Part shown: positions 1 to 64,000 of the stretch, in pieces
Layout of the letters: every line of letters begins with the position of its first letter
How positions within the stretch are numbered: the first letter of the stretch is position 1
Origin: a bacterium
Lineage (GTDB): Bacteria; UBP14; UBA6098; 4484-93
Reading direction: 5' to 3'
Length of the DNA: 64,000 nt
Assembly (NCBI GenBank): GCA_021158465.1
Contig: JAGGUN010000052.1
Coordinates: 2,160 to 66,159, forward strand
Made by a program: the position numbers and the translations under genes
Notes under the pieces: generated by a model
Seen by the model: the letters and a program-made list of their open reading frames with translations, nothing else
The model's database searches: none
What the model was told of the DNA's origin: nothing

Positions 1-1635
1 GAACTCAGCCTCAGCATCAGATAGCCCGCCGTTCTGCTCGAGGCGAGATAGGAGGACAACGAGCTCTTTGAAGCGGTCATAGTGGAAGCTGACACGGCTC
101 TCCGCATAGTCACGGGCGCTCCAGGTGCTTATCAGGAACTGCCAGTCGGAAGACTCAAGCAGCAGAAGCTCAACAGCAAGTTGATTGAGGACACGCTCCT
201 TTGTCTCATCCACATTATCCTTATATCTATTGGCAAGCTCAACCATCTTCTGCTCTGCCTCATATATGTGTCGCCAGGTCCACTCTGTCCACTCGTTCAA
301 CCAGATATAGTGGAATCCGCCCTGTCCCCATGACCCCTCGGGAAGCGAAACCACCTCCACGGGGGGAAACTTATCAAGGTATGATGATAGCGTCGTCGAA
401 CCGATGGCTTTATCATTCAGCAATTCCTGCATCACCTTAGTGAGCCATCTCGTTCCCTCAAACCACCAGTGCCCGAACAGCTCCGTATCGTAAGGAGCGG
501 TTATCACAGCCGGGATACCGAGCTTCTCATACTCCTTAAGCAAAATATCTCGTGAGAGCTTGGCGAAGTGAGCAGCCTGCTCAACAAGTGTATCCTCTAT
601 CCATTCGGGATGGTACTCGTCCTTTTCTGCCAGGTCTGCCTTAGAATCGGTAACACGCCAGTATCTATGTCCACCTGGAAAACGCTTCTTGTGGAATTCA
701 AGGTAGGCAGGATTACCTGGATAACCCCATTCTCCTGACCATACTTGCAGCCCCGTTTTTGGGTCGCGAACAAAGACAGCGGTTCCACCCGAGCCGATAA
801 TATAAGGACGATATTCGGTTAATTCCTCAGCCCTCGGTCTCGGCTTGTATCCCTCCGCAAACTGCACCCAAAGCCGTTTCAAAGCCTCAAACCTGTCAAT
901 ATACACACCCCTCGCCTCACCCCCCTTCAGGAGGTGGGAATCGACGATAAAATATTCTATCCCCGTAGAGTGTAAAAACTCTTCTATACCACGGCGGGTA
1001 AACTCCTTCTTGGAAAACCCTTCGACCGGATAACACCAATTGTATCTCGGGCGGTAAGCAGCTTCAGGGAGCCATATCCCACGAGGCTGACGACCAAAAT
1101 ACTTTTCATAAACCCGCCTTCCTATCTCAATCTGGGCATAGACGCTATTGTCCGTACCCAGAAGCGGCAGATAACCATGGGTTGCAGCAGATGTGATGAC
1201 CTCAATATACCCTTCGTCCTGGAAATCTCGAAAAACGGAGGCTATATCTTCCTGGCACAGTATCTCGAAATCCCAGATAATATTCTGATAGAGTCCCAAC
1301 CACATCTCCGCAAGGCGGGATTTACTCTCCTGACCGGTTTTATCGAAAAACTTCTTATCATCCTTCGCTGCGAGCATCTTCTGGCGAAGATAATCCCTGA
1401 AACCGCGCGCAAACTCCGGCTCCGCCATCTGCTCCAAAAGCACCGGCGTCAGACCAATGGTGAAGTGAAAATCGATACCGTTCTTCCTCATAAACTCTAT
1501 CTGCTGGATGAGTGGAATGTATGTCTCCGAGGCAGCCTCAAACAACCAGTCGGAACCGTGAGGCCATCTACCGTGCGATAGAACATACGGGAGATGCGAA
1601 TGCAAAACCAGACCAAGATAACCCTTCTTGTCCAT
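1..1635 (-). CDS. GH57-family 1,4-alpha-glucan branching enzyme (3' end runs off window; not in supplied ORF track)
   Basis: Hand translation of the reverse strand from ATG 1635-1633 (GGAGGA upstream) stays open for 545 codons to base 1. It reads MDKKGYLGLVLHSHLPYVLSHGRWPHGSDWLFEAA...APYDTELFGHWWFEG...ESSDWQFLIS. The HSHLPY and ELFGHWW blocks are GH57 signatures. Confidence 0.8.
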   Translation of the reverse strand, partial: MDKKGYLGLVLHSHLPYVLSHGRWPHGSDWLFEAASETYIPLIQQIEFMRKNGIDFHFTIGLTPVLLEQMAEPEFARGFRDYLRQKMLAAKDDKKFFDKTGQESKSRLAEMWLGLYQNIIWDFEILCQEDIASVFRDFQDEGYIEVITSAATHGYLPLLGTDNSVYAQIEIGRRVYEKYFGRQPRGIWLPEAAYRPRYNWCYPVEGFSKKEFTRRGIEEFLHSTGIEYFIVDSHLLKGGEARGVYIDRFEALKRLWVQFAEGYKPRPRAEELTEYRPYIIGSGGTAVFVRDPKTGLQVWSGEWGYPGNPAYLEFHKKRFPGGHRYWRVTDSKADLAEKDEYHPEWIEDTLVEQAAHFAKLSRDILLKEYEKLGIPAVITAPYDTELFGHWWFEGTRWLTKVMQELLNDKAIGSTTLSSYLDKFPPVEVVSLPEGSWGQGGFHYIWLNEWTEWTWRHIYEAEQKMVELANRYKDNVDETKERVLNQLAVELLLLESSDWQFLISTWSARDYAESRVSFHYDRFKELVVLLSRLEQNGGLSDAEAEF

Positions 1636-1783
1636 ATGCTTCCTCCTCTTGACCTCGCAATTGTCAATGGTATTTATATCTTCAGGTAATTTCACCTTCC
1701 CAATAAAAGGGAGTGTAACGAGAAGTCAAGCAAAATAAGAAATCAAGGCTATATCGAGCTATTGGTCAAAAAAGAAAGCTGGT

Positions 1784-2596
1784 TTATCTTTTCACCCTGA
1801 CCCGAACAAAGTTTCTCGCGTCCTCACCCTCTATCATCAAAAAGCACTCATAAGAGGATGTCGTATCGGGCAACTCACCTTTCAGCTTGAGCTTGATGGT
1901 GCGCTTCTTCCCTGGTGCAATGGTAAGCTCCTTCGGCGAAACCTTGATGCAATCTACAGGAAGAGGCTTGAAACCGCTCGATATCTCGATGTGCACCCTG
2001 TCGGACTGGAGAGCAGGCTCCTTGAGGGTAAACGATATCCGCTGGCGGGTGGTGTCATTGTTGAAGAGAACAAACTCCCCCCTCCCACCATCTATGGTGA
2101 CAATGGACGGTAGAACAGCCAGTTCACCAAACGGAACGGAAGACATATTCTCCTTGCTTTCCGTCTCGATGAAATACAATGTAGCAATAGCCGTCTGAAA
2201 CATACTTCCCGTTATCTCCTTAACAATGAGCGATACAGCCCAGTGCTGGTTGTAGAACCGCTCATCATCAGGGATATCGATATACATCGCCGCTCTGGCA
2301 GGTTCACCTGGCGGCGCGACAAGTGTCTCAGGAGCATCGAGGACAAAAAATGAGGTATCAGGGATATCGATGTATCCCTTTAGCCAGTTCTTCTTAACCT
2401 TGGAGGGAAAAGCCTTTTCAACGACAAAACGCTTCTCGCTATCGCTATCGTTGTAGCAAAGGAGGTTCACACCAAAGTTCGTTTTCTCTCCCACAGGAAC
2501 ATTCCTCGCCGTGAAGACACCGGGTGAAATCCTTATGCAGAAAAGAGGAACTGCAAGAAACAACAGAACTATCGAAAATATAGCTTTCTTTATCAT
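1784..2596 (-). CDS. Secreted two-domain beta-rich protein, function unknown (last gene of protease operon)
   Basis: The track ORF 1784..2701 is trimmed to the internal ATG at 2596, giving the signal peptide MIKKAIFSIVLLFLAVPLFC. The body is beta-strand rich and ends VSPKELTIAPGKKRTIKLKLKGELP...FVRVRVKR, a PapD/ASH-like pattern. It is co-oriented 56 nt downstream of 2653..3216. Confidence 0.6.
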   Translation of the reverse strand: MIKKAIFSIVLLFLAVPLFCIRISPGVFTARNVPVGEKTNFGVNLLCYNDSDSEKRFVVEKAFPSKVKKNWLKGYIDIPDTSFFVLDAPETLVAPPGEPARAAMYIDIPDDERFYNQHWAVSLIVKEITGSMFQTAIATLYFIETESKENMSSVPFGELAVLPSIVTIDGGRGEFVLFNNDTTRQRISFTLKEPALQSDRVHIEISSGFKPLPVDCIKVSPKELTIAPGKKRTIKLKLKGELPDTTSSYECFLMIEGEDARNFVRVRVKR

Positions 2597-2652
2597 TTGG
2601 GCATCCTGTGGCAAAGGAGACAGTCGAGTAACGACTGTCTCCCTCTTCCATC

Positions 2653-3216
2653 TCAAGGCGAAGGTGTAGCGACAACGGTAACATCGATCTGGTGTACACA
2701 ACCATCACTAACAGAAGTCGGCACTGTGAAGCGGGTGTACAGATGGTGGTCTTCACCAGCTGGGACATCTGAGAGATAGACATCCCCAGGAGAAGAGGAG
2801 GCAGTTATAGTTTGCCAATCTGCTGTTGCCGGCTCTGCATCCTGAGTCCCTTTCCCGAGCTCGAGCTTGAAGATGTCAGCCCCTGCAGTTGTCCCAGCTG
2901 TCCAGAGGGTTGGAGTACCATATCCGCAGGGTGCAGGAGTCGTGGTCGCCTGATAGGCGGAGAAATCAACCTCACAGTTGCAGTTGTTGTCAACAAAGAT
3001 GTGGTCACCACTTGAGCCGGTTGTCTGGGTAATTACCTCTCCCTCTGCTCGCAGACCGAGTGGCCAGGTAGTGTAGTCTCCTGTTTCGTCCGCATTCCGC
3101 AGGGTGACATCCATATACTGCACCTGCACCGTGATGGTGAATGCATCGTTGTCAGCGGCATACACCACCGAACACAAGAGCAGAAGAACCGCTAACACCC
3201 CCCAAAAACTTCTCAT
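2653..3216 (-). CDS. Small secreted protein, paralog B of the protease C-terminal domain family
   Basis: There is an AGGAGG 7 nt upstream. The signal peptide is MRSFWGVLAVLLLLCSVVYA, followed by ADNDAFTITVQV. Blocks are shared with 3276..3797 and with aa 641-799 of the protease ORF. Confidence 0.7.
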   Translation of the reverse strand: MRSFWGVLAVLLLLCSVVYAADNDAFTITVQVQYMDVTLRNADETGDYTTWPLGLRAEGEVITQTTGSSGDHIFVDNNCNCEVDFSAYQATTTPAPCGYGTPTLWTAGTTAGADIFKLELGKGTQDAEPATADWQTITASSSPGDVYLSDVPAGEDHHLYTRFTVPTSVSDGCVHQIDVTVVATPSP

Positions 3217-3275
3217 TTATACCTCCTTTATTTAGGGTTAATTGTTAAAACTACAACATATCCTCATTCCACCAC

Positions 3276-3797
3276 CTAAGATGGTGTTACTGTCAAGGTT
3301 ACACTCAAGCGGTGAACAGTGCCGGGAGATGTTCTGCTTGGCGCAAGGAAACGGAAAACAAGATACACGCTCGAGCCAACCTCAAAAAAGTCTATAACCT
3401 CTACCGGCTCATCAAGGAGAACAATATAATCAGAGAAATCAGGAGGAAGCAGTATATAGCTTGTCGTTAGCTGAAGCACAAACCTCTCGATACCCTGAAC
3501 AACAGACGGCGTCCAGCGGGTTACCGATGTATCCTCTGTCACATCCTCGACAGATGCGAGAATGGACACAGGGATATTTGAGCCGTTCACAAAAAGCATA
3601 AAATCCGGTGGCTTCATTGCAACCGTATCCCAGACAAACGCCTCTATCCGCCAATCCCGGTAAGGAGCACCTTCTATGGTCTGACACTCAAACCCTACCA
3701 CTGGAACAGAAACAGTAATATTGAAATCATCTCCATCAGCGTAAAGCAACGATGCAAGAACGAGCATAAGAAGCAGTATGAGGGCAGCTCTCCTCAA
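3276..3797 (-). CDS. Small secreted protein, paralog A of the protease C-terminal domain family
   Basis: The TTG start overlaps the protease stop (TTGA, 3794-3797). The signal peptide is MRRAALILLLMLVLASLLYA, followed by ADGDDFNITVSV. The C-terminal strand is HRLSVTLTVTPS. Confidence 0.65.
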   Translation of the reverse strand: MRRAALILLLMLVLASLLYADGDDFNITVSVPVVGFECQTIEGAPYRDWRIEAFVWDTVAMKPPDFMLFVNGSNIPVSILASVEDVTEDTSVTRWTPSVVQGIERFVLQLTTSYILLPPDFSDYIVLLDEPVEVIDFFEVGSSVYLVFRFLAPSRTSPGTVHRLSVTLTVTPS

Positions 3798-6172
3798 TGT
3801 GGCACCGCCTGTATTGTTATCGTTATATCCTGTGGAGCAGGCACAGTATTTGTCGTTGGAGCCTGAAATAGAATGTAGAAATACTCCCCGGAGCCAGCAG
3901 GGATATTCACTCCATCACTTGCTCCTGCAAACTTGCCGGTAGCTCCTGTTCCTGCCGGTCGAAAATCTGTTCCCAAGGTATCATAGCTCGTAGAGAAGTC
4001 ATCAGCGCTTGGCACCGTTGGTCCATTGAATAATCCCATAAGAAGACACCTGTTAACACCAGGGGCATCGGAATAAGTCCAGGCAACAGGAGAAGCCTTT
4101 ATCTCCAGATCAATCGAGGCAGTCCCTGTATTCTTGACATAGGCTCTCGTTGAGGTATTAGCAATCCTCGTTTCACCAGTAGAAAGAAGCCCCATATCCC
4201 AGGGGGAAGTATTGTATATTACGCCTCCCGGACTGCCTTTGTGTATCTCTATCCCAACAGTTGCGGCGTTGTGCATCGTGAACTGTCCTGTTGCACTCCA
4301 GTCGGATCGCGCTCCGTGGTTGTCCCACATACGGATGCGCCAGTAGTATGTCGCACCATTCTGAGAGAGTGCGGTTCCACCATAGCTCACATCGGCGCAC
4401 CGGTCGCCACTGTGAACACCTGTCCCAGAGACATTATAATCTCCTGTATCCCACATAATCGTTCCCGCCCCGAAGCTCGGGTCGCTTGCAACCTGAATCT
4501 GAAGCCTATCCATATAGTCGCAGTTGTCGTCGTCGTGGTATATTGCGGAGAACTCAGGGGTAAGGTCGGTAACATCTGTCGGATTCGTCATCCCCTCGCA
4601 CAGAAGATTTGTCGGTGCTGTCGGCGTATAGTTGTTTATTGTCACCGAATGGGTCACCGTATCGCAGAAATTGTGGTCGCAGGCGATGAGCCGAACACTG
4701 TATGTCCCGGGGTCGTCGTAGGTGTGGCTCGGGCTCTGCGATGTCGATGTATGACCATCACCGAAGTTCCAGTTCCAGCTGGTGATGGAGAGGCAATGCT
4801 CCGTGCTATTGGTGAATGAGACCGGCTCGCAGACATACCTCGGTGAGTTGCTCGAGAATTTTGCATCGAGGTAATACTCATGATACAGAGCGTCGGTGCC
4901 GAAGCGGGAATTCCAATAGTTTGACTCACTGTAAGCAATTCTCATATAACCGCTCTCCCCCCAGTCGGTTCCCCAGCTATTCTTCATAATCCAGTAGCTG
5001 CCGGAATCGTTATATCCGACAAGGATTATCGCGTGCCAACCAGCCCAATAACCCCAGAGGCCGTGCGTATATACCCCTCCAGAGTAAGACCAGAAGTCGG
5101 GATAGTGGCATCTCATACAAACAGAGAGCGGGGAATGGTTAAGTCCATTTTTGAGAGCAGTTCGACTGACATTCTGCCCCTCATTTACCCACGTCCAGCC
5201 ACAGATTTTCTTTGTCCTATCCACCCAGTTGCTACACCTATCGCTGCACGGGAGTGTATGTGATACATCATCGTCATCACAATAACCCGATGAGTAATAA
5301 GGAAAACAAGCCTCGTCAGGTGTGCCGGTATCGCGGAGGAAATTGCTCGCAAGGTCAGTGTAGCCACCACAACAGCCATAATTGCTCTCATTACAGGAGA
5401 CAACAAACTGCTCGGAGAGGTCCATCGAGCTGCGGAGGGCAGGCTTATTAAGCCCTATCAATATCTGCGATTCCTCTGTGCCGACAACGGAGAACGCCCA
5501 GCAGGAGCCACAATCTCCCTGGTTCTTGATAGGGGTAACCCAGTTGTGACCATCCTTGTTCCGCCAATCAAGAGACGCCTTTGGCGGTGGAGCTCCTTCA
5601 AGGATATGCGGTCTGCCACGAACCTCATGAACCATTGCACCCGTTAAACGCAATCGCCTCTCATCATCCAGCATAAACGGGGCTGTCAGGTCTGCCGTCC
5701 ACTGCGCACCGGTCGCAATTATGTTTGCTCTTATCCTGCGAAGCTCGGCAAACCGCATAAACACAAACTTAACAAGCGAATCCGGAGGAGTATATCCTCC
5801 TTTTACCTTGAAATGTCGCTCCCCATTCTTTACCTCATAAGAGATTATGTTCCCTTCTACATGCCGAACGGTATCCTTGCCAGATATACCCTCAATGAAA
5901 ACGGCAAATCTATATTTACCCGGGGCTGGGAGATTTCTGTACAAACGGTCTCGCCCGATGAGAAGCTCACCCACTTTTATCTCATCAGGTGAGAAACGAG
6001 CAAGATACTCACCCTCGAGATAAACACACCCTATCGGATCGGAAAGAGAATAAGGAGTAAAACTTACACTAACAGAGTCAACCTCATCCAAAATGCCTAT
6101 CTCAGCATAGAGAAGACCAAAACAAAAGATAAACGAAGAAACTATAAAAGCAGAAAACCGATGCAGACGCAT
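3794..6172 (-). CDS. Secreted multidomain papain-like (C1A) cysteine peptidase with PKD-like, FN3-like and novel C-terminal domains
   Basis: The C1A catalytic blocks are NQGDCGSCWAFS (Cys), WHAIILVGYN (His) and MKNSWGTDWGESGY (Asn). The PKD-like block is WNWNFGDGHTS..HTYDDPGTYSVRL and the FN3-like block is PTNLLCEG...ATYYWRIRMWD. The signal peptide is MRLHRFSAFIVSSFIFCFGLLYA. I prefer ATG 6172 (GGGGAGGG upstream) over the track GTG at 6193. Confidence 0.85.
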   Translation of the reverse strand: MRLHRFSAFIVSSFIFCFGLLYAEIGILDEVDSVSVSFTPYSLSDPIGCVYLEGEYLARFSPDEIKVGELLIGRDRLYRNLPAPGKYRFAVFIEGISGKDTVRHVEGNIISYEVKNGERHFKVKGGYTPPDSLVKFVFMRFAELRRIRANIIATGAQWTADLTAPFMLDDERRLRLTGAMVHEVRGRPHILEGAPPPKASLDWRNKDGHNWVTPIKNQGDCGSCWAFSVVGTEESQILIGLNKPALRSSMDLSEQFVVSCNESNYGCCGGYTDLASNFLRDTGTPDEACFPYYSSGYCDDDDVSHTLPCSDRCSNWVDRTKKICGWTWVNEGQNVSRTALKNGLNHSPLSVCMRCHYPDFWSYSGGVYTHGLWGYWAGWHAIILVGYNDSGSYWIMKNSWGTDWGESGYMRIAYSESNYWNSRFGTDALYHEYYLDAKFSSNSPRYVCEPVSFTNSTEHCLSITSWNWNFGDGHTSTSQSPSHTYDDPGTYSVRLIACDHNFCDTVTHSVTINNYTPTAPTNLLCEGMTNPTDVTDLTPEFSAIYHDDDNCDYMDRLQIQVASDPSFGAGTIMWDTGDYNVSGTGVHSGDRCADVSYGGTALSQNGATYYWRIRMWDNHGARSDWSATGQFTMHNAATVGIEIHKGSPGGVIYNTSPWDMGLLSTGETRIANTSTRAYVKNTGTASIDLEIKASPVAWTYSDAPGVNRCLLMGLFNGPTVPSADDFSTSYDTLGTDFRPAGTGATGKFAGASDGVNIPAGSGEYFYILFQAPTTNTVPAPQDITITIQAVPH

Positions 6173-6223
6173 TACCCTCCCCAATCCACACACCGGTATA
6201 TCGGAGATATGCTTTCTAATAAC

Positions 6224-6251
6224 AACATAATCGACTTTTCGATAAAATCAA
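6224..6251 (-). promoter_or_regulatory. Candidate sigma70-type promoter for protease operon (TTGATT-16-TATGTT)
   Basis: Read on the reverse strand, with the -10 at 6229-6224 and the -35 at 6251-6246. It lies about 50 nt upstream of ATG 6172. Confidence 0.35.
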
Positions 6252-6271
6252 GATTTTTAATTGAAAAATTT

Positions 6272-6299
6272 TTGCAATTCTCCGCCGAAAAGATATAAT
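6272..6299 (+). promoter_or_regulatory. Candidate sigma70-type promoter (TTGCAA-16-TATAAT)
   Basis: The hexamers are at 6272-6277 and 6294-6299, 33 nt upstream of ATG 6332. AGGAGG lies between them and the start. Confidence 0.5.
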
Positions 6300-6331
6300 A
6301 AAGATTGGCAACAAGTTTTAGGAGGTAAATA

Positions 6332-7027
6332 ATGAATAAATACCTCGTTCCTTTCGTGATCCTTCTCATTGCCTCTTCTGCATTCGCTCAGGAGCCCTGC
6401 ACCGATTCACTCTGGGCGGAGGTATCTGCTGATACAGTAACCATCCACCACGACGGGGCGTTCTACAACTGCTGTATGACTATCGAATACGAACTCCGTC
6501 AGCTTCCCGGGGATACGCTCATTGTGTCCGAGTTCGAGACAGGAACACCCTGCTTCTGTATGTGCTGCTTCAACCTGTTCTTGAAACTCGCAGGATTTCA
6601 GCCAGGGATACATTTCTTTCGCGTTATCAACAGGGATACAGGTGAGGTGTTCGGCACAGTCCCAGTGATCGTGCGAGGCGGAGAGAGCAAATCGGACATC
6701 CGGTTTGTCAGTTCATATCAGAGCGACTGTCTGCCGCTCTCCATCCAGGAACCAGAGAAGAAAGAACTGACCCCGTTTCTGTCCGTATCGCCCAATCCGT
6801 TCAACACAGAAGCAACAGTGACCGTCATGATACCCAACGAGGTAGAGTGTGTTGTGACAGTCAGCGACATCCTCGGGTATACAGTGGACACACTCTTCTC
6901 CGGCAAGGCATCAGAGGGTAAGCTCTCGTTCAACTGGCAAGCAGGTGGAAAACCGAGCGGCGTCTATTTTGTCAAAGTAAAGTATGGAGAACATTCACTG
7001 ACCAAGAAACTCATTTTGTTGAAGTAG
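6332..7027 (+). CDS. Small Cys-rich secreted protein with T9SS type-A C-terminal sorting domain
   Basis: The signal peptide is MNKYLVPFVILLIASSAFA. The N-domain has a C..NCC..PCFCMCC cysteine pattern. The C-terminal domain reads SVSPNPFNTEATVTV...SGVYFVKVKYGEHSLTKKLILLK. Confidence 0.8.
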   Translation: MNKYLVPFVILLIASSAFAQEPCTDSLWAEVSADTVTIHHDGAFYNCCMTIEYELRQLPGDTLIVSEFETGTPCFCMCCFNLFLKLAGFQPGIHFFRVINRDTGEVFGTVPVIVRGGESKSDIRFVSSYQSDCLPLSIQEPEKKELTPFLSVSPNPFNTEATVTVMIPNEVECVVTVSDILGYTVDTLFSGKASEGKLSFNWQAGGKPSGVYFVKVKYGEHSLTKKLILLK

Positions 7028-7124
7028 AAACTCCATCGGTTCCGGTCCCAACCCCATCCAAGAAGGTCAGTTACAAGCTGGTGTGAGAAATCAAGAACTA
7101 TGAATTCTGGCGAAAACTTTTCAT

Positions 7125-7152
7125 TTGACAGGAACACAATTTTTTCTATTTT
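7125..7152 (+). promoter_or_regulatory. Candidate promoter for tRNA-Arg/tRNA-Glu/GH99-like unit (TTGACA-16-TATTTT)
   Basis: The hexamers are at 7125-7130 and 7147-7152, 36 nt upstream of the tRNA-Arg 5' end. Confidence 0.35.
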
Positions 7153-7188
7153 AATTAGCTATTATCAACTGGAGAGCGAGAAAGCCGG

Positions 7189-7262
7189 CCGCCCGTAGCT
7201 CAGCAGGATAGAGCGTCGGACTTCGAATCCGCAGGTCGGGCGTTCGAGTCGCCCCGGGCGGA
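7189..7262 (+). tRNA. tRNA-Arg(TCG)
   Basis: Folded by hand into a cloverleaf. The acceptor is CCGCCCG/CGGGCGG, the D arm is GCTC..GAGC and the anticodon loop is CTTCGAA. The T arm is GGGCG-TTCGAGT-CGCCC. No CCA is encoded. Confidence 0.8.
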
Positions 7263-7284
7263 TACTGAAGAGCAAAATATAACT

Positions 7285-7357
7285 GTCCCCATCGTCCAGT
7301 GGTCTAGGACCCAGGCCTTTCACGCCTGAAACAGGGGTTCGACTCCCCTTGGGGACA
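7285..7357 (+). tRNA. tRNA-Glu(TTC)
   Basis: The acceptor is GTCCCCA/TGGGGAC and the anticodon stem-loop is CAGGC-CTTTCAC-GCCTG. The T arm is AGGGG-TTCGACT-CCCCT. Confidence 0.85.
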
Positions 7358-7378
7358 GAAAGCCCCGCAGGAAACAGG

Positions 7379-9076
7379 ATGAACAAACTAATCCAAACAG
7401 AAACGAAGGAAATATCTATATTATTGCTAATCCTTCTTGCCTTTGTCAGCACCTGCCACGCTGATACGACAGGGTATCATTTCCGGATAAGGTTTGCGAG
7501 CACATCCGACTGGGCGACTCTCGAATTTCTGGATGCCACTGCTCCTGTTGCCTTAGATATCGATGTTGTCGCTGACTCCTCTGAGGATGGGGCGAACATC
7601 GGTGTCTTCTACATAACACGCAGCGACACCGCACCTGTAATCGTCGATTATGACTGCTTCCTCTCGGCAATACCTGAGACGGGACTGGTTTTCAACTCAC
7701 AAAAAGGGGATTGGGGAAATGTTCATATTACATTCAGCAACCTGAACCCAGAGATGCCCCCCTATCCGAGTATGGAGTTTGAGAATAACGGAAGCATCCC
7801 CGATGACCCAACAAACCTGCGAACCTTTGTTGTCCCGCACGATTTTCTCACAGAGGGCGGACCGATTGTCCTACCTACTGATCCCTGGACCACATACAGG
7901 CTCATTCTCGCATTCTACTACCCGTGGTATGGCTCCCCATCCGGACCCACAGGATACTGGTGCCACTGGGACCCAGACAACCATTACGCCTCAACTCACG
8001 AGCCACTTCTCGGCTATTACGACTCTTACTCCCCAGAGGTGGTTTCACAGCATATCAGCTGGGCAAAGGAGTCCGGTATCGACGGTTTCATCTGCTCCTG
8101 GTGGGGACCTGGCAGTTTCACAGATGGCGCACTCGATGTCATCTTCTCGGTTGCGGATACATCCGACTTCCTCATCAGCTTTTACATAGAAACCTGCGGC
8201 ATCGAAACCCTTCCTGAGAGCGAGCGATTGCACCAATTCATACACCATTTCAATTACCTGCTTGCCAACTATCGGCTGCATCCTGCTATGTTTCGGATAG
8301 ATGGCGTTCCAACACTGTTCCTATACGGTTATCCGCTTTCACTTATGCCACTCGATAGCTGGGCTCTTTTGAGGGACAGCCTCGATTATGATGTTTACAT
8401 CATCGTGGACCGCTTGTCTCCGCTGGTGCTCGATCTCTTCGACGGCTACCACACTTACAATCCATGCAGGATACCGGCAGCGGAGCTGGCTGCAAAGTAT
8501 AACAGTGCCTCGCTTGCGGCTCGGTATCAGCACAAGCTCTTCGCTGCGACCATCCTTCCGGGATACTGCGACACCATTATTCGCGACCCAGGACTCACGG
8601 TTGACCGCGAGGATGGCGCATTCTATTCAAGCAGGTTCGAGATCGCCGCAGCATCCGAGCCGAACTTCATCCTGATAACCTCCTGGAACGAATGGCACGA
8701 AGGAACAGAAATTGAACCATCGGTTGAGTATTCTTACCAGTATCTCGACTCCACACGCAGCTTCCACGACCGCTGGGACATACCAGGAAGCATTGAACAA
8801 AAAGCTCCCGAAATGCCCACCTCTCCAGAAATTCACATCTACCCTAATCCGTTCAATTCCTCCTGTATCATCACCGTAGGGGACAGATGTATCCATCCTG
8901 CGACGGCTGAAATATACAACCTGCAGGGGAGATTGGTCGCCAAGGGTTCGCCACAGGCAGACACCTACAAAATAGTCTGGATACCAGATGAAAAGATATG
9001 CAGCGGGGTATATCTCATCAGGGTGCAGACAAAAGGCGGACGAACAACGACCAAAAAGGTAGTATACCTCAAATAA
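7379..9076 (+). CDS. Secreted GH99-like glycoside hydrolase domain protein with T9SS C-terminal sorting domain
   Basis: The track ORF start (TTG 7349) lies inside tRNA-Glu, so I use ATG 7379, giving MNKLIQTETKEISILLLILLAFVSTCHA. The GH99-like blocks are FYYPWYGSP, GIDGFICSWWG and ITSWNEWHEGTEIEPS. The C-terminal domain reads IYPNPFNSSCIITV...GVYLIRVQTKGGRTTTKKVVYLK. Confidence 0.65.
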   Translation: MNKLIQTETKEISILLLILLAFVSTCHADTTGYHFRIRFASTSDWATLEFLDATAPVALDIDVVADSSEDGANIGVFYITRSDTAPVIVDYDCFLSAIPETGLVFNSQKGDWGNVHITFSNLNPEMPPYPSMEFENNGSIPDDPTNLRTFVVPHDFLTEGGPIVLPTDPWTTYRLILAFYYPWYGSPSGPTGYWCHWDPDNHYASTHEPLLGYYDSYSPEVVSQHISWAKESGIDGFICSWWGPGSFTDGALDVIFSVADTSDFLISFYIETCGIETLPESERLHQFIHHFNYLLANYRLHPAMFRIDGVPTLFLYGYPLSLMPLDSWALLRDSLDYDVYIIVDRLSPLVLDLFDGYHTYNPCRIPAAELAAKYNSASLAARYQHKLFAATILPGYCDTIIRDPGLTVDREDGAFYSSRFEIAAASEPNFILITSWNEWHEGTEIEPSVEYSYQYLDSTRSFHDRWDIPGSIEQKAPEMPTSPEIHIYPNPFNSSCIITVGDRCIHPATAEIYNLQGRLVAKGSPQADTYKIVWIPDEKICSGVYLIRVQTKGGRTTTKKVVYLK

Positions 9077-9082
9077 GAAGAG

Positions 9083-9154
9083 CTGGGGAGCAGGGATTCG
9101 AACCCCGATTGGCGGATCCAGAGTCCGCTGTCTTACCAATTGGACGACTCCCCA
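9083..9154 (-). tRNA. tRNA-Gln(CTG)
   Basis: On the reverse complement the acceptor is TGGGGAG/CTCCCCA (U1-A72). The anticodon stem-loop is GCGGA-CTCTGGA-TCCGC and the T arm is CGGGG-TTCGAAT-CCCTG. Confidence 0.85.
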
Positions 9155-9167
9155 CTACTCGGACTAC

Positions 9168-9195
9168 ATTATAAATTTTCCCTATGCTTTGTCAA
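9168..9195 (-). promoter_or_regulatory. Candidate promoter for tRNA-Gln (TTGACA-16-TATAAT)
   Basis: The reverse strand carries consensus hexamers. The -10 ends 13 nt before the tRNA 5' end. Confidence 0.55.
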
Positions 9196-9483
9196 GAAAA
9201 TTTTGCCTCGGCAAGCGGATAAAAGCCTTCCTGAAAATCTCAGATGCCTGTGCAAATATCCAAAAGGCGTTTAGAGCCTTCCCTCGAACACATTCCTCAA
9301 TAACAAGGATATACCAAACCTGCACATCACCGGAGCAGTGGCGTAAAGAGTGAAACAGAAGAAACAACTACACAAACAGCAAACCGCCTATCCAGCATCC
9401 TGTAACCGAGGGCAAAACAGCACTATAAAACCCACCGAATATATCCAAGCCTTCCGTTCCGCCAAGATTTTATTTTGCTTGAC

Positions 9484-9514
9484 TTGAACCGTATTTAATT
9501 TTATTTGTTAGAAT
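9484..9514 (+). promoter_or_regulatory. Candidate extended -10 promoter for rpiB-glyA (TTGAAC-19-TGtTAGAAT)
   Basis: TGTTAGAAT is at 9506-9514. The -35 spacing is poor, so the call relies on the TGn extension. Confidence 0.3.
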
Positions 9515-9527
9515 CGAACACCGGGAG

Positions 9528-9998
9528 GTGGAATTGGCAACAGTAGCAATAGGAGCAGACCACAGGGGATACAGGCTCAAGCAAGAGCTTATCTATAAAC
9601 TGAAAGGAGAACACACAATACTCGATATGGGCACAGACTCCGACAAACCAGTTGACTATCCAGACTTCGCAAAGAAGGTTGCAGACGCCGTCGCAGAAGG
9701 GAAGGCAGACTTCGGAATCCTCATCTGCGACACAGGCATCGGTATGGCAATCGCCGCAAACAAGGTGTCAGGTGTTCGAGCTGCTCATTGCCGCGTGGAA
9801 CGCGAGGCTGATATGTCCAGAAGGCACAATAACGCAAACATAATTACCATCGCCGGCGGATATACACCAAGGGATGTGGCGCTCAAGCTTGTTAAGATGT
9901 TCATCTCAACACCGTTCGAAGGCAATACAGAAGAAGGCGAACGACACAAAAGGCGCGTCGAGAAGATAATGAAGATCGAGAAGGAACAATGTAAATAA
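9528..9998 (+). CDS. rpiB: Ribose-5-phosphate isomerase B
   Basis: The RpiB/LacAB pattern is [13 protein letters not shown]...VDYPDFA...[22 protein letters not shown]...RRHNNANII...[13 protein letters not shown]. The real start may be the in-frame TTG at 9534, 5 nt after GGGAGG. Confidence 0.85.
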
Positions 9999-10008
9999 AG
10001 GAGGAAAG

Positions 10009-11286
10009 GTGAACCATCTGAGGAACCGTTTGAAAGATATCGATCCCGAGATCTACGATGCCATTCAGAAGGAGACACAGAGGGAAACATACGGGATAGA
10101 GCTTATAGCCTCTGAGAATTTCGTCTCCGATGCGGTATTAGAGGCAGCAGGAAGCATCATGACAAACAAGTATGCCGAGGGTTACCCCGGGAGGCGATAC
10201 TACGGTGGCTGTCAGTTTGTCGACATAGCCGAGAACCTCGCAAGGGAAAGGGCAAAACAGCTTTTTCCTGGAGCTGAGCACATCAATGTCCAGCCACATT
10301 CAGGTTCACAGGCAAACATGGCGGTCTACTTTACCGTCCTCAAGCCCGGAGACAAGCTTATGGGACTTAACCTGTCGCACGGCGGACACCTGACTCATGG
10401 ACACCCTGTGAACTTCTCGGGTATACTCTACAATGTCGTTCACTACAATGTCGACCCAGAAACGGAGATGCTCAACTACGATGATTTAATGGAACAGGCA
10501 AAGAAAGAGAAACCAAAACTAATCGTAGCAGGCGCTTCAGCATACCCACGGACTCTGGATTTCAAGAAATTCCGCAAGATAGCGGACGAGGTCGGTGCAT
10601 ACCTTATGGCAGACATAGCACATATAGCAGGGCTTGTCGCTGCTGGACTACACCCTTCACCCTTCCCGCACTGCGATTTCGTCACAACAACAACACACAA
10701 GACACTCCGTGGACCAAGAGCCGGTATGATTATGTGCAAAAAGGAGTATGCAAAGGCAATTGACAAAGCCGTGATGCCAGGAATGCAGGGCGGTCCGCTT
10801 ATGCACATAATAGCCGCCAAGGCAGTAGCATTCAAACAGGATTTACAGCCAGAATTCAAGGAATACCAGAAACAGATAGTCGCAAACGCAGCTGCTATGG
10901 CAGACGAGTTCAAGAAGCTCGGTTTCAGGCTTGTCTCCGACGGAACAGATACACATCTTATGCTGGTTGACCTAAGACCGTTCAAGCTAACAGGAAAAAC
11001 CGTCGAAGGCGAGCTCGGCAAGGTGGATATTACCGTCAACAGAAACACCATCCCGTACGACCCCGAGAAACCGTTTATAACATCCGGAATCCGCATCGGA
11101 ACACCGGCAATCACAACAAGAGGAATGAAGGAAGACGAATCAAGAGAGATCGCACGGCTCATACACAAGGTAGTTACGAATATCGGAAATGAAAAGGTAT
11201 ACGAAGAGGTGAGAAACAAGGTAAGAGAACTCTGCGAACAGTTCCCTCTCTATCAATATAAGCTGGAACAAAAGTATAAGCTATGA
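10009..11286 (+). CDS. glyA: Serine hydroxymethyltransferase
   Basis: The protein reads [11 protein letters not shown]...[17 protein letters not shown]...[13 protein letters not shown] (PLP-lysine block). It has a GTG start after AGGAGG. Confidence 0.95.
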
Positions 11287-11744
11287 GTATAAGGTCCACC
11301 CTGCAGAAGCTCAAGATGAAACAGCTTGCCTCCATCGAAGAGGAGAATAAGCTATTCTCAGCCAGCAAGATCCCTGTAAAGCGAATACTCGTAGGAACGA
11401 ACTCATCCAACGGAGAAGAAAAACTCAAGCTCCTATTGCCAAGGTTAAAAGGGAAAAAAGTGGTCAAGCTCAGCACGGAAGGAGACGGGATAGTCATTAC
11501 CAAGAAGGATGTTAATATATTTAATGTCCCAAGGAAACGAATATTAGAGAGGATAAGGTCGGAGAGGTTCGAGCTGTTCATCGACCTATGCGATAACTTC
11601 TTCTTTCCTGTAGCATCCGCTCCCGTCGTCTGTCGGATACCGTATCGGGTCTCGTTCTCTAACAATGTCCCGAAACCGTATGCAAACATTATACTTCCAC
11701 CATTACCTGCAGGAATAGACTACCTGCTAAGGATCTTTTCCTGA
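11283..11744 (+). CDS. Hypothetical protein
   Basis: This 153-aa ORF overlaps the glyA stop by 4 nt and sits upstream of the GT2 gene. I recognise no motif. Confidence 0.5.
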
Positions 11745-11756
11745 AGAAGAGGAGAT

Positions 11757-12674
11757 ATGCTCGTATCGATAGTTGTGCCAGCCTACAACGAACGAGAGAA
11801 TATCCCGGAGTTTGTCCGTCTGTGCGACAAGATGATAAAAAACGCCCCATTTGATGGAGAACTTATAATTGTCGATGACGGAAGCACCGATGGGACAGGA
11901 GAGGTCTCAGAGAAATCCGCCAAGGAATACAGCTTTGTCCGCGTGTTCCACCACACAAGAAACAGAGGGCTAACAGCCGCCTTGGAAACAGGTTTCTCTG
12001 AGGCAAAGGGTGAAATACTCATCTTCTTTCCAGCAGACCTACAATACCTTCCAGAGGAGATACCCCGTATGATCGAGACAATGGAGAGGGAAAAACTCGA
12101 CATTGTCTGCGGCTGGAAAGAAGGGCGATATAAGAAAAGGCTCGTCTCATCGGTTTACAACTATCTCGTCAGAAAATTCTTCGACATAGAAATCCACGAT
12201 ATGAACTCTGTGAAAGCGTTTCGCAGGGAAGTCGTCGAGGCTATACCGTTCCGCAAGGATTGGCACCGGTATGTCATCCCGTTCGCAGCAGATGCAGGGT
12301 TCCGCATCGGAGAGGTAAGGGTCAAGCTGCACGAGAGACATTGGGGAGAAAGCAAGTTCAAAGGACCATCAAGGGTCATTATCGGCGTTCTGGACCTGCT
12401 CGCTGTCAAGTTCCAGATTACATTTATGAAAAGACCGATGATATTCTTTGGAACAATCGGGATGATCCTGCTACTTCTTGGATTCATGGCTGGCATCGCT
12501 GCTGTTGTCCTGAGGTTCGGATACGGCATAGGCTACAGACCGCTCCTGTACCTTATAATGCTCCTCGTCCTATCTGGAATGCTACTGTTCATCGTTGGGT
12601 TCCTATCAGAAGCAATCGCAGGGGTCAACAGCAGACTATCCTCCATCGAAAAGAGACTCAAGAAAAAGGAATGA
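11757..12674 (+). CDS. GT2-family polyprenol-phosphate glycosyltransferase (DPM1/GtrB-like) with two C-terminal TM helices
   Basis: The GT2 blocks are VSIVVPAYNEREN, IIVDDGSTDGT and FPADLQY. The C-terminal hydrophobic pair is IFFGTIGMILLLLGF...LLYLIMLLVLSGMLLFIVGF. Confidence 0.85.
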   Translation: MLVSIVVPAYNERENIPEFVRLCDKMIKNAPFDGELIIVDDGSTDGTGEVSEKSAKEYSFVRVFHHTRNRGLTAALETGFSEAKGEILIFFPADLQYLPEEIPRMIETMEREKLDIVCGWKEGRYKKRLVSSVYNYLVRKFFDIEIHDMNSVKAFRREVVEAIPFRKDWHRYVIPFAADAGFRIGEVRVKLHERHWGESKFKGPSRVIIGVLDLLAVKFQITFMKRPMIFFGTIGMILLLLGFMAGIAAVVLRFGYGIGYRPLLYLIMLLVLSGMLLFIVGFLSEAIAGVNSRLSSIEKRLKKKE

Positions 12675-13561
12675 AGCTTATAAAGAAAGCCTTCCCCTGG
12701 ATATTCGGTGCAGGGGTGATATTCTTCCTCACACGATACCTCATTGACAACTGGCAGGAGGTTTCCGCTCAGAATTTTGAGCTTAACTGGGGGTATCTTA
12801 TACCATCACTCCTGCTACTCTTATTCCTCTTCTTCTACCAAACAGTTATCTGGAGACACCTGCTTGTCTCTCTGGGAGAAAAGATAAGCATTTCCGAGGC
12901 GTATAGAATTTTTAACATATCGAACCTCGGGAGATACATTCCGGGAAAGGTGTGGCAGATACTGGGGATAATGTATCTCGCGGACAGAAAGAAGCTCTCC
13001 AAATCGAGGGTTGGAACGACCATCGTCTTTGCGATAGTTCTGCTGATATTCGCCGGGTTTATTGTAGCGTTACCATCTGTTGGGCAGGTAAATATCGGGA
13101 GGGTTTCTCTCGCGTATTTCTGGTTTGCTGTCCCTGTGATACTTTTCTTTATTTTCTCACCAAGGAGTCTCGTTGCTGTTTTGAACTACATACTGGCAAG
13201 GTTCAAACGGGGCAAGCTGCGGTATTATCCGAGCTGGAAGCAGAACTTGCTTCTCCTTCTCCTTTATATCTCATACTGGGCAATATATGGTGTCTCTTTT
13301 TATCTTTTCATCCTTTCATTCGGTCAGAACATAAGGTTTGTCGATGTGGTCGGCGTATATCCTGCCGCTTACATCGTCGGATATATAGCCCTTTTCACTC
13401 CCGGTGGACTGGGAGTACGCGAGGGCGTGGTGACGGCTCTGCTCTCGCCGTATCTTCCGTTACCTATTGCAACACTCATAGGGCTTACATCACGGCTATG
13501 GTTCACAGCAGCAGAGATAATATCCGCGTCCGTTGCACTGCTTCTGGGGGTGAAGAAGTAG
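12671..13561 (+). CDS. Lysylphosphatidylglycerol-synthase-TM-like (UPF0104, flippase-like) membrane protein
   Basis: ATG 12671 forms an ATGA overlap with the GT2 stop. The protein is polytopic with the block NISNLGRYIPGKVWQILG...FTPGGLGVREG. The upstream part of track ORF 12260.. overlaps GT2 in another frame and was discarded. Confidence 0.75.
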   Translation: MKLIKKAFPWIFGAGVIFFLTRYLIDNWQEVSAQNFELNWGYLIPSLLLLLFLFFYQTVIWRHLLVSLGEKISISEAYRIFNISNLGRYIPGKVWQILGIMYLADRKKLSKSRVGTTIVFAIVLLIFAGFIVALPSVGQVNIGRVSLAYFWFAVPVILFFIFSPRSLVAVLNYILARFKRGKLRYYPSWKQNLLLLLLYISYWAIYGVSFYLFILSFGQNIRFVDVVGVYPAAYIVGYIALFTPGGLGVREGVVTALLSPYLPLPIATLIGLTSRLWFTAAEIISASVALLLGVKK

Positions 13562-13564
13562 CTG

Positions 13565-14251
13565 TTACTTTATCCTTCCCACGGGCATTATATAAAGCGG
13601 CTCCTCATCCTCCGGGAGGTTCATAATCTGTTTCACCTCATCGTCGAAGAAGGCACCAACAGCCACCGTCCCGAGATTCAGTGAGACAGCCTGCAAATAG
13701 AGATTCTCGGCTGCGTGACCGACCTCTATATGCACATATCTTATGCCTCTTTTCCCATACTTTCTCGTCGTTCGCTCATAGACGGCGGAGAAAACGATAG
13801 CAGCCGAACATCTCCTCACACATTCCTGCCCGAGAGCAGCAGCCGACAACTCGTCTCGTTTATCACCATCCACAATTCTTGTGAGATTGTGCTTATATGG
13901 GCTATATTTGTAGATTCCTGCAGGGATGTCGGTAACATTTCCTGCGACAAGATACAGTTCGAGCGGGTAGAGCGCTCCTGCCGATGGCGCCGTTCTGAAC
14001 CCTCTTTTGTCCGTGATGCCCTGAGCAGCCCAGAGTAGTTGCGAAACATCAGAAAGTTTCAACGGCTCATCCCTGTATTCTCTTATCGACCTTCTGGTGG
14101 ATAAAGCCTCCTCGACCGAGGTATCACCTGTCAATCTCGGCTCAGGAAGCTCTATTACCAGCCCAGGGTCACCATCAGCTCCCATAACTGTAAGAACAGT
14201 TAGGATTAATATTCCTATGTAAGCTATGCCTGCCGCAAGAAAACCTCTCAT
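13565..14251 (-). CDS. SagB/ThcOx-type nitroreductase-fold dehydrogenase with N-terminal membrane anchor or signal
   Basis: The protein reads TRRSIREYRDEPL...LLWAAQGIT...RTAPSAGALYPLELY. The N-terminal hydrophobic segment is GIAYIGILILTVLTVMG. Confidence 0.7.
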   Translation of the reverse strand: MRGFLAAGIAYIGILILTVLTVMGADGDPGLVIELPEPRLTGDTSVEEALSTRRSIREYRDEPLKLSDVSQLLWAAQGITDKRGFRTAPSAGALYPLELYLVAGNVTDIPAGIYKYSPYKHNLTRIVDGDKRDELSAAALGQECVRRCSAAIVFSAVYERTTRKYGKRGIRYVHIEVGHAAENLYLQAVSLNLGTVAVGAFFDDEVKQIMNLPEDEEPLYIMPVGRIK

Positions 14252-15099
14252 CCATTCCTCCTCCTTGAGACTATCGTTGGCTCATTCAGAGCATCAGGGG
14301 TTATCGTTCTCCTTGGACGGAAGCCGAGAACAAAACATCGCATTCTCCCCAGATTAAGGAAATCGACATCATCGAAGAATGTCCACAGAATTGCTCCGAC
14401 CTCCGCCGGGGCCCAGATGAAAAGCTCTGCAGTCACAGGCTCCGTTAGCTTGCTCGGATTTATGTAACTCCTTTTGACCATTCCTTCGAGCATATTATAA
14501 CCGCTATGGAAACTGATAACCATATTATCCCCCTCCCCTTCTGCAAGCGTCCATTTGTAGCCTGTCCGCAGGAAGATGTTATATCTTCGGTCTACTTCAT
14601 CAGCAACAAAAACGCCATCATCGACGAGGGATTCGCTGACCGATGCAAAAAGCCTGACCATATTCCATGGGGAGAAATGTGGTGTCGAGAGACCATACAG
14701 AAGAACAATATCAAACTTTTGTTCGAGCTTATGCACCTCTCTTGCATCCAGAACAGAGACCTCTATTCCCTTCCTAAGAATTCCGCTGCCCCATTCTCTC
14801 GCCCTCTCCAGAGCATCCTTGCGCAAATCGGTAATCGAAAGGGAAACATCTGCTCCCGTCCTGGCGAGTGCCTTCGACAGTGCAACGCCACCGAAACCGA
14901 CACCACCGCAGACCTCGAGGATACTTATTTTCTCCTTCTCCGATAGCATTTTCTTTATCCACCGGTGCTTGGTCAATGTGCACATAAATTTTACAGCCGT
15001 TTCGAAATACTCCTTTCCCCGCTCGTTTTCAGGGTCGTCGGGCCAAACAAATGCAGAGTAAAAATTAGAGAGTTTCTGTGAAAATTTCTCATCCATCAT
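14248..15099 (-). CDS. Class I SAM-dependent methyltransferase
   Basis: Motif I is ILEVCGGVGFGG and the post-I acidic residue is in ITDL. I prefer ATG 15099 (GGAGG 5 nt upstream) over the track GTG at 15114. The stop overlaps the next gene's start by 4 nt. Confidence 0.7.
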   Translation of the reverse strand: MMDEKFSQKLSNFYSAFVWPDDPENERGKEYFETAVKFMCTLTKHRWIKKMLSEKEKISILEVCGGVGFGGVALSKALARTGADVSLSITDLRKDALERAREWGSGILRKGIEVSVLDAREVHKLEQKFDIVLLYGLSTPHFSPWNMVRLFASVSESLVDDGVFVADEVDRRYNIFLRTGYKWTLAEGEGDNMVISFHSGYNMLEGMVKRSYINPSKLTEPVTAELFIWAPAEVGAILWTFFDDVDFLNLGRMRCFVLGFRPRRTITPDALNEPTIVSRRRNG

Positions 15100-15208
15100 A
15101 GCCACCTCCAGCACAAATAAATATCGTGCTTACAAGAGCAAAAGAACCGTGGAGCTGGCAAAACCGGGCAGGTTTAATCGTCAGGTCCTCGGCAAACTGA
15201 TTTAGCTT

Positions 15209-16549
15209 CTATTTCAGATAAACCAGCTTATCAACGAAATTTTGTCCATCTATCCTAATTGTGGCAAAATACACCCCCGCCGGCAAATTATCAGGAGCCC
15301 AGATTGCCTCCCCATCCAAGAGAGATAAGCTCACAACACGCTCACCCCTTATGTCGAATATATCAACCGGCACATTTGCATCCCTCCCAGAGAGAGTTAT
15401 CCTTACAGATAAGTTGAACGGATTGGGATATGCAGAGAGAGAAACCTCATCGGGCAGAGCCGACCCCTCAATGCCGAATGAGCCCATCACAAGCGAATCC
15501 ATAATCGAGCCATCGGGACGCTTCGCGTAAAACCGAATATTCTCACCATCTACATCAAACCGAATGTAGTGATGAACACTCTCGGAATAAATCGTCCAGT
15601 CGGATGTTCCGACAGAATAAAGCGGCGCTCCTCCCCCACCGGAGACAAGATAGTGTATTCCGTTGACATAAGCGTGCTCATAGCTGTGGTCGTGGCTGTT
15701 GAAGACGAAATCCACGGCATAATCCTCCATAAGCGGCACAAGAAACAATTGAACAGCTACCGTCGAGCCGTGATTGCCGGAACTATACGCCGGATGATGA
15801 AACACAACAAAGGTGTAATCGTATCCTCCACTTGCAGCAAGCTCGCTCTCGAACCAATCACGCTGTGATGAGCCCCAGAGATAGCTCTCGTTCGTGTTAA
15901 GAATAATGAACTTGCAGTTGCCGATAACCCAGGAGAAATACCTCTCGTTGCCGGGTAGCTCAAAATAGTTGATGAACTGCTCATTCGGTATCTCGTGATT
16001 GCCAAGGACAGGGTAATAGGCATAAGAAGCGAGAAGGTCGCGCTCGATATTGAAGAATGTCTGCCAATCGGAGACCGAATATCCAGCTGCGACGAGGTCA
16101 CCACCGTTTATGACAAATAGAATACCCTCCTCCTCCATCATTGCATCGACAACCGCCTGATGCGAGACAGAATCCGTGCGGTTATCCCCAAAGACAAGAA
16201 ATGAGAACCTGCTCTCCGTCGGCGCTGTCAGAAAAGAATCGACAGGAGAGAAACTGTCGCCCGATAGAACACGATAAAAATACCTCGAACCAGGGGAAAG
16301 CCCTGTTATCTCCACTGTGTGGTGCGTGACAGGCTCCGGGATGTAAATCTCCGTCGAGAGTGTATCGCTCCTTCGATAAACGCCCTCGTGAGAGTAGCGG
16401 ATCCGGGTGTCAGAAGCGTCATTAGTCTCGTAGGTTATGCGGATAGATGTGGTCGTCAGGCAGGAAAGATATGGTCCCCTGAGAATATCTCCCGGGACAG
16501 AAACAAAAAGAAACAGAACACACACCAAACCAAGAATTATCTTCTTCAC
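15209..16549 (-). CDS. Purple-acid-phosphatase-like metallophosphoesterase with T9SS C-terminal sorting domain
   Basis: The metallophosphoesterase motifs are FGDNR, GGDLV, LGNHE, VFHHP and SHDHSYEH. An N-terminal FN3-like block reads IRITYET...YFYRV. The C-terminal domain reads AYPNPFNLSVRITL...AGVYFATIRIDGQNFVDKLVYLK. Confidence 0.85.
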   Translation of the reverse strand: MKKIILGLVCVLFLFVSVPGDILRGPYLSCLTTTSIRITYETNDASDTRIRYSHEGVYRRSDTLSTEIYIPEPVTHHTVEITGLSPGSRYFYRVLSGDSFSPVDSFLTAPTESRFSFLVFGDNRTDSVSHQAVVDAMMEEEGILFVINGGDLVAAGYSVSDWQTFFNIERDLLASYAYYPVLGNHEIPNEQFINYFELPGNERYFSWVIGNCKFIILNTNESYLWGSSQRDWFESELAASGGYDYTFVVFHHPAYSSGNHGSTVAVQLFLVPLMEDYAVDFVFNSHDHSYEHAYVNGIHYLVSGGGGAPLYSVGTSDWTIYSESVHHYIRFDVDGENIRFYAKRPDGSIMDSLVMGSFGIEGSALPDEVSLSAYPNPFNLSVRITLSGRDANVPVDIFDIRGERVVSLSLLDGEAIWAPDNLPAGVYFATIRIDGQNFVDKLVYLK

Positions 16550-16566
16550 TGCTTCTCCTCTCGATA

Positions 16567-16595
16567 ATTATAGCCCAAATCCAACAAAAACGCAA
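16567..16595 (-). promoter_or_regulatory. Candidate promoter for phosphoesterase gene (TTGCGT-17-TATAAT)
   Basis: The hexamers are on the reverse strand. GAGAGGAG and GTG 16549 follow. Confidence 0.4.
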
Positions 16596-16606
16596 TTATT
16601 TTTTAT

Positions 16607-16634
16607 TTGACAACACCCTGATAGGGATTATATT
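16607..16634 (+). promoter_or_regulatory. Candidate promoter for secDF (TTGACA-16-TATATT)
   Basis: The hexamers are at 16607-16612 and 16629-16634, 38 nt upstream of ATG 16673. Confidence 0.5.
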
Positions 16635-16672
16635 GGTCAGTTCATAATAAGGAATTTCAAGGAGGAGATAGA

Positions 16673-18421
16673 ATGATAGGACTCGAGCGGTGGCGGATAA
16701 TCCTTGTAATTGTGGTCATTCTGGCAGGGATATACCTTCTTGTTCCCACTATCCGGTTTGCAGCGCTGTCGGATGAGGTGAAAGCTTCTGACCCGGCGCT
16801 CGCACGCAGACTCCAGAAGAAATCGATAAATCTGGGGCTTGACCTGCGAGGAGGAATGCATCTGGTTATGGAGATTGACAGGAGCAAGCTCCCACCAGAT
16901 TACTCACGCAACCCGATTGATGAGGCGTTAGAGATTATAAGAAACCGTGTTGACCAGTTCGGTGTATCCGAGCCTGTTATCCAGAAGGAGGGAACAGACA
17001 GGATTGTCGTAGAACTTCCTGGTCTGGCAGACCCCGAAAGGGCAAAAGAGATAATCGGTAAGACGGCTATACTCGAATTCAAGCTATTGGACACCGAGGA
17101 GGCAGTAAAGAACTTCATCAAGGCGGTGGACGATACACTGACGAAGTATCCTGAGATAATCGATGCAGCAGAGGCTGGGGAGGAGTTCGTATCGGAAGAA
17201 AGTGAGACAACTCTGGCGGTCGCAGAGGCTACAACAGCAGAAACCCCAAAGGATACCCTCACTGAGAAAGAGGAAAAGAAGGATACAACCGTCATCGGGA
17301 AGGCGGGTGAGCTGTTCGGCAAGAAGGATACCACACTCACTGAGCTCGCTGAGGAAGAGACGGAAGGATATGCTTTCTCGGCACTCGTCGAGCCATACAA
17401 AGAAGAGATACTTATACCGAGGATGAACTACCGGATAGTAAAAAGGCTACTTGAGCATCCTAAGGTACAAGCCTGCATCCCCCCTGGCGATGAGTTGCAC
17501 TGGGCAAATGAGTTCGACGAGATTAGAGGAGAAGAGGTGATAAGGCTGTATTTGACCAAAAAACGTGCAGAGCTCACAGGAAGTTATCTTCGGTCCGCCA
17601 ACTTCGGATTTGGTTCCCCATCCGACCCAAGAGCAGCAGGGCAACCTGTGGTAAATCTCACATTCAATAGAAAAGGCGCTGCAATCTTCTCCGCCGTCAC
17701 AGGAGCCAATGTCAACAAGCGACTCGCCATAATCTTGGATGGGAAGGTGCATTCTGCTCCGGTCATCCAGACAAGGATAAGGGATGGAAGAGCGAGAATA
17801 ACGGGCATCCGCAAGGTGGAAGAAGCGAGAGACTTATCCATAGTTCTCAGGGCTGGAAACCTGCCTGCTCCGCTCAGGATAATCGAGGAGCGAACGATCG
17901 GACCTGCTCTCGGAGAGGACTCCATCAGAAAAGGAATACTTGCAACTATCCTGGGCGGAATCCTTATCCTTATTTTTATGATAATTTACTACAGGTTATC
18001 AGGGGTTATAGCAGTGATTGCACTTATTCTGAACCTATTCCTCCTTCTCGCCGCTATGGCTGGGCTCCATGCAACGCTCACTCTACCAGGAATTGCAGGT
18101 ATCATCCTCACCACAGGTATGGCTGTTGATGCAAATGTGCTCATCTTCGAGCGGATACGGGAGGAACTGAGAGCCGGCAAGACCGTAAGAGCCTCTATAG
18201 ACGCCGGCTACTCGAGGGCGTTCCGAACAATCCTCGATGCCAATTTCACAACCCTCATCTCAGCTATTATCCTATACTACTTTGGAACGGGTCCTGTCAA
18301 AGGGTTCGCCATAACCCTCAGCTTCGGTATCATCATCAGTATGTTTACAGCAATAATAGTAACAAGAATGATATTCGCCGTGGTAACAGAAGCAGGCAGA
18401 GCAAAAAGCCTCAGCATATAA
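16673..18421 (+). CDS. secD: Protein translocase subunit SecD
   Basis: The protein reads LGLDLRGGMHLV..., RNRVDQFGVSEP.IQ and ...GPALGEDSI, followed by the C-terminal six-TM block. AAGGAGG lies upstream. Confidence 0.9.
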   Translation: MIGLERWRIILVIVVILAGIYLLVPTIRFAALSDEVKASDPALARRLQKKSINLGLDLRGGMHLVMEIDRSKLPPDYSRNPIDEALEIIRNRVDQFGVSEPVIQKEGTDRIVVELPGLADPERAKEIIGKTAILEFKLLDTEEAVKNFIKAVDDTLTKYPEIIDAAEAGEEFVSEESETTLAVAEATTAETPKDTLTEKEEKKDTTVIGKAGELFGKKDTTLTELAEEETEGYAFSALVEPYKEEILIPRMNYRIVKRLLEHPKVQACIPPGDELHWANEFDEIRGEEVIRLYLTKKRAELTGSYLRSANFGFGSPSDPRAAGQPVVNLTFNRKGAAIFSAVTGANVNKRLAIILDGKVHSAPVIQTRIRDGRARITGIRKVEEARDLSIVLRAGNLPAPLRIIEERTIGPALGEDSIRKGILATILGGILILIFMIIYYRLSGVIAVIALILNLFLLLAAMAGLHATLTLPGIAGIILTTGMAVDANVLIFERIREELRAGKTVRASIDAGYSRAFRTILDANFTTLISAIILYYFGTGPVKGFAITLSFGIIISMFTAIIVTRMIFAVVTEAGRAKSLSI

Positions 18422-18430
18422 GGAGCAAAA

Positions 18431-19348
18431 ATGTTAGAACTGATAAGGAATCCAAAGATCGATTTCTTGAAGGGGTCAAAGATTGCATTCATCATATCAG
18501 GCACAATTATCCTGATAGGAATAGTTTCTATCATCGCCCACGGAGGATTGAACTGGGGAATAGACTTTACCGGGGGAACACTCGTTGAGATAAGGTTCGA
18601 AAAGAGAGTAAGCATAAGCGAGGTAAGGTCTGCCTTGGCTGAGCTTGGACTGGCGGAGTCAGATGTCCAGACAATAGGGACCGGCTCGCGGGAGTTCCTA
18701 ATCCGTACAAAGACAGACAGAAAAGATGAAGAGATGTCCATCGATAAAAGGATACTCACTCTGTTCAGGGAAAAACTACCCGATAACCCTCCAGAGATAA
18801 TGAAGATCGAGACCGTAGGTCCAAAGGTTGGAAGCGAACTCAGGTGGAGAGCGCTATGGGCTACACTCCTGGCATTCCTCGGAATCCTTCTCTATGTCTC
18901 GTTCCGGTTCCAGTTTCGTTTTGGCGTCGCAGCGGTCTTAGCACTCTTCCATGATGTGTTCATAACTATAACGGTGCTTTCACTCATCAACGCTGAGTTC
19001 TCTCTGATAACCATCGCAGCACTCCTGACCATCATCGGTTATTCCATAAACGACTCGATTGTCATATCCGACAGAATTCGCGAGAACATCCGGATAATGT
19101 ATCGGGAGGCGTTCAGCAAGATAGTAAACTTCAGCCTCAATCAGACACTATCCAGAACGCTCATAACCTCACTTTCCACCCTTCTTGCGCTCGTTTCGAT
19201 ATTCCTACTCGGCGGGCGTGTTCTAAGGTTGTTTTCTGTTCCACTCATCATAGGGGTTATTGTTGGGACATACTCGTCTGTGTTTATCGTCTCACCGGTT
19301 GTTGTCCGCTGGGAGGAGAAATTCCCGTCGAGATTTAAGAAAAGATAA
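18431..19348 (+). CDS. secF: Protein translocase subunit SecF
   Basis: The protein reads GIDFTGGTLVEIRF... and GYSINDSIVISDRIREN. It starts 9 nt downstream of secD. Confidence 0.9.
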   Translation: MLELIRNPKIDFLKGSKIAFIISGTIILIGIVSIIAHGGLNWGIDFTGGTLVEIRFEKRVSISEVRSALAELGLAESDVQTIGTGSREFLIRTKTDRKDEEMSIDKRILTLFREKLPDNPPEIMKIETVGPKVGSELRWRALWATLLAFLGILLYVSFRFQFRFGVAAVLALFHDVFITITVLSLINAEFSLITIAALLTIIGYSINDSIVISDRIRENIRIMYREAFSKIVNFSLNQTLSRTLITSLSTLLALVSIFLLGGRVLRLFSVPLIIGVIVGTYSSVFIVSPVVVRWEEKFPSRFKKR

Positions 19349-19351
19349 GCG

Positions 19352-19380
19352 CTTCCAGGCTCGCGCTCCTGACCTGGAAG
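19352..19380. terminator. Hairpin between convergent secF and MFS genes (possible terminator)
   Basis: A perfect 8-bp stem, CTTCCAGG (19352-19359) with CCTGGAAG (19373-19380), encloses a 13-nt loop. It starts 4 nt after the secF stop. There is no clean U-tract on the plus strand and only a partial T-rich run on the minus strand. Confidence 0.3.
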
Positions 19381-19531
19381 AATGTTGGCTTGCCACCAGA
19401 TCCCCAATTTATTATTGTTGACCATCCCTGCATCTCGACATCCTACTCCAACAGAAATCCTTGTATGCCCGTGCCTCACCTCGAACTGTTGCCGAGAATA
19501 CTCATCTTCTCTGCAAACTCAGGGCTTGCAA

Positions 19532-20770
19532 TCAAGCGGGCAACCTGTGCCTCCTGAAGTAACCACCGAGAGAGATGAACAGAACAGCCGAAACAGCACT
19601 CAACAGACAACCGTAAACAAATGTCGCAGCCGGGGAGACACTCTGCCACAAGACACCAGCAATGAGGCTCGCGGGAAGAGCTGCTATCCCCACAACGGTA
19701 TGATAAGAACCAAGGGCTGTTGCCCTAATATCCTCAGGTGAGAGGTCAGATACATAGGCTCGTTGGTTGCCATCGATTATCGCATACACAACACCGTAAA
19801 GAGCAAAAAGGAGAACAAATGCCAACAACGAGTCAAAAAGCGCAAAACCAAGTGTGGTCAAAGAAAATAAGAAGTAACCAAATGTAATTACCTTCCGACG
19901 CCCAATCCTGTCAGACAATCTACCAAAAGGAACAGCAAACGCTGCATAAAATATATTAAATAGAATGTATAAAATAATTGGCACACCAACCGACAGTCTG
20001 CCTGAGAACTGTTCCTTCGCACGCAAGATAAAGAACATATAGTTAAAGTTTGCCAGAGAAAATACACCCGAGACCAAGATAAACATTCTGAGTGGCAGAT
20101 CGAGACTTTTGAGGCTAAGCCTAAATGTTATATCCTGTTTCTGCTCTCTTTTCTCCTTGACAAAGTGTAGGGGAACAAGGGAAAAAAACGAGATGACGGC
20201 AGCGGTCAGTATGATCGCCTTGAAATCGAGATGCAGAAACCAGAAAAGTAAGAAGACAATCACCGAGCCGAGAATTGCCCCCGATGTATCCAGCGCTCTG
20301 TGTATCCCGAACCCCTTCCCGCGCTCGTTCGGCATAGACTCGGATATTAACGCATCCCTCGGGGCGGTCCTCAGCCCCTTGCCAACCCTTTCAAGACCAG
20401 AAAACAAAAGCACACTCTGCCAGACCCTCGAGGAAGCGAGGAGAAGTTTGAACACGGAGGAGACAAGATACCCAAAAACAACAAATTCCTTCCTCCTGCC
20501 AGACCTGTCAGAAAGGTATCCAAAAAGGACCTTCAGTATGCTTGAGACACTCTCCCTTATCCCACCAACCAGCCCGACAACCATACCGCCTCCACCAAGA
20601 GCGGTTATGAACATCGGCAGGATCGGCATTATCATCTCACTGCTCATATCGTTTATGAAGCTGACTATACCCAGAAGAACAACATTAGAGCTTTTATCTC
20701 TCATAGGTGGTCCCCCAGTGAAACCTGCATCGCTCGCAAGTGAACGGTCTTCACCGTATAACGATGTCAT
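19532..20770 (-). CDS. MFS transporter
   Basis: The protein has about 12 predicted hydrophobic segments and the MFS loop motif GYLSDRSGRRK, repeated in the second half as GRLSDRIGRRK. An alternative start at ATG 20704 would remove the overlap with the upstream gene. Confidence 0.8.
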   Translation of the reverse strand: MTSLYGEDRSLASDAGFTGGPPMRDKSSNVVLLGIVSFINDMSSEMIMPILPMFITALGGGGMVVGLVGGIRESVSSILKVLFGYLSDRSGRRKEFVVFGYLVSSVFKLLLASSRVWQSVLLFSGLERVGKGLRTAPRDALISESMPNERGKGFGIHRALDTSGAILGSVIVFLLFWFLHLDFKAIILTAAVISFFSLVPLHFVKEKREQKQDITFRLSLKSLDLPLRMFILVSGVFSLANFNYMFFILRAKEQFSGRLSVGVPIILYILFNIFYAAFAVPFGRLSDRIGRRKVITFGYFLFSLTTLGFALFDSLLAFVLLFALYGVVYAIIDGNQRAYVSDLSPEDIRATALGSYHTVVGIAALPASLIAGVLWQSVSPAATFVYGCLLSAVSAVLFISLGGYFRRHRLPA

Positions 20771-21044
20771 TGACGAGCTTCTTGCCGAGATGTTTGTTTA
20801 ATTTCTTAATCAAATCTGGTTTCAGGAAGCTTATCTCCTGCCGCCAGGAAGCGCTCTCACAATGAACAAAAAGAACACCCTTCTCTATCTTTATAGGAAC
20901 TGCATGCCTGGAAACTTGCTCTCCAACTACATCGTCCCAAACAAGAACCGTCTCGAACTCCTCTACTCGCCTCTTCAGCCCGTACCGCTTGAGAATGCGC
21001 TCAAGGATATCCCTTATCGCCTCCGGTCCGCCTCTTCTATACAT
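20751..21044 (-). CDS. dciA: DUF721/DciA-family protein
   Basis: This 97-aa protein reads W..VVGEQVSRHAVPIKIEKGVLFVHCESASWRQEISFLKPDLIKKLN, which is typical of DUF721. Confidence 0.6.
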   Translation of the reverse strand: MYRRGGPEAIRDILERILKRYGLKRRVEEFETVLVWDDVVGEQVSRHAVPIKIEKGVLFVHCESASWRQEISFLKPDLIKKLNKHLGKKLVNDIVIR

Positions 21045-21456
21045 CGAGTATCACCCTCGCATAATAGCTACCATCAGCTCTCCGCTCAACGGTCAGCTTG
21101 TGGTATGTCACCGTTTTTACCTCGGTCTGGTATCCGTGAACCGATGGGTCAAACTCCTCTCCTGACACACTGCAGGCAAGATGGTCCTCTCCCGTAAATT
21201 TAACAGTGAACCTTGCCGGAACAAGCCGCCTTACCTGCATAATATAGGAAAGCTCGGAGAGGTACTTCACCAGAAGCATCTCGATACCCGGTGATTTGAC
21301 CTCGAACCGATATACCACCCCCTTATCCTCCCCCGGTCCACCAAAGATAATATCCGTCAATGCAACACCAGCGTTGCTGAAAAGCTCCTCTCTACCTTTT
21401 CCAAACAGCTCCACTCCAACATCGGCGGTGTGGTCAAATAGCCTGTATCGTTCCAT
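21037..21456 (-). CDS. Archease
   Basis: The N-terminus is MERYRLFDHTADVGVELFGKGREELF and the C-terminal block is VKTVTYHKLTV, both archease signatures. Confidence 0.8.
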   Translation of the reverse strand: MERYRLFDHTADVGVELFGKGREELFSNAGVALTDIIFGGPGEDKGVVYRFEVKSPGIEMLLVKYLSELSYIMQVRRLVPARFTVKFTGEDHLACSVSGEEFDPSVHGYQTEVKTVTYHKLTVERRADGSYYARVILDV

Positions 21457-21464
21457 ACTAATAA

Positions 21465-21492
21465 AGATTAAGAAAAAAGTTCAACTTGTCAA
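21465..21492 (-). promoter_or_regulatory. Candidate promoter for archease operon (TTGACA-16-TAATCT), -10 only 8 nt from ATG
   Basis: The reverse strand reads TTGACA-agttgaacttttttct-TAATCT-ttattagt-ATG. There is no SD between the -10 and the start. Confidence 0.4.
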
Positions 21493-21533
21493 AGGTAAAA
21501 TTCCGATCAGCCGATAAGGTTTATATAAAAAGC

Positions 21534-21561
21534 TTGATTTTCGGTGGAGGATAAGTATATT
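21534..21561 (+). promoter_or_regulatory. Candidate promoter for sprA (TTGATT-16-TATATT)
   Basis: The hexamers are at 21534-21539 and 21556-21561, about 50-75 nt upstream of the possible sprA starts. Confidence 0.4.
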
Positions 21562-21608
21562 TACTTATAAAACAAGGGGGGTGAGAGACAGTAGCTTCTG
21601 CTTTTGTT

Positions 21609-24600
21609 TTGGTGAAAATCAAGGAGAAATTTTTGCAAATGAGGCTCGGTCTTCCCCTTGTAGTTTCGCTGATGTTTTTTGCTTCTATGCCGCTAGTGGC
21701 GCAGGAGCTACTTCCCTTCTGGATACCAGCGGTTCCGAGAACAGACTCCCCTTTATTCTTCCCGTTCGAGAGAGAGCCGAGATTCTTCAATTATAAAGCA
21801 ACGGACATCTGCTATGCCGACTTTGAGAGCGGATATGTTGTTGTTGTCAGGAAGATAAACAATCTTCTCACCTATCAGCCGTACATTATTCCAATTAGAA
21901 ACTATATAGATTATCTGGAGTGGAAGGAGTTTAGGCTGAGCGGGGTCTCGAGGAAAGAGGGCAAGCTAACACGAGAAGGTAGCAAGGGTCTCAAATGGGA
22001 GATCCCTATTCGGTTTCCGAAGGTGATTCAGAGCTTCATCGGTGAAGGAGGGACAGGGCTTCAGGTAACGGGGGCATCAAAGATTACCTTCTCCGGCACA
22101 TCCACATGGACAGAGTCAGAAGAAGGGGAGATGGACTACCCTGGTCAGAGCAAGTTCCCGTCGCTCAATATGGAACAGGAATCACGGTTCAGGATAACAG
22201 GCACCATCGGTAGCAAGATATCGGTCACAGTGGACCAGGACAGCAAGCGAAACACAGAGCTGCAAAACACGGTTAATATAAAGTACACCGGGGAGGAGGA
22301 CGACATTATCCAGAATCTCGAGGCTGGAAACACAACCATCGGATTGCCCAATACAAGGTTCGTTGGGTACTCTGAGCATGTTCAAGGGCTGTTCGGCATC
22401 AAGGGGCAGTTCCAGCTGGGCAACTGGGAGATAACAGCTATCGCAAGCCAGGAGAAGGGGACATCAGAGAAGGTTACGATAAACGCCGGCGCGTCGCAGA
22501 GCACATTTACCATTGCAGACTATGAATACATCAAGCGGAAGTATTTCTTCATCGACGACCGCTTTATGCCCACGAACTTCACAGGGGAGGATTCGCTTAT
22601 CTCTTTCGATGTTTATGTGGATGACAGGGACAACACAAACGATAACATCCTTGGCGCCCATCCAGGATGGGCTGTGCTTGACCCGTTCTATCCTGATACA
22701 ACAGATGAGCAGGATTCACACTACGGCAACTTCCATAAGCTGGATGTGACAGACTACTACATTGACGCGAGAACAGGGCAACTAACACTTGCCTACCCTG
22801 TGGATGAGTCTCACGCACTTGCTGTCTCGTATGTTGTGAAAACGGGAACGGACATCGATACAGTGGGCGGAACCTTGCCTGATGGGCGGCTCTTGCTGAA
22901 GCTTGTGAAGATGCCGGATAGAAACCCATCTATGCACTGCTGGAGATATGAGATGCGAAATATCTACTCGCTCCATGCGACCAACATAGATCCAGATGGA
23001 CTGGAAATTAATATATACCGCGGTTCCATAACAGACAGCGTGGATGCACTCGGAGCAACGAAATACATCGAGATATTCGGACTCGATCAACAGAATGAGG
23101 ATATGGCTCCTATACCCGACGGGAAGGTGGATAGGGTTTATATCAACTACTCCGACGGTGAGCTGATATTCCCAGCGCTTCACCCGTTTGCACCGGAGGA
23201 TATAGACACAATTCTCGTCCCTTCGCTTGCACTCCTACCTGATACTGCGCAGGTACCGGAGATTTACAACTCGAATAGCGAAACGGAGATAAGGCAGAAC
23301 TCAAAATTTGTTATCTGGGTGAAGACATCAGCAAGGACAGATGTGTATAATCTTGGCAGGTTCAATATCATCGAGGGAAGCGAGGATATACGGTTGAACG
23401 GCACCAAGCTTGTCCGCGGTGTGGACTATACCATTGACTACTTCTCAGGGCAGGTAACATTCCTAAATCCTGAAGCGACAAACCCAAACGCCCAGGTTAC
23501 GATAAACTTCGAGTACGAACCATTCTTCCAGCCGGAGGCGAAGAACCTACTGGGGACACGGGTGGTTTATCGTTTCGGTGATGATGACGAAAACTGGGTT
23601 GGCTCGACCGTCCTTTACAAATCGGAGGTATCAGCGGAGGACAGACCCCGGGTAGGACGAGAACCATCGAAAACACTCCTCACCGATGTAGATATCTCTT
23701 ACCAAAAGAAGCTCCCGTTCCTAACATCACTTGTAAACGCCATTCCGTTCGTCTCGACAGATGCGGAAAGTAAGTTCGAGTTCTCAGCAGAGGCTGCTGA
23801 ATGCTTCTCTAATCCCAATTCGAAGAAGAAAGCTTACCTTGATGATTTTGAGTCCGCAAAGGATGTGGTGAGCCTCGACATCAGAAGAACAACCTGGACA
23901 CTTGCATCTGCACCTCTTGGAAAGGGGCAAGATGAGAGGGGAAGGTTATGGTGGTACAACCCTTACGATAGGGTGCCGGTCAAGGAGATATGGCCCGAGA
24001 AGGAAGTAACAGCAGAGGAAAGCAAGGTTCCTGTGCTTGTTCTGAATTTTGCGGATACCGCTGGGATAGGAACAGGCAGCTGGGCTGGGATCATGAGAGC
24101 CCTACCATCTGGATACTACGATCAGCGAGAGACAAAGTACCTCGAGGTATGGGTCAAAGGGAACAAAGGGGTTCTCCATATAGACCTTGGGGTTATGCAG
24201 GAAGATGTCAACGGAGACGGAATACTGAACACAGAGGATGCGGATAGCAACGGTGTTCTGTATGCTTCAGAGGATGTTGGGCTGGATGGCTTGGCAGATG
24301 AGGATGAACCAGGGTACAACCCATCGAGCAACCCTGACCCGAACGGCGACAACTGGAGGTATGATTCCCCTTACGACTACTCGCATATAAACGGCACTGA
24401 GGGGAATCGAAACGACCCCGACGGCGGTAGGAATCCCGATACAGAGGATATAAACCACGACGGATTTCTCGAGCGGTTCAACAATTATTTTGAGTTCGAC
24501 ATAGACCTCTCATCCAGTCACTTTGAGGTGCCAGGAACCAGAAGCACGGAATCCGGCGACTACTGGAGGTTATACCGGATACCGATACAGGATTCACTCT

Positions 24601-27416
24601 TCACATTCGTCGAGGACGGTAAGGTATGGCATCGCAAGGAAATTGGAAACCCTGATTGGCAATATATAAAGTTCGCAAGGCTCTGGGTCGATGGTGTCGA
24701 GGATTCAAGCATTATCTCCATCGCCTCAATCGAACTGGTGGGAAACAAGTGGCAAACGGAATCCGACTATCTCGATGTCTCGGTGAAAAACACGCACGAG
24801 AATGCTGACTACATCCCCCCTCCTGGTGTCCAGGGAGAAAGAGACCCAAGAACTGGATTAAGGGAAGCAGAGCAATCGCTTGTGCTATACTACAACGACC
24901 TGCCACCTGGGTCCACAGCAACGGCAGTCAAACAGCTCTTACAGGCAGAAGACTACACATACTATCAGAGGCTGCATATGTTTGTCTACTGGAACGGCGA
25001 AGGTGGTATTGCACCTATACTCTTCCTGCGGATGGGAGCTGACGAGAACAACTTCTACGAGTTCGGAGTAACTCTATCCCCTCTATGGAATGAGAACAAC
25101 TTCATCGATGTGGACTTCGCCAAACTCACAGCGTTCAAGAATGAGGCATACCTCTCGCTCGATTCCGGAGCTACCGTTGTCGACACAACAAAACAGTTCG
25201 GGAATAAATACTTCCGGGTGAAAGGACAACCATCACTGACCAACATCCGCCGATACACACTTGGCGTCAAGAATCCAGATGAACTCTACCCCATCTCTGG
25301 CGAGATATGGGTGGACGAGCTAACGCTTCGGGATGTCCGCAAGGAGCCAGGAGGCGCACAGAGAGCAGAAGTAAGGCTGAATCTCGCTGACATAGGAAAT
25401 GTCGCATCATCGGTGGAGAGGAAGGACTCGGAATTCCACAGCCTGCGTGAGAAAAAAGGGACAGGCACAACAACGACATCCACCGGAGTGTCAGGACAGC
25501 TATACCTCGACAAGTTTGCACCGCGGAAACTGGGGATGTCACTACCAGTTTCTGTTTCCTACAACAAAAACTGGTCTACACCAAGGCTCGTACCAGGCTC
25601 CGACATAATCTTGCCCGACTCCCTCAGAACAAAACAGCAAACGATATCACGAAGCTACGGGGTTACCACATCGCTCGGGTTCAATGTTGACTCCCAAAAC
25701 TGGCTTATCCAAGGGTTCGTTAACAGGGTCAGGAATTCATTCTCATATAGGAACCAACGCTCAACAGGACCAACTACACCGCTCTCACTATCGGAAAACA
25801 CAAGTTTCCAGAATACATACGACGCCAGCCCGAAAAGTATGCACTTTATAAAACCGCTCGAGTTCCTGGCAAAACTCCTAAAAAAGAAACCTGCCACGGA
25901 AGACACAATAGCTGATACTATACAAACAGAGGAACCGGAAACACCAGGACTGCCGAAGGGAGACCAAATACCTGGAAGCAGCACAACAAAAGGTATATGG
26001 AACACAAAACTATATTACCTTCCGAAGACCATCAAGTTTGACACACAGATAACAGGCTCACATTCAAGGACCATCGACCAGTACAAAAACGACCGAACAA
26101 CGATAAACAAAACACTCAACCACACATTCACCCTCGGCTATCAACTGCTCGATCCGTTGACGACAAACCTTAACCTGAACATAAAGCGGGACATACGCTT
26201 CCCATCATCCATTTACATCCGGAAGGACAAGATACAGATAGGCGCGCCCTTGAGCAGAAGCCTAACCACACAAACATCCTTCTCACCAAAGCCTATATTT
26301 ATCCTGACACACAACTACAATTTCAGCACGAACTACTCCGAGAACACCGACCCACAGAGAAACCAGGGGTATTTCGGCTCCGTTTCCCTATCGCGAACCG
26401 TGAGGGGAAACTGGACAGTGGACCTGAAAAAGATACCAGGAATAAAGAAAAAAGGCTCACAAGGGGAAGGTCCGCTTTTGAGGATGTTGCAAGAGAGTGT
26501 CGGGAGGATTGGTCCCGTGAAGCTATCCGGGTCCCACGAGGAGAATGTGACCAAGCCAGCGCTCCTGGGGAGGCCTCTTATCTTCTTCCAGCTCGGCTGG
26601 ACAACAACACCCGGGGTCGGCTCGACCAAACCAACAGGCTCTTCATACACAACGGTAAGAGACCAAAAAACCACTACTGACAACATCTCCGCCAATACGA
26701 GGGTGAAACTCTTCTGGAGTTTTAACCTCGACAACATCGGAGCATCCTGGCGCAGAACAAAAACCAGATCATCCACCTCGACAGAAGACCAGACGCTCGT
26801 CCTACCAGATGCAAGAATGACCTGGTCGGGACTATCCAAGATAGACTTCATTAAGAAATATGCAAAAAGCACGACATTCTCCTCATCTTATAAGCGCACA
26901 CTGAGTAAAGGGTTCCAGAACGACCTGCTATCCCACAAAACCGAAACAAACGACTTTGCACCTCTTATCTCGGTAAGCATTGCATGGAAGAACAATGTTC
27001 AGACAAAGTTCGACCATACGAGGAAATACTCACGGGACGAAAATACAGGTGCTGCATCTCCGATCTTCAGAACTACATCTGAGAAGAGCTACTCGTTCAA
27101 CGCGAGCTACTCGTTCTCCGCCCCACAGGGGATAAAACTACCGCTTATAAAAACCATCCGTTTCGAGAACACACTGACAACATCCCTAACCTTCACGCTC
27201 ACGAGAACTACCTCAAAGAACGGTTCACTCCTCGGTGGAAAAGCGAGAATCGACAACGATATAAAGGAATGGAACCTCACTCCGAAGCTGACATACCGCT
27301 TCTCAAGAAACCTCGATGGTGCTCTGGAAGGAAAGTTCACAAACAGAAAGAATATGCTCATCAAGTCGACACAAAAGACACGGGAAATCTCCATATGGGT
27401 GGAACTCAAATTCTAA
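21609..27416 (+). CDS. sprA: T9SS translocon SprA/Sov-family outer-membrane protein
   Basis: The N-terminal SprA block is GLQVTGASKITFSG...SRFRITGTIGSKISVTVDQDSKR...NIKYTGEEDDIIQNLEAGNTTIGLPN..F.G....QGLFGIKGQFQLGNWEITAIASQEKG. The protein is long and beta-rich and ends ISIWVELKF, with a terminal Phe. The real start is probably TTG 21633 or ATG 21639 (signal MRLGLPLVVSLMFFASMPLVAQ). Confidence 0.85.
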   Translation: MVKIKEKFLQMRLGLPLVVSLMFFASMPLVAQELLPFWIPAVPRTDSPLFFPFEREPRFFNYKATDICYADFESGYVVVVRKINNLLTYQPYIIPIRNYIDYLEWKEFRLSGVSRKEGKLTREGSKGLKWEIPIRFPKVIQSFIGEGGTGLQVTGASKITFSGTSTWTESEEGEMDYPGQSKFPSLNMEQESRFRITGTIGSKISVTVDQDSKRNTELQNTVNIKYTGEEDDIIQNLEAGNTTIGLPNTRFVGYSEHVQGLFGIKGQFQLGNWEITAIASQEKGTSEKVTINAGASQSTFTIADYEYIKRKYFFIDDRFMPTNFTGEDSLISFDVYVDDRDNTNDNILGAHPGWAVLDPFYPDTTDEQDSHYGNFHKLDVTDYYIDARTGQLTLAYPVDESHALAVSYVVKTGTDIDTVGGTLPDGRLLLKLVKMPDRNPSMHCWRYEMRNIYSLHATNIDPDGLEINIYRGSITDSVDALGATKYIEIFGLDQQNEDMAPIPDGKVDRVYINYSDGELIFPALHPFAPEDIDTILVPSLALLPDTAQVPEIYNSNSETEIRQNSKFVIWVKTSARTDVYNLGRFNIIEGSEDIRLNGTKLVRGVDYTIDYFSGQVTFLNPEATNPNAQVTINFEYEPFFQPEAKNLLGTRVVYRFGDDDENWVGSTVLYKSEVSAEDRPRVGREPSKTLLTDVDISYQKKLPFLTSLVNAIPFVSTDAESKFEFSAEAAECFSNPNSKKKAYLDDFESAKDVVSLDIRRTTWTLASAPLGKGQDERGRLWWYNPYDRVPVKEIWPEKEVTAEESKVPVLVLNFADTAGIGTGSWAGIMRALPSGYYDQRETKYLEVWVKGNKGVLHIDLGVMQEDVNGDGILNTEDADSNGVLYASEDVGLDGLADEDEPGYNPSSNPDPNGDNWRYDSPYDYSHINGTEGNRNDPDGGRNPDTEDINHDGFLERFNNYFEFDIDLSSSHFEVPGTRSTESGDYWRLYRIPIQDSLFTFVEDGKVWHRKEIGNPDWQYIKFARLWVDGVEDSSIISIASIELVGNKWQTESDYLDVSVKNTHENADYIPPPGVQGERDPRTGLREAEQSLVLYYNDLPPGSTATAVKQLLQAEDYTYYQRLHMFVYWNGEGGIAPILFLRMGADENNFYEFGVTLSPLWNENNFIDVDFAKLTAFKNEAYLSLDSGATVVDTTKQFGNKYFRVKGQPSLTNIRRYTLGVKNPDELYPISGEIWVDELTLRDVRKEPGGAQRAEVRLNLADIGNVASSVERKDSEFHSLREKKGTGTTTTSTGVSGQLYLDKFAPRKLGMSLPVSVSYNKNWSTPRLVPGSDIILPDSLRTKQQTISRSYGVTTSLGFNVDSQNWLIQGFVNRVRNSFSYRNQRSTGPTTPLSLSENTSFQNTYDASPKSMHFIKPLEFLAKLLKKKPATEDTIADTIQTEEPETPGLPKGDQIPGSSTTKGIWNTKLYYLPKTIKFDTQITGSHSRTIDQYKNDRTTINKTLNHTFTLGYQLLDPLTTNLNLNIKRDIRFPSSIYIRKDKIQIGAPLSRSLTTQTSFSPKPIFILTHNYNFSTNYSENTDPQRNQGYFGSVSLSRTVRGNWTVDLKKIPGIKKKGSQGEGPLLRMLQESVGRIGPVKLSGSHEENVTKPALLGRPLIFFQLGWTTTPGVGSTKPTGSSYTTVRDQKTTTDNISANTRVKLFWSFNLDNIGASWRRTKTRSSTSTEDQTLVLPDARMTWSGLSKIDFIKKYAKSTTFSSSYKRTLSKGFQNDLLSHKTETNDFAPLISVSIAWKNNVQTKFDHTRKYSRDENTGAASPIFRTTSEKSYSFNASYSFSAPQGIKLPLIKTIRFENTLTTSLTFTLTRTTSKNGSLLGGKARIDNDIKEWNLTPKLTYRFSRNLDGALEGKFTNRKNMLIKSTQKTREISIWVELKF

Positions 27417-27428
27417 ATCAAGGACAAT

Positions 27429-28511
27429 ATGGAAGAAGATAGCTGTAAAAGGAGCAGGCAGATTATCAAGATAAGCCAGCTGTTTTCACTCAAATATCCG
27501 CTACCTGTGCTTCTCGAGAAGATAACAGAGGAAACCTGCAAGGTCTTCGCGGCGGAGCGGTCAAGCATATTTGTGGTCGATAGGAAGAGACGGTCACTGT
27601 GGACAATTGCCGCAACAGGGGTCGAAATCCTGAACCTCCCGATAGACGAGGGAATTGCTGGCTATGTGGCAATAACAGGAGAAGAGGTCTTCATACCAGA
27701 CGCATACAAAGACAGCAGATTCTCACCAAAAATGGACAGGATAACCGGATTCCACACGAAAAATATCGCCGCACTCCCGCTCTTCGACCCACAGAAGAGA
27801 ATAACAGGAGTGTGGGAGCTTTTAAATATCGATGAAAAGGAGGCAGGAGAAGAACAGTTCGAGCTGTTAAGGATCGTGGCAGGAGAGATAGCCGTTGCAC
27901 TCTCGAACGCCCTTCTGTTCGACCAGCTAAAGAAGAGCCTGAACAGCTTCATTATGACACTCGCTCTGACAATCGATGAACGACATCCGTTCACAAGAGG
28001 ACACACAAAAAGGGTGGCAGAATACTCCGTTGGAATAGCAAAGGAGATGGGGCTTCCAGAGGATAGAATCGAAAAGATAAGGATAGCCGCTATCCTGCAT
28101 GACTACGGCAAGATAGCTATCCCTGATTCCATACTGAAGAAAGCAGGAAGTCTAACCCCTGAGGAATATGAAATAATGAAAACACACTCACAGCTCACAT
28201 ACGATATCCTCAAGAATGTCGAACTACCCGAGGGGTGCGAAGATGTGGTAAAGATCGCATCCCTCCACCACGAGAGGATCGATGGAAGCGGATACCCGTA
28301 TGGTCTATCCGATGACCAGATCCCCATCGAGGCACAGATTATCGGAATCGCAGATGAATTCGACGCAGCAACAACAATCCGAGAGTACAGCGGAGCAAAA
28401 TCGTTCAAAACAGCAAAAAAAGAGATAGAAGAACAGAGAGGGAAAAAGTTCTCCGAAGAGGTAACAGACGCTTTTATTCGATACCTCGAAAAATACCTGA
28501 AAAACAGATGA
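27429..28511 (+). CDS. GAF domain / HD-GYP domain c-di-GMP phosphodiesterase-type protein
   Basis: The GAF-like N-half contains IFVVDRKRRSLW...DEGIAGYVA. The HD-GYP blocks are HTKRVAEYS, LHDYGKIAIPD and HHERIDGSGYPYGL. Confidence 0.85.
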   Translation: MEEDSCKRSRQIIKISQLFSLKYPLPVLLEKITEETCKVFAAERSSIFVVDRKRRSLWTIAATGVEILNLPIDEGIAGYVAITGEEVFIPDAYKDSRFSPKMDRITGFHTKNIAALPLFDPQKRITGVWELLNIDEKEAGEEQFELLRIVAGEIAVALSNALLFDQLKKSLNSFIMTLALTIDERHPFTRGHTKRVAEYSVGIAKEMGLPEDRIEKIRIAAILHDYGKIAIPDSILKKAGSLTPEEYEIMKTHSQLTYDILKNVELPEGCEDVVKIASLHHERIDGSGYPYGLSDDQIPIEAQIIGIADEFDAATTIREYSGAKSFKTAKKEIEEQRGKKFSEEVTDAFIRYLEKYLKNR

Positions 28512-29158
28512 ACACAAGCCAAAGACTGCTTGAGATTTACAAGCACCTCCTTGACTATTTTGGACCACAAAACTGGTGGCCAGCAGAGACAAAAGAGGAG
28601 ATCATAATAGGGGCAGTCCTCACTCAGAATACCAACTGGAAAAATGTCGAAAAGGCAATAAGCAACCTGAAAAACAACGGAATCCTATCGATAAAGGAAA
28701 TAGACAAAACCGACATATCCACCATTGCAGAACTAATAAAGCCGTCAGGCTACTTCAACCAGAAGGCAAAAAAACTGAAGAGGCTCTCACACTTTCTGGT
28801 GAAGCACTACGACGGCGATGCGGATAAGCTCAAATCTGTCCCAACGGAGAGACTACGGAGTGAACTGCTATCCATAAATGGGGTAGGACCAGAGACCGCA
28901 GACAGCATCCTGCTTTATGCCCTTGAAAGACCTGTGTTCGTCGTGGATGCATACAGCTTCCGGCTCGCCATCCGACACAACCTCATCTGGGAGGATGCCA
29001 CATACAAGGAGCTTCAGGAGCTGTTTACACAAAACCTACCCAAGGATAGCTCGCTCTACAACGAATATCATGCGCTGATCGTCCAGCTTGGGAAGAGCTT
29101 CTGCAAGAAGAAAAACCCTATATGCAGTAGCTGCCCATTAAATTTTGATTTGCATTGA
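28508..29158 (+). CDS. Endonuclease III-related HhH-GPD protein (COG2231-like)
   Basis: The protein reads [25 protein letters not shown] and [17 protein letters not shown], with the C-terminal Cys cluster [13 protein letters not shown]. Confidence 0.75.
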
Positions 29159-29178
29159 GATACAAAAAGAGTTATAAT
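29150..29178 (+). promoter_or_regulatory. Candidate internal promoter for eno (TTGCAT-17-TATAAT)
   Basis: The hexamers are at 29150-29155 and 29173-29178, 30 nt upstream of ATG 29209. Confidence 0.45.
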
Positions 29179-29208
29179 AAGAATTCACCTTTAGTCAAAG
29201 GAGAGAAA

Positions 29209-30489
29209 ATGGACGAGATTATTGACATTTACGCAAGGGAGATTCTGGATTCGCGAGGGAACCCGACGATTGCTGTTGAGGTGCTTCTCGAGGACGGGAC
29301 AGTTGGTAGTGCTGCCGTTCCCTCAGGAGCATCAACAGGTGTGCATGAGGCACTGGAGCTTCGGGACAACGACCCTTCACGCTACAAGGGCAAAGGCGTT
29401 CTGAAGGCGGTTGAGAATGTCAACGAGGTTATAGCTGATGACATTATCGGGCTCGAGGCATGCGACCAGCCCCAAATAGACCGTGTGTTAATAGAACTGG
29501 ACGGAACGGAGAACAAGGAAAAGCTTGGCGCAAACGCAATCCTTGGCGTCTCGATGGCTGTTGCTCGGGCTGCGGCAAATTTCCTCGAGATGCCTCTATA
29601 TATGTATCTGGGCGGAACAACGGCAAGAACGCTTCCCATACCGTTCCTGAACCTGATAAACGGCGGAAAACACGCCGGGGAAAAACTCGACATCCAGGAA
29701 TTTATGATAGCACCGGTAAAAGCAGGTAGCTTTCGGGAGGCGATGAGGTGGGCATCGGAGATCTTTCACACGATAAAGTCGATTCTGGAGAAAGACGGAC
29801 ACCAGACAACAGTCGGCGACGAAGGAGGGTTCGCACCAGACCTGAAAGATAACAGGGAGGCAATCGAATATATCCTCAGTGGAATAGAAAAAGCAGGGTA
29901 CAAACCCGGCGAGGATGTGTTCATCGCACTCGATGCGGCAGCCTCAAACTTCTACGATGGAAGGAAGAAACTATACCGGTTCGAAGGAAAAACACTCTCC
30001 TCGGATGAGATGATCGAATACTACAAGCAGGTCGTTTCAAAGTATCCTATCATCTCGATTGAGGACGGGCTTGCAGAGGATGACTGGGACGGTTGGAAGG
30101 CTCTCACGGATGAGCTCGGTGAGAAGGTCCAGCTGGTCGGCGACGACCTTTTCGTTACCAACATTAAGAGGATAAAGGAGGGGGTAACTCGTGGCGTCGC
30201 AAATTCGGTCCTCATCAAGCCCAATCAGATAGGAACGGTAACAGAGACGATAGAGGCAGCAATGTGGACACTCAGAAGGGGTTATAATGCAATGGTCTCG
30301 CACCGTTCTGGTGAGACATCGGACGCATTTATCGCCGACCTTGCCGTTGCCCTCGGCACAGGGCAGATAAAGAGTGGATCAGTCTCGAGAAGCGAGAGAC
30401 TCGCTAAATACAACAGGCTTATGCAGATAGAGGACGAGCTCGACAAAAACGCAATATTCCCAGACTATCGCGAGCTTTTCAAAAGGTAG
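29209..30489 (+). CDS. eno: Enolase
   Basis: The N-terminus is [25 protein letters not shown], with later blocks ...SHRSGETSD and ...[21 protein letters not shown] 29209 (AAAGGAGAG upstream) replaces the track start at 29155. Confidence 0.95.
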
Positions 30490-30491
30490 AT

Positions 30492-30833
30492 ATGCAGAAG
30501 AGATATTACAACAGACGCTATCTCCGGATTGACCCTAAGAGGCTTGAATTCATAAAAAAGAGAAAAAGAACCTTCATAATCCTCGGGGTAGTTGGAGCTG
30601 TCTTTGTCCTACTTTTCGCTGGCAACTACGGAGCGTGGGGAATTATAAAGAGACAGCTCCTCATTGCCCAGCTTAATCGGCAAATAAAAAGAGAAGAAGC
30701 GAAAATTGACTCTCTGAGACAGGAGATACAGCTCCTAAAGACCGATTCAGCATATATCGAAAAGGTAGCTCGGGAAGAGTTTTATATGGTAGGTAAGAAC
30801 GAGAAGCTTTTCATATTCCAGGAGAAGAAGTGA
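30492..30833 (+). CDS. ftsB: Septum formation initiator FtsB/DivIC-family protein
   Basis: It has a single TM helix and a coiled coil (LNRQIKREEAKIDSLRQEIQLLK), then DSAYIEKVAREEFYMVGKNE. The eno-ftsB adjacency is conserved. Confidence 0.75.
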   Translation: MQKRYYNRRYLRIDPKRLEFIKKRKRTFIILGVVGAVFVLLFAGNYGAWGIIKRQLLIAQLNRQIKREEAKIDSLRQEIQLLKTDSAYIEKVAREEFYMVGKNEKLFIFQEKK

Positions 30834-31531
30834 AAAAGGTAAGCATAAGATCTTCGCTCAAAAACAGTTTCCTTACCGGTCTGCTTGTCACAGCACCGAT
30901 TGTGATAACCGTTTTCGTCTTCTATGTTGCCTTTGTGAAGCTCGACAGTGTTCTCGGTAGTTTTCTGGCAAACTATGTTACACTCCCTGGAGGGAAACCG
31001 ATACCAGGTGTTGGGCTTGTAGCTCTGGTCGCTATAATCACAGGATTCGGCATCATCACAAGAAGCTACGCCGGTAAACTCTTCGTGAAAACAATAGACA
31101 CACTCTTTAGAAGCATACCGCTTGTCAAGGTACTCTACAACTCCATCAAGCAAGCAGGAAATATCATTGCCTCAAACAAACTTGTCTTCAAGAAGGTTCT
31201 CTTGGTAGATATGACCGAGACAGGAGTAAAAGGACTGGCGTTCTTGACAAGCGATTCAACCCTCAAGACTATCGATGGTAAGAGGTATATCTCAGTATTT
31301 TTCCCATCTGCTCCCACACCGACAACAGGGTTTATGCTTTTTGTCCCGGAGGAAAGGACGGTCGAGATAGAGATCGATATGGAATCTGCCCTGAAGATGG
31401 TTGTGTCCGGTGGTATGCTACGCCCGGAAAACTTTACCCTCCAAGGAAGGAAAGTAAGCTATGAAACAGTTGACAGTCGAGGACATCGAGAGCAACCCAG
31501 AGATCCGTGCGCTTATAATTCAGGCGGATAG
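30830..31531 (+). CDS. DUF502-family membrane protein
   Basis: The protein reads GLLVTAPIVITVFV, then a second TM helix, then IPLVKVLYNSIKQ and FFPSAPTPTTGFMLFVP. Its 3' 71 nt overlap the next CDS. Confidence 0.7.
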   Translation: MKKVSIRSSLKNSFLTGLLVTAPIVITVFVFYVAFVKLDSVLGSFLANYVTLPGGKPIPGVGLVALVAIITGFGIITRSYAGKLFVKTIDTLFRSIPLVKVLYNSIKQAGNIIASNKLVFKKVLLVDMTETGVKGLAFLTSDSTLKTIDGKRYISVFFPSAPTPTTGFMLFVPEERTVEIEIDMESALKMVVSGGMLRPENFTLQGRKVSYETVDSRGHREQPRDPCAYNSGG

Positions 31532-32126
31532 GGTGTTAGAGAAGCTCGGCTACACCGAGCACGGAATAAGACATGCGAAGCTCGTCTCCAGGGGAGCCGG
31601 GCAGATACTCACCGACCTCGGATACCCACCGAGAACAGTTGAACTCGCACGCATTGCCGGGTTCCTACACGACATCGGGAATGTCATCCACAGGGATTTC
31701 CACGCACAGTCATCGGCGCTCATCTCATTCTGGATGCTCCAAAGGATGGAGATGCCTATATCGGAGATAAGCCTCATAGTATCCGCTATCGGGAACCACC
31801 ACGAGGAAAACGGACTCCCGATAAACGAGATCGCTGCCGCCGTTATACTCGCTGACAAATCGGATGTCCATATGTCAAGGGTGAGAAACCCCAATATGAT
31901 AAAATTCGACATACACGATAGGGTCAACTATGCAGCGAGAAGAAGCGTGGTGCATGTGGACAGACTTGCAGGGGTTATCCAGATGGAGATAGAAATAGAT
32001 ACAAGCGTCTCGAGTGTGATGGAGTACTTCGAAATCTTCCTCTCACGAATGGTTGTCTCGAGGAAAGCAGCAGAAGCACTCGGAACAAAGTTCGAGCTGA
32101 TTATAAACAACTTTAAGCTGAGCTGA
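31461..32126 (+). CDS. HD-domain phosphohydrolase
   Basis: The HD blocks are HGIRHAKLV and AGFLHDIGN, followed by ..GNHHE. AAGGAAGGAAAG lies upstream of ATG 31461. Confidence 0.7.
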   Translation: MKQLTVEDIESNPEIRALIIQADRVLEKLGYTEHGIRHAKLVSRGAGQILTDLGYPPRTVELARIAGFLHDIGNVIHRDFHAQSSALISFWMLQRMEMPISEISLIVSAIGNHHEENGLPINEIAAAVILADKSDVHMSRVRNPNMIKFDIHDRVNYAARRSVVHVDRLAGVIQMEIEIDTSVSSVMEYFEIFLSRMVVSRKAAEALGTKFELIINNFKLS

Positions 32127-32131
32127 AACCG

Positions 32132-33157
32132 ATGGGTAAAAAACTAACCTACCAGGAATCAGGGGTCGACATAAAGGCTGTCAGCTCTATCAAGAAGAAG
32201 ATAGGAGAACTGGTCAAGGAGACATTCACCAGCTCGACTATATCGGAGTTCGGTCTGTTCGGCGGGATATACCAGATACCAGCTGGTAAAGGAAGAACAA
32301 TCATCGCATCGACCGATGGGGTCGGAACAAAGCTGTTCATCGCTCAGAAGATGAAAAGGTTCAACACAGTCGGAGTGGATATCGTCAACCATTGCATAAA
32401 CGACATAATCGTCCATGGTGCTGAGCCACTGTTCTTCCTCGACTACCTCGGGATACATACCCCAGGAGAATTTATCGTTGAGATCGTGAAAGGGATCTGC
32501 TCAGCCTGCAAAAATGCGGGTATTCCGCTCATCGCCGGTGAGACGGCTGTCCTGCCCGAGATGTATCCTGAAGGGAAGTTCGACCTCGTTGGAACAATAG
32601 TTGGCACCGTACGAAAAAAAGATATCATAACAGGAAAGAGGATAAAACCAGGTGACATAATAATCGGACTACCATCCTCAGGTCTCCACACGAACGGATA
32701 CACCCTCGCCAGGAAAGCCCTCTTCGAGAAAGGAAAAATGAAGATAGACGATACACTCCCCTCTCTTGAAAAGAGCATCGGAGAGGAACTTTTGACACCA
32801 CATACCTCTTACCTGGAACCTGTTCAGAGGGCGAAACGGAGATGCAAAATCCATGGAATGGCTCACATAACAGGTGGCGGAATAAAGGGGAACCTCGCTC
32901 GCGTCCTACCCGATGGAACATCAGCCGTTATCTACAGGAAAAACTGGCAGGTACCACCGATATTCAATATCATACAGAGAGCAGGAAACATCGACACAGA
33001 GGAGATGTACAATGTCTTCAATATGGGGATAGGATACCTGTTCATCGTTCCACCGCGGGAATTCGATAAGCTGAAACTCTCCATCGCATCCACCGGATCC
33101 AAGGGGATAGTCATTGGGAAGATAATACCAGGGGAAGGGGATGTCAGATTCGAGTAA
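32132..33157 (+). CDS. purM: Phosphoribosylformylglycinamidine cyclo-ligase (AIR synthetase)
   Basis: The protein reads YQESGVDI, STDGVGTKL, VNHCINDI...GAEPLFFLDY and MAHITGGG. Confidence 0.9.
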   Translation: MGKKLTYQESGVDIKAVSSIKKKIGELVKETFTSSTISEFGLFGGIYQIPAGKGRTIIASTDGVGTKLFIAQKMKRFNTVGVDIVNHCINDIIVHGAEPLFFLDYLGIHTPGEFIVEIVKGICSACKNAGIPLIAGETAVLPEMYPEGKFDLVGTIVGTVRKKDIITGKRIKPGDIIIGLPSSGLHTNGYTLARKALFEKGKMKIDDTLPSLEKSIGEELLTPHTSYLEPVQRAKRRCKIHGMAHITGGGIKGNLARVLPDGTSAVIYRKNWQVPPIFNIIQRAGNIDTEEMYNVFNMGIGYLFIVPPREFDKLKLSIASTGSKGIVIGKIIPGEGDVRFE

Positions 33158-34619
33158 GAACCTTTCCCTCGTCATCATCTCCTCAATCCTATTTGCAATC
33201 GCCTTTCTACCCCTTGGCACAGGATTCCTGGCATACTTTGCCATTGTGCCTCTGTTCTTCCTGCTCGAAAAAGTAACGCTAACAGACGCAATCTTTTATG
33301 GGTATCTGTTCGGGTTTCTGTCCAATATCCTCTCCCTATTCTGGATCGCCAATGCGACCTTCCTGGGTATGGTTGGCGCAGTGCTTATACTTGCTCTATA
33401 CAATATCATCTTCTTCGTTTTATATTGGCTCATACGGAAAAAATCCATCAGCTGGGCAATCGTCAGTTCACCATTTCTCTGGGTTGCTATGGAGTGGATA
33501 CGTTCCCACGGAACCCTGGGCTTCCCCTGGTTAAACCTCTCTCATACACAGGCGAACTATCCTGTTATCATACAGTTTGCCGAATTCACAGGAGAGATGG
33601 GGGTATCATTCTGGGTGATGCTCGTGAATATCGAGTTCTATCTGCTCCTGAGGTCAAAACCTAATCGGAAAAGGATCATTACCCTTGCGTCATTATTTAT
33701 ACTACTCTTCGCCGTGCCAATAGCCTGGGGAATCCACAGACTACACCAGAACCCACCAGAGGATACAGGGTTCATGGTGGCACTCCTGCAAGGGAATGTC
33801 GACCCATACATCAAATGGACGAAAAGCTTCCAAAAGGAGAATTTCAGGCTCTACTATTCGATGATACAGGAAGCAGGAGAGAAGGGAGTCGACCTTATAA
33901 TCCTCCCGGAGACAGCAACAGCAAGCTACTTGACACACACAAGATACGAGCTCAGAGAATATAGGCAACTGGTGGATTCTATCGGAATACCTGTGCTATT
34001 TGGCTCGTTAGACTTCAAGGATACAAACAGAAGAGAATACTACAACGCCGCATTCCTTATGCACCCCACCAGACGCACACTCGACAGATACTACAAGATC
34101 CAGCTTGTCCCGTTTAGTGAGAAGACACCTCTCGCTGAGACCTTCCCTTTCCTATATGATATAGACTTCGGGCAGGGAAACTTCTCGTCCGGAACAGAAA
34201 AGACAATATTTTCCGTTGATGGTTACCGTTTTGCAACCCTCATTTGCTTTGAATCGATGTTCCCGGAGCTTGTCCGTGGGTTCGTAAGAAAGAATGTGGA
34301 CTTCATCGTCAACATCACCAACGATGGCTGGTTCGGGAATACACCTGGACCGTATCAGCATCTTTTCGCCTGTCCACTGCGAGCTGTCGAGACGAGGAGA
34401 CCAATTGTCAGATGCGCAAACACAGGCATATCCGCAATTATAGACCCTATGGGCAGGATAACCTCTCACACAAAATACAATGAAAAGACCATCCTCTTTG
34501 CCAATGTGCCGCAGAAACTCAAAACTACATTTTACACACGATACGGGGACATCATAGGGAAGCTTTCCTTGTCGATAACCGGCGCATTTAGCATTATATC
34601 TCTTCTTGCCAGAGTATGA
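33141..34619 (+). CDS. lnt: Apolipoprotein N-acyltransferase
   Basis: The N-terminal polytopic region contains FPWL. The CN-hydrolase part reads LIILPETA, YYKIQLVPFSE and LICFESMFPE. Confidence 0.85.
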   Translation: MSDSSKNLSLVIISSILFAIAFLPLGTGFLAYFAIVPLFFLLEKVTLTDAIFYGYLFGFLSNILSLFWIANATFLGMVGAVLILALYNIIFFVLYWLIRKKSISWAIVSSPFLWVAMEWIRSHGTLGFPWLNLSHTQANYPVIIQFAEFTGEMGVSFWVMLVNIEFYLLLRSKPNRKRIITLASLFILLFAVPIAWGIHRLHQNPPEDTGFMVALLQGNVDPYIKWTKSFQKENFRLYYSMIQEAGEKGVDLIILPETATASYLTHTRYELREYRQLVDSIGIPVLFGSLDFKDTNRREYYNAAFLMHPTRRTLDRYYKIQLVPFSEKTPLAETFPFLYDIDFGQGNFSSGTEKTIFSVDGYRFATLICFESMFPELVRGFVRKNVDFIVNITNDGWFGNTPGPYQHLFACPLRAVETRRPIVRCANTGISAIIDPMGRITSHTKYNEKTILFANVPQKLKTTFYTRYGDIIGKLSLSITGAFSIISLLARV

Positions 34620-37543
34620 AGAAAGAGGAGAAAATCGTTAGAAAGCTGGCGAGCTTCCTGCCGGAAATGGTGGTATCCGCAATTATGAACAACCCTGACG
34701 ACTTCTATATCCTCGGTGAGAGGCGAGAGATAACGGTACTCTTCGCCGACATCACAGGATTTGTGAGCATATCCGAGGAATCCGACCCAGAAGAGATATT
34801 CATGCTCATCAATACATACTTCAAAAGGTTCGTCGAGATTGTAAAGCGGTATGATGGAACAATCGATAAGTTCCTTGGCGACGCACTGCTCGTGCTATTT
34901 GGCGCTCTTAGGGCACATCCCGATGACCCGACGCGAGCGGTCATCTGCGCACGCGAGATCCTCAAAGCGGTCGAAGAGATCAACTCCAACCCGCCAAAAC
35001 TCCATTTCAAACTGCCAAAGATATCGGTAAGCATCGGAATTGCAACAGGGAAGGTTGTGTCAGGGCTTGTCGGAGACGACACACACAGGGAATACACTGT
35101 CATCGGGGACACGGTGAACCTCGCAGCCAGGCTCGAGGCTCTTGCATCACCCGGGGAGATACTTGTAAACGAGGAGACATTCATAGCAACGAACGACAAA
35201 ATCCTCTACGAAACCTTGCCCCCGCAGAAGATCAGAGGAAAAAAGGAGAAGCAAAGGGTCTATCGGTTCATCTCAGAAAGAACGGAGAGAGAAGAGCCCA
35301 TAACCGATCTCCCGTTCGGACTTGAAGGAATAGAAACAAAGGTAGCCGAGGCAATCGAGAAAGAGGTTCCTGTTGCACTCCTCGGCGAAACAGGAACTGG
35401 GAAGAGCCTGCTCGTAAGAGGAATAAGGGATAAACTCCGGCAGAAAGGCTACTCCCCTATCCTCGTCGAGACACCATCATGGGGAAAAAATCTATACCTC
35501 TTCCTTGCGAAGAAGATCCTGCCTAAGAAAGGGATACTCTCACTTGCTGGAGGCAAAAAGAACCTGCTACCACTCCTAAATCCGCTTATTCTGACCAGCT
35601 TCCCGGGCGAGGAAAACTTTGAATCAACCCCTCCGGATGAGCGAGAAAGACTCACACTCGAGATTGTGGATGAGGTATTTAGGAGGTTTGCTCGGAAAAA
35701 CAGGTCTGCCCTCATCGTAGAGAATAGCTCCAACCTCGATAGAGCATCGATTATCCTCTTGCAAAGGATATCAAAGACCCCTTGTCCTATACTTATCACA
35801 GCGACGGAGAAAATAGCCCCCATGAAAGGATGCGCTACCTTCCACCTGCGAAATCTCAACCTCTCGAAGACAAAAAGCTTTGTAAGGCATCTTCTCTCTG
35901 TTCCGCGGGTCGGGAAGAGGCTCGCAGACTTTCTCTACAAAGAGACGCACGGGAACCCCGGACATATAAAAGAGATGCTCTCTTTCCTAACAGATAAAGG
36001 CGCACTGAGAATATCCAGCGGTAAGGCAGAACTTCTGTTTGTTCCAGATAACCTGCCTGATGGAATGGCAGGACTTGTTATCGCAAAGGTTGACCAGCTC
36101 GACCCAAGCTCTCGAGCGGTGCTGAAGTCCGCCGCAGTCGTGGGAGAACAGTTCACATACCCGGTCATACGCTTCCTCTCAAGGGAAAAGAACTGCTCCT
36201 TCTACCTCAAAAAACTCGAAAAGAACGGCTTGATAAGACGGATAAATGGAGGATTCACCTTCACAACGAACACAATAAAGGAGGCAGTGTATTCCTCGAT
36301 ACTCGAGAGCCAGAGGAGAATCGCCCACAGGATGGTGGCAGCATTTATGGAGGCAAACGAGAGTGATAAACTCGAAGCAATCGCCTTTCAATATAAATAT
36401 GGTGAGAACTACCGAAAGGCATCTTTTTTCTTCCACCTTGCAGGGAAAAAATACCTCTCCATCTCTGCAACACGCGAGGCGCTTTACTACTACAAAAACG
36501 CCTACCATGCATGGAACAAAGCAAAAGGCAAGGAAGAAGACGGAGTTGAACTTCTCCTCTCGATGAGCAAGATGCACTGGATACTGGGCGAACTGGATGA
36601 AATGCTGCATTTCGGGGAGCTTGCACTTGCCTTGGCAAAGAGAAGTGGACAGCAGGAATCCATCGCAAACGCTCTTTCTGCCATCGGGCTCGCTTACAAC
36701 GAGATGAGAAAGTTCAAGCAGGCAGCCCTGTATCATAGGAAAGCAGAAGTTATCTACCGTCAGCTCCACCAGTTCCCGAGGGTAATAGACGCCCTGAACA
36801 ACCAGGGCATCACTGCATTGGATGCTGGCAATACAACACTCGCAGAGAAAAAGTTCACCGAGGCTCTAAGGCTCGCAGAGAAAAGAAAGCTGGTGCAGGC
36901 ATCCTTAGCAAATGTCCACGCAAGCCTCGGATACCTCCTCTTTAGCCGTGGAGAGCTATCGAAGGCTCTTGAGTCCTATAAAAAGGCAGAGAAAATTGAT
37001 GAGCAGTTCGGGAATATCAGAGGACAAGCAATAAACGGAATAAACATCGCCAACATTCTGATGGAAAAGGGAGAATATTCTTCCGAGGAGAAATATCTCA
37101 CCCGTGCACTCGACATATTCACCAGGATAAGCGACATTCGCGGAATGCTGTTAGCGATGAACAACTTAGGTGAACTGAAACGCCTCACAGGGGATATAAA
37201 CTCCGCCTGGAAGCTGCACAGAAAGGCAAAGAGACTCGCTGTTGCCCATAACAACACAGAAGCCCTAACCGATGCACTGAGGAATATGGGGCTTGATAAA
37301 CTGGACACAGGGGATATTAGAAACGCAAGAAGGTATATACACAGCTCACTCAAACTTGCCAAAGAGCACAGAGACAAAAGCGGCGAGCTGGAGGCAGAGA
37401 TCGCTCGGCTATTTTATGAGGTAAAGGTTGGAAAAGGAAACAGAGACGCTCTCCTCCGTAGGATAGAACAACTCTCAGCAGAAACGGGGAACAGATTTGC
37501 CATGGAAAGGGTCAAAGCTATTCTCCAAGAAGCGCCTGCTTGA
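34616..37543 (+). CDS. Class III adenylate/guanylate cyclase domain fused to AAA/STAND ATPase and TPR repeats
   Basis: The cyclase blocks are ITVLFADITGF, KFLGDALLVLFG and VIGDTVNLAARLE. The P-loop is LLGETGTGKS. The C-terminal third is TPR-like (ALYYYKNAYHAW, ALSAIGLAYNEMRKFKQAALYHRKA and others). Confidence 0.85.
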   Translation: MKKEEKIVRKLASFLPEMVVSAIMNNPDDFYILGERREITVLFADITGFVSISEESDPEEIFMLINTYFKRFVEIVKRYDGTIDKFLGDALLVLFGALRAHPDDPTRAVICAREILKAVEEINSNPPKLHFKLPKISVSIGIATGKVVSGLVGDDTHREYTVIGDTVNLAARLEALASPGEILVNEETFIATNDKILYETLPPQKIRGKKEKQRVYRFISERTEREEPITDLPFGLEGIETKVAEAIEKEVPVALLGETGTGKSLLVRGIRDKLRQKGYSPILVETPSWGKNLYLFLAKKILPKKGILSLAGGKKNLLPLLNPLILTSFPGEENFESTPPDERERLTLEIVDEVFRRFARKNRSALIVENSSNLDRASIILLQRISKTPCPILITATEKIAPMKGCATFHLRNLNLSKTKSFVRHLLSVPRVGKRLADFLYKETHGNPGHIKEMLSFLTDKGALRISSGKAELLFVPDNLPDGMAGLVIAKVDQLDPSSRAVLKSAAVVGEQFTYPVIRFLSREKNCSFYLKKLEKNGLIRRINGGFTFTTNTIKEAVYSSILESQRRIAHRMVAAFMEANESDKLEAIAFQYKYGENYRKASFFFHLAGKKYLSISATREALYYYKNAYHAWNKAKGKEEDGVELLLSMSKMHWILGELDEMLHFGELALALAKRSGQQESIANALSAIGLAYNEMRKFKQAALYHRKAEVIYRQLHQFPRVIDALNNQGITALDAGNTTLAEKKFTEALRLAEKRKLVQASLANVHASLGYLLFSRGELSKALESYKKAEKIDEQFGNIRGQAINGINIANILMEKGEYSSEEKYLTRALDIFTRISDIRGMLLAMNNLGELKRLTGDINSAWKLHRKAKRLAVAHNNTEALTDALRNMGLDKLDTGDIRNARRYIHSSLKLAKEHRDKSGELEAEIARLFYEVKVGKGNRDALLRRIEQLSAETGNRFAMERVKAILQEAPA

Positions 37544-38174
37544 TATACATCAGTAGCGCCTCTTCACCCTGAGCACCAACGAACTCAGTCTTGTCGTTTA
37601 TCACCGTCTTCGGGACACCAGTAACCTGATACCTCCTCGAGAGCGCAGGAAATTCTGTCGCCTCAATCATATCCGCCCTGATGTTATCAGTGGCTATCGC
37701 AAATTTATGAGCAGCCCTAACGGCAGACGGACAATATGGACAGTTCGGTGTCACAAACACCTGTAAGTGAATCGGCTTACTATCCAAAACCCTCAACTCA
37801 GAGAGAACCTCCTCAGAGAGCAAAGTAGAACCCCTCCCTATATCCTCGATGTCCTCCAAAAGTGAGATAAACTCATACCCAGCCGGTATCCCAAAAAACC
37901 TCACACCAGAATCCTCACCACGCTCATCAAGCAGAACGATCGCCGGCACCCTGCCTATCCCATATTTGTCCGCTATCCTCTTGTCCCCAATAAGATTGTA
38001 AACCTCAACCTCAAGATTATCCGATAGACCAGCAACCTCCTTCAAGAGAAGCTCCTCTTGCCCACAGTAATCACAATCAAGCGCCCTCGTGAAGAACAAA
38101 ATCTTGACCTTACCAGGAACAGCATCCAGCCTCCTCTTGACCTCTTGAGCATCCTGATCATTCAAAAAGCCCAT
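37518..38174 (-). CDS. Two-unit thioredoxin-fold protein disulfide oxidoreductase (PfPDO / glutaredoxin-like type)
   Basis: It has two CxxC sites, CDYC in the N unit and CPYC in the C unit, and the block GVPKTVIN. At 218 aa its length fits the PDO family. Confidence 0.75.
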   Translation of the reverse strand: MGFLNDQDAQEVKRRLDAVPGKVKILFFTRALDCDYCGQEELLLKEVAGLSDNLEVEVYNLIGDKRIADKYGIGRVPAIVLLDERGEDSGVRFFGIPAGYEFISLLEDIEDIGRGSTLLSEEVLSELRVLDSKPIHLQVFVTPNCPYCPSAVRAAHKFAIATDNIRADMIEATEFPALSRRYQVTGVPKTVINDKTEFVGAQGEEALLMYIKQALLGE

Positions 38175-38207
38175 CCGTCCCCCCTTCTTTGTAAAAAATC
38201 GAACATT

Positions 38208-38235
38208 ATTATAAGCAAATTGGAGGAAAAGTCAA
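38208..38235 (-). promoter_or_regulatory. Candidate promoter for PDO gene (TTGACT-16-TATAAT)
   Basis: The hexamers are on the reverse strand. AAGAAGGGGGGA and ATG 38174 follow. Confidence 0.5.
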
Positions 38236-38237
38236 AT

Positions 38238-39224
38238 CTATTCAAACTTGAGTTCCCGAGTCATAAGGTCATAGACACTCTTCTCTGGTGATTTACCTTC
38301 GTATATAACCTTGTAAACCTCGCTCGATATCGGCATCTCAACACCCAAAGCGGATGTAAGCTTAACCACCGCCCGGGCTGTTTCAACCCCCTCCGCAACC
38401 TGCCCACCAAGAGAGAGGGTATCAACCGTTCTCCCCTCAGCAAACATAAGCCCCGCTCGGAAGTTCCTGCTAGTCCTGCTTGTTGCGGTCAGAACAAGGT
38501 CCCCTAACCCCGATATACCATAAACCGTCCGCAGGCTACCCCCCTTCGCCTCAACCAGTCGAGCCATCTCCGCAAGACCACGAACAATCAAGGCTGCACG
38601 GGTGTTCTCACCGAACCCAAGCCCCTCGCACATACCAGCAGCAACCGCAATAACATTCTTCAACGCACCGCAAAGCTCAACACCGGTTATATCCCTCGAT
38701 GCATATACACGAAGATGCTCATTAGAGATGGCGTCACGGATAAAGAGAATTGAATCCACCCTATTTGACGCAAGCACAAGAACAGTCGGCTTGCCCAATG
38801 CAACCTCACGAGCAAAACTCGGACCAGAAAGAGCCGATAGAGAAACATCTCCCAGAATGTCTCCCAATATCTCCGTCGGAAGAAGAAGAGTCTCTCGCTC
38901 AATTCCCTTGGCAAGACTTACAAAAAACTTCCCGCTTAAGTCGACCGAAATAGCCTCAAAGACGGATCGAATAAATTGGGTAGGTACAGCAACAAAAATT
39001 ACCCTGTTTCTCGAAATAATTTCGTTTATATTAGAGAAGAATTTTACACTCTCCGATAGAATAACCCCCGGAAGAAAAAGGCTGTTTCTGCGGTTGTTTC
39101 TGAGATCTTTAAGAAGTTCCTTCTCCCTTACCCAGAGGTCAACCGCTATGCCACATCTCGCAAGATGACAGGAAAACGCGGTTCCCCAGCTTCCAGCGCC
39201 TATAACTGCCACCTTATCGAGCAT
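38238..39224 (-). CDS. gpsA: NAD(P)H-dependent glycerol-3-phosphate dehydrogenase
   Basis: The protein reads KVAVIGAGSWGTAF, GPSFAREV, ALKNVIA and ...GRNFRAG. Confidence 0.9.
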   Translation of the reverse strand: MLDKVAVIGAGSWGTAFSCHLARCGIAVDLWVREKELLKDLRNNRRNSLFLPGVILSESVKFFSNINEIISRNRVIFVAVPTQFIRSVFEAISVDLSGKFFVSLAKGIERETLLLPTEILGDILGDVSLSALSGPSFAREVALGKPTVLVLASNRVDSILFIRDAISNEHLRVYASRDITGVELCGALKNVIAVAAGMCEGLGFGENTRAALIVRGLAEMARLVEAKGGSLRTVYGISGLGDLVLTATSRTSRNFRAGLMFAEGRTVDTLSLGGQVAEGVETARAVVKLTSALGVEMPISSEVYKVIYEGKSPEKSVYDLMTRELKFE

Positions 39225-41193
39225 CCATCCTCTCCTTGAAAAATCGATAATTCTTCTTTATCACAGGGTTCTCCGGATCGAGGGAGACAGCACGCTCATA
39301 CTCTGCTCTGGCAAGCCTATACTTCCCCTCGAAAAAATATATCCCAGCAATGTTATTGTGGAGAATAGGATTATCCGGGAAGAGAGAAATACCAACCAAC
39401 AGCAAGCTTTCCGCCTTTGCATAATCCCCTGCCTTCTGATATAAAATGGCGGCGTTTGAAAAAAAGGCAACAGAATCCGGGAACCTCTCCGCAAGCGATT
39501 CGTAAAGTCTGGCTGCCGCCAGAAAATCCCCGTTCTCCTCATAAAGCTCTGCCATACCGCGAATATCACCCTCATCTCTGAGAGAAAACATTCTCAGCTT
39601 ATCATCGAGGCTTGTGTCAAACGGGAGATAGAGCTTTGCCTTCTTGTAGCAATCGTAGGCGGATGCTGTGTCACCGCTCTGGATAAACAAAGCGCCCAGA
39701 TTCTCCCAGGCTTGCCCATATGTGGAATCACACTCGAGGGCACGCTCAAAGAACCCCCTGGCGGAGGCTATATCCCCCATAACAAGATGAACCGCTCCAA
39801 GATTCGTCAGCGCTTCAACAAGATCCCCCCTTATCTTGAGTGCAGACCTGAACCGCTCCTCAGCCAATTTATACTCCCCACGATAAAAGTGAAGAACCCC
39901 CCAGTTGTCATAACCAGAGGCAAGGTCACGCTCAAAATAAGAGGAAAAAGTGAACCAGGAAACAGAGACAACAAACACAATAGCAAGGATGAGCGGAAAG
40001 ACCTTCCGTAATCGAGGAGAGAACTCATCGAGGGAACAGGCAGCAAGAACTATCATCGCTCCTGATACCCCCACACGAAAGCGCCCAACAACAAAGAAAG
40101 GAAGAAGCGAGATAAAATATGTAATAACAAAACCTGGAATAAGCCAACTCCTTCTTCTGACAAATAGATAAATCCCATATATTACAAGCGGGGATATCCA
40201 GAAGAAAAACGGGTTATACAAAAGCATAGGAAACATCTTCCCTGCAAGGTAGAAATTCTCCACCCGTGGAACCTCATAAACAGACCAGAAGAAAGCAAGC
40301 TTCCTCAAAAGAAGGGAGAAAAATTTTCCCGGAGCATCAATGATAAACTGCAACGCCTTCTTTGCCCAGAAGGAAGATGCCTCAGAGTATGTGAGCTTAC
40401 GACCTAAAATATATTCTGCTGCCTTTTTCCCAACGAGGTCATCACCGAGAGAAAGACCTGGTGGCTGACTATACCTGCCTGTTGCATTAGGATTGTTGCC
40501 GACAAACAGATTTATACCAACATTCGATGTTAAAAGCAGTTTCTCACCGTTCGCAATATTCCCAATAACCACGGGAGATATAACAACTGATACAGGAACG
40601 GCAAAAACGATAGCATACCTACGAAACTTATCCGTTGTGAGAAGATACAGGAAGACAGCAGCCACGAAAAGGACCACATTCCCGCGGAGGAGAAGCGACA
40701 ATCCAGCAGAGAGACCGGCGAAAAGAAAGCACCAGCAAGAATCCTTCCTGAACCCAACGAAAAGAAAAAACAGCGTAGCGAGGTTTGTCAGATTGAATAA
40801 AGCATCGGGCAAGAGAAGGGAAGAGTAAAACAGAGATGGGGCATAAAGCGAGGCAAATATCCCGGCAAGATACGGAATCCATAACCTTCTTGTCAGCTTG
40901 TCCACCATAAGAAAAACAAGCACAGGAACAAGGGATGTAAGAAGTATCTGAAAGAGTAAAACGGACCAGTCGCCGAAAAACCCGGATGTACCAGCAATGA
41001 AAAATGAGTAAAGCGGACTCACTGGAAACACAGGATGAGAACCGGATAATATACTTCTGGAGAGCAACCGATACAAGCTCGAGTCGGAAAGGAAGTTGGC
41101 ATAGAACCCCTTAAGGTGAACAACACAGAAGAACCTCACAGCGAACGAGGATATGTAAAGAAAAAGGATAAAACCAAGTTTTCTCCTGCTCAC
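39214..41193 (-). CDS. ArnT/PMT-like (GT39/GT83-type) membrane glycosyltransferase fused to C-terminal TPR repeats
   Basis: The polytopic N-half has a layout typical of PMT_2/ArnT. The C-half is TPR-like (YDNWGVLHFYRGEYKLAEERFRSALKI, ALTNLGAVHLVMGDIASA...). The track ORF (to 41724) runs antisense through hldA. I trimmed it to the only in-frame start before the first TM helix, GTG 41193 (MSRRKLGFILFLY). Confidence 0.65.
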   Translation of the reverse strand: MSRRKLGFILFLYISSFAVRFFCVVHLKGFYANFLSDSSLYRLLSRSILSGSHPVFPVSPLYSFFIAGTSGFFGDWSVLLFQILLTSLVPVLVFLMVDKLTRRLWIPYLAGIFASLYAPSLFYSSLLLPDALFNLTNLATLFFLFVGFRKDSCWCFLFAGLSAGLSLLLRGNVVLFVAAVFLYLLTTDKFRRYAIVFAVPVSVVISPVVIGNIANGEKLLLTSNVGINLFVGNNPNATGRYSQPPGLSLGDDLVGKKAAEYILGRKLTYSEASSFWAKKALQFIIDAPGKFFSLLLRKLAFFWSVYEVPRVENFYLAGKMFPMLLYNPFFFWISPLVIYGIYLFVRRRSWLIPGFVITYFISLLPFFVVGRFRVGVSGAMIVLAACSLDEFSPRLRKVFPLILAIVFVVSVSWFTFSSYFERDLASGYDNWGVLHFYRGEYKLAEERFRSALKIRGDLVEALTNLGAVHLVMGDIASARGFFERALECDSTYGQAWENLGALFIQSGDTASAYDCYKKAKLYLPFDTSLDDKLRMFSLRDEGDIRGMAELYEENGDFLAAARLYESLAERFPDSVAFFSNAAILYQKAGDYAKAESLLLVGISLFPDNPILHNNIAGIYFFEGKYRLARAEYERAVSLDPENPVIKKNYRFFKERMDAR

Positions 41194-41199
41194 CTTGGA

Positions 41200-41228
41200 A
41201 AAATATCCAGAGGGTATGCAAAAGTCAA
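41200..41228 (-). promoter_or_regulatory. Candidate promoter for ArnT/PMT-TPR gene (TTGACT-17-TATTTT), 6 nt from GTG
   Basis: The reverse strand reads TTGACT-tttgcataccctctgga-TATTTT-tccaag-GTG. Confidence 0.25.
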
Positions 41229-41256
41229 GGCAATTTCTACCATCTATTTTAATTAG

Positions 41257-41284
41257 TTGACAAAGTTCGTTCTTTTTATAATTT
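41257..41284 (+). promoter_or_regulatory. Candidate promoter for hldA operon (TTGACA-16-TAATTT)
   Basis: TTGACA is at 41257-41262. The adjacent perfect TATAAT (41277-41282) has only a 14-nt spacer, so the overlapping TAATTT at a 16-nt spacing is preferred. Confidence 0.3.
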
Positions 41285-41314
41285 GATAAAGGTTTCCCTC
41301 GAGAAAGGAGAACG

Positions 41315-42322
41315 ATGAAGGTTGAATTAGGGAGGATAAAGGATATCCTTGGCAGGTTTGATGGCAGGCATATTGCTATCCTCGGCGATGTGATGCTCGA
41401 CAGATATATCTGGGGAGATGTCAACAGAATCTCCCCGGAGGCACCTGTCCCTGTGGTGGAGGTTCGTCGAGAGGAGATAACCCTTGGAGGAGCCGCAAAT
41501 GTAGCCCACAACATAAAGGAACTGGGAGGTATCCCGTATCTCATCGGCGTCGTAGGGGACGACAATAGCGGTGAGAGCATAAAAGGGCTGCTCGCACAGC
41601 AAGAAATAGACCCGAGGTTCATCATCCTCGATGCATCGAGACCTACCACCACGAAGACTCGTGTCATAGGGCAGAACCAGCAGGTTGTCAGGATAGACAG
41701 GGAAACAACGGAGAACATAAGCAAGAAGATAGCTCAAATGCTCCTCTCCCATCTACGAGTGGTTATAAATGAAGGGGCAGAAGCGGTCATTATCTCCGAC
41801 TATGGGAAGGGAACAATTACCAGAGAGCTGCTCTCTCAGACCCTCAAGCTGGCTCGGGAAACGGAAATATTGACTGCCGTCGACCCGAAGGAAGACCATT
41901 TCCCTCTATACCGAGGGATAACTCTCATAACCCCTAACAAGCATGAGGCAGAGAAGGCTGTCGGGTTCGAGATAACGGACGAGAGCAGCTTAGAAGCAGC
42001 TGGGAAGAAACTGCTCGATATGCTATCACCAGAGATCGTGCTTATCACGCTTGGAGAGAATGGAATGGCAATATTTGAACCGAACAGATGTATGAAAAAG
42101 GTTCCAACATTCGCCAAAGAGGTCTATGATGTCACTGGAGCAGGTGATACCGTTGTTTCAGCATACACGCTCGCCATCGCATCGGGAGCGACCGCATACG
42201 AGGCTGCAATCATCGCAAACCACGCAGCAGGCATCGTAGTCGCAGAGGTCGGAACGGCTACAGTAACTGTCCCACAACTCATCAACTATATGGAGAAGTA
42301 TGGGCACTATATTGAGCATTGA
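41315..42322 (+). CDS. hldA: D-glycero-beta-D-manno-heptose-7-phosphate kinase (RfaE domain I, PfkB family)
   Basis: The protein reads ILGDVMLDRYIWGDVNRISPEAPVPVV, GGAANVA and DVTGAGDTV. Confidence 0.85.
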   Translation: MKVELGRIKDILGRFDGRHIAILGDVMLDRYIWGDVNRISPEAPVPVVEVRREEITLGGAANVAHNIKELGGIPYLIGVVGDDNSGESIKGLLAQQEIDPRFIILDASRPTTTKTRVIGQNQQVVRIDRETTENISKKIAQMLLSHLRVVINEGAEAVIISDYGKGTITRELLSQTLKLARETEILTAVDPKEDHFPLYRGITLITPNKHEAEKAVGFEITDESSLEAAGKKLLDMLSPEIVLITLGENGMAIFEPNRCMKKVPTFAKEVYDVTGAGDTVVSAYTLAIASGATAYEAAIIANHAAGIVVAEVGTATVTVPQLINYMEKYGHYIEH

Positions 42323-42785
42323 GCAGTTCAAACCGATACGGAAAAGGATAGAGGAAGAAGGGAAGAAGCTCGTCTTCACCAACGGATGCTTCGATATACT
42401 GCACACCGGACACATAAGATTGCTCAAATGGGCAAAAACAACCGGTGATAAGCTCCTCGTCGGGCTAAACTCCGACAGCTCAACACGAAGGCTCAAAGGG
42501 GACGGACATCCAATCCTACCACAGGATGAAAGAGCAGAAATCCTCTCATCGCTTGCCTGCGTGGACTATGTTATCATCTTCGACGAGGACACACCACAAA
42601 ATCTCATAAACGAGATTATCCCTGACATACTCGTCAAAGGAGGAGACTACCGACCAGAAGAGGTTGTCGGAAGAGAAACAGTAGAAAATGCAGGCGGAAA
42701 ACTCCTCATATTCCCACTCGTCAAGAACCACTCCACAACAAAGATCATCCAAACGGTCATCGAAAGGTTCTGTGATGGGAAATAG
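42300..42785 (+). CDS. hldC: D-glycero-beta-D-manno-heptose-1-phosphate adenylyltransferase (RfaE domain II)
   Basis: The cytidylyltransferase block is VFTNGCFDILHTGHIRLL, with a later block VKGGDY. It overlaps the hldA 3' end by 23 nt. Confidence 0.85.
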   Translation: MGTILSIEQFKPIRKRIEEEGKKLVFTNGCFDILHTGHIRLLKWAKTTGDKLLVGLNSDSSTRRLKGDGHPILPQDERAEILSSLACVDYVIIFDEDTPQNLINEIIPDILVKGGDYRPEEVVGRETVENAGGKLLIFPLVKNHSTTKIIQTVIERFCDGK

Positions 42786-43710
42786 CTCTTTCATCTCATC
42801 CCTCTCACCAGATGATTCAGTATCAGGTAAGTTTGCATTGAGAAGCTGCGAACTGAGAGAATACTCACGGGGACAGTATATCCAGATGGATATCGCCGAT
42901 AGAAGCGGACACATCACAGCCACCTATTGGCTCGAGGATGCAAGGGAGGTGTATAATAGCATAAAGGATAGCGAGATAGTCCAGCTATCGGGTAGAATCA
43001 GCACCTACAAAGGGAAACTTACCGTCACTGTGGACTATATATCACCTGTCAAGGAGGGTGAATACGACCCAGAGGAGATAATCCCGTCGACAAAATTCAA
43101 TCGGGAGAAACTCTGGCAAAGGGTCATCGAGATAAGCTCATCGGTGGAGGATACCCACCTGAAAACACTCCTTTTGAACATCTTTAGCGAGAAAAACAAG
43201 CAACAGATACTCACCGCGCCCGCTGGGAAGAGGTGGCATCATGCGTTCATAGGTGGACTTGTGGAACATTCCATCGCAGTTGCAAGTATATGCAATTACA
43301 TAGCGGAACTGTACTCACTCGACAGAGACCTGCTCGTCACAGGGGCACTGCTCCATGATATCGGTAAGCTCGAGGAACTCAAGGTTACAAGCTTCATCGA
43401 CTACTCCACCAAAGGAAGGCTCTTGGGGCACATCGTTCTGGGTATAAACCTTGTCTCTCGGGAGATAGAAAAGATAGGAGGGTTTCCTGAGGAGACAAAG
43501 TTTAAGCTCCTTCATCTCCTCGCGAGCCATCAAGGGAAACAGGAACAAGGCTCAGCCGTCCCACCTATGACAAAGGAGGCGTTTGTCCTCTATCTCGTCG
43601 ATGAGATAGACTCGAAACTGAACGCCCTTTCACATATCGAGGAAAAGAATAAAGGGAAAGACTGGTCGGAATATATCAAACTCTTAAACCGCTTCATATA
43701 CCTGAAATGA
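42775..43710 (+). CDS. yhaM: OB-fold + HD-domain 3'-5' exoribonuclease (YhaM-like)
   Basis: ATG 42775 overlaps the hldC stop. The OB-like N-terminus reads YIQMDIADRSGHITATYW. The HD part reads HHAFIGGLVEHS, LLHDIGK and LASHQG. Confidence 0.7.
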   Translation: MGNSSFISSLSPDDSVSGKFALRSCELREYSRGQYIQMDIADRSGHITATYWLEDAREVYNSIKDSEIVQLSGRISTYKGKLTVTVDYISPVKEGEYDPEEIIPSTKFNREKLWQRVIEISSSVEDTHLKTLLLNIFSEKNKQQILTAPAGKRWHHAFIGGLVEHSIAVASICNYIAELYSLDRDLLVTGALLHDIGKLEELKVTSFIDYSTKGRLLGHIVLGINLVSREIEKIGGFPEETKFKLLHLLASHQGKQEQGSAVPPMTKEAFVLYLVDEIDSKLNALSHIEEKNKGKDWSEYIKLLNRFIYLK

Positions 43711-44537
43711 TGGACTTAAAGGAATTTTTGGAAGAAGAGAAGAAGAAGGTTGAGCTGGCTTTAGACAAGGTTCTGCCTAAGCCTCACGGGAAGGTACGCC
43801 GCTTGGTTGAGGCGATGCGATATGCCGTCTTTGCTGGTGGGAAAAGGATAAGACCTATCCTCGTTGTTGTGGCTCACCGGTGGTGCGGAGGGAACGACCC
43901 GAACATATACAGATATGCTACCCCTGTGGAGGTAATTCACAACTATTCCCTCATCCACGATGACCTTCCCTGTATGGACAACGATGATCTGCGTCGTGGG
44001 AAACCGACCTGTCACAAGGTCTTTGGAGATGCAATGGCAACACTTGCAGGGGATGCCCTGCACGCTATCGCGTTCGAGATACTCGCCGAGACCGGTAATA
44101 TTGAGGCGGTAAGGCTTGTAGCAAGAAATATCGGAGCCAACGGGCTATGCGGTGGACAGGCTGTTGACATCGAGACAGAAGGGAAAAAGGCTGAACTCGA
44201 CACAGTCAACTTCATACACAGAAACAAGACTGCAGCACTGCTTAAGACATCGCTCCTTCTCGGAGCTCTCCTCGCTGACGCAACAACCGAGGAAAAAAAT
44301 TCCCTCGAGGAGTACGGTGAAAACATCGGACTATGCTTTCAGGTGACAGACGATATCGAGGATGCGATGCAGAAGTCCGACGAGAACAAGGCAACATATC
44401 CCGCCCTCTTTGGTCTGGAACGCTCAAAGAAGATTGCAGAAGAGCTTTACAGAAAGGCGGTTGCTTCGCTCCTCCCAGACCACGACAACGAACTGTTGGA
44501 AAAGATTGCCAAATTTATCTACACAAGGAAATTATAA
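43707..44537 (+). CDS. ispA: Short-chain polyprenyl (farnesyl/geranylgeranyl) diphosphate synthase
   Basis: The FARM motif is LIHDDLPCMDNDDLRRGKP and the SARM motif is FQVTDDIED. Confidence 0.85.
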   Translation: MMDLKEFLEEEKKKVELALDKVLPKPHGKVRRLVEAMRYAVFAGGKRIRPILVVVAHRWCGGNDPNIYRYATPVEVIHNYSLIHDDLPCMDNDDLRRGKPTCHKVFGDAMATLAGDALHAIAFEILAETGNIEAVRLVARNIGANGLCGGQAVDIETEGKKAELDTVNFIHRNKTAALLKTSLLLGALLADATTEEKNSLEEYGENIGLCFQVTDDIEDAMQKSDENKATYPALFGLERSKKIAEELYRKAVASLLPDHDNELLEKIAKFIYTRKL

Positions 44538-44541
44538 CCGT

Positions 44542-45045
44542 ATGAAGAGAGCTTTTCTCATACTCGGGTTCATCCTTCTTCTATCCCACCCTCTCCTCTC
44601 CGAGGAGGTAAACTGGCTCCCATTTCCCGAGGCACTGGATAGCGTCAACGGGAGCAACAAACATATGCTTGTTCTATTCTATTCCCCCGGATGTGGATGG
44701 TGTAAGAAATTATTTGCAACTACGCTCGCCGACAGCGAGATAACATTTTATATCAACGATAGGTTCTTCGCCTCAAAGATAAACATCGCATCGGATGAGC
44801 CCGTCCTGTGGGAAGAAGACACGGTCTCCGAACGGGCAATTGCAACGGCATTCGGAATATCAGGTGTGCCAGCATTTGTCTTCATCGACAGCGAGAGCAA
44901 ATATGTGACGAAACTATCAGGGTATAAAGACAAACTTGCTTTCAAGCTGATACTTGATTATATTTCTAAAAGCTGGTATGAGGATCTAACATTGGACGAG
45001 TATATCGAATCGGAGATGAGGCTTAAGAAACAGGAAGCGAAATGA
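44542..45045 (+). CDS. Secreted thioredoxin-fold protein (CGWC active site)
   Basis: ATG 44542 gives the signal peptide MKRAFLILGFILLLSHPLLS. The active-site block is LVLFYSPGCGWCKKL and a later block is GVPAFVF. Confidence 0.7.
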   Translation: MKRAFLILGFILLLSHPLLSEEVNWLPFPEALDSVNGSNKHMLVLFYSPGCGWCKKLFATTLADSEITFYINDRFFASKINIASDEPVLWEEDTVSERAIATAFGISGVPAFVFIDSESKYVTKLSGYKDKLAFKLILDYISKSWYEDLTLDEYIESEMRLKKQEAK

Positions 45046-46508
45046 GTTTACTCAAACCGACCGAACAGGAACGAGTTCGGATTGAGAAGCTAAAGCAACT
45101 GAAGTTGAAAGGGATAAACCCTTATCCTGCAAGGGTCCCTTATGAGATAAGTATCAAAGAGATACTGAGTGAGTTTAGGCAGTTCACCGAGACAGAGCTC
45201 TCAACAGCAGGCAGGATACTTTCCATCCGCTCACACGGCAAGAGCACCTTCATGGACATAGACGACGGCACGGGAAAGATCCAGATATACCTCCGCGTGG
45301 ACGACCTCGGCGAGGATAGATATGGGCTTATTGAGCTTTTGGATATCGGAGATTTTATATCCGTAAGAGGTATACCGTTTCTGACAAGAACAGGCGAGAG
45401 GACCATACGGGTGCACAGCTACATCTTAGCTGGAAAGTCACTACATCCGCTGCCTGAGAAATGGCATGGAATAAAGGACATCGAGACAAAAGCCCGCCAG
45501 AGATACCTCGACACTCTCGCGAACCCCGAATCAAAGCTCCTCTTTCAGACGCGCTCGAAGATAATACAGGCAATAAGAAAGTTCCTTGATTCCAGAGGGT
45601 TCTTGGAGGTGGAAACCCCCATCCTTCAACCGCTCTATGGAGGTGCATTCGCAAGACCTTTCATAACATACCACAACACACTCGAGATGAACCTATACCT
45701 CAGAATCGCAACAGAACTCTATCTGAAAAGGCTATTAGTCGGTGGTTTCCCGAAGGTTTACGAGATTGGGAAGAACTTCCGCAATGAGGGGATTGACCAT
45801 AACCATAACCCCGAATTCACCGCACTCGAGGTGTACCAAGCTTTCTCTGACTTCGAAGGAATGATGAGGCTGACGGAGGAGCTCATCCGATTCGTCGCAA
45901 AGGAATCAATAGGAAAGGAAAGTATTTCGTATAATGAAGAAAATATCGATTTAGAACAACCCTTCAGAAGGCGGAAACTCACCGAGCTTATAAAGGAGAA
46001 AACAGGGATAAATGTTCCGGAGACAAAGAAGGAAGAAATTGCTGCATACTGTCAGAAGGAGAGGATCGAGTTCAACGAGAATGCATCCTATTGGAAGCTT
46101 GTCGATGAGATATTCAAGCACAAAGTCGAGCCAGAACTCATTCAGCCGACGTTCGTTGTCGAATACCCCGTGGAAACATCACCGCTTGCGAAAAGGACAG
46201 AAGAGAATCCGAACTTTGTCGAGAGGTTTGAACTATTCATCGCCGGTAGGGAGCTTGCGAACGCCTTCTCCGAGCTGAACAATCCGATAGAACAGGCTGA
46301 ACGCTTCCTTGAGCAGCAGAAAGCTCGCGAATCGGGAGATGTTGCAACGGAGAGCTTCGATGAGGATTTCTTGCTCGCCTTAGAATACGGTATGCCACCG
46401 GCAGGAGGCATGGGGCTCGGTATCGACAGGCTCATTACGGTATTGACAGGCGCAAACTCAATAAGGGAGGTAATCCTCTTCCCGCTCCTGAGGAGAAAAC
46501 AAAGATGA
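45042..46508 (+). CDS. lysS: Lysine--tRNA ligase (class II)
   Basis: The OB region contains GRILSIRSHGKSTFMDI. The class II motifs are FLEVETPIL, FRNEGID..HNPEFT and GGMGLGIDRL. Confidence 0.95.
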   Translation: MSLLKPTEQERVRIEKLKQLKLKGINPYPARVPYEISIKEILSEFRQFTETELSTAGRILSIRSHGKSTFMDIDDGTGKIQIYLRVDDLGEDRYGLIELLDIGDFISVRGIPFLTRTGERTIRVHSYILAGKSLHPLPEKWHGIKDIETKARQRYLDTLANPESKLLFQTRSKIIQAIRKFLDSRGFLEVETPILQPLYGGAFARPFITYHNTLEMNLYLRIATELYLKRLLVGGFPKVYEIGKNFRNEGIDHNHNPEFTALEVYQAFSDFEGMMRLTEELIRFVAKESIGKESISYNEENIDLEQPFRRRKLTELIKEKTGINVPETKKEEIAAYCQKERIEFNENASYWKLVDEIFKHKVEPELIQPTFVVEYPVETSPLAKRTEENPNFVERFELFIAGRELANAFSELNNPIEQAERFLEQQKARESGDVATESFDEDFLLALEYGMPPAGGMGLGIDRLITVLTGANSIREVILFPLLRRKQR

Positions 46509-47011
46509 AACTCTCACAGGTACTGAAAGAGGAGACAGTCAATCTGAATATAACCCAAGGGAAACTGCCGGACAAACCCGTTGAAGAATATACACACGCA
46601 GACCGCTGGAAGATGAAAGAAAATGTAATCCGCCAGATTGTTGAACTTATCGACCGCTCGGGACTTGTTGGAAACAAAAAGAAACTCCTGCTCGACTTTA
46701 TCAACAGGGAAAAACGGTGTACCACTGCCATCGGAAGCGGGATAGCAATACCACATGTAAGAACGATGCAGGTAAGAGGGTTCGTCTTTGCAATCGGAAT
46801 ATCAAAGGAGGGGGTATATTTTGCCTCCATAGATGGAGCACCAACACATATATTCTTCATCCTTGCCTCCCCTCCGTACGACGATTCCGACTACCTCCAG
46901 ATATACCGGCGGATATCCGAACTTGTCCAGAATCGGAACATCTCCTTAGAGCTGACAACCACCGAGAGCCCAGGAGAACTAATAAGGGTTGTTAAGAGTT
47001 TCCTCGAATAG
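46505..47011 (+). CDS. PTS EIIA type-2 (PtsN-like) domain protein
   Basis: The protein reads TAIGSGIAIPHVR (phospho-His block) and THIFFILASP. Confidence 0.7.
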   Translation: MKLSQVLKEETVNLNITQGKLPDKPVEEYTHADRWKMKENVIRQIVELIDRSGLVGNKKKLLLDFINREKRCTTAIGSGIAIPHVRTMQVRGFVFAIGISKEGVYFASIDGAPTHIFFILASPPYDDSDYLQIYRRISELVQNRNISLELTTTESPGELIRVVKSFLE

Positions 47012-49363
47012 ATGGGGTTCGAGCACGCAATAAAGGTCCTTGAGTTCCCAAGGCTACTTGAGATAATCGCCGAGACAGCAAGAACCGAAGCAGCAAGGGA
47101 AAAACTGCTCTCAATTTCACCACTCAACAACATCGAGGATGCAAGAAGAAGGGAGAGGATTATCTCCGAGTGCAGGTCGCTTCTCGTGCGTTTCAACGAG
47201 CCGAACCTCTCACTCCTGCAGGATGTCCGAGCCGAGATCTCACACATAGGGAAGACTGACTCAATCCTTGAGCCTGAAAGGCTCAGAAAACTCGCTGATG
47301 TCGTGAAACTGTCTGAGGATATCATCATCAAGAGGAGAGAATGGAACGAGTTCCCAGCTATAAAAGAGCTGCTCTCACCGCTTGCATCCACAGGAAACCT
47401 GCATGAAACCATATACCACTATATCACAGAAGAAGGAAAGATAGACGAGAGGCAGTCAAATATCCTGCGAGAAGTCAGAAGAGAGAAGAAGTCCCTATAC
47501 AAGCAGATAGACGACAGACTAAAAGAATATATACATAAGCCTGGTTATCTGAAGATACTTCAGGAGAACCTTGTCACCATAAAGGATGGCAGGTTTGTTC
47601 TTCCTGTCAGGCAGGATAAGAAGCAGGAAATAAAAGGGATAATCCATGGGCATTCCTCAACAGGGATGACCGTATTCATCGAGCCGATGGATATAGTGGA
47701 TTTGAACAATAAACTACGCGAGCTGGACATCGCAGAGGAGGAGGAGATAAGACGAATACTGCTTATGCTTTGCAACAAGGTCAGGGAAAAGCTCGATATT
47801 GTATCGACGAATACACTGATCCTTTATGAGCTTGATTTCTTCTCCTGTTGCGCATTCTTCTCTGCACGGTTCAACTGCACCGAACCAGAGATTGTGGAGA
47901 ACGGAACACTTCTTCTCAAATCGGCTCGCCATCCACTACTCACGCTGGAGAAGGAGAAAGTCATCCCGCTGAACCTCTCTATGCCGGAATCGGTCAGAAC
48001 CCTCATCATTACAGGTCCCAATACCGGCGGGAAAACTGTCGCATTGAAAACAATCGGACTCCTATCCCTTATGGCTATCTGCGGACTCCCTATCCCCGCC
48101 TCCCAGGGAAGTAGAATCCCGTTCTTTCACGATATTGTCGTCGACATAGGAGACGAGCAATCACTCGAGTCAAACCTGTCAACATTCGCAAGCCACCTAA
48201 GACACTGGAAAGAGGCTATCGAGCTCTCAACCACCGGAACGCTTGTCCTGCTGGATGAGCTCGGCTCATCAACCGACCCAGAAGAAGGTGTCCCCCTGGC
48301 AAGGGCAATAGCAGAAGTCCTGACAGAGAAAGGTAGTCTGAACTTTGTTACCACACATCTTGGTGAGCTAAAACTGCTCGCATCACAGAACACCGCAATA
48401 GAAAACGCCGGAATGGAGTTCGACGAGGAAGCCTTCCTGCCAACATACCATATGAAAATGGGAACACCAGGAAGCTCCTGGGCAATCAAGATAGCAGAAA
48501 AAAGCCAGTTCCCCGAAGAGGTAATAAAAAGGGCAAAAAACTTCCTACCAAAAGAGAAGCAGTCTTACGATGAGCTCATCGCCAAGGTGAAAAAGCTGAA
48601 ATCCCAGCTGGAAAAGCAGGGGAAAAAACTGCAAAACAGTATCGCGGAAGCCGAAGATAGGCGCACAATCCTCGCAAACCTGGAGGAAATACTATCAAGA
48701 AAAGAGAAGGAACTCTCCAAGCAACTGGATGAATTCGAGGAGGAAAAGGACAAGAAGCTCGAGCAGCTCCTAAGCGAGGAGAAAAGAAGAATCGAGCAAA
48801 TGCTCCGAAAAACAAGAGGAGAACCAGAAAGGATAAAAACCCTCCTGAAGACAATAGGAGAGAGGCAGAAGTCTGTCCGAAAAAGGATTCAGAAAAGGAG
48901 AAACAGAAGAAGTGTTACCGTAAAACGGGGAGATGCAGTGAGGATAAAACAGCTTCTATCAACGGGCGAGGTGATAGCCGGACCCGACAAGAACAACTTT
49001 TATACCGTACTTATCAAGGGTAAGAAAGTCAAGATAAAGACCGGAGATATTGTCGATAAACTAAAAATCAAGCAAAGAATAGAAAAGGAGATTTTATACG
49101 AGATCCCCGATGTGCCCGACAGGGTCGATGTCAGAGGGATGACGTTCGAGGAGACAAGGAAACTACTCGATAAGCTGCTCGACAAGGCGGTTATTGCCGG
49201 TGTCTCCCCCATACGAATATACCACGGTGTAGGCAGGATGCGACTCGATATAAAGGTTCGAGAATACCTCAGGCAGAACCCGTATGTCCTTCGCTTCGAG
49301 ACACCATCAGAGGAAGGAGAAACAGGGATAACTATCGTCTGGGTAAAAGGCAAAAAAATTTAA
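47012..49363 (+). CDS. mutS2: Endonuclease MutS2 (MutS domain V ATPase + Smr)
   Basis: The Walker A motif is ITGPNTGGKT and a later block is LLDELGSSTDPEEG. The C-terminal Smr part reads VDVRGMTFEE...IYHGVG. Confidence 0.9.
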   Translation: MGFEHAIKVLEFPRLLEIIAETARTEAAREKLLSISPLNNIEDARRRERIISECRSLLVRFNEPNLSLLQDVRAEISHIGKTDSILEPERLRKLADVVKLSEDIIIKRREWNEFPAIKELLSPLASTGNLHETIYHYITEEGKIDERQSNILREVRREKKSLYKQIDDRLKEYIHKPGYLKILQENLVTIKDGRFVLPVRQDKKQEIKGIIHGHSSTGMTVFIEPMDIVDLNNKLRELDIAEEEEIRRILLMLCNKVREKLDIVSTNTLILYELDFFSCCAFFSARFNCTEPEIVENGTLLLKSARHPLLTLEKEKVIPLNLSMPESVRTLIITGPNTGGKTVALKTIGLLSLMAICGLPIPASQGSRIPFFHDIVVDIGDEQSLESNLSTFASHLRHWKEAIELSTTGTLVLLDELGSSTDPEEGVPLARAIAEVLTEKGSLNFVTTHLGELKLLASQNTAIENAGMEFDEEAFLPTYHMKMGTPGSSWAIKIAEKSQFPEEVIKRAKNFLPKEKQSYDELIAKVKKLKSQLEKQGKKLQNSIAEAEDRRTILANLEEILSRKEKELSKQLDEFEEEKDKKLEQLLSEEKRRIEQMLRKTRGEPERIKTLLKTIGERQKSVRKRIQKRRNRRSVTVKRGDAVRIKQLLSTGEVIAGPDKNNFYTVLIKGKKVKIKTGDIVDKLKIKQRIEKEILYEIPDVPDRVDVRGMTFEETRKLLDKLLDKAVIAGVSPIRIYHGVGRMRLDIKVREYLRQNPYVLRFETPSEEGETGITIVWVKGKKI

Positions 49364-49372
49364 TTTTTTTTC

Positions 49373-49400
49373 TTGCACACATATTAAATAATATTAAATT
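49373..49400 (+). promoter_or_regulatory. Candidate promoter for fdx-dnaG-rpoD (TTGCAC-16-TAAATT)
   Basis: It lies in an AT-rich 84-nt spacer after mutS2. AAGGAGGGAG precedes ATG 49448. Confidence 0.3.
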
Positions 49401-49447
49401 CTGGAAATCAAAAAGGCGGCAACCAAACAACCAAGGAGGGAGCAAGA

Positions 49448-49636
49448 ATGACTGTTAAGGTTGACAGAGAGGTATGTATTGCTTGCGGTGTTTGCCAGGA
49501 GTTGTGCCCCGAGGTGTTTGGGGCGGATGAGGAGGGAAAAGCCTTTGTCCTCGAGGGGGCAGACTGTGATGCCGCAGGTTGCTGTGAAGAGGCAGCAGAA
49601 TCCTGTGCGGTGGAGGCTATCACCATAGAGGAGTGA
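49448..49636 (+). CDS. Small single-cluster [4Fe-4S] ferredoxin
   Basis: This 62-aa protein has CIACGVCQELCP plus a distal Cys (ESCAVEAI). It resembles the Thermotoga/Pyrococcus-type short ferredoxins. Confidence 0.75.
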   Translation: MTVKVDREVCIACGVCQELCPEVFGADEEGKAFVLEGADCDAAGCCEEAAESCAVEAITIEE

Positions 49637-49637
49637 G

Positions 49638-51368
49638 ATGCCCGATGAACTCGCAGAGGAGATAAGGGAAAGAATAAGAATAGAGGAGGTAGTCCAGGAA
49701 TATACTACCCTGAAGAGAAGCGGAACAAAGCTTAAAGGTCTATGTCCACTCCATCAGGAAAAAACCCCCTCGTTCTATGTCGACCCGGATAAGCAATTGT
49801 TCTACTGCTTTGGATGCGGCAAGGGTGGAGACCTGTTTACATTCCTGATGGAGGTCGAGGGGCTAACCTTTCCAGAAGCTGTGGAAAGGTTGGCAAAAAG
49901 AGCAGGAATCTCAATAGAGAAGAGAAGCTCCCGCTCTCGTTCTATAAGGTCGAAGCTCATATCTGCTTGTGAGTTCGCAAACGCATATTTCAGAAACATA
50001 ATCGCATCACCAGAAGGAAAGAGAGCAAGGGAGTATCTCGAAAGAAGAGGAATACTTCCAGAGACCGCAGAGAAGTTCCAGCTGGGGTACTCCAACGGAC
50101 GGCTACTGCAATACGCTAAGAACCGCTCATTCCCGATAGAACACCTCGTATCAGCAGGGGTACTGATAAAAAAGGAAAAAACCTATGAGAGGTTCATAAG
50201 AAGGGTTATCTTCCCTATCAAGGATGTAGCTGGAAGGACCGTCGGATTCGCCGGAAGAACCCTGGATACAAGCAAGGATATAGCAAAATATATAAATTCA
50301 CCGGAAACCCCGGTATACCACAAAAGCGATATCCTCTATGGTCTCCATCTCTCCAAGAAGGAGATAGCCAGAAAAGACCTCGCAATCCTCGTCGAGGGAT
50401 ATTTTGACATCATTACCCTCTTCCAAGCAGGAATACAGAATGTAGTAGCGGCATCGGGAACAGCGTTCACAGAGAGGCAATCCCAGATACTCTCCCGCTT
50501 TACCAAGAATGTTCTCTTGCTCTTCGATGGCGATGAGGCAGGGAGAAAAGCTGCCCTCCGGATTATCCCATCACTCCTCTCTCAGGGGTTCAATCTAAAG
50601 GTGCTACTCCTGCCAGGAGGAAAAGACCCAGATGAGTTCGTAAGAAAAAACGGGGTCGACACCCTATCCAGGATGATTGAGGAAGCCCCCGATTTCTTCA
50701 ATTTCCTTGTGGACGAAGCAAAAAGCAGAGGCTATGACACCTCAACACCAGCAGGGAAAAGATTCCTCATAAGCTTCCTGAAAGAGTATCTTTCACCGAT
50801 AAAGAGTAAAGCAACCTTATTCATATATCTCCAGGAGCTATCACAGGTAACAGGCGTCCCTGTGGACATTGTGCGACAGGAGTTCACAGGCAGTATCCAG
50901 AAAGAAGCTACCGCCCCACCTGCGAAGAAAAAAATCCAGGGGGAACTTGACAAACAGGGTATATTAGAGATCACTTTTTTCCTTATCCTATCCTGCTTGC
51001 CTGAGGTAGCAAGAGAGGAGAAGAAAAGGATCAAGTTGGAATATTTCTACCAGTATCCAGGAATTGCAAAAAGGGTTCTCGAAAGGCTTAATGAGGGGAG
51101 ACCGATACCGAAAGAGAAACTGCCAGAGCTGTTCACTGACCTGGCAAGCAAGGCATACATTGTCAGGGAAATCTTCGCTGATGTTAAGTTTGAGAAGGCT
51201 TCATTCAACGAAACCCTAAAAATGCTGAAGCTGAATCATATAACCCGAAGGCTCAAAGCTATGGAAAGCCAGATAGAGGAGGCAGAGATAGCAGGCGACA
51301 CCGCTAAACTTGAGGAACTTACAAGAGCTTACTCTCAGCTTTCCTCCGAGAAAGGAAAACTACTATGA
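49638..51368 (+). CDS. dnaG: DNA primase
   Basis: The CHC2 zinc finger is [13 protein letters not shown]....[11 protein letters not shown]. The TOPRIM blocks are ILVEGYFD and LLFDGDEAG. Confidence 0.9.
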
Positions 51369-53041
51369 AAGATGCAAAACCACAGAAGCTCGAAGCGTTT
51401 GAGCGTATCCTCTCCCAGATTGAGGGGAAAAGGGAGATTACATACTCAGAGCTGATCGAGCTGGTGAAGCAGGAGCCAGGGGACATCGATATACACGAGA
51501 TAGTCGACTATATCACCGCAAACGGGATCACAATAATCGGACTACCTCATCGCAAGATCCCAACAACCGTAAAGTATAGCGACCCGCTCTGGCTGTACAT
51601 CAAGGAGGCAGGAAAGGCACAGATACTCTCCAAGGAAGAAGAGATCAAGAAAGCCAAGCAGATGGTTCAGGCTCTCAGAAACATGGCAGAACTGCTACCG
51701 CTGAATATAGTCAATCTGGAACATTTTTGGCGCATAGCGGAGGAGTTCATCCAGGGGAAGATATCGCTCGAGGACTTCTCCAGAATACAGATAGGACAAC
51801 CAAGTAGAGGGAAAAGCGAAGAGATAAGGGAAGATTTAATCTTCCTCCTCGATAGAGTGTGGATAAATACAAACGAGATACTCCAGCTCAAGAAAAAAAG
51901 CGTCCACAAGGGGCTTACCGACCGAGAGAAGAAAAAATATCGAATGCTTCTGGAAACAATAAATGAGGATATAAAGAAGATATCTCCAACATATAAAGTG
52001 CTCTCTGGTTTTGAGCCGATCTTCAAGAAACAAAAGGAGTTCTACAAAAGGTACACCAGAGCTAAGCAACGTCTGGCAAGACAGCTCGATCTCGCCCCGG
52101 AAAAGCTATTTGATGTCTACTACTCCTGGAAACAAGGCAAGCTCTCCGAGGACGAGCTACTCTCCAGGTACAACATCTCCTCAATACTGTTGAAACATAT
52201 GGGGAAAAACATCGAGCGCGTAAGAAGGGCACTAATGCGATTCGAGATAACCTGCCTGACAGACAAAGAGAAGATGTTCAAGCGGTACGCAGAGTTTGAC
52301 AAGTATAGGAAAAGTTACCTCGAGGCAAGGGAATCGCTCATAGAGACGAACATACGGCTCGTGATAAATATCGCCAAGCCATACGCCAGCCAGGGCGTGG
52401 AGCTTCTCGACCTAATCCAGGAAGGGAATAGCGCCCTTATAAAAGCGGTCGAGCGGTTCGACTACACACTTGGGTTCAAGCTCTCCACATACGCTATATG
52501 GTGGATACGACAGGCTATGATACGGCTTGTTAACTCCTTCGGACAGATAGTAAGGGTCCCAGCTCACATAGCCCAACTGGTAAGGAAGTATATGGCAATC
52601 AAACAGAGGCTTACCCAGGAGTTCGGCAGGACCCCAAGCATCGACGAGATCGCCGAGGAAATGGGTATCTCCACAAAAAAAGCGCTCAAACTTCAAGGGA
52701 TAATCTCCAGGCAGGTATCTATCAATAAAACCACAGAAGAAGGAGCCTCTCTCGGGAATATCCTACCCGATAAGAGTATCGCATCCCCTGCTTACTCCGC
52801 AGATATGAAGATAATGAAGGAGGAACTCAAAAAGATACTACATACACTCTCCAGGAAGGAAGAGATGGTCCTGACCCTGCGTTTCGGACTGAACGACAAC
52901 TACCCAAGAACCTTAGAAGAGGTAGCAAAGATATTCGGGCTGTGCAGGGAAAGGATCAGACAGATAGAGGTGAAAGCACTCTCTAAACTCCGACAGCGCT
53001 CCAGAAGCGATATACTCCTACGCTACTGGAACGAAGAATGA
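51365..53041 (+). CDS. rpoD: RNA polymerase sigma factor RpoD (sigma-70)
   Basis: Region 2 reads [54 protein letters not shown]. Region 4 reads [20 protein letters not shown]. Confidence 0.95.
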
Positions 53042-53743
53042 ATGAATCCAAGAATCTGGAAAAAGGCTCAAAAGAGCGAAAAATCCTGGTGGGAAAAAAG
53101 GATAAACTCACTTAACCTCGATTTCTATCGGCAGTTCGCAGAAGAGATTGTAAACGACATAAAGGAGCACCTCCCTCTATCCACCAAAACCCGTATACTC
53201 GAGATAGGTAGTGGAGCCGCAGGAAATCTAACATTCATCAAGACGGACTATCGGTTCGCGATAGACCCGCTCGAGCTGTTCTTTGCAAGCATCCCAAGAT
53301 TCCAGGGGATAAGGGATAAGAATGTATCCTACCTCGCCGCCATGGGAGAAGCACTTCCATTCAAAGATAGCTCGTTCGACCTCGTGATTATCGACAATGT
53401 CCTCGACCATTGCCTCTCACCCGAGACAGTCATACAAGAAACAACAAGGGTAACAAAAAATGGTGGCATAATCCATTTGAAACAGAATATCTTCTCACCA
53501 TACGGGAAATTCATAAGAATGTTTATCTACCGTCTCGGACTGGACAGGAAACATCCGTTCGCTTTCACAGAAAACGATGTCGAAAAGGTTGTGATGAGGA
53601 ACCAGCTAACTATCCTTACGAAGCAACGTAGGGGGTTCCTTCGTTCTCTTTACTATGCCTTCTCATCCCCAGAAAGCACAAGCAAAGGAAGCGCAATCCT
53701 CTTAGCTATGCGCGACCAGATAAAGATGATCTTGAAAAAATAG
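53042..53743 (+). CDS. Class I SAM-dependent methyltransferase
   Basis: The protein reads [11 protein letters not shown] and [14 protein letters not shown]. It starts 1 nt after the rpoD stop. Confidence 0.7.
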
Positions 53744-53797
53744 CCGAGAATCGAGAAGCGGTCTGCCTCACCAGCACTGAAGAGGACCAGCAAAGAC

Positions 53798-53885
53798 TGG
53801 CGGAGAGGCGGGGATTCGAACCCCGGGAACCTTACGGTTCAACGGTTTTCGAGACCGCCCCGTTCGACCACTCCGGCACCTCTCC
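53798..53885 (-). tRNA. tRNA-Ser(CGA), CCA encoded
   Basis: On the reverse complement the acceptor is GGAGAGG/CCTCTCC. The anticodon stem-loop is GCGGT-CTCGAAA-ACCGT and the long variable arm is GAACC-GTAA-GGTTC. The T arm is CGGGG-TTCGAAT-CCCCG and the 3' end is G-CCA. Confidence 0.85.
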
Positions 53886-54321
53886 GAATATCATCGAAAA
53901 AAACCCTCAATAGCTCCCTGCACTCACTGGCAAGAACCCCACCTGTTATCAGTATCCTGCCCGAAGGAAACGCACCCGTCGAAAGGAACGCATCAACGGA
54001 TGGGAACCGTTCATCAGAAGCACCATAGACAATCCTCGACACCCTCGCAACACAAAGAGCAGAAAGACACATAAGACAAGGTTCCTTGGTAACATAAACC
54101 GTGCACCCTGTAAGCCGCCAATTGTTCAATTTTCTCGCCGCCTCCCTGATCACAAGTATCTCTGCATGGGCAGTCGGATCGCAAAGCTGCTCGACGAGAT
54201 TATGGGCAGAAGAGAGCAACTGACCATCACATACAAGAACAGCCCCAACAGGCACCTCACCTATCACCCTCGCTCGCTCCGCCTCCCCGAGGGCAATCCG
54301 CATAAAATACTCATCCCTCAT
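53839..54321 (-). CDS. tadA: tRNA-specific adenosine(34) deaminase
   Basis: The protein reads [21 protein letters not shown] and [15 protein letters not shown] 54321 is used because the track start at 54363 lies inside tRNA-Arg. The last 47 nt overlap tRNA-Ser on the same strand. Confidence 0.85.
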
Positions 54322-54336
54322 AAAGCCCAAATAAAA

Positions 54337-54410
54337 TGCGCCCGAGAGGATTCGAACCTCCAACCTACGGATTCGTAGTCCGTTGCTCTATCCAACTGAG
54401 CTACGGGCGC
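54337..54410 (-). tRNA. tRNA-Arg(ACG)
   Basis: On the reverse complement the acceptor is GCGCCCG/CGGGCGC. The anticodon stem-loop is ACGGA-CTACGAA-TCCGT and the T arm is GGAGG-TTCGAAT-CCTCT. Confidence 0.85.
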
Positions 54411-54454
54411 CCGCCTATCACTATGTTCTGCCAGGCTCAGAAAAAACAAAAAAA

Positions 54455-54526
54455 TACCGCTAAGGGGAGTCGAACCCCTGCTGCCGGCGTGAGAGGCCGG
54501 TGTCCTAACCACTAGACGATAGCGGC
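54455..54526 (-). tRNA. tRNA-Glu(CTC)
   Basis: On the reverse complement the acceptor is GCCGCTA/TAGCGGT. The anticodon stem-loop is CCGGC-CTCTCAC-GCCGG and the T arm is AGGGG-TTCGACT-CCCCT. Confidence 0.8.
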
Positions 54527-54539
54527 ATCTTCAAATGTT

Positions 54540-54567
54540 ATAGTATCTATTTTTAGAGCTCTGTCAA
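54540..54567 (-). promoter_or_regulatory. Candidate promoter for tRNA-Glu/tRNA-Arg/tadA/tRNA-Ser unit (TTGACA-16-TACTAT)
   Basis: The hexamers are on the reverse strand. The -10 ends 13 nt before the tRNA-Glu 5' end. Confidence 0.45.
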
Positions 54568-54627
54568 GAGAATTTTCGGGAAAAAACCATAACGCGCACT
54601 GCTCATCGTCGGAAATCTAAAATAAAC

Positions 54628-54656
54628 TTGACTTTAAGCGATAAGAGGATTATAAT
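54628..54656 (+). promoter_or_regulatory. Candidate promoter for surface-protein operon (TTGACT-17-TATAAT)
   Basis: The hexamers are at 54628-54633 and 54651-54656. AAGGTAGGG and TTG 54707 follow. Confidence 0.55.
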
Positions 54657-54706
54657 TAATAAAAAGTTATAGCTAATAAGTTCAAACACAAAGGTAGGGC
54701 AATATA

Positions 54707-55945
54707 TTGAAAGAAAGTTCTGGTTTGATCTTGCTTTTTCTTCTTTTTGTCGTTGGTTTCCTATCTGCTTCGGAGACTGATTGGATAATAAATTTCGAGT
54801 TCTACACGGCAGACACACTCATCTCAACAGACTTTTATAACAGAGCAGCAGTGCATCCTGACGCATCATTGGGACACGACATATTCGATGCGGAGGAGCT
54901 TTTCCCCCCTTTCATCTATTATGTGATGCTCTACTTCCCACATGATAACCCAGAAGACCTAAATACATACTGGGAACCACCATACAACTCCAAATACACC
55001 TTTGATTATCATCCGCCCGTCCTCGAGGGGGAAGATTCCTGGTATATGGAAGCGTATGTCGGACTGAGCTTCCCCACAGATGTCATACTGTCCTGGCAGA
55101 ATATAGGCTCTGCCCCCTTCGATATGGGGCTCTTCCTTGTGGATACTGCCACATCAGACACGACAAACCTGAGAGCGGAACAGTTTTTCACCTTTCACAC
55201 CGCCAGCATGCTGACCGGATATAATTTTGTTGTAAGGAGGGATGTGAACATAGATTTTAGGATAGTTCCTGTTTCAACAGAACTTACCACAGGGGTTGTT
55301 ACCCACTTTTATCCCTACATCTACGATATCTACGGTGACTCGGTTCTGGTTCCGGTCACATGGAGAACAAATCCAGACGGTATAGGTTACTTCCTCGACA
55401 ACTTCCGGTTCGTTCCGACAGAAGAGAGAGATGCTTACATCATAGCAGATTACTATCATCTGAGGGAGGACAGCGTTCTTGTCCACATATCGGGTGAATA
55501 CGATTCGATATCGGTTTCGCTTCGACCAGGATGGAATACAATAAGCTTGCCGGTAACGCCGGCAATTGCATCAGCCGACACAGCACTGGGTGACTCACTC
55601 AGCAATCTGTTATTCTCCTTTGACCCCATTAGCTACGCGTATGAGAGGGCAGAAACTGTTGAGGTAGGCACAGGATATTTTGTCTACTCTGGGGAAGAAA
55701 GAAGTATAACGGTTTCTGGTGTTCCCGCAAGGGAGGTCAGCATACCGCTTTCTCCCGGCTGGAACCTTATCGGAGTGCCGTTCGGAGATGTAGAGGAAAT
55801 AGTGGTCAGTCCACCTGGCGCTATCTGGGAAGAGTTCTTTTGGTTCAACCCAGATCTTAGGAGATACGAAACAGCCAGTTCACTTTTACCAGGCAGAGGA
55901 TATTGGGTTGCAGCATTTGATGAGTGTGTTCTACTCATAAGATAA
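54707..55945 (+). CDS. Secreted modular protein, function unknown (X-module, Big_2-like, two PGWN...GYWV modules)
   Basis: It has a TTG start and the signal peptide MKESSGLILLFLLFVVGFLSA. The tandem modules are LRPGWNTISLP...FSFDPISYAY...GTGYFV and LSPGWNLIGVP...FWFNPDLRRY...GRGYWVAA. It has no T9SS C-terminal domain. Confidence 0.7.
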   Translation: MKESSGLILLFLLFVVGFLSASETDWIINFEFYTADTLISTDFYNRAAVHPDASLGHDIFDAEELFPPFIYYVMLYFPHDNPEDLNTYWEPPYNSKYTFDYHPPVLEGEDSWYMEAYVGLSFPTDVILSWQNIGSAPFDMGLFLVDTATSDTTNLRAEQFFTFHTASMLTGYNFVVRRDVNIDFRIVPVSTELTTGVVTHFYPYIYDIYGDSVLVPVTWRTNPDGIGYFLDNFRFVPTEERDAYIIADYYHLREDSVLVHISGEYDSISVSLRPGWNTISLPVTPAIASADTALGDSLSNLLFSFDPISYAYERAETVEVGTGYFVYSGEERSITVSGVPAREVSIPLSPGWNLIGVPFGDVEEIVVSPPGAIWEEFFWFNPDLRRYETASSLLPGRGYWVAAFDECVLLIR

Positions 55946-55957
55946 GGGGATAAAAAG

Positions 55958-58900
55958 ATGAAAGAGAGAATGCGGACAGCTTTGTTATCATCGGCAATGC
56001 TCCTTACCCTATTGGGTGCAGGCTTCTCGGGTAACCTTTATAAGGAGCATTTCGAGAGCCTTCGTTATTGTGACATTCCACGGACCACAGGCGAGTGGAA
56101 TATCTCCGATGGACAGGCGAACGCACCTGGGCATCTTGCAGAATCAACCTATGTTTCACTGAATGGAGCAAGCAAGAAAATCCAGATTGTGGATAGGTAC
56201 GCTTACATTGCGACTGGCCGTGGGCTTGAGATAGTTGACCTTGCACCCAATCCACCTGCATTGGTTGGTTCACTTAATGTCGGGGATTGTGTGGACATCG
56301 GTGTTCTCGGTAAATACGCATATCTTCTAACAACAGCCGGAGATGACAGCCTCGTCAAGGTCGATGTTTCAGCCCCGACATCTCCCTCGCATGTTGCAGA
56401 TGCAAATGTATCCAGCCCATCTGGATTAACCCTGACGAACAAGTATGCATATGTTGTCGCGGGAAACTCAATCTACTGCTATGACATATCCGGCACCGGG
56501 ATAACAGCCGTCTCCAACCACACACTCTCTGGAACAGGTGTCGATGTCGACGCCTGTGGAAGGTATATGGTCGTTGTCGAGAGAAGCGGCAACCGGCTGG
56601 AGATTGTGAACGCATCAGATCCGGCAAGTATGCTCCTCGAAGGGAGCTGCACGCTACCGACCGAGCCAAAACAGGTTATAATATCCGGGCAGATAGCGTA
56701 TGTCGGAGCAGAGGACAGCGTCTATATGGTCGACATAACCGACCTGAGTTCTCCAACAGTGGTGCATTCATCCGCGATACAGGAGAACGCCAAAGACCTG
56801 TTCATGTGGGGGAGATGGCTCTTCATCGCCGACGGAACAGAAGGACTAACCGTCCTAAACCTGAACAAAGGGTATGAAAAGGCACACATCAAGCTAACGG
56901 AAGAGTTGCATACAGGGGGAACAAGCGCAACGGGGGTTTCTGTTGGTAGCGCCTATGCGCTTGTCGCTGATTCAACATCCAGTCTGCAGGCATTCTTCAT
57001 CGGTGATACGGCGGCACCGGCAGGAACCCTGTGGACAGACATAATATTCGCCGAAACAACTTATGTGAGCAAGAGTTCAAGCAGAACACTCCTCGATGTA
57101 GAAACCGTAGGAAACTTAGCTTACTTCTCTGTGCATATGTATGGAATTATAGTGGTTGATATTTCCGATCTGACAGATATGCGAGTGATCGATTCATTTG
57201 CTGTCAGCGGGGCGCCCTGCGGGCTCGACATAGACGGGAACGAACTCTTCCTCGCAGCGGGCGATGAGGGAGTATATGCATATACTATAGAGGATTCGGC
57301 ACTGTCAAGTAATTGGCACACCAACGGCATCAGCGAGATAATAGATGTCGCTGCAAGCGATTCGTTCGTCTATGCTGCGGTATCCAACGGCTCACTCGGC
57401 GTTAGGAAACTGCGAAGGAGCGACGGAGCTCTGCTCGCCTCCTACTCCACATCATCACCTGTCTTCGGGGTATATGTCTATGGCGACTATGTCTACGCGG
57501 CAGCAACAGCAATTGGAGTCATAAAGCTGACCAAAGAGCTCTCAGCGGTTGATACATTCGCTACAACCGATGCTTGGGGCGTCTGCGCCGACGGACAATA
57601 CATTTATGTCGCAGACAAGATAGACGGACTAAAGGTGGTGGCATCCGATGATATGACAGAGATTACGACGGTGTCAACCTCCACCCTTGGTGGCGACCCA
57701 CACGGTGTAATAGTCAAGAATAGCCTCGCCTATGTCGCACTGGATACCATTGTTACCATCTTGGATGTTACAAACCCCACAAACCCGAGTGTGTTTGACC
57801 ATAGTCCACCAGGGATTCTGCCATCAGGAGTTGCACCAGTCGGAGATTACCTTATAGTCGCCGACAACGCAGGCGGCGCAAGGAGCCTGTACTACTTTAA
57901 TAATATGATTTATACCAAGAAGACAAACTATGTGTTTCACTCCACCGATGTCAGGGATACCTGCACCGGTGAGAACACCGAATATAACGGCGTATACTGG
58001 AGATGTTACCAGCAGAAAGATGCTGATACAGACACAACCGACTACTATCTGGTATTTGTTAGCGCATCAGGTGACTCAGACACACTTTTCATCTTCAGGG
58101 ACGAGTCGGAGCCAGAACCAGGACCAGGAGGCGAGATTACATACTATCCTCTCTCCGACACATTCACCGAACTTTACTGGTGCGGCACACACGAAGACAA
58201 TCTGACCTCGCCGGATTTTGACCTCATAATAGACTCCATCATCATCGGGGATACACTCGCTGACTTCTCCCGCAAGTGGCGCGTGCCGATAGAGGTTGAA
58301 GGGAGCGGTGGAGGGTTCGTCGAGCTGGAGCTTGCCGGAGACTCATCCGCAACATACGGATACGACGAAGGTATAGATACACTCTACATCCCAACAGGTG
58401 TATTCGATGCATACTTCCTCGTTGACGGCAGGATGCTCCAGAAAAACCATATCGGGCTATTCGAGAAACCAAAGGACATAATTCTGAAGGTCGAAGGGGA
58501 TAATGCAACCATCCGCTGGGACCCGAGAGACCTACCAGACGGGAATTTCTTCCTTTCCGGGGTCAATATGAAGGAAGACTCATCGTTCACTGCCACCGAT
58601 GGCGAGGAACTTACCCTTGTTCAGGAACCAGTTTATAACCTGTTCTATCAGAGGAGGCTTTTCCCAGGATGGAACATCGCCTCACTCGTGGCAGACGGAC
58701 CAGACAACTCTACCAGAAACATCCTCGGCGAAGAGGTGTTAGCATTCTCTTATGACCCCATCGGAAGAAGATACATTAGAACGGATACACTGAATCAAGG
58801 AGTCGGTTACTTCTGTTTGAACAACCAGGACAGAATAAGATACTACTCCTACAACGGGATACCCATTATGCGCACAACTGTCCACCTATATCCTGGCTGG

Positions 58901-59788
58901 AACCTCATCGGGGGACTGAACATTGACAATATAGATGTATCACTCATAACAACCGAACCAGCAGCCTCTCTCATCCCAGGGAGCTTTTTCAGATATGACC
59001 CGATTGCACGAGAATATGAAAACATCGCAACGCTTACATCAGGCGAAGGCTACTGGGTGGCAGCAGAAACCGAGTGCGATATGACGATCGACTACACGAT
59101 GCAAACGGAGACAAGAAAGCGGCCCCTGAAGACCCCAGATTGGTATGTTACGATGAGGGCAGGAAACAATACCATCGATTTCGGCTGTGGAAGAGGAGCT
59201 ACAACAGGATACGACTACCTGTTCGACATACTCCTACCACCCGCCTTACCAGGTGAGGAGCAGATTGCAATCGTTGAGGATGTTCCTATTACACCAGAGT
59301 TCAAGCGAAGCATCCATCCGAGGAATAAACCATCTTGGGAGGTCGTTCTACCAGAGGATAGAGTGGTAACCTTTGACACGAAACAACTTCCGAACAATCT
59401 CACACTTTACATCGAAGGAGAGGGAAGCACAAATAGGATAGAAAGCAACCAAGAATTCACTCTCCCAGCCGGAAGATACAAGATATTCGCAAAACAGAGC
59501 AATCTACCAAAGAAGCTATATCTCGACCCAGCATCTCCCAACCCGTTCAACGCGAGCGTGAAACTGAGATTTGGTCTACCAGAAGAAGGAAAGGTGGAAC
59601 TCGCTATCTACAACATCCTCGGTCAGAAGGTGAAAACGCTTGTGGACGAGACGCTCCCCGCTGGTGAGTACAGCGCCCTTTGGAACGGAAAAACAGCCGA
59701 AGGGAAGACCGCTCCATCAGGGATATACTTCTACCGGATTACATTCGACGAGGAAAAGATAACGAGGAAGATGCTACTTCTAAAGTAG
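55958..59788 (+). CDS. Large surface protein: LVIVD-repeat beta-propeller region, X and PGWN...GYWV modules, T9SS C-terminal sorting domain
   Basis: About a dozen LVIVD-like repeats are present (YAYIATGRGLEIVDL, RLEIVNASDP, SVYMVDITDLSSP, GLTVLNL, GIIVVDISDL, IVTILDVTNPTNP). The PGWN modules are LFPGWNIASL..SYDPIGRRY..GVGYFC and LYPGWNLIGG..FRYDPIAREY..GEGYWVAA. The C-terminal domain reads SPNPFNASVKLRF...SGIYFYRITFDEEKITRKMLLLK. Confidence 0.8.
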   Translation: MKERMRTALLSSAMLLTLLGAGFSGNLYKEHFESLRYCDIPRTTGEWNISDGQANAPGHLAESTYVSLNGASKKIQIVDRYAYIATGRGLEIVDLAPNPPALVGSLNVGDCVDIGVLGKYAYLLTTAGDDSLVKVDVSAPTSPSHVADANVSSPSGLTLTNKYAYVVAGNSIYCYDISGTGITAVSNHTLSGTGVDVDACGRYMVVVERSGNRLEIVNASDPASMLLEGSCTLPTEPKQVIISGQIAYVGAEDSVYMVDITDLSSPTVVHSSAIQENAKDLFMWGRWLFIADGTEGLTVLNLNKGYEKAHIKLTEELHTGGTSATGVSVGSAYALVADSTSSLQAFFIGDTAAPAGTLWTDIIFAETTYVSKSSSRTLLDVETVGNLAYFSVHMYGIIVVDISDLTDMRVIDSFAVSGAPCGLDIDGNELFLAAGDEGVYAYTIEDSALSSNWHTNGISEIIDVAASDSFVYAAVSNGSLGVRKLRRSDGALLASYSTSSPVFGVYVYGDYVYAAATAIGVIKLTKELSAVDTFATTDAWGVCADGQYIYVADKIDGLKVVASDDMTEITTVSTSTLGGDPHGVIVKNSLAYVALDTIVTILDVTNPTNPSVFDHSPPGILPSGVAPVGDYLIVADNAGGARSLYYFNNMIYTKKTNYVFHSTDVRDTCTGENTEYNGVYWRCYQQKDADTDTTDYYLVFVSASGDSDTLFIFRDESEPEPGPGGEITYYPLSDTFTELYWCGTHEDNLTSPDFDLIIDSIIIGDTLADFSRKWRVPIEVEGSGGGFVELELAGDSSATYGYDEGIDTLYIPTGVFDAYFLVDGRMLQKNHIGLFEKPKDIILKVEGDNATIRWDPRDLPDGNFFLSGVNMKEDSSFTATDGEELTLVQEPVYNLFYQRRLFPGWNIASLVADGPDNSTRNILGEEVLAFSYDPIGRRYIRTDTLNQGVGYFCLNNQDRIRYYSYNGIPIMRTTVHLYPGWNLIGGLNIDNIDVSLITTEPAASLIPGSFFRYDPIAREYENIATLTSGEGYWVAAETECDMTIDYTMQTETRKRPLKTPDWYVTMRAGNNTIDFGCGRGATTGYDYLFDILLPPALPGEEQIAIVEDVPITPEFKRSIHPRNKPSWEVVLPEDRVVTFDTKQLPNNLTLYIEGEGSTNRIESNQEFTLPAGRYKIFAKQSNLPKKLYLDPASPNPFNASVKLRFGLPEEGKVELAIYNILGQKVKTLVDETLPAGEYSALWNGKTAEGKTAPSGIYFYRITFDEEKITRKMLLLK

Positions 59789-59813
59789 CTGTCGGACCCT
59801 TTCCCACCCTTCT

Positions 59814-62800
59814 ATGCTCGAAAGCCTGAAACAGATCGTTGCATCATCGGATACAGCAGGTCAGCTCATCAAAGAGATAAAGGAAGGGAGTTCGCTTTCC
59901 ATTCAGCCTGCACCAGCCGGATTCCTCGCTATACTCATCTCCGCTCTCTTCCGCAGAACAAAAAGGACCATAGTCGTCATTGCACCAGAGAAGACAGAGG
60001 AGATATTAGCAGATATCGAACTTGTGGAGAAAAGAACACTCTATTTTCCTGCTTATGATATTCTGCCTTACGATACCAGCCGCCCCGACACCGAGATCGT
60101 CGCCAGAAGAATAGAAACGGTATACCGAATGATGGAAACACCGAGGCATATAATCGTAACAAGCCCGAGGGCGCTTCTTGAGAAAACCATCCCAAAGCAG
60201 TTGCTGAAACCGATAAAAATCCACAAGGGCGAGACTGTTGAGCCGAAAGAATTAAAGGCAAAACTTATCGAAAACGGGTACAAAAGCTGCGATGCCACAG
60301 GATATATCGGTGAGTTCTCGTCGCGCGGAGGGATAATAGATCTCTTCACACCAGGGACAGTCGATCCAGTGAGACTCGAATTCTTCGGGGATACAGTCGA
60401 ATCCATAAGGCTGTTCTCCGCAAGAAACCAGCGATCAATAAGAAAGATAAAGGAATGCACAATCCTCCCCTCAACCGAGGCGGTACCGCTCCTGAGAGCA
60501 GTAAGAGGTAACAGAATACAGGAGAACATAAACCCAGATACTACTCGGAAAATCCCCAAAGAACGGTTAGAGAAGGTCATTGAGCGTCTCCAATTCGACC
60601 CAGAGTTCCCCGGATACCTTTGGTTTCTACCGCTCTTCTTGCCCGAAGCAAACACACTCCAAGACTACCTCCCAGAGGATACCATCTTCGTCATTACAGA
60701 AGAGGAAGAATTTCACCGCCAGCTCTCCGAATTTGAATCGGAGGCAAACGAGCTCTACACAAGAAAACTAACAGAGAAAATACCACCTCTCCCACCGGAG
60801 CTAATATTCGCCAACAAGGATGAACTTACCAAACAGATTGAACATAAACAGCTCATATCATTCGGATTGAAAGGAAAAGCGGTTCTTCCAGTCTCTCCAC
60901 AGAACACCATAGGCGGTGATATAGCTCTTCTGCAGGAGACCCTGAAAAGATATAACAGGAACGGATATAAGACCTTTATCCTCTGTGACAATGTCGGGCA
61001 GGCAGAGAGGATGAAAAACCTCGTCGGAGGCATCCGTCTCACACTCGAGATTGCACCGCTCTCAGAAGGGTTCATATTCACTGAGGGAAGACTGGCAGTA
61101 TTCACCGACAACGGAATATTTGCCCGATACCGTAGACGCTCCAGAGAAAAACGCTACCACGAGGGAACATACAGCGAGCCTATCTCGCTCGAACCAGGGG
61201 ACTACCTTGTCCATTTAGAGTACGGAATAGGAAGATTTGTCGGAATTGAGAACCTCACCGTCGGAGATGTAACAACCGAATGCATCGTGCTCGAATACGA
61301 CAAGAGAGACAAGCTGTATGTCCCCTCTACAGATTTTCACCTTCTCCAGAGATACGAAGGGAAAACCACAGATGTCAAGCTCGCCCGCCTCACAAGCGAC
61401 CGCTGGAAACGGACAAAAAAGAAGGTCAAACAGAAGGTTACCGAACTTGCAGGAGAACTGCTCGAAATATACACACTAAGACAGAAGCTCACCGGAATAC
61501 AGCACAAAGGTGATGAAACCCTGTTCAACCAGCTGGAAGCATCGTTCATCTATGACGAGACGGAGGACCAAGCACGGGCAACAGAAGAGGTGCTTCTGAA
61601 TATGGAAGAACCACACCCGATGGATAGGCTCCTTACAGGCGATGTCGGCTTTGGGAAGACAGAGGTAGCCATAAGAGCAGCGTTCAAAGCAGTTCTGAGC
61701 GGGTATCAGGTGGCGGTGCTTGTCCCGACAACAATACTGGCTGAACAGCACACAGCAACATTCAGAGAAAGACTGTCGGACTTCCCCGTGATAATCGAAA
61801 CACTATCACGCCTCCAAACAAAAAGAAAGCAGAGCCAGATTATCGAGAGCCTAAGGGAAGGAAAGATTGACATTATCATAGGAACACATAGACTGCTATC
61901 TCCTGATGTCGATTTTAAGAAACTGGGGCTCCTTATAATCGACGAAGAGCAGAAGTTCGGCGTAAGGGATAAGGAGAAGATAAAGAGGCTGAAGCTGAAT
62001 ATCGATGTCCTCTCGATGAGCGCAACCCCGATACCGAGAACCCTCTATCTCGCACTATCAGGGGTGAGGGATATGTCGTTGATAAACACACCGCCACAGG
62101 AGCGGAAACCTGTCTACACACAGATAATCGAGTTTAATCCGAAGCTTTTCAAGATGATTATCCGCAGGGAATTGGACCGTGGCGGGCAGGTATTCTTCCT
62201 GCACAATAGGATAAACTCCGTCGGAACAGTGGCAAAACTCCTCAGAGAAGCAATGCCAGATGTAAGAATTGCCATCGTACACGGCAGAATGGACGAACAG
62301 AAGCTCGAAAAGACATTCCTCGACTTCCTCAACAGAAAATTCGACCTGCTCTTATCCACTACAATCATTGAGAACGGTATAGATATCCCAAATGTTAACA
62401 CGATCATTATCAACCGTGCGGACAAACTCGGACTCGCAGACCTATACCAACTCCGAGGTAGAGTGGGACGCTCAAAGAGACAGGCATACTGTTACCTCGT
62501 TGCCCCACCATATCAAATGATGAGCTCAAAAGCAAGGGCACGATTGAAAGCGATACTCGAACACACCTCCCTCGCCAGCGGACTGAATATTGCTATGCGT
62601 GACCTGGAAATCAGGGGAGCAGGAAACCTGCTCGGTAAACAGCAGAGCGGCTTTATAGACGCAATCGGATTCGAACTTTACAACCAGCTTCTACTCGAGG
62701 CAGTGAAGGAAGCAAAAGGAGAGAAAACGGAGCCGTTTATCCCGGTACCATTCCAGACAAGCACCCCAGTCTCTATCCCGAAAGAATACATCCCGCATGT

Positions 62801-63212
62801 GGAGAAGAGAATACGATACTACCAGAGGATCTACACAGCAGAAAGCATAGATAAACTCCATAGAATAAAGGAGGAGATGAATGATATATTCGGTTCCCTA
62901 CCCGATGAGGCGAAAACCCTATTTGAATTCGCTGAAATAAGAATACTCGCCAAAATGGCCCCCATATCAAGAATAATGGAAAGATCGGGCAGGTTCAGAA
63001 TATACTTTGATACAGACTTTATCCCTCCGTGGCACAAGATAAGCACAATGCTCGCCGATATTGCAAGCCTCCTCAATTTCAAAACACACCCTGCACCTTG
63101 CCTCATCATAGAACCAAAGAAAGAAGCGCCAACCCTCGAGAAGATGAAATTCCTCAAGCTCCAGATAAAGCGATTGGCTGATGGACTGACCTCCGAGCGA
63201 TTTTTGGTTTGA
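59814..63212 (+). CDS. mfd: Transcription-repair coupling factor
   Basis: The protein reads DRLLTGDVGFGKTEVA, LIIDEEQKFGV, MSATPIPRTL and LRGRVGRS. At 1132 aa its length is typical of Mfd. Confidence 0.95.
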   Translation: MLESLKQIVASSDTAGQLIKEIKEGSSLSIQPAPAGFLAILISALFRRTKRTIVVIAPEKTEEILADIELVEKRTLYFPAYDILPYDTSRPDTEIVARRIETVYRMMETPRHIIVTSPRALLEKTIPKQLLKPIKIHKGETVEPKELKAKLIENGYKSCDATGYIGEFSSRGGIIDLFTPGTVDPVRLEFFGDTVESIRLFSARNQRSIRKIKECTILPSTEAVPLLRAVRGNRIQENINPDTTRKIPKERLEKVIERLQFDPEFPGYLWFLPLFLPEANTLQDYLPEDTIFVITEEEEFHRQLSEFESEANELYTRKLTEKIPPLPPELIFANKDELTKQIEHKQLISFGLKGKAVLPVSPQNTIGGDIALLQETLKRYNRNGYKTFILCDNVGQAERMKNLVGGIRLTLEIAPLSEGFIFTEGRLAVFTDNGIFARYRRRSREKRYHEGTYSEPISLEPGDYLVHLEYGIGRFVGIENLTVGDVTTECIVLEYDKRDKLYVPSTDFHLLQRYEGKTTDVKLARLTSDRWKRTKKKVKQKVTELAGELLEIYTLRQKLTGIQHKGDETLFNQLEASFIYDETEDQARATEEVLLNMEEPHPMDRLLTGDVGFGKTEVAIRAAFKAVLSGYQVAVLVPTTILAEQHTATFRERLSDFPVIIETLSRLQTKRKQSQIIESLREGKIDIIIGTHRLLSPDVDFKKLGLLIIDEEQKFGVRDKEKIKRLKLNIDVLSMSATPIPRTLYLALSGVRDMSLINTPPQERKPVYTQIIEFNPKLFKMIIRRELDRGGQVFFLHNRINSVGTVAKLLREAMPDVRIAIVHGRMDEQKLEKTFLDFLNRKFDLLLSTTIIENGIDIPNVNTIIINRADKLGLADLYQLRGRVGRSKRQAYCYLVAPPYQMMSSKARARLKAILEHTSLASGLNIAMRDLEIRGAGNLLGKQQSGFIDAIGFELYNQLLLEAVKEAKGEKTEPFIPVPFQTSTPVSIPKEYIPHVEKRIRYYQRIYTAESIDKLHRIKEEMNDIFGSLPDEAKTLFEFAEIRILAKMAPISRIMERSGRFRIYFDTDFIPPWHKISTMLADIASLLNFKTHPAPCLIIEPKKEAPTLEKMKFLKLQIKRLADGLTSERFLV

Positions 63213-63236
63213 TTTTTTACCCATAAATTTTATATT
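63209..63236 (+). promoter_or_regulatory. Candidate promoter for leuC/hacA-type gene (TTGATT-16-TATATT)
   Basis: The hexamers are at 63209-63214 (overlapping the mfd stop) and 63231-63236, 40 nt upstream of ATG 63277. Confidence 0.4.
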
Positions 63237-63276
63237 ATTATTTATAAGGAATTTTCCTCCAACAGAAGAGCAAAAA

Positions 63277-64000
63277 ATGGGGAAAACAGCGGTCGAGAAG
63301 ATATTCTCGAAGAGGCTTTCCAGAGATATAGCGGCAGGCGAGATAGTTGTGGTAAAGCCGGATTTCGTCTTATCCCACGACAATACCGCGGCAATCATCG
63401 ACCATTTCAGAGAGCTTGGGGTAAAGCAGATAGAAAACCCAGAGCAGCCCGTAATAATACTTGACCACACTGTTCCAGCATCGACATCAAAATATGCTAA
63501 CAACCATAAGAAGATTAGGGAATTTGTTGTCGAGCAGAAGCTCTCTCATTTCTTCGATATCGGTGAGGGAATATGCCATCAGGTTTTAGCTGAGCAAGGG
63601 TTCGCTGTTCCCTGGAGCATCGTTCTGGGCGCCGATAGTCACACGACAACATACGGAGCACTCGGCGCTTTCTCAACCGGGATCGGGAGGAAGGAGGTCG
63701 CTGCTATATGGGCAACAGGTGAGCTTTGGCTTCGCGTTCCCGAGACGATAAGATTCGTGATAACAGGAAGGTTTCAACCGTATGTCCTGCCAAAGGACCT
63801 TGCCCTCTACATTATCGGAAAAATCGGTGCAGATGGAGCGCTTTACAAATCCGTCGAGTTCACAGGAGAAACCGTAGAGAATATGAGCATCGCATCAAGG
63901 ATGACACTCTCGAATATGTCTGTGGAGATGGGAGCAAAGAACGGTTTTTGCGATGCAGACGAGAAGACAGCTTCATTCCTTGGAATAGATAGGATAACTC
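63277..64000 (+). CDS. leuC: Aconitase-family dehydratase large subunit (3-isopropylmalate dehydratase / homoaconitase type), 3' end off window
   Basis: Hand translation gives MGKTAVEKIFSK...VLSHDNT...GEGICHQVL...LGADSHTTTYGALGAF...SNMSVEMGAKNG. The frame is open to the window end and the gene is not in the supplied track. Confidence 0.8.
   Translation, partial: MGKTAVEKIFSKRLSRDIAAGEIVVVKPDFVLSHDNTAAIIDHFRELGVKQIENPEQPVIILDHTVPASTSKYANNHKKIREFVVEQKLSHFFDIGEGICHQVLAEQGFAVPWSIVLGADSHTTTYGALGAFSTGIGRKEVAAIWATGELWLRVPETIRFVITGRFQPYVLPKDLALYIIGKIGADGALYKSVEFTGETVENMSIASRMTLSNMSVEMGAKNGFCDADEKTASFLGIDRIT

Follow-up and report, generated by a model that had tools for sequence, protein, structure and literature searches.

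Four adjacent genes near one end of the 64-kb window, as we call the whole stretch of DNA analysed, appear on balance to encode a secreted, usher-less assembly of the donor-strand type, which would tether an enzyme to a pilus-like fibre or surface complex through subunit interfaces that we infer. The nearest known systems are chaperone-usher pili and, in gene architecture, the WxL clusters of Gram-positive bacteria; the operon falls into neither class. Its genes, designated A to D, and the signal between the last two are as follows.

3794..6172, minus strand: gene A, ORF of 792 aa from an internal ATG; secreted protease with a C-terminal X domain
3276..3797, minus strand: gene B, ORF of 173 aa whose TTG start overlaps the A stop codon (TTGA); stand-alone X protein
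2653..3216, minus strand: gene C, ORF of 187 aa; stand-alone X protein, proposed major subunit
2613..2645, minus strand: strong RNA hairpin between C and D (−29.8 kcal/mol, z −5.1)
1784..2596, minus strand: gene D, ORF of 270 aa from an ATG; secreted protein with two homologous PapD/ASH-like Ig domains

The first-pass annotation had placed four co-oriented minus-strand genes here, and all four ORFs are present where it put them, with the TTGA overlap between A and B and gaps of 59 and 56 nt at the other two junctions. The signal peptides it had assigned to all four products agree with cleavage regions readable in each translation (slash, cleavage site): GLLYA/EIG in A, SLLYA/DGDDF in B, SVVYA/ADNDAF in C, and VPLFC/IRISPG in D. 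All are Sec signal peptides of the signal-peptidase-I type. The hairpin between C and D probably acts as an attenuator or a partial terminator; one is also found in a relative (locus L002), where the stem letters differ and a U-run is present.

Protein A had been described as a C1A peptidase followed by a PKD-like, an FN3-like, and a terminal domain. Pfam matches establish the enzyme, PKD, and FN3-like parts, and the translated sequence shows the catalytic motifs QGDCGSCW, GWHAI, and KNSWG; Pfam gives no match in the first 194 aa or in the final ~155 aa.

4919..5578, minus strand: Peptidase_C1 (papain-like) catalytic domain of A, aa 199-418 (Pfam E 5e-45)
4637..4825, minus strand: PKD domain of A, aa 450-512 (PKD_4, E 1e-15)
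4274..4615, minus strand: FN3-like Ig_Rha78A_N domain of A, aa 520-633 (Pfam E 1.2e-14)
3797..4264, minus strand: X domain of A, aa ~637-792, up to the protein C-terminus and without an N-terminal donor-type strand

The proposed kinship of the terminal domain of A with both small proteins is supported by BLASTP and HMM matches beyond chance. In BLASTP, B and C share 28% identity over 180 aa (E 9e-14) and C matches the A C-terminus with 23% identity over 141 aa (E 4e-6), while B and A, compared directly, give a marginal match (E 0.087). An X HMM was built from C and 96 stand-alone family members, so that the score of C (1e-54) is that of a model member; B scored 2.5e-36 and the A C-terminus 1.4e-22, and no other match was found across the window. 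When 1.84 billion representatives were searched with a profile, X proved to be a family without annotation, comprising 524 clusters at 50% identity and existing in two forms. The first is a secreted protein of 160 to 195 aa that begins, once mature, with a conserved strand, D-x-F-x-I-T-V-x-V; 96 of the 150 best-scoring representatives are stand-alone proteins matching from the signal peptide on. The second is a strandless X core at the extreme C-terminus of large proteins: in 51 long proteins among the same 150, no more than 4 residues separate the end of X from the C-terminus, and the match mostly starts just past the N-terminal motif. Peptidase_M73 matched no X member, and NCBIfam models gave no match for B, C, or D. 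A PamR NCBIfam match of A, obtained through its PKD domain, was at chance level.

Protein A belongs to the second form. The conserved mature N-terminus (ADNDAFTITVQV / DGDDFNITVSV) is missing, and the X core directly follows the last FN3-like strand; this core is 58 to 70% identical to the tip X domains of loci L009 and L003. We propose that A can accept a strand and has none to donate, making it a candidate tip or cargo subunit. The small proteins carry the strand at the following positions.

3699..3737, minus strand: mature N-terminal strand of B (DGDDFNITVSVPV), proposed donor strand
3118..3156, minus strand: mature N-terminal strand of C (ADNDAFTITVQVQ), including residues 24-32, the 9-residue block best conserved in the family; pLDDT <50

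This strand, in which hydrophobic residues alternate, is the most conserved 9-residue window of stand-alone X proteins. In the AlphaFold monomer of C (pLDDT 79.6, pTM 0.72), it is the sole long segment with pLDDT <50 and is left unplaced. The donor strand of the TLP-1 fibril is likewise of low confidence or disordered in AlphaFold (PMC11494351). When the C model was compared with the PDB by Foldseek, the top match was the Pyrobaculum bundling pilin AbpA (7ueg, E 7.8e-4), and ~25 of the top 50 matches were donor-strand pilins: TLP-1a/b and the Saci_0406 thread, all within the top ten, together with PapA, FimA, CfaB, FimG, and Caf1. TM-scores of C against pilins are low, 0.3 to 0.4, and beta-sandwich enzyme domains (GH123) score similarly. 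No sequence-level link was found from the operon proteins to any solved pilin or chaperone. Strand exchange, one option raised in the first-pass annotation, is thus favoured by a conserved strand that the model leaves unplaced and by the donor-strand pilins among the top PDB matches.

Proteins consisting of the N-terminal strand without an X core were found inside four X/D operons; when 332 ORFs were filtered for the motif, they made up four of the six non-X matches. In other lineages, the C-terminal part of strand-only proteins is a T9SS-type tail or a dockerin. Some long proteins have a sequence resembling the N-terminal motif (DESDxxFTIEA) as the final strand of the domain preceding X. Such a strand could self-complement the X core of its own protein, which counts against the donor-strand reading.

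The fourth protein had been viewed as a PapD/ASH-like two-domain protein, and its model indeed consists of two beta-sandwich domains with ASH/PapD-like PDB matches.

2153..2536, minus strand: N-terminal Ig domain of D, aa ~21-148 (hhalign duplication)
1787..2125, minus strand: C-terminal Ig domain of D, aa ~158-270 (D model and hhalign duplication)

D is an internal tandem duplication (hhalign 98.5%), and its N-terminal domain also exists alone, as half-D proteins of 150 to 180 aa at loci L001 and L032. The model is mediocre (pLDDT 68.6, pTM 0.44). Foldseek ranks generic ASH domains from ciliary proteins first; behind them, the chaperones FimC, CsuC, and YadV and WxLIP are matched over both domains (E 4e-7 to 3e-6). 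Since generic ASH domains match best, a chaperone reading of D is not specific. The first-pass annotation had treated membership in a common promiscuous fold as fatal to its proposal, and D does fall into the ASH/PapD-like class; this objection is outweighed by the strict synteny of D with X. A D homologue adjoins X genes in all 11 independent loci, which span at least four phyla, so that the suspected gene set is a conserved one. Their hosts belong to Zixibacteria, Firestonebacteria, Lentisphaerota, and Planctomycetia.

It is scarcely credible, therefore, that the four genes are chance neighbours encoding generic secreted Ig-like proteins without a joint function. Ig-like folds are promiscuous, and D has sub-threshold Pfam matches to fn3_5, FixG_C, and Cep192, as that explanation would have it. 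It is contradicted by the synteny: X and D remain neighbours in 11 of 11 loci even though the proteins are only 25 to 35% identical across phyla, and the start-stop overlap of A and B and the family-specific motifs also speak for joint function.

Chaperone-usher pili (type 1, P, and the archaic Csu and CupE) share with the operon subunits of similar size with an N-terminal extension of alternating hydrophobics; a two-part tip with an N-terminal functional domain and a C-terminal pilin-type domain lacking an extension of its own; and a periplasmic partner with two PapD-like Ig domains. X and D match them at the level of fold, and a hairpin lies past the subunit gene in both; the pap operon has a similar hairpin after its major-subunit gene. 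In contrast, the X/D loci have no usher gene, and no usher-like or other consistent outer-membrane gene was found in the X/D clusters. D has no Pfam match to PapD_N or PapD_C, and X none to the fimbrial or SCPU families. The proposed X/D tip bears enzymes, not lectins, and occurs in the hosts named above, whereas chaperone-usher pili are best studied in Proteobacteria. As to the other donor-strand fibres (TasA, AbpA, the Sulfolobus threads, TLP-1a/b, and the CPR Pam pili), AbpA is the best match of C, the disordered donor strand of TLP-1 parallels the proposed one of C, and Pam operons contain chaperone-like Ig proteins and no classical usher. However, the X/D proteins have no sequence similarity to any of these, and in the literature consulted none of them is reported to tag many different enzymes C-terminally with its pilin-type domain.

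A less likely, though serious, alternative is a static surface complex of the WxL kind that forms no polymer. Here, X would be an envelope anchor, the small X proteins accessory anchors, and D a permanently bound partner that completes the X beta-sandwich with a strand, as is proposed for WxLIP and WxL. The architecture is the same: a domain-only small protein, a large protein with a C-terminal copy, and a two-Ig partner, mostly 2:1 (PMC10599100). The WxLIP structures 9i25 and 9i1y are among the best two-domain PDB matches of D (TMq 0.33 to 0.35), and hhalign relates both D domains to WxLIP DUF916 with a probability of 72 to 82% (at most 0.5% in 20 column shuffles). WxLIP_PGBD appears as a sub-threshold Pfam match in 3 of 10 D homologues, and the one-domain half-D proteins are paralleled in E. 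faecium locus B. On the other hand, no relationship of X to the WxL domain is detectable (hhalign probability 0.2%), and Pfam gave no WxL match in 90 X family members. D duplicates one domain type, while WxLIP joins DUF916 to DUF3324; D lacks DUF3324 and the C-terminal membrane helix of WxLIP, and an LPXTG partner is absent. WxL hosts are Gram-positive, whereas all X/D hosts are probably diderm. In most small WxL proteins retrieved, a long linker rich in proline comes after the N-terminal strand; X has no such linker. The static complex also leaves unexplained why the N-terminal strand is the most conserved part and is restricted to stand-alone and strand-only proteins.

The cargo carried by X varies between loci. 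Large X-bearing proteins contain C1, C25 (L004 and P0055), or S8 proteases (locus L009 and among the representatives), as well as beta-helix, SBBP beta-propeller, ice-binding-like, DUF2341, and TIG domains. The C1 protease of the window is thus interchangeable cargo and not the core of the system, and the parallel that the first-pass annotation drew with type V pilins, whose maturation depends on a protease, loses its support. The diversity of cargo also largely refutes the very improbable view that the small X proteins are protease-specific accessories of A, whether inhibitors, pro-domain-like chaperones, or substrates. Proteases are indeed the commonest identified cargo, but they come from three unrelated catalytic classes, the kit of two X proteins and D also stands beside the non-protease cargo, and in loci L025-L027 no large cargo gene is nearby. 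Furthermore, the signal peptides contain no type V pilin-like lipobox.

Another unlikely possibility is that X is a C-terminal signal for sorting or secretion across the outer membrane, possibly linked to T9SS, with the small X proteins and D as parts of the route or decoys. As in T9SS cargo, X is a beta-sandwich domain whose place in large secreted enzymes, including hydrolases, is always the extreme C-terminus. The genome of the window uses T9SS: both plus-strand genes beside the operon (6332-7027 and 7349-9076) carry a T9SS C-terminal domain. T9SS genes recur near X/D clusters elsewhere, namely, a PorV-like barrel and proteins with CTD-like tails (L001 and L032) and SprA ~5 kb away (L025). 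However, none of the four operon proteins has a T9SS C-terminal domain, as had been claimed: models of the type A and type C CTD (TIGR04183/PF18962 and NF033708) and of CHU_C gave no match. X is about twice the size of such a domain (~155 aa versus ~75 for the Por_Secre_tail model), and it is hard to see why a tag would also be produced in the form of two distinct secreted proteins, both strongly conserved and with a strand of their own. The family is also present in MAGs of Planctomycetia and Lentisphaerota, from which T9SS is not known.

In the donor-strand assembly that we favour, D would bind and cap X subunits after Sec export, as pilus chaperones or WxLIP do, and the N-terminal strand of one subunit would insert into the X core of the preceding one. 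A would occupy one end of the fibre, since it is proposed to accept a strand and to have none to donate, and would hold the C1 protease outward on a stalk of the PKD and FN3-like domains. B, translationally coupled to A, may serve as an adaptor and C as the repeating subunit, with the hairpin past gene C keeping D sub-stoichiometric. The start-stop overlap of A and B and the conserved C-D hairpin fit such an arrangement of tip and adaptor at 1:1, excess subunit, and scarce chaperone. The strand-only proteins ending in a T9SS-type tail or a dockerin could anchor the opposite end. If this reading is true, the operon would encode an undescribed pilus-like scaffold that displays interchangeable enzymes, with the same kit in use across distant phyla.

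The first-pass annotation described four co-oriented minus-strand genes with a TTGA overlap, gaps of 56 to 59 nt, and Sec signals, all of which we reproduced. Below, X denotes the domain common to the C terminus of the large protein A and to the small proteins B and C, and D is their partner. The features are as follows.

3794-6172, minus strand: gene A, 792 aa, C1 protease ending in X
3276-3797, minus strand: gene B, 173 aa, stand-alone X protein
2653-3216, minus strand: gene C, 187 aa, stand-alone X protein
2613-2645, minus strand: RNA hairpin between C and D, 14 bp, perfect, -29.8 kcal/mol, z -5.1
1784-2596, minus strand: gene D, 270 aa, two-Ig partner
Protein A, aa 199-418: Peptidase_C1 (PF00112), Pfam E 5e-45
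Protein A, aa 450-512: PKD domain (Pfam)
Protein A, aa 520-633: Ig_Rha78A_N, FN3-like (Pfam)

The stop codon of A overlaps the TTG start codon of B as TTGA, which suggests that the two genes are translationally coupled; B is separated from C by 59 nt, and C from D by 56 nt. All signal peptides are of the signal peptidase I type, with predicted cleavage (slash) at GLLYA/E in A, SLLYA/D in B, SVVYA/A in C, and PLFC/IRISPG in D. The C-D site of a ~85 to 87% identical relative (L002) also has a hairpin, in which the stem letters differ and after which a U-run comes; this suggests a conserved attenuator or terminator within the operon. Such a hairpin would fit attenuation that keeps the subunits more abundant than D. 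Scanning the minus strand for sigma-70 promoters and terminators gave no useful signal. An unrelated GH57 branching-enzyme gene lies downstream of D and runs past the window start. The SHMT encoded in the window shares a 90%-identity cluster with a protein assigned to "candidate division Zixibacteria bacterium 4484_93".

The papain catalytic motifs QGDCGSCW, GWHAI, and KNSWG are intact in the translation of A. Judged from its sequence, A is thus a predicted C1A (papain-like) member of Peptidase_C1 with Gln-Cys-His-Asn as catalytic residues. Pfam detected no I29 pro-domain in A and left its first ~194 and last ~155 aa without a match; the region ahead of the C1 domain (window 5590-6172) appears beta-rich by eye.

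The proposal that the terminal domain of A is homologous to both small proteins was borne out by BLASTP-type pairwise comparisons (B and C, 28% identity over 180 aa, E 9e-14; C and the A tail, 23% over 141 aa, E 4e-6) and by a hidden Markov model (HMM) built from C and 96 stand-alone relatives. This model scored C at 1e-54 (C being inside the model), B at 2.5e-36, and the A tail at 1.4e-22, with no further match within the 64-kb window. Word-indexed homologue searches returned only 7 proteins for C, 2 for D, and 5 for the D alignment; the family came to light when 1.84 billion representative proteins were searched exhaustively with a profile, which yielded 524 X clusters at E ≤ 1e-3, 114 of them at 1e-10. 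Among the best 150 X representatives, 96 are proteins of 150 to 200 aa matched over their whole length, signal peptide included, and 51 are long proteins (244 to 4889 aa) in which X ends no more than 4 residues from the C terminus.

The two forms differ at their N-terminal boundary. All stand-alone X proteins carry a conserved strand right after the cleavage site (consensus D-[TDS]-F-x-I-T-[VI]-T-V), and the first strand of the core, x-Y-[IL]-x-[IV]-x-L-[KR], follows without a gap. In most long proteins, the match begins at the first core strand, with the final strand of the upstream domain immediately before it; the boundary in A reads GQFTM/ATVGIEIHKG. Of all 9-residue windows, the N-terminal motif (residues 24-32 of C) shows the strongest conservation across the family, ranking above the C-terminal strand and the F-x-A-P motif. 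No consistent Pfam family emerged from 90 X proteins, and neither Pfam nor NCBIfam matched B, C, or D at reporting thresholds. Searches of PDB sequences found nothing with the X profile at E ≤ 10 and nothing with the D profile. Within the C-like clade, to which C and its closest relatives P0003-P0005 belong, two cysteines are conserved, in ...CG.GT... and ...SDGC.H.... They suggest a disulfide bond, in which case the proteins would reside in an oxidising compartment, periplasmic or extracellular.

The first reading had called for a search for conserved synteny of a C1 peptidase with small paralogs. Loci were collected with the D alignment and with a degenerate DNA pattern, half of whose 16 matches were due to chance. 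The kit proved conserved: D adjoins X in all 11 independent loci with enough DNA. Contigs of L002 (a ~87% identical relative) preserve the A-B-C-D order, and two loci from a different genus (L003 and L009; X 52 to 57% and D 32 to 35% identical) have the order big protein, B-like, C-like, D. The big protein of L009 (5015-8842) is an S8 subtilase whose tip X domain is 58% identical to that of A, while in L004 a C25 gingipain-like protease ending in X (351-2771) is followed by an X protein of 162 aa, D, and a dockerin protein of 454 aa. The protease in front of the conserved tip X is swapped between C1 (window), S8 (L009), and C25 (L004). L001 (a Firestonebacteria MAG) and L032 share a layout that opens with a large X-terminated protein containing TIG or DUF2341; next come D, X, a single-domain version of D (half-D), and a protein that combines the N-terminal strand with a T9SS-CTD-like tail. 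L001 also has a PorV-like barrel. L011 (a Lentisphaerota MAG) contains an ice-binding-like protein ending in X, another X, two D genes, and a 667-aa N-terminal-strand protein. L010 (a Planctomycetia MAG) has D, X, X. Three related metagenome contigs (L025-L027) lack a nearby cargo gene and show the order LexA-like, X, X, D. According to Pfam, the passengers of large X-tailed proteins include Peptidase_S8, C25, C1, right-handed beta-helix/NosD, SBBP beta-propeller, DUF2341, TIG, and ice-binding-like domains. TLP-IPT glycofibrils were considered as relatives of the TIG cluster proteins and rejected, since they appear eukaryotic and unrelated.

Some neighbouring genes deserve mention. A LexA-type repressor gene (HTH plus Peptidase_S24) lies directly upstream of X-X-D in L025 (10158-10775), L026 (3750-4412), and L027 (323-1012); the L025 copy was scanned with Pfam and the other two were recognised by similar sequence. 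Stress- or SOS-linked control of X-X-D is a possibility. In L010 (3473-9000), D-X-X directly follows genes for flagellin, FliD, and a Maf-type flagellin glycosyltransferase.

These data bear on three rival explanations. That B and C are accessories specific to the protease is very improbable, and we discard it because the cargo is too diverse. Chance neighbourhood is the least credible explanation of all given the strict synteny, and X as a novel sorting tag, though somewhat less remote, is unlikely in view of the stand-alone X proteins.

We propose that the proteins fall into three classes. Large X-ended cargo such as A, which lacks the N-terminal strand, would be acceptor-only; B and C would be both donor and acceptor; and donor-only proteins would consist of a signal peptide, the strand, and then unrelated domains, without X. 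A motif filter (signal peptide plus strand) applied to 332 open reading frames (ORFs) from 22 loci, controls included, gave 18 matches: 12 X proteins, 4 donor-only proteins, and 2 unrelated false positives. The donor-only proteins end in a T9SS-like tail (L001, 464 aa, and L032, 631 aa) or a dockerin (L004), or contain cadherin and FG-GAP domains (L011). Within the single operon of L011, an Ice_binding-like domain occurs both before a C-terminal X (7951-9165) and behind an N-terminal donor-type strand, NATITVTV (11732-13735). This three-class logic is that of the tip, rod, and terminator or anchor of chaperone-usher pili, and it is hard to account for without strand donation in trans.

An AlphaFold2 model of C, made from a 9-sequence alignment, had a mean pLDDT of 79.6 and a pTM of 0.72. 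Residues 18-33, i.e., the end of the signal peptide and the conserved strand, had pLDDT below 50 and no secondary structure in this monomer model. AlphaFold likewise leaves the genuine donor strand of the TLP-1 fibril disordered (PMC11494351). The first Foldseek match of C in the PDB was the Pyrobaculum bundling pilin AbpA (7ueg; E 7.8e-4, TM 0.35). About half of the top 50 matches are donor-strand pilins (TLP-1a/b, the Saci_0406 thread, PapA, FimA, CfaB, FimF/G/I, and Caf1) and most of the others are GH123 beta-sandwich domains, with TM-scores of 0.3 to 0.4 throughout.

The D model, built from 5 sequences, was less confident (pLDDT 68.6, pTM 0.44), but its two beta-sandwich domains are clear. 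It matched ASH/PapD-like domains (hydin-type ciliary proteins and CEP192 SPD-2) and, over both domains, WxLIP (9i25 and 9i1y), the FimC, CsuC, and YadV chaperones, and RbmA, in agreement with the original description of D as a two-domain, beta-rich, PapD/ASH-like protein. D is the product of an internal duplication, as the homology between its two domains shows (hhalign, 98.5%, E 3e-15); single-domain (half-D) genes are present in L001 (3371-3913) and L032 (8622-9077). In the D alignment, Arg265 is near-invariant, and X always occupies the extreme C terminus of its proteins. In chaperone-usher systems, the chaperone cleft residues Arg8/Lys112 hold the C-terminal carboxylate of the subunit, an interaction with which the terminal position of X would be compatible.

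Considering the models together with the gene arrangement, we favour, with some reserve, a D-capped, strand-exchanged fibre or short stalk that tethers the C1 protease as the most likely mechanism. After Sec export, D would cap the X subunits. The N-terminal strand of B would then complete the X core of A, and C would polymerise onto B by a similar strand exchange. The resulting fibre or short stalk would hold an active C1 protease off the cell via the PKD and FN3-like spacer. A broader and more tentative suggestion is that X/D represents a hitherto unknown type of donor-strand pilus that occurs in diderm phyla from the environment and works without an usher, with a tip into which different enzymes can be plugged and a donor-only base; such a pilus would be an extracellular enzyme scaffold. 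The plug-in cargo would comprise papain-, gingipain-, and subtilisin-type proteases, beta-helix proteins, and ice-binding-like proteins, while donor-only proteins ending in T9SS-type tails or dockerins may form the base.

The likeness of D to FimC and CsuC is at the fold level only: PapD_N (PF00345) and PapD_C (PF02753) gave no match at E ≤ 5 in D and nine homologues. No usher-sized outer-membrane gene was noticed in the gene tables or ORF lists of L001-L011, L025-L027, and L032, where the large neighbours scanned were SprA, kinases, flagellar proteins, and others.

The main alternative is a static complex like that of the Gram-positive WxL clusters, in which D supplies the missing strand and stays bound. 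The architecture is shared, namely, small domain-only protein(s), a C-terminally tagged large protein, and a two-Ig partner (PMC10599100). Both D domains are weakly similar to DUF916 of WxLIP (hhalign, 72 to 82% probability, E about 1e-5; 20 column shuffles gave at most 0.5%), but neither resembles DUF3324 (0.2 to 0.3%), and the C-terminal hydrophobic helix of WxLIP is absent from the D-family alignments. X showed no similarity by hhalign to WxL domains or to D; against 14 WxL domains the probability was 0.2%, and Pfam found no WxL match (PF13731) in A, B, C, or 90 family members. X as a WxL relative was rejected. A static complex also leaves the N-terminal strand and the donor-only proteins unexplained, and we regard it as doubtful, though worth weighing. 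Most of the small WxL proteins collected for this analysis, from Firmicutes plasmids (L013-L019), have a short strand after the signal peptide (e.g., G-[IL]-VEF-[TI]-P), a long proline/aspartate-rich linker, and then the domain, an arrangement that would in its turn be suited to donating a strand.

Other known systems fit no better. Despite the fold match to 7ueg (E 7.8e-4, TM 0.35), no match to Peptidase_M73, the sequence family of TasA, was found by Pfam in A-D or X members, and no SipW-like gene was noticed in the ORF lists. Pilins of type V (Bacteroidota FimA/Mfa) pili have a lipoprotein signal peptide and are activated by an Arg/Lys-specific protease. The analogy with their maturation drawn in the first-pass annotation was rejected: the cleavage sites of B and C are of the A-x-A type without a lipobox Cys, no FimA-type Pfam matches were found, and the cargo is not always a protease. 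B, C, and D gave no match to the Pam models of NCBIfam. A pilus type newly described in CPR bacteria, the Pam pilus (bioRxiv 10.64898/2026.03.03.709456), indicates together with TLP-1 fibrils that donor-strand pilus families are still being discovered. Overall, X/D in its proposed working comes closest to chaperone-usher pili and in its gene layout to WxL clusters, yet it shows neither the PapD and usher signatures of the former nor the WxL and DUF3324 domains and membrane helix of the latter. The features tested for type V pili, T9SS cargo, and the TasA family are likewise missing. We found no description of the X/D kit in the literature.

As had been noted, none of A-D carries a T9SS C-terminal domain (CTD; models TIGR04183/PF18962, NF033708, and PF13585 CHU_C) although the genome uses T9SS; the CTD is present in two neighbours. 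X as a known T9SS CTD was likewise rejected with the models tested. The two neighbours are plus-strand genes at 6332-7027 (231 aa) and 7349-9076 (575 aa, GH99/GH71-like) with a Por_Secre_tail, i.e., divergent T9SS cargo beside the operon, and both are kept in position in the same-species contigs L005-L008. Elsewhere, a gene for the SprA/Sov T9SS translocon (2009 aa; L025, 16-6045, minus strand) lies about 5 kb from X-X-D, a PorV-like barrel is encoded in L001 (5423-6850), and T9SS-CTD-like tails occur on the donor-only proteins of L001 (4023-5417) and L032 (6730-8625). The SprA gene, the barrel, and the tails hint at a tie between X/D and T9SS, which we offer as a lead.

If correct, the proposed assembly would be a new branch of donor-strand surface filaments, a group recently expanded at a fast pace by TasA, the bundling pili and threads of archaea, TLP-1, and the CPR Pam pili. 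It would also be, to our knowledge, the first such system to use a pilin-type domain as a general C-terminal tag for hydrolases. It would give a role to a so far unannotated family of >500 clusters and to its obligatory partner in the little-studied phyla Zixibacteria, Firestonebacteria, Lentisphaerota, and Planctomycetia, and it would raise the question of how a chaperone-type system without an usher is exported in probably diderm bacteria, a role of T9SS included. X/D may also join chaperone-usher logic to the Gram-positive WxL/WxLIP clusters.
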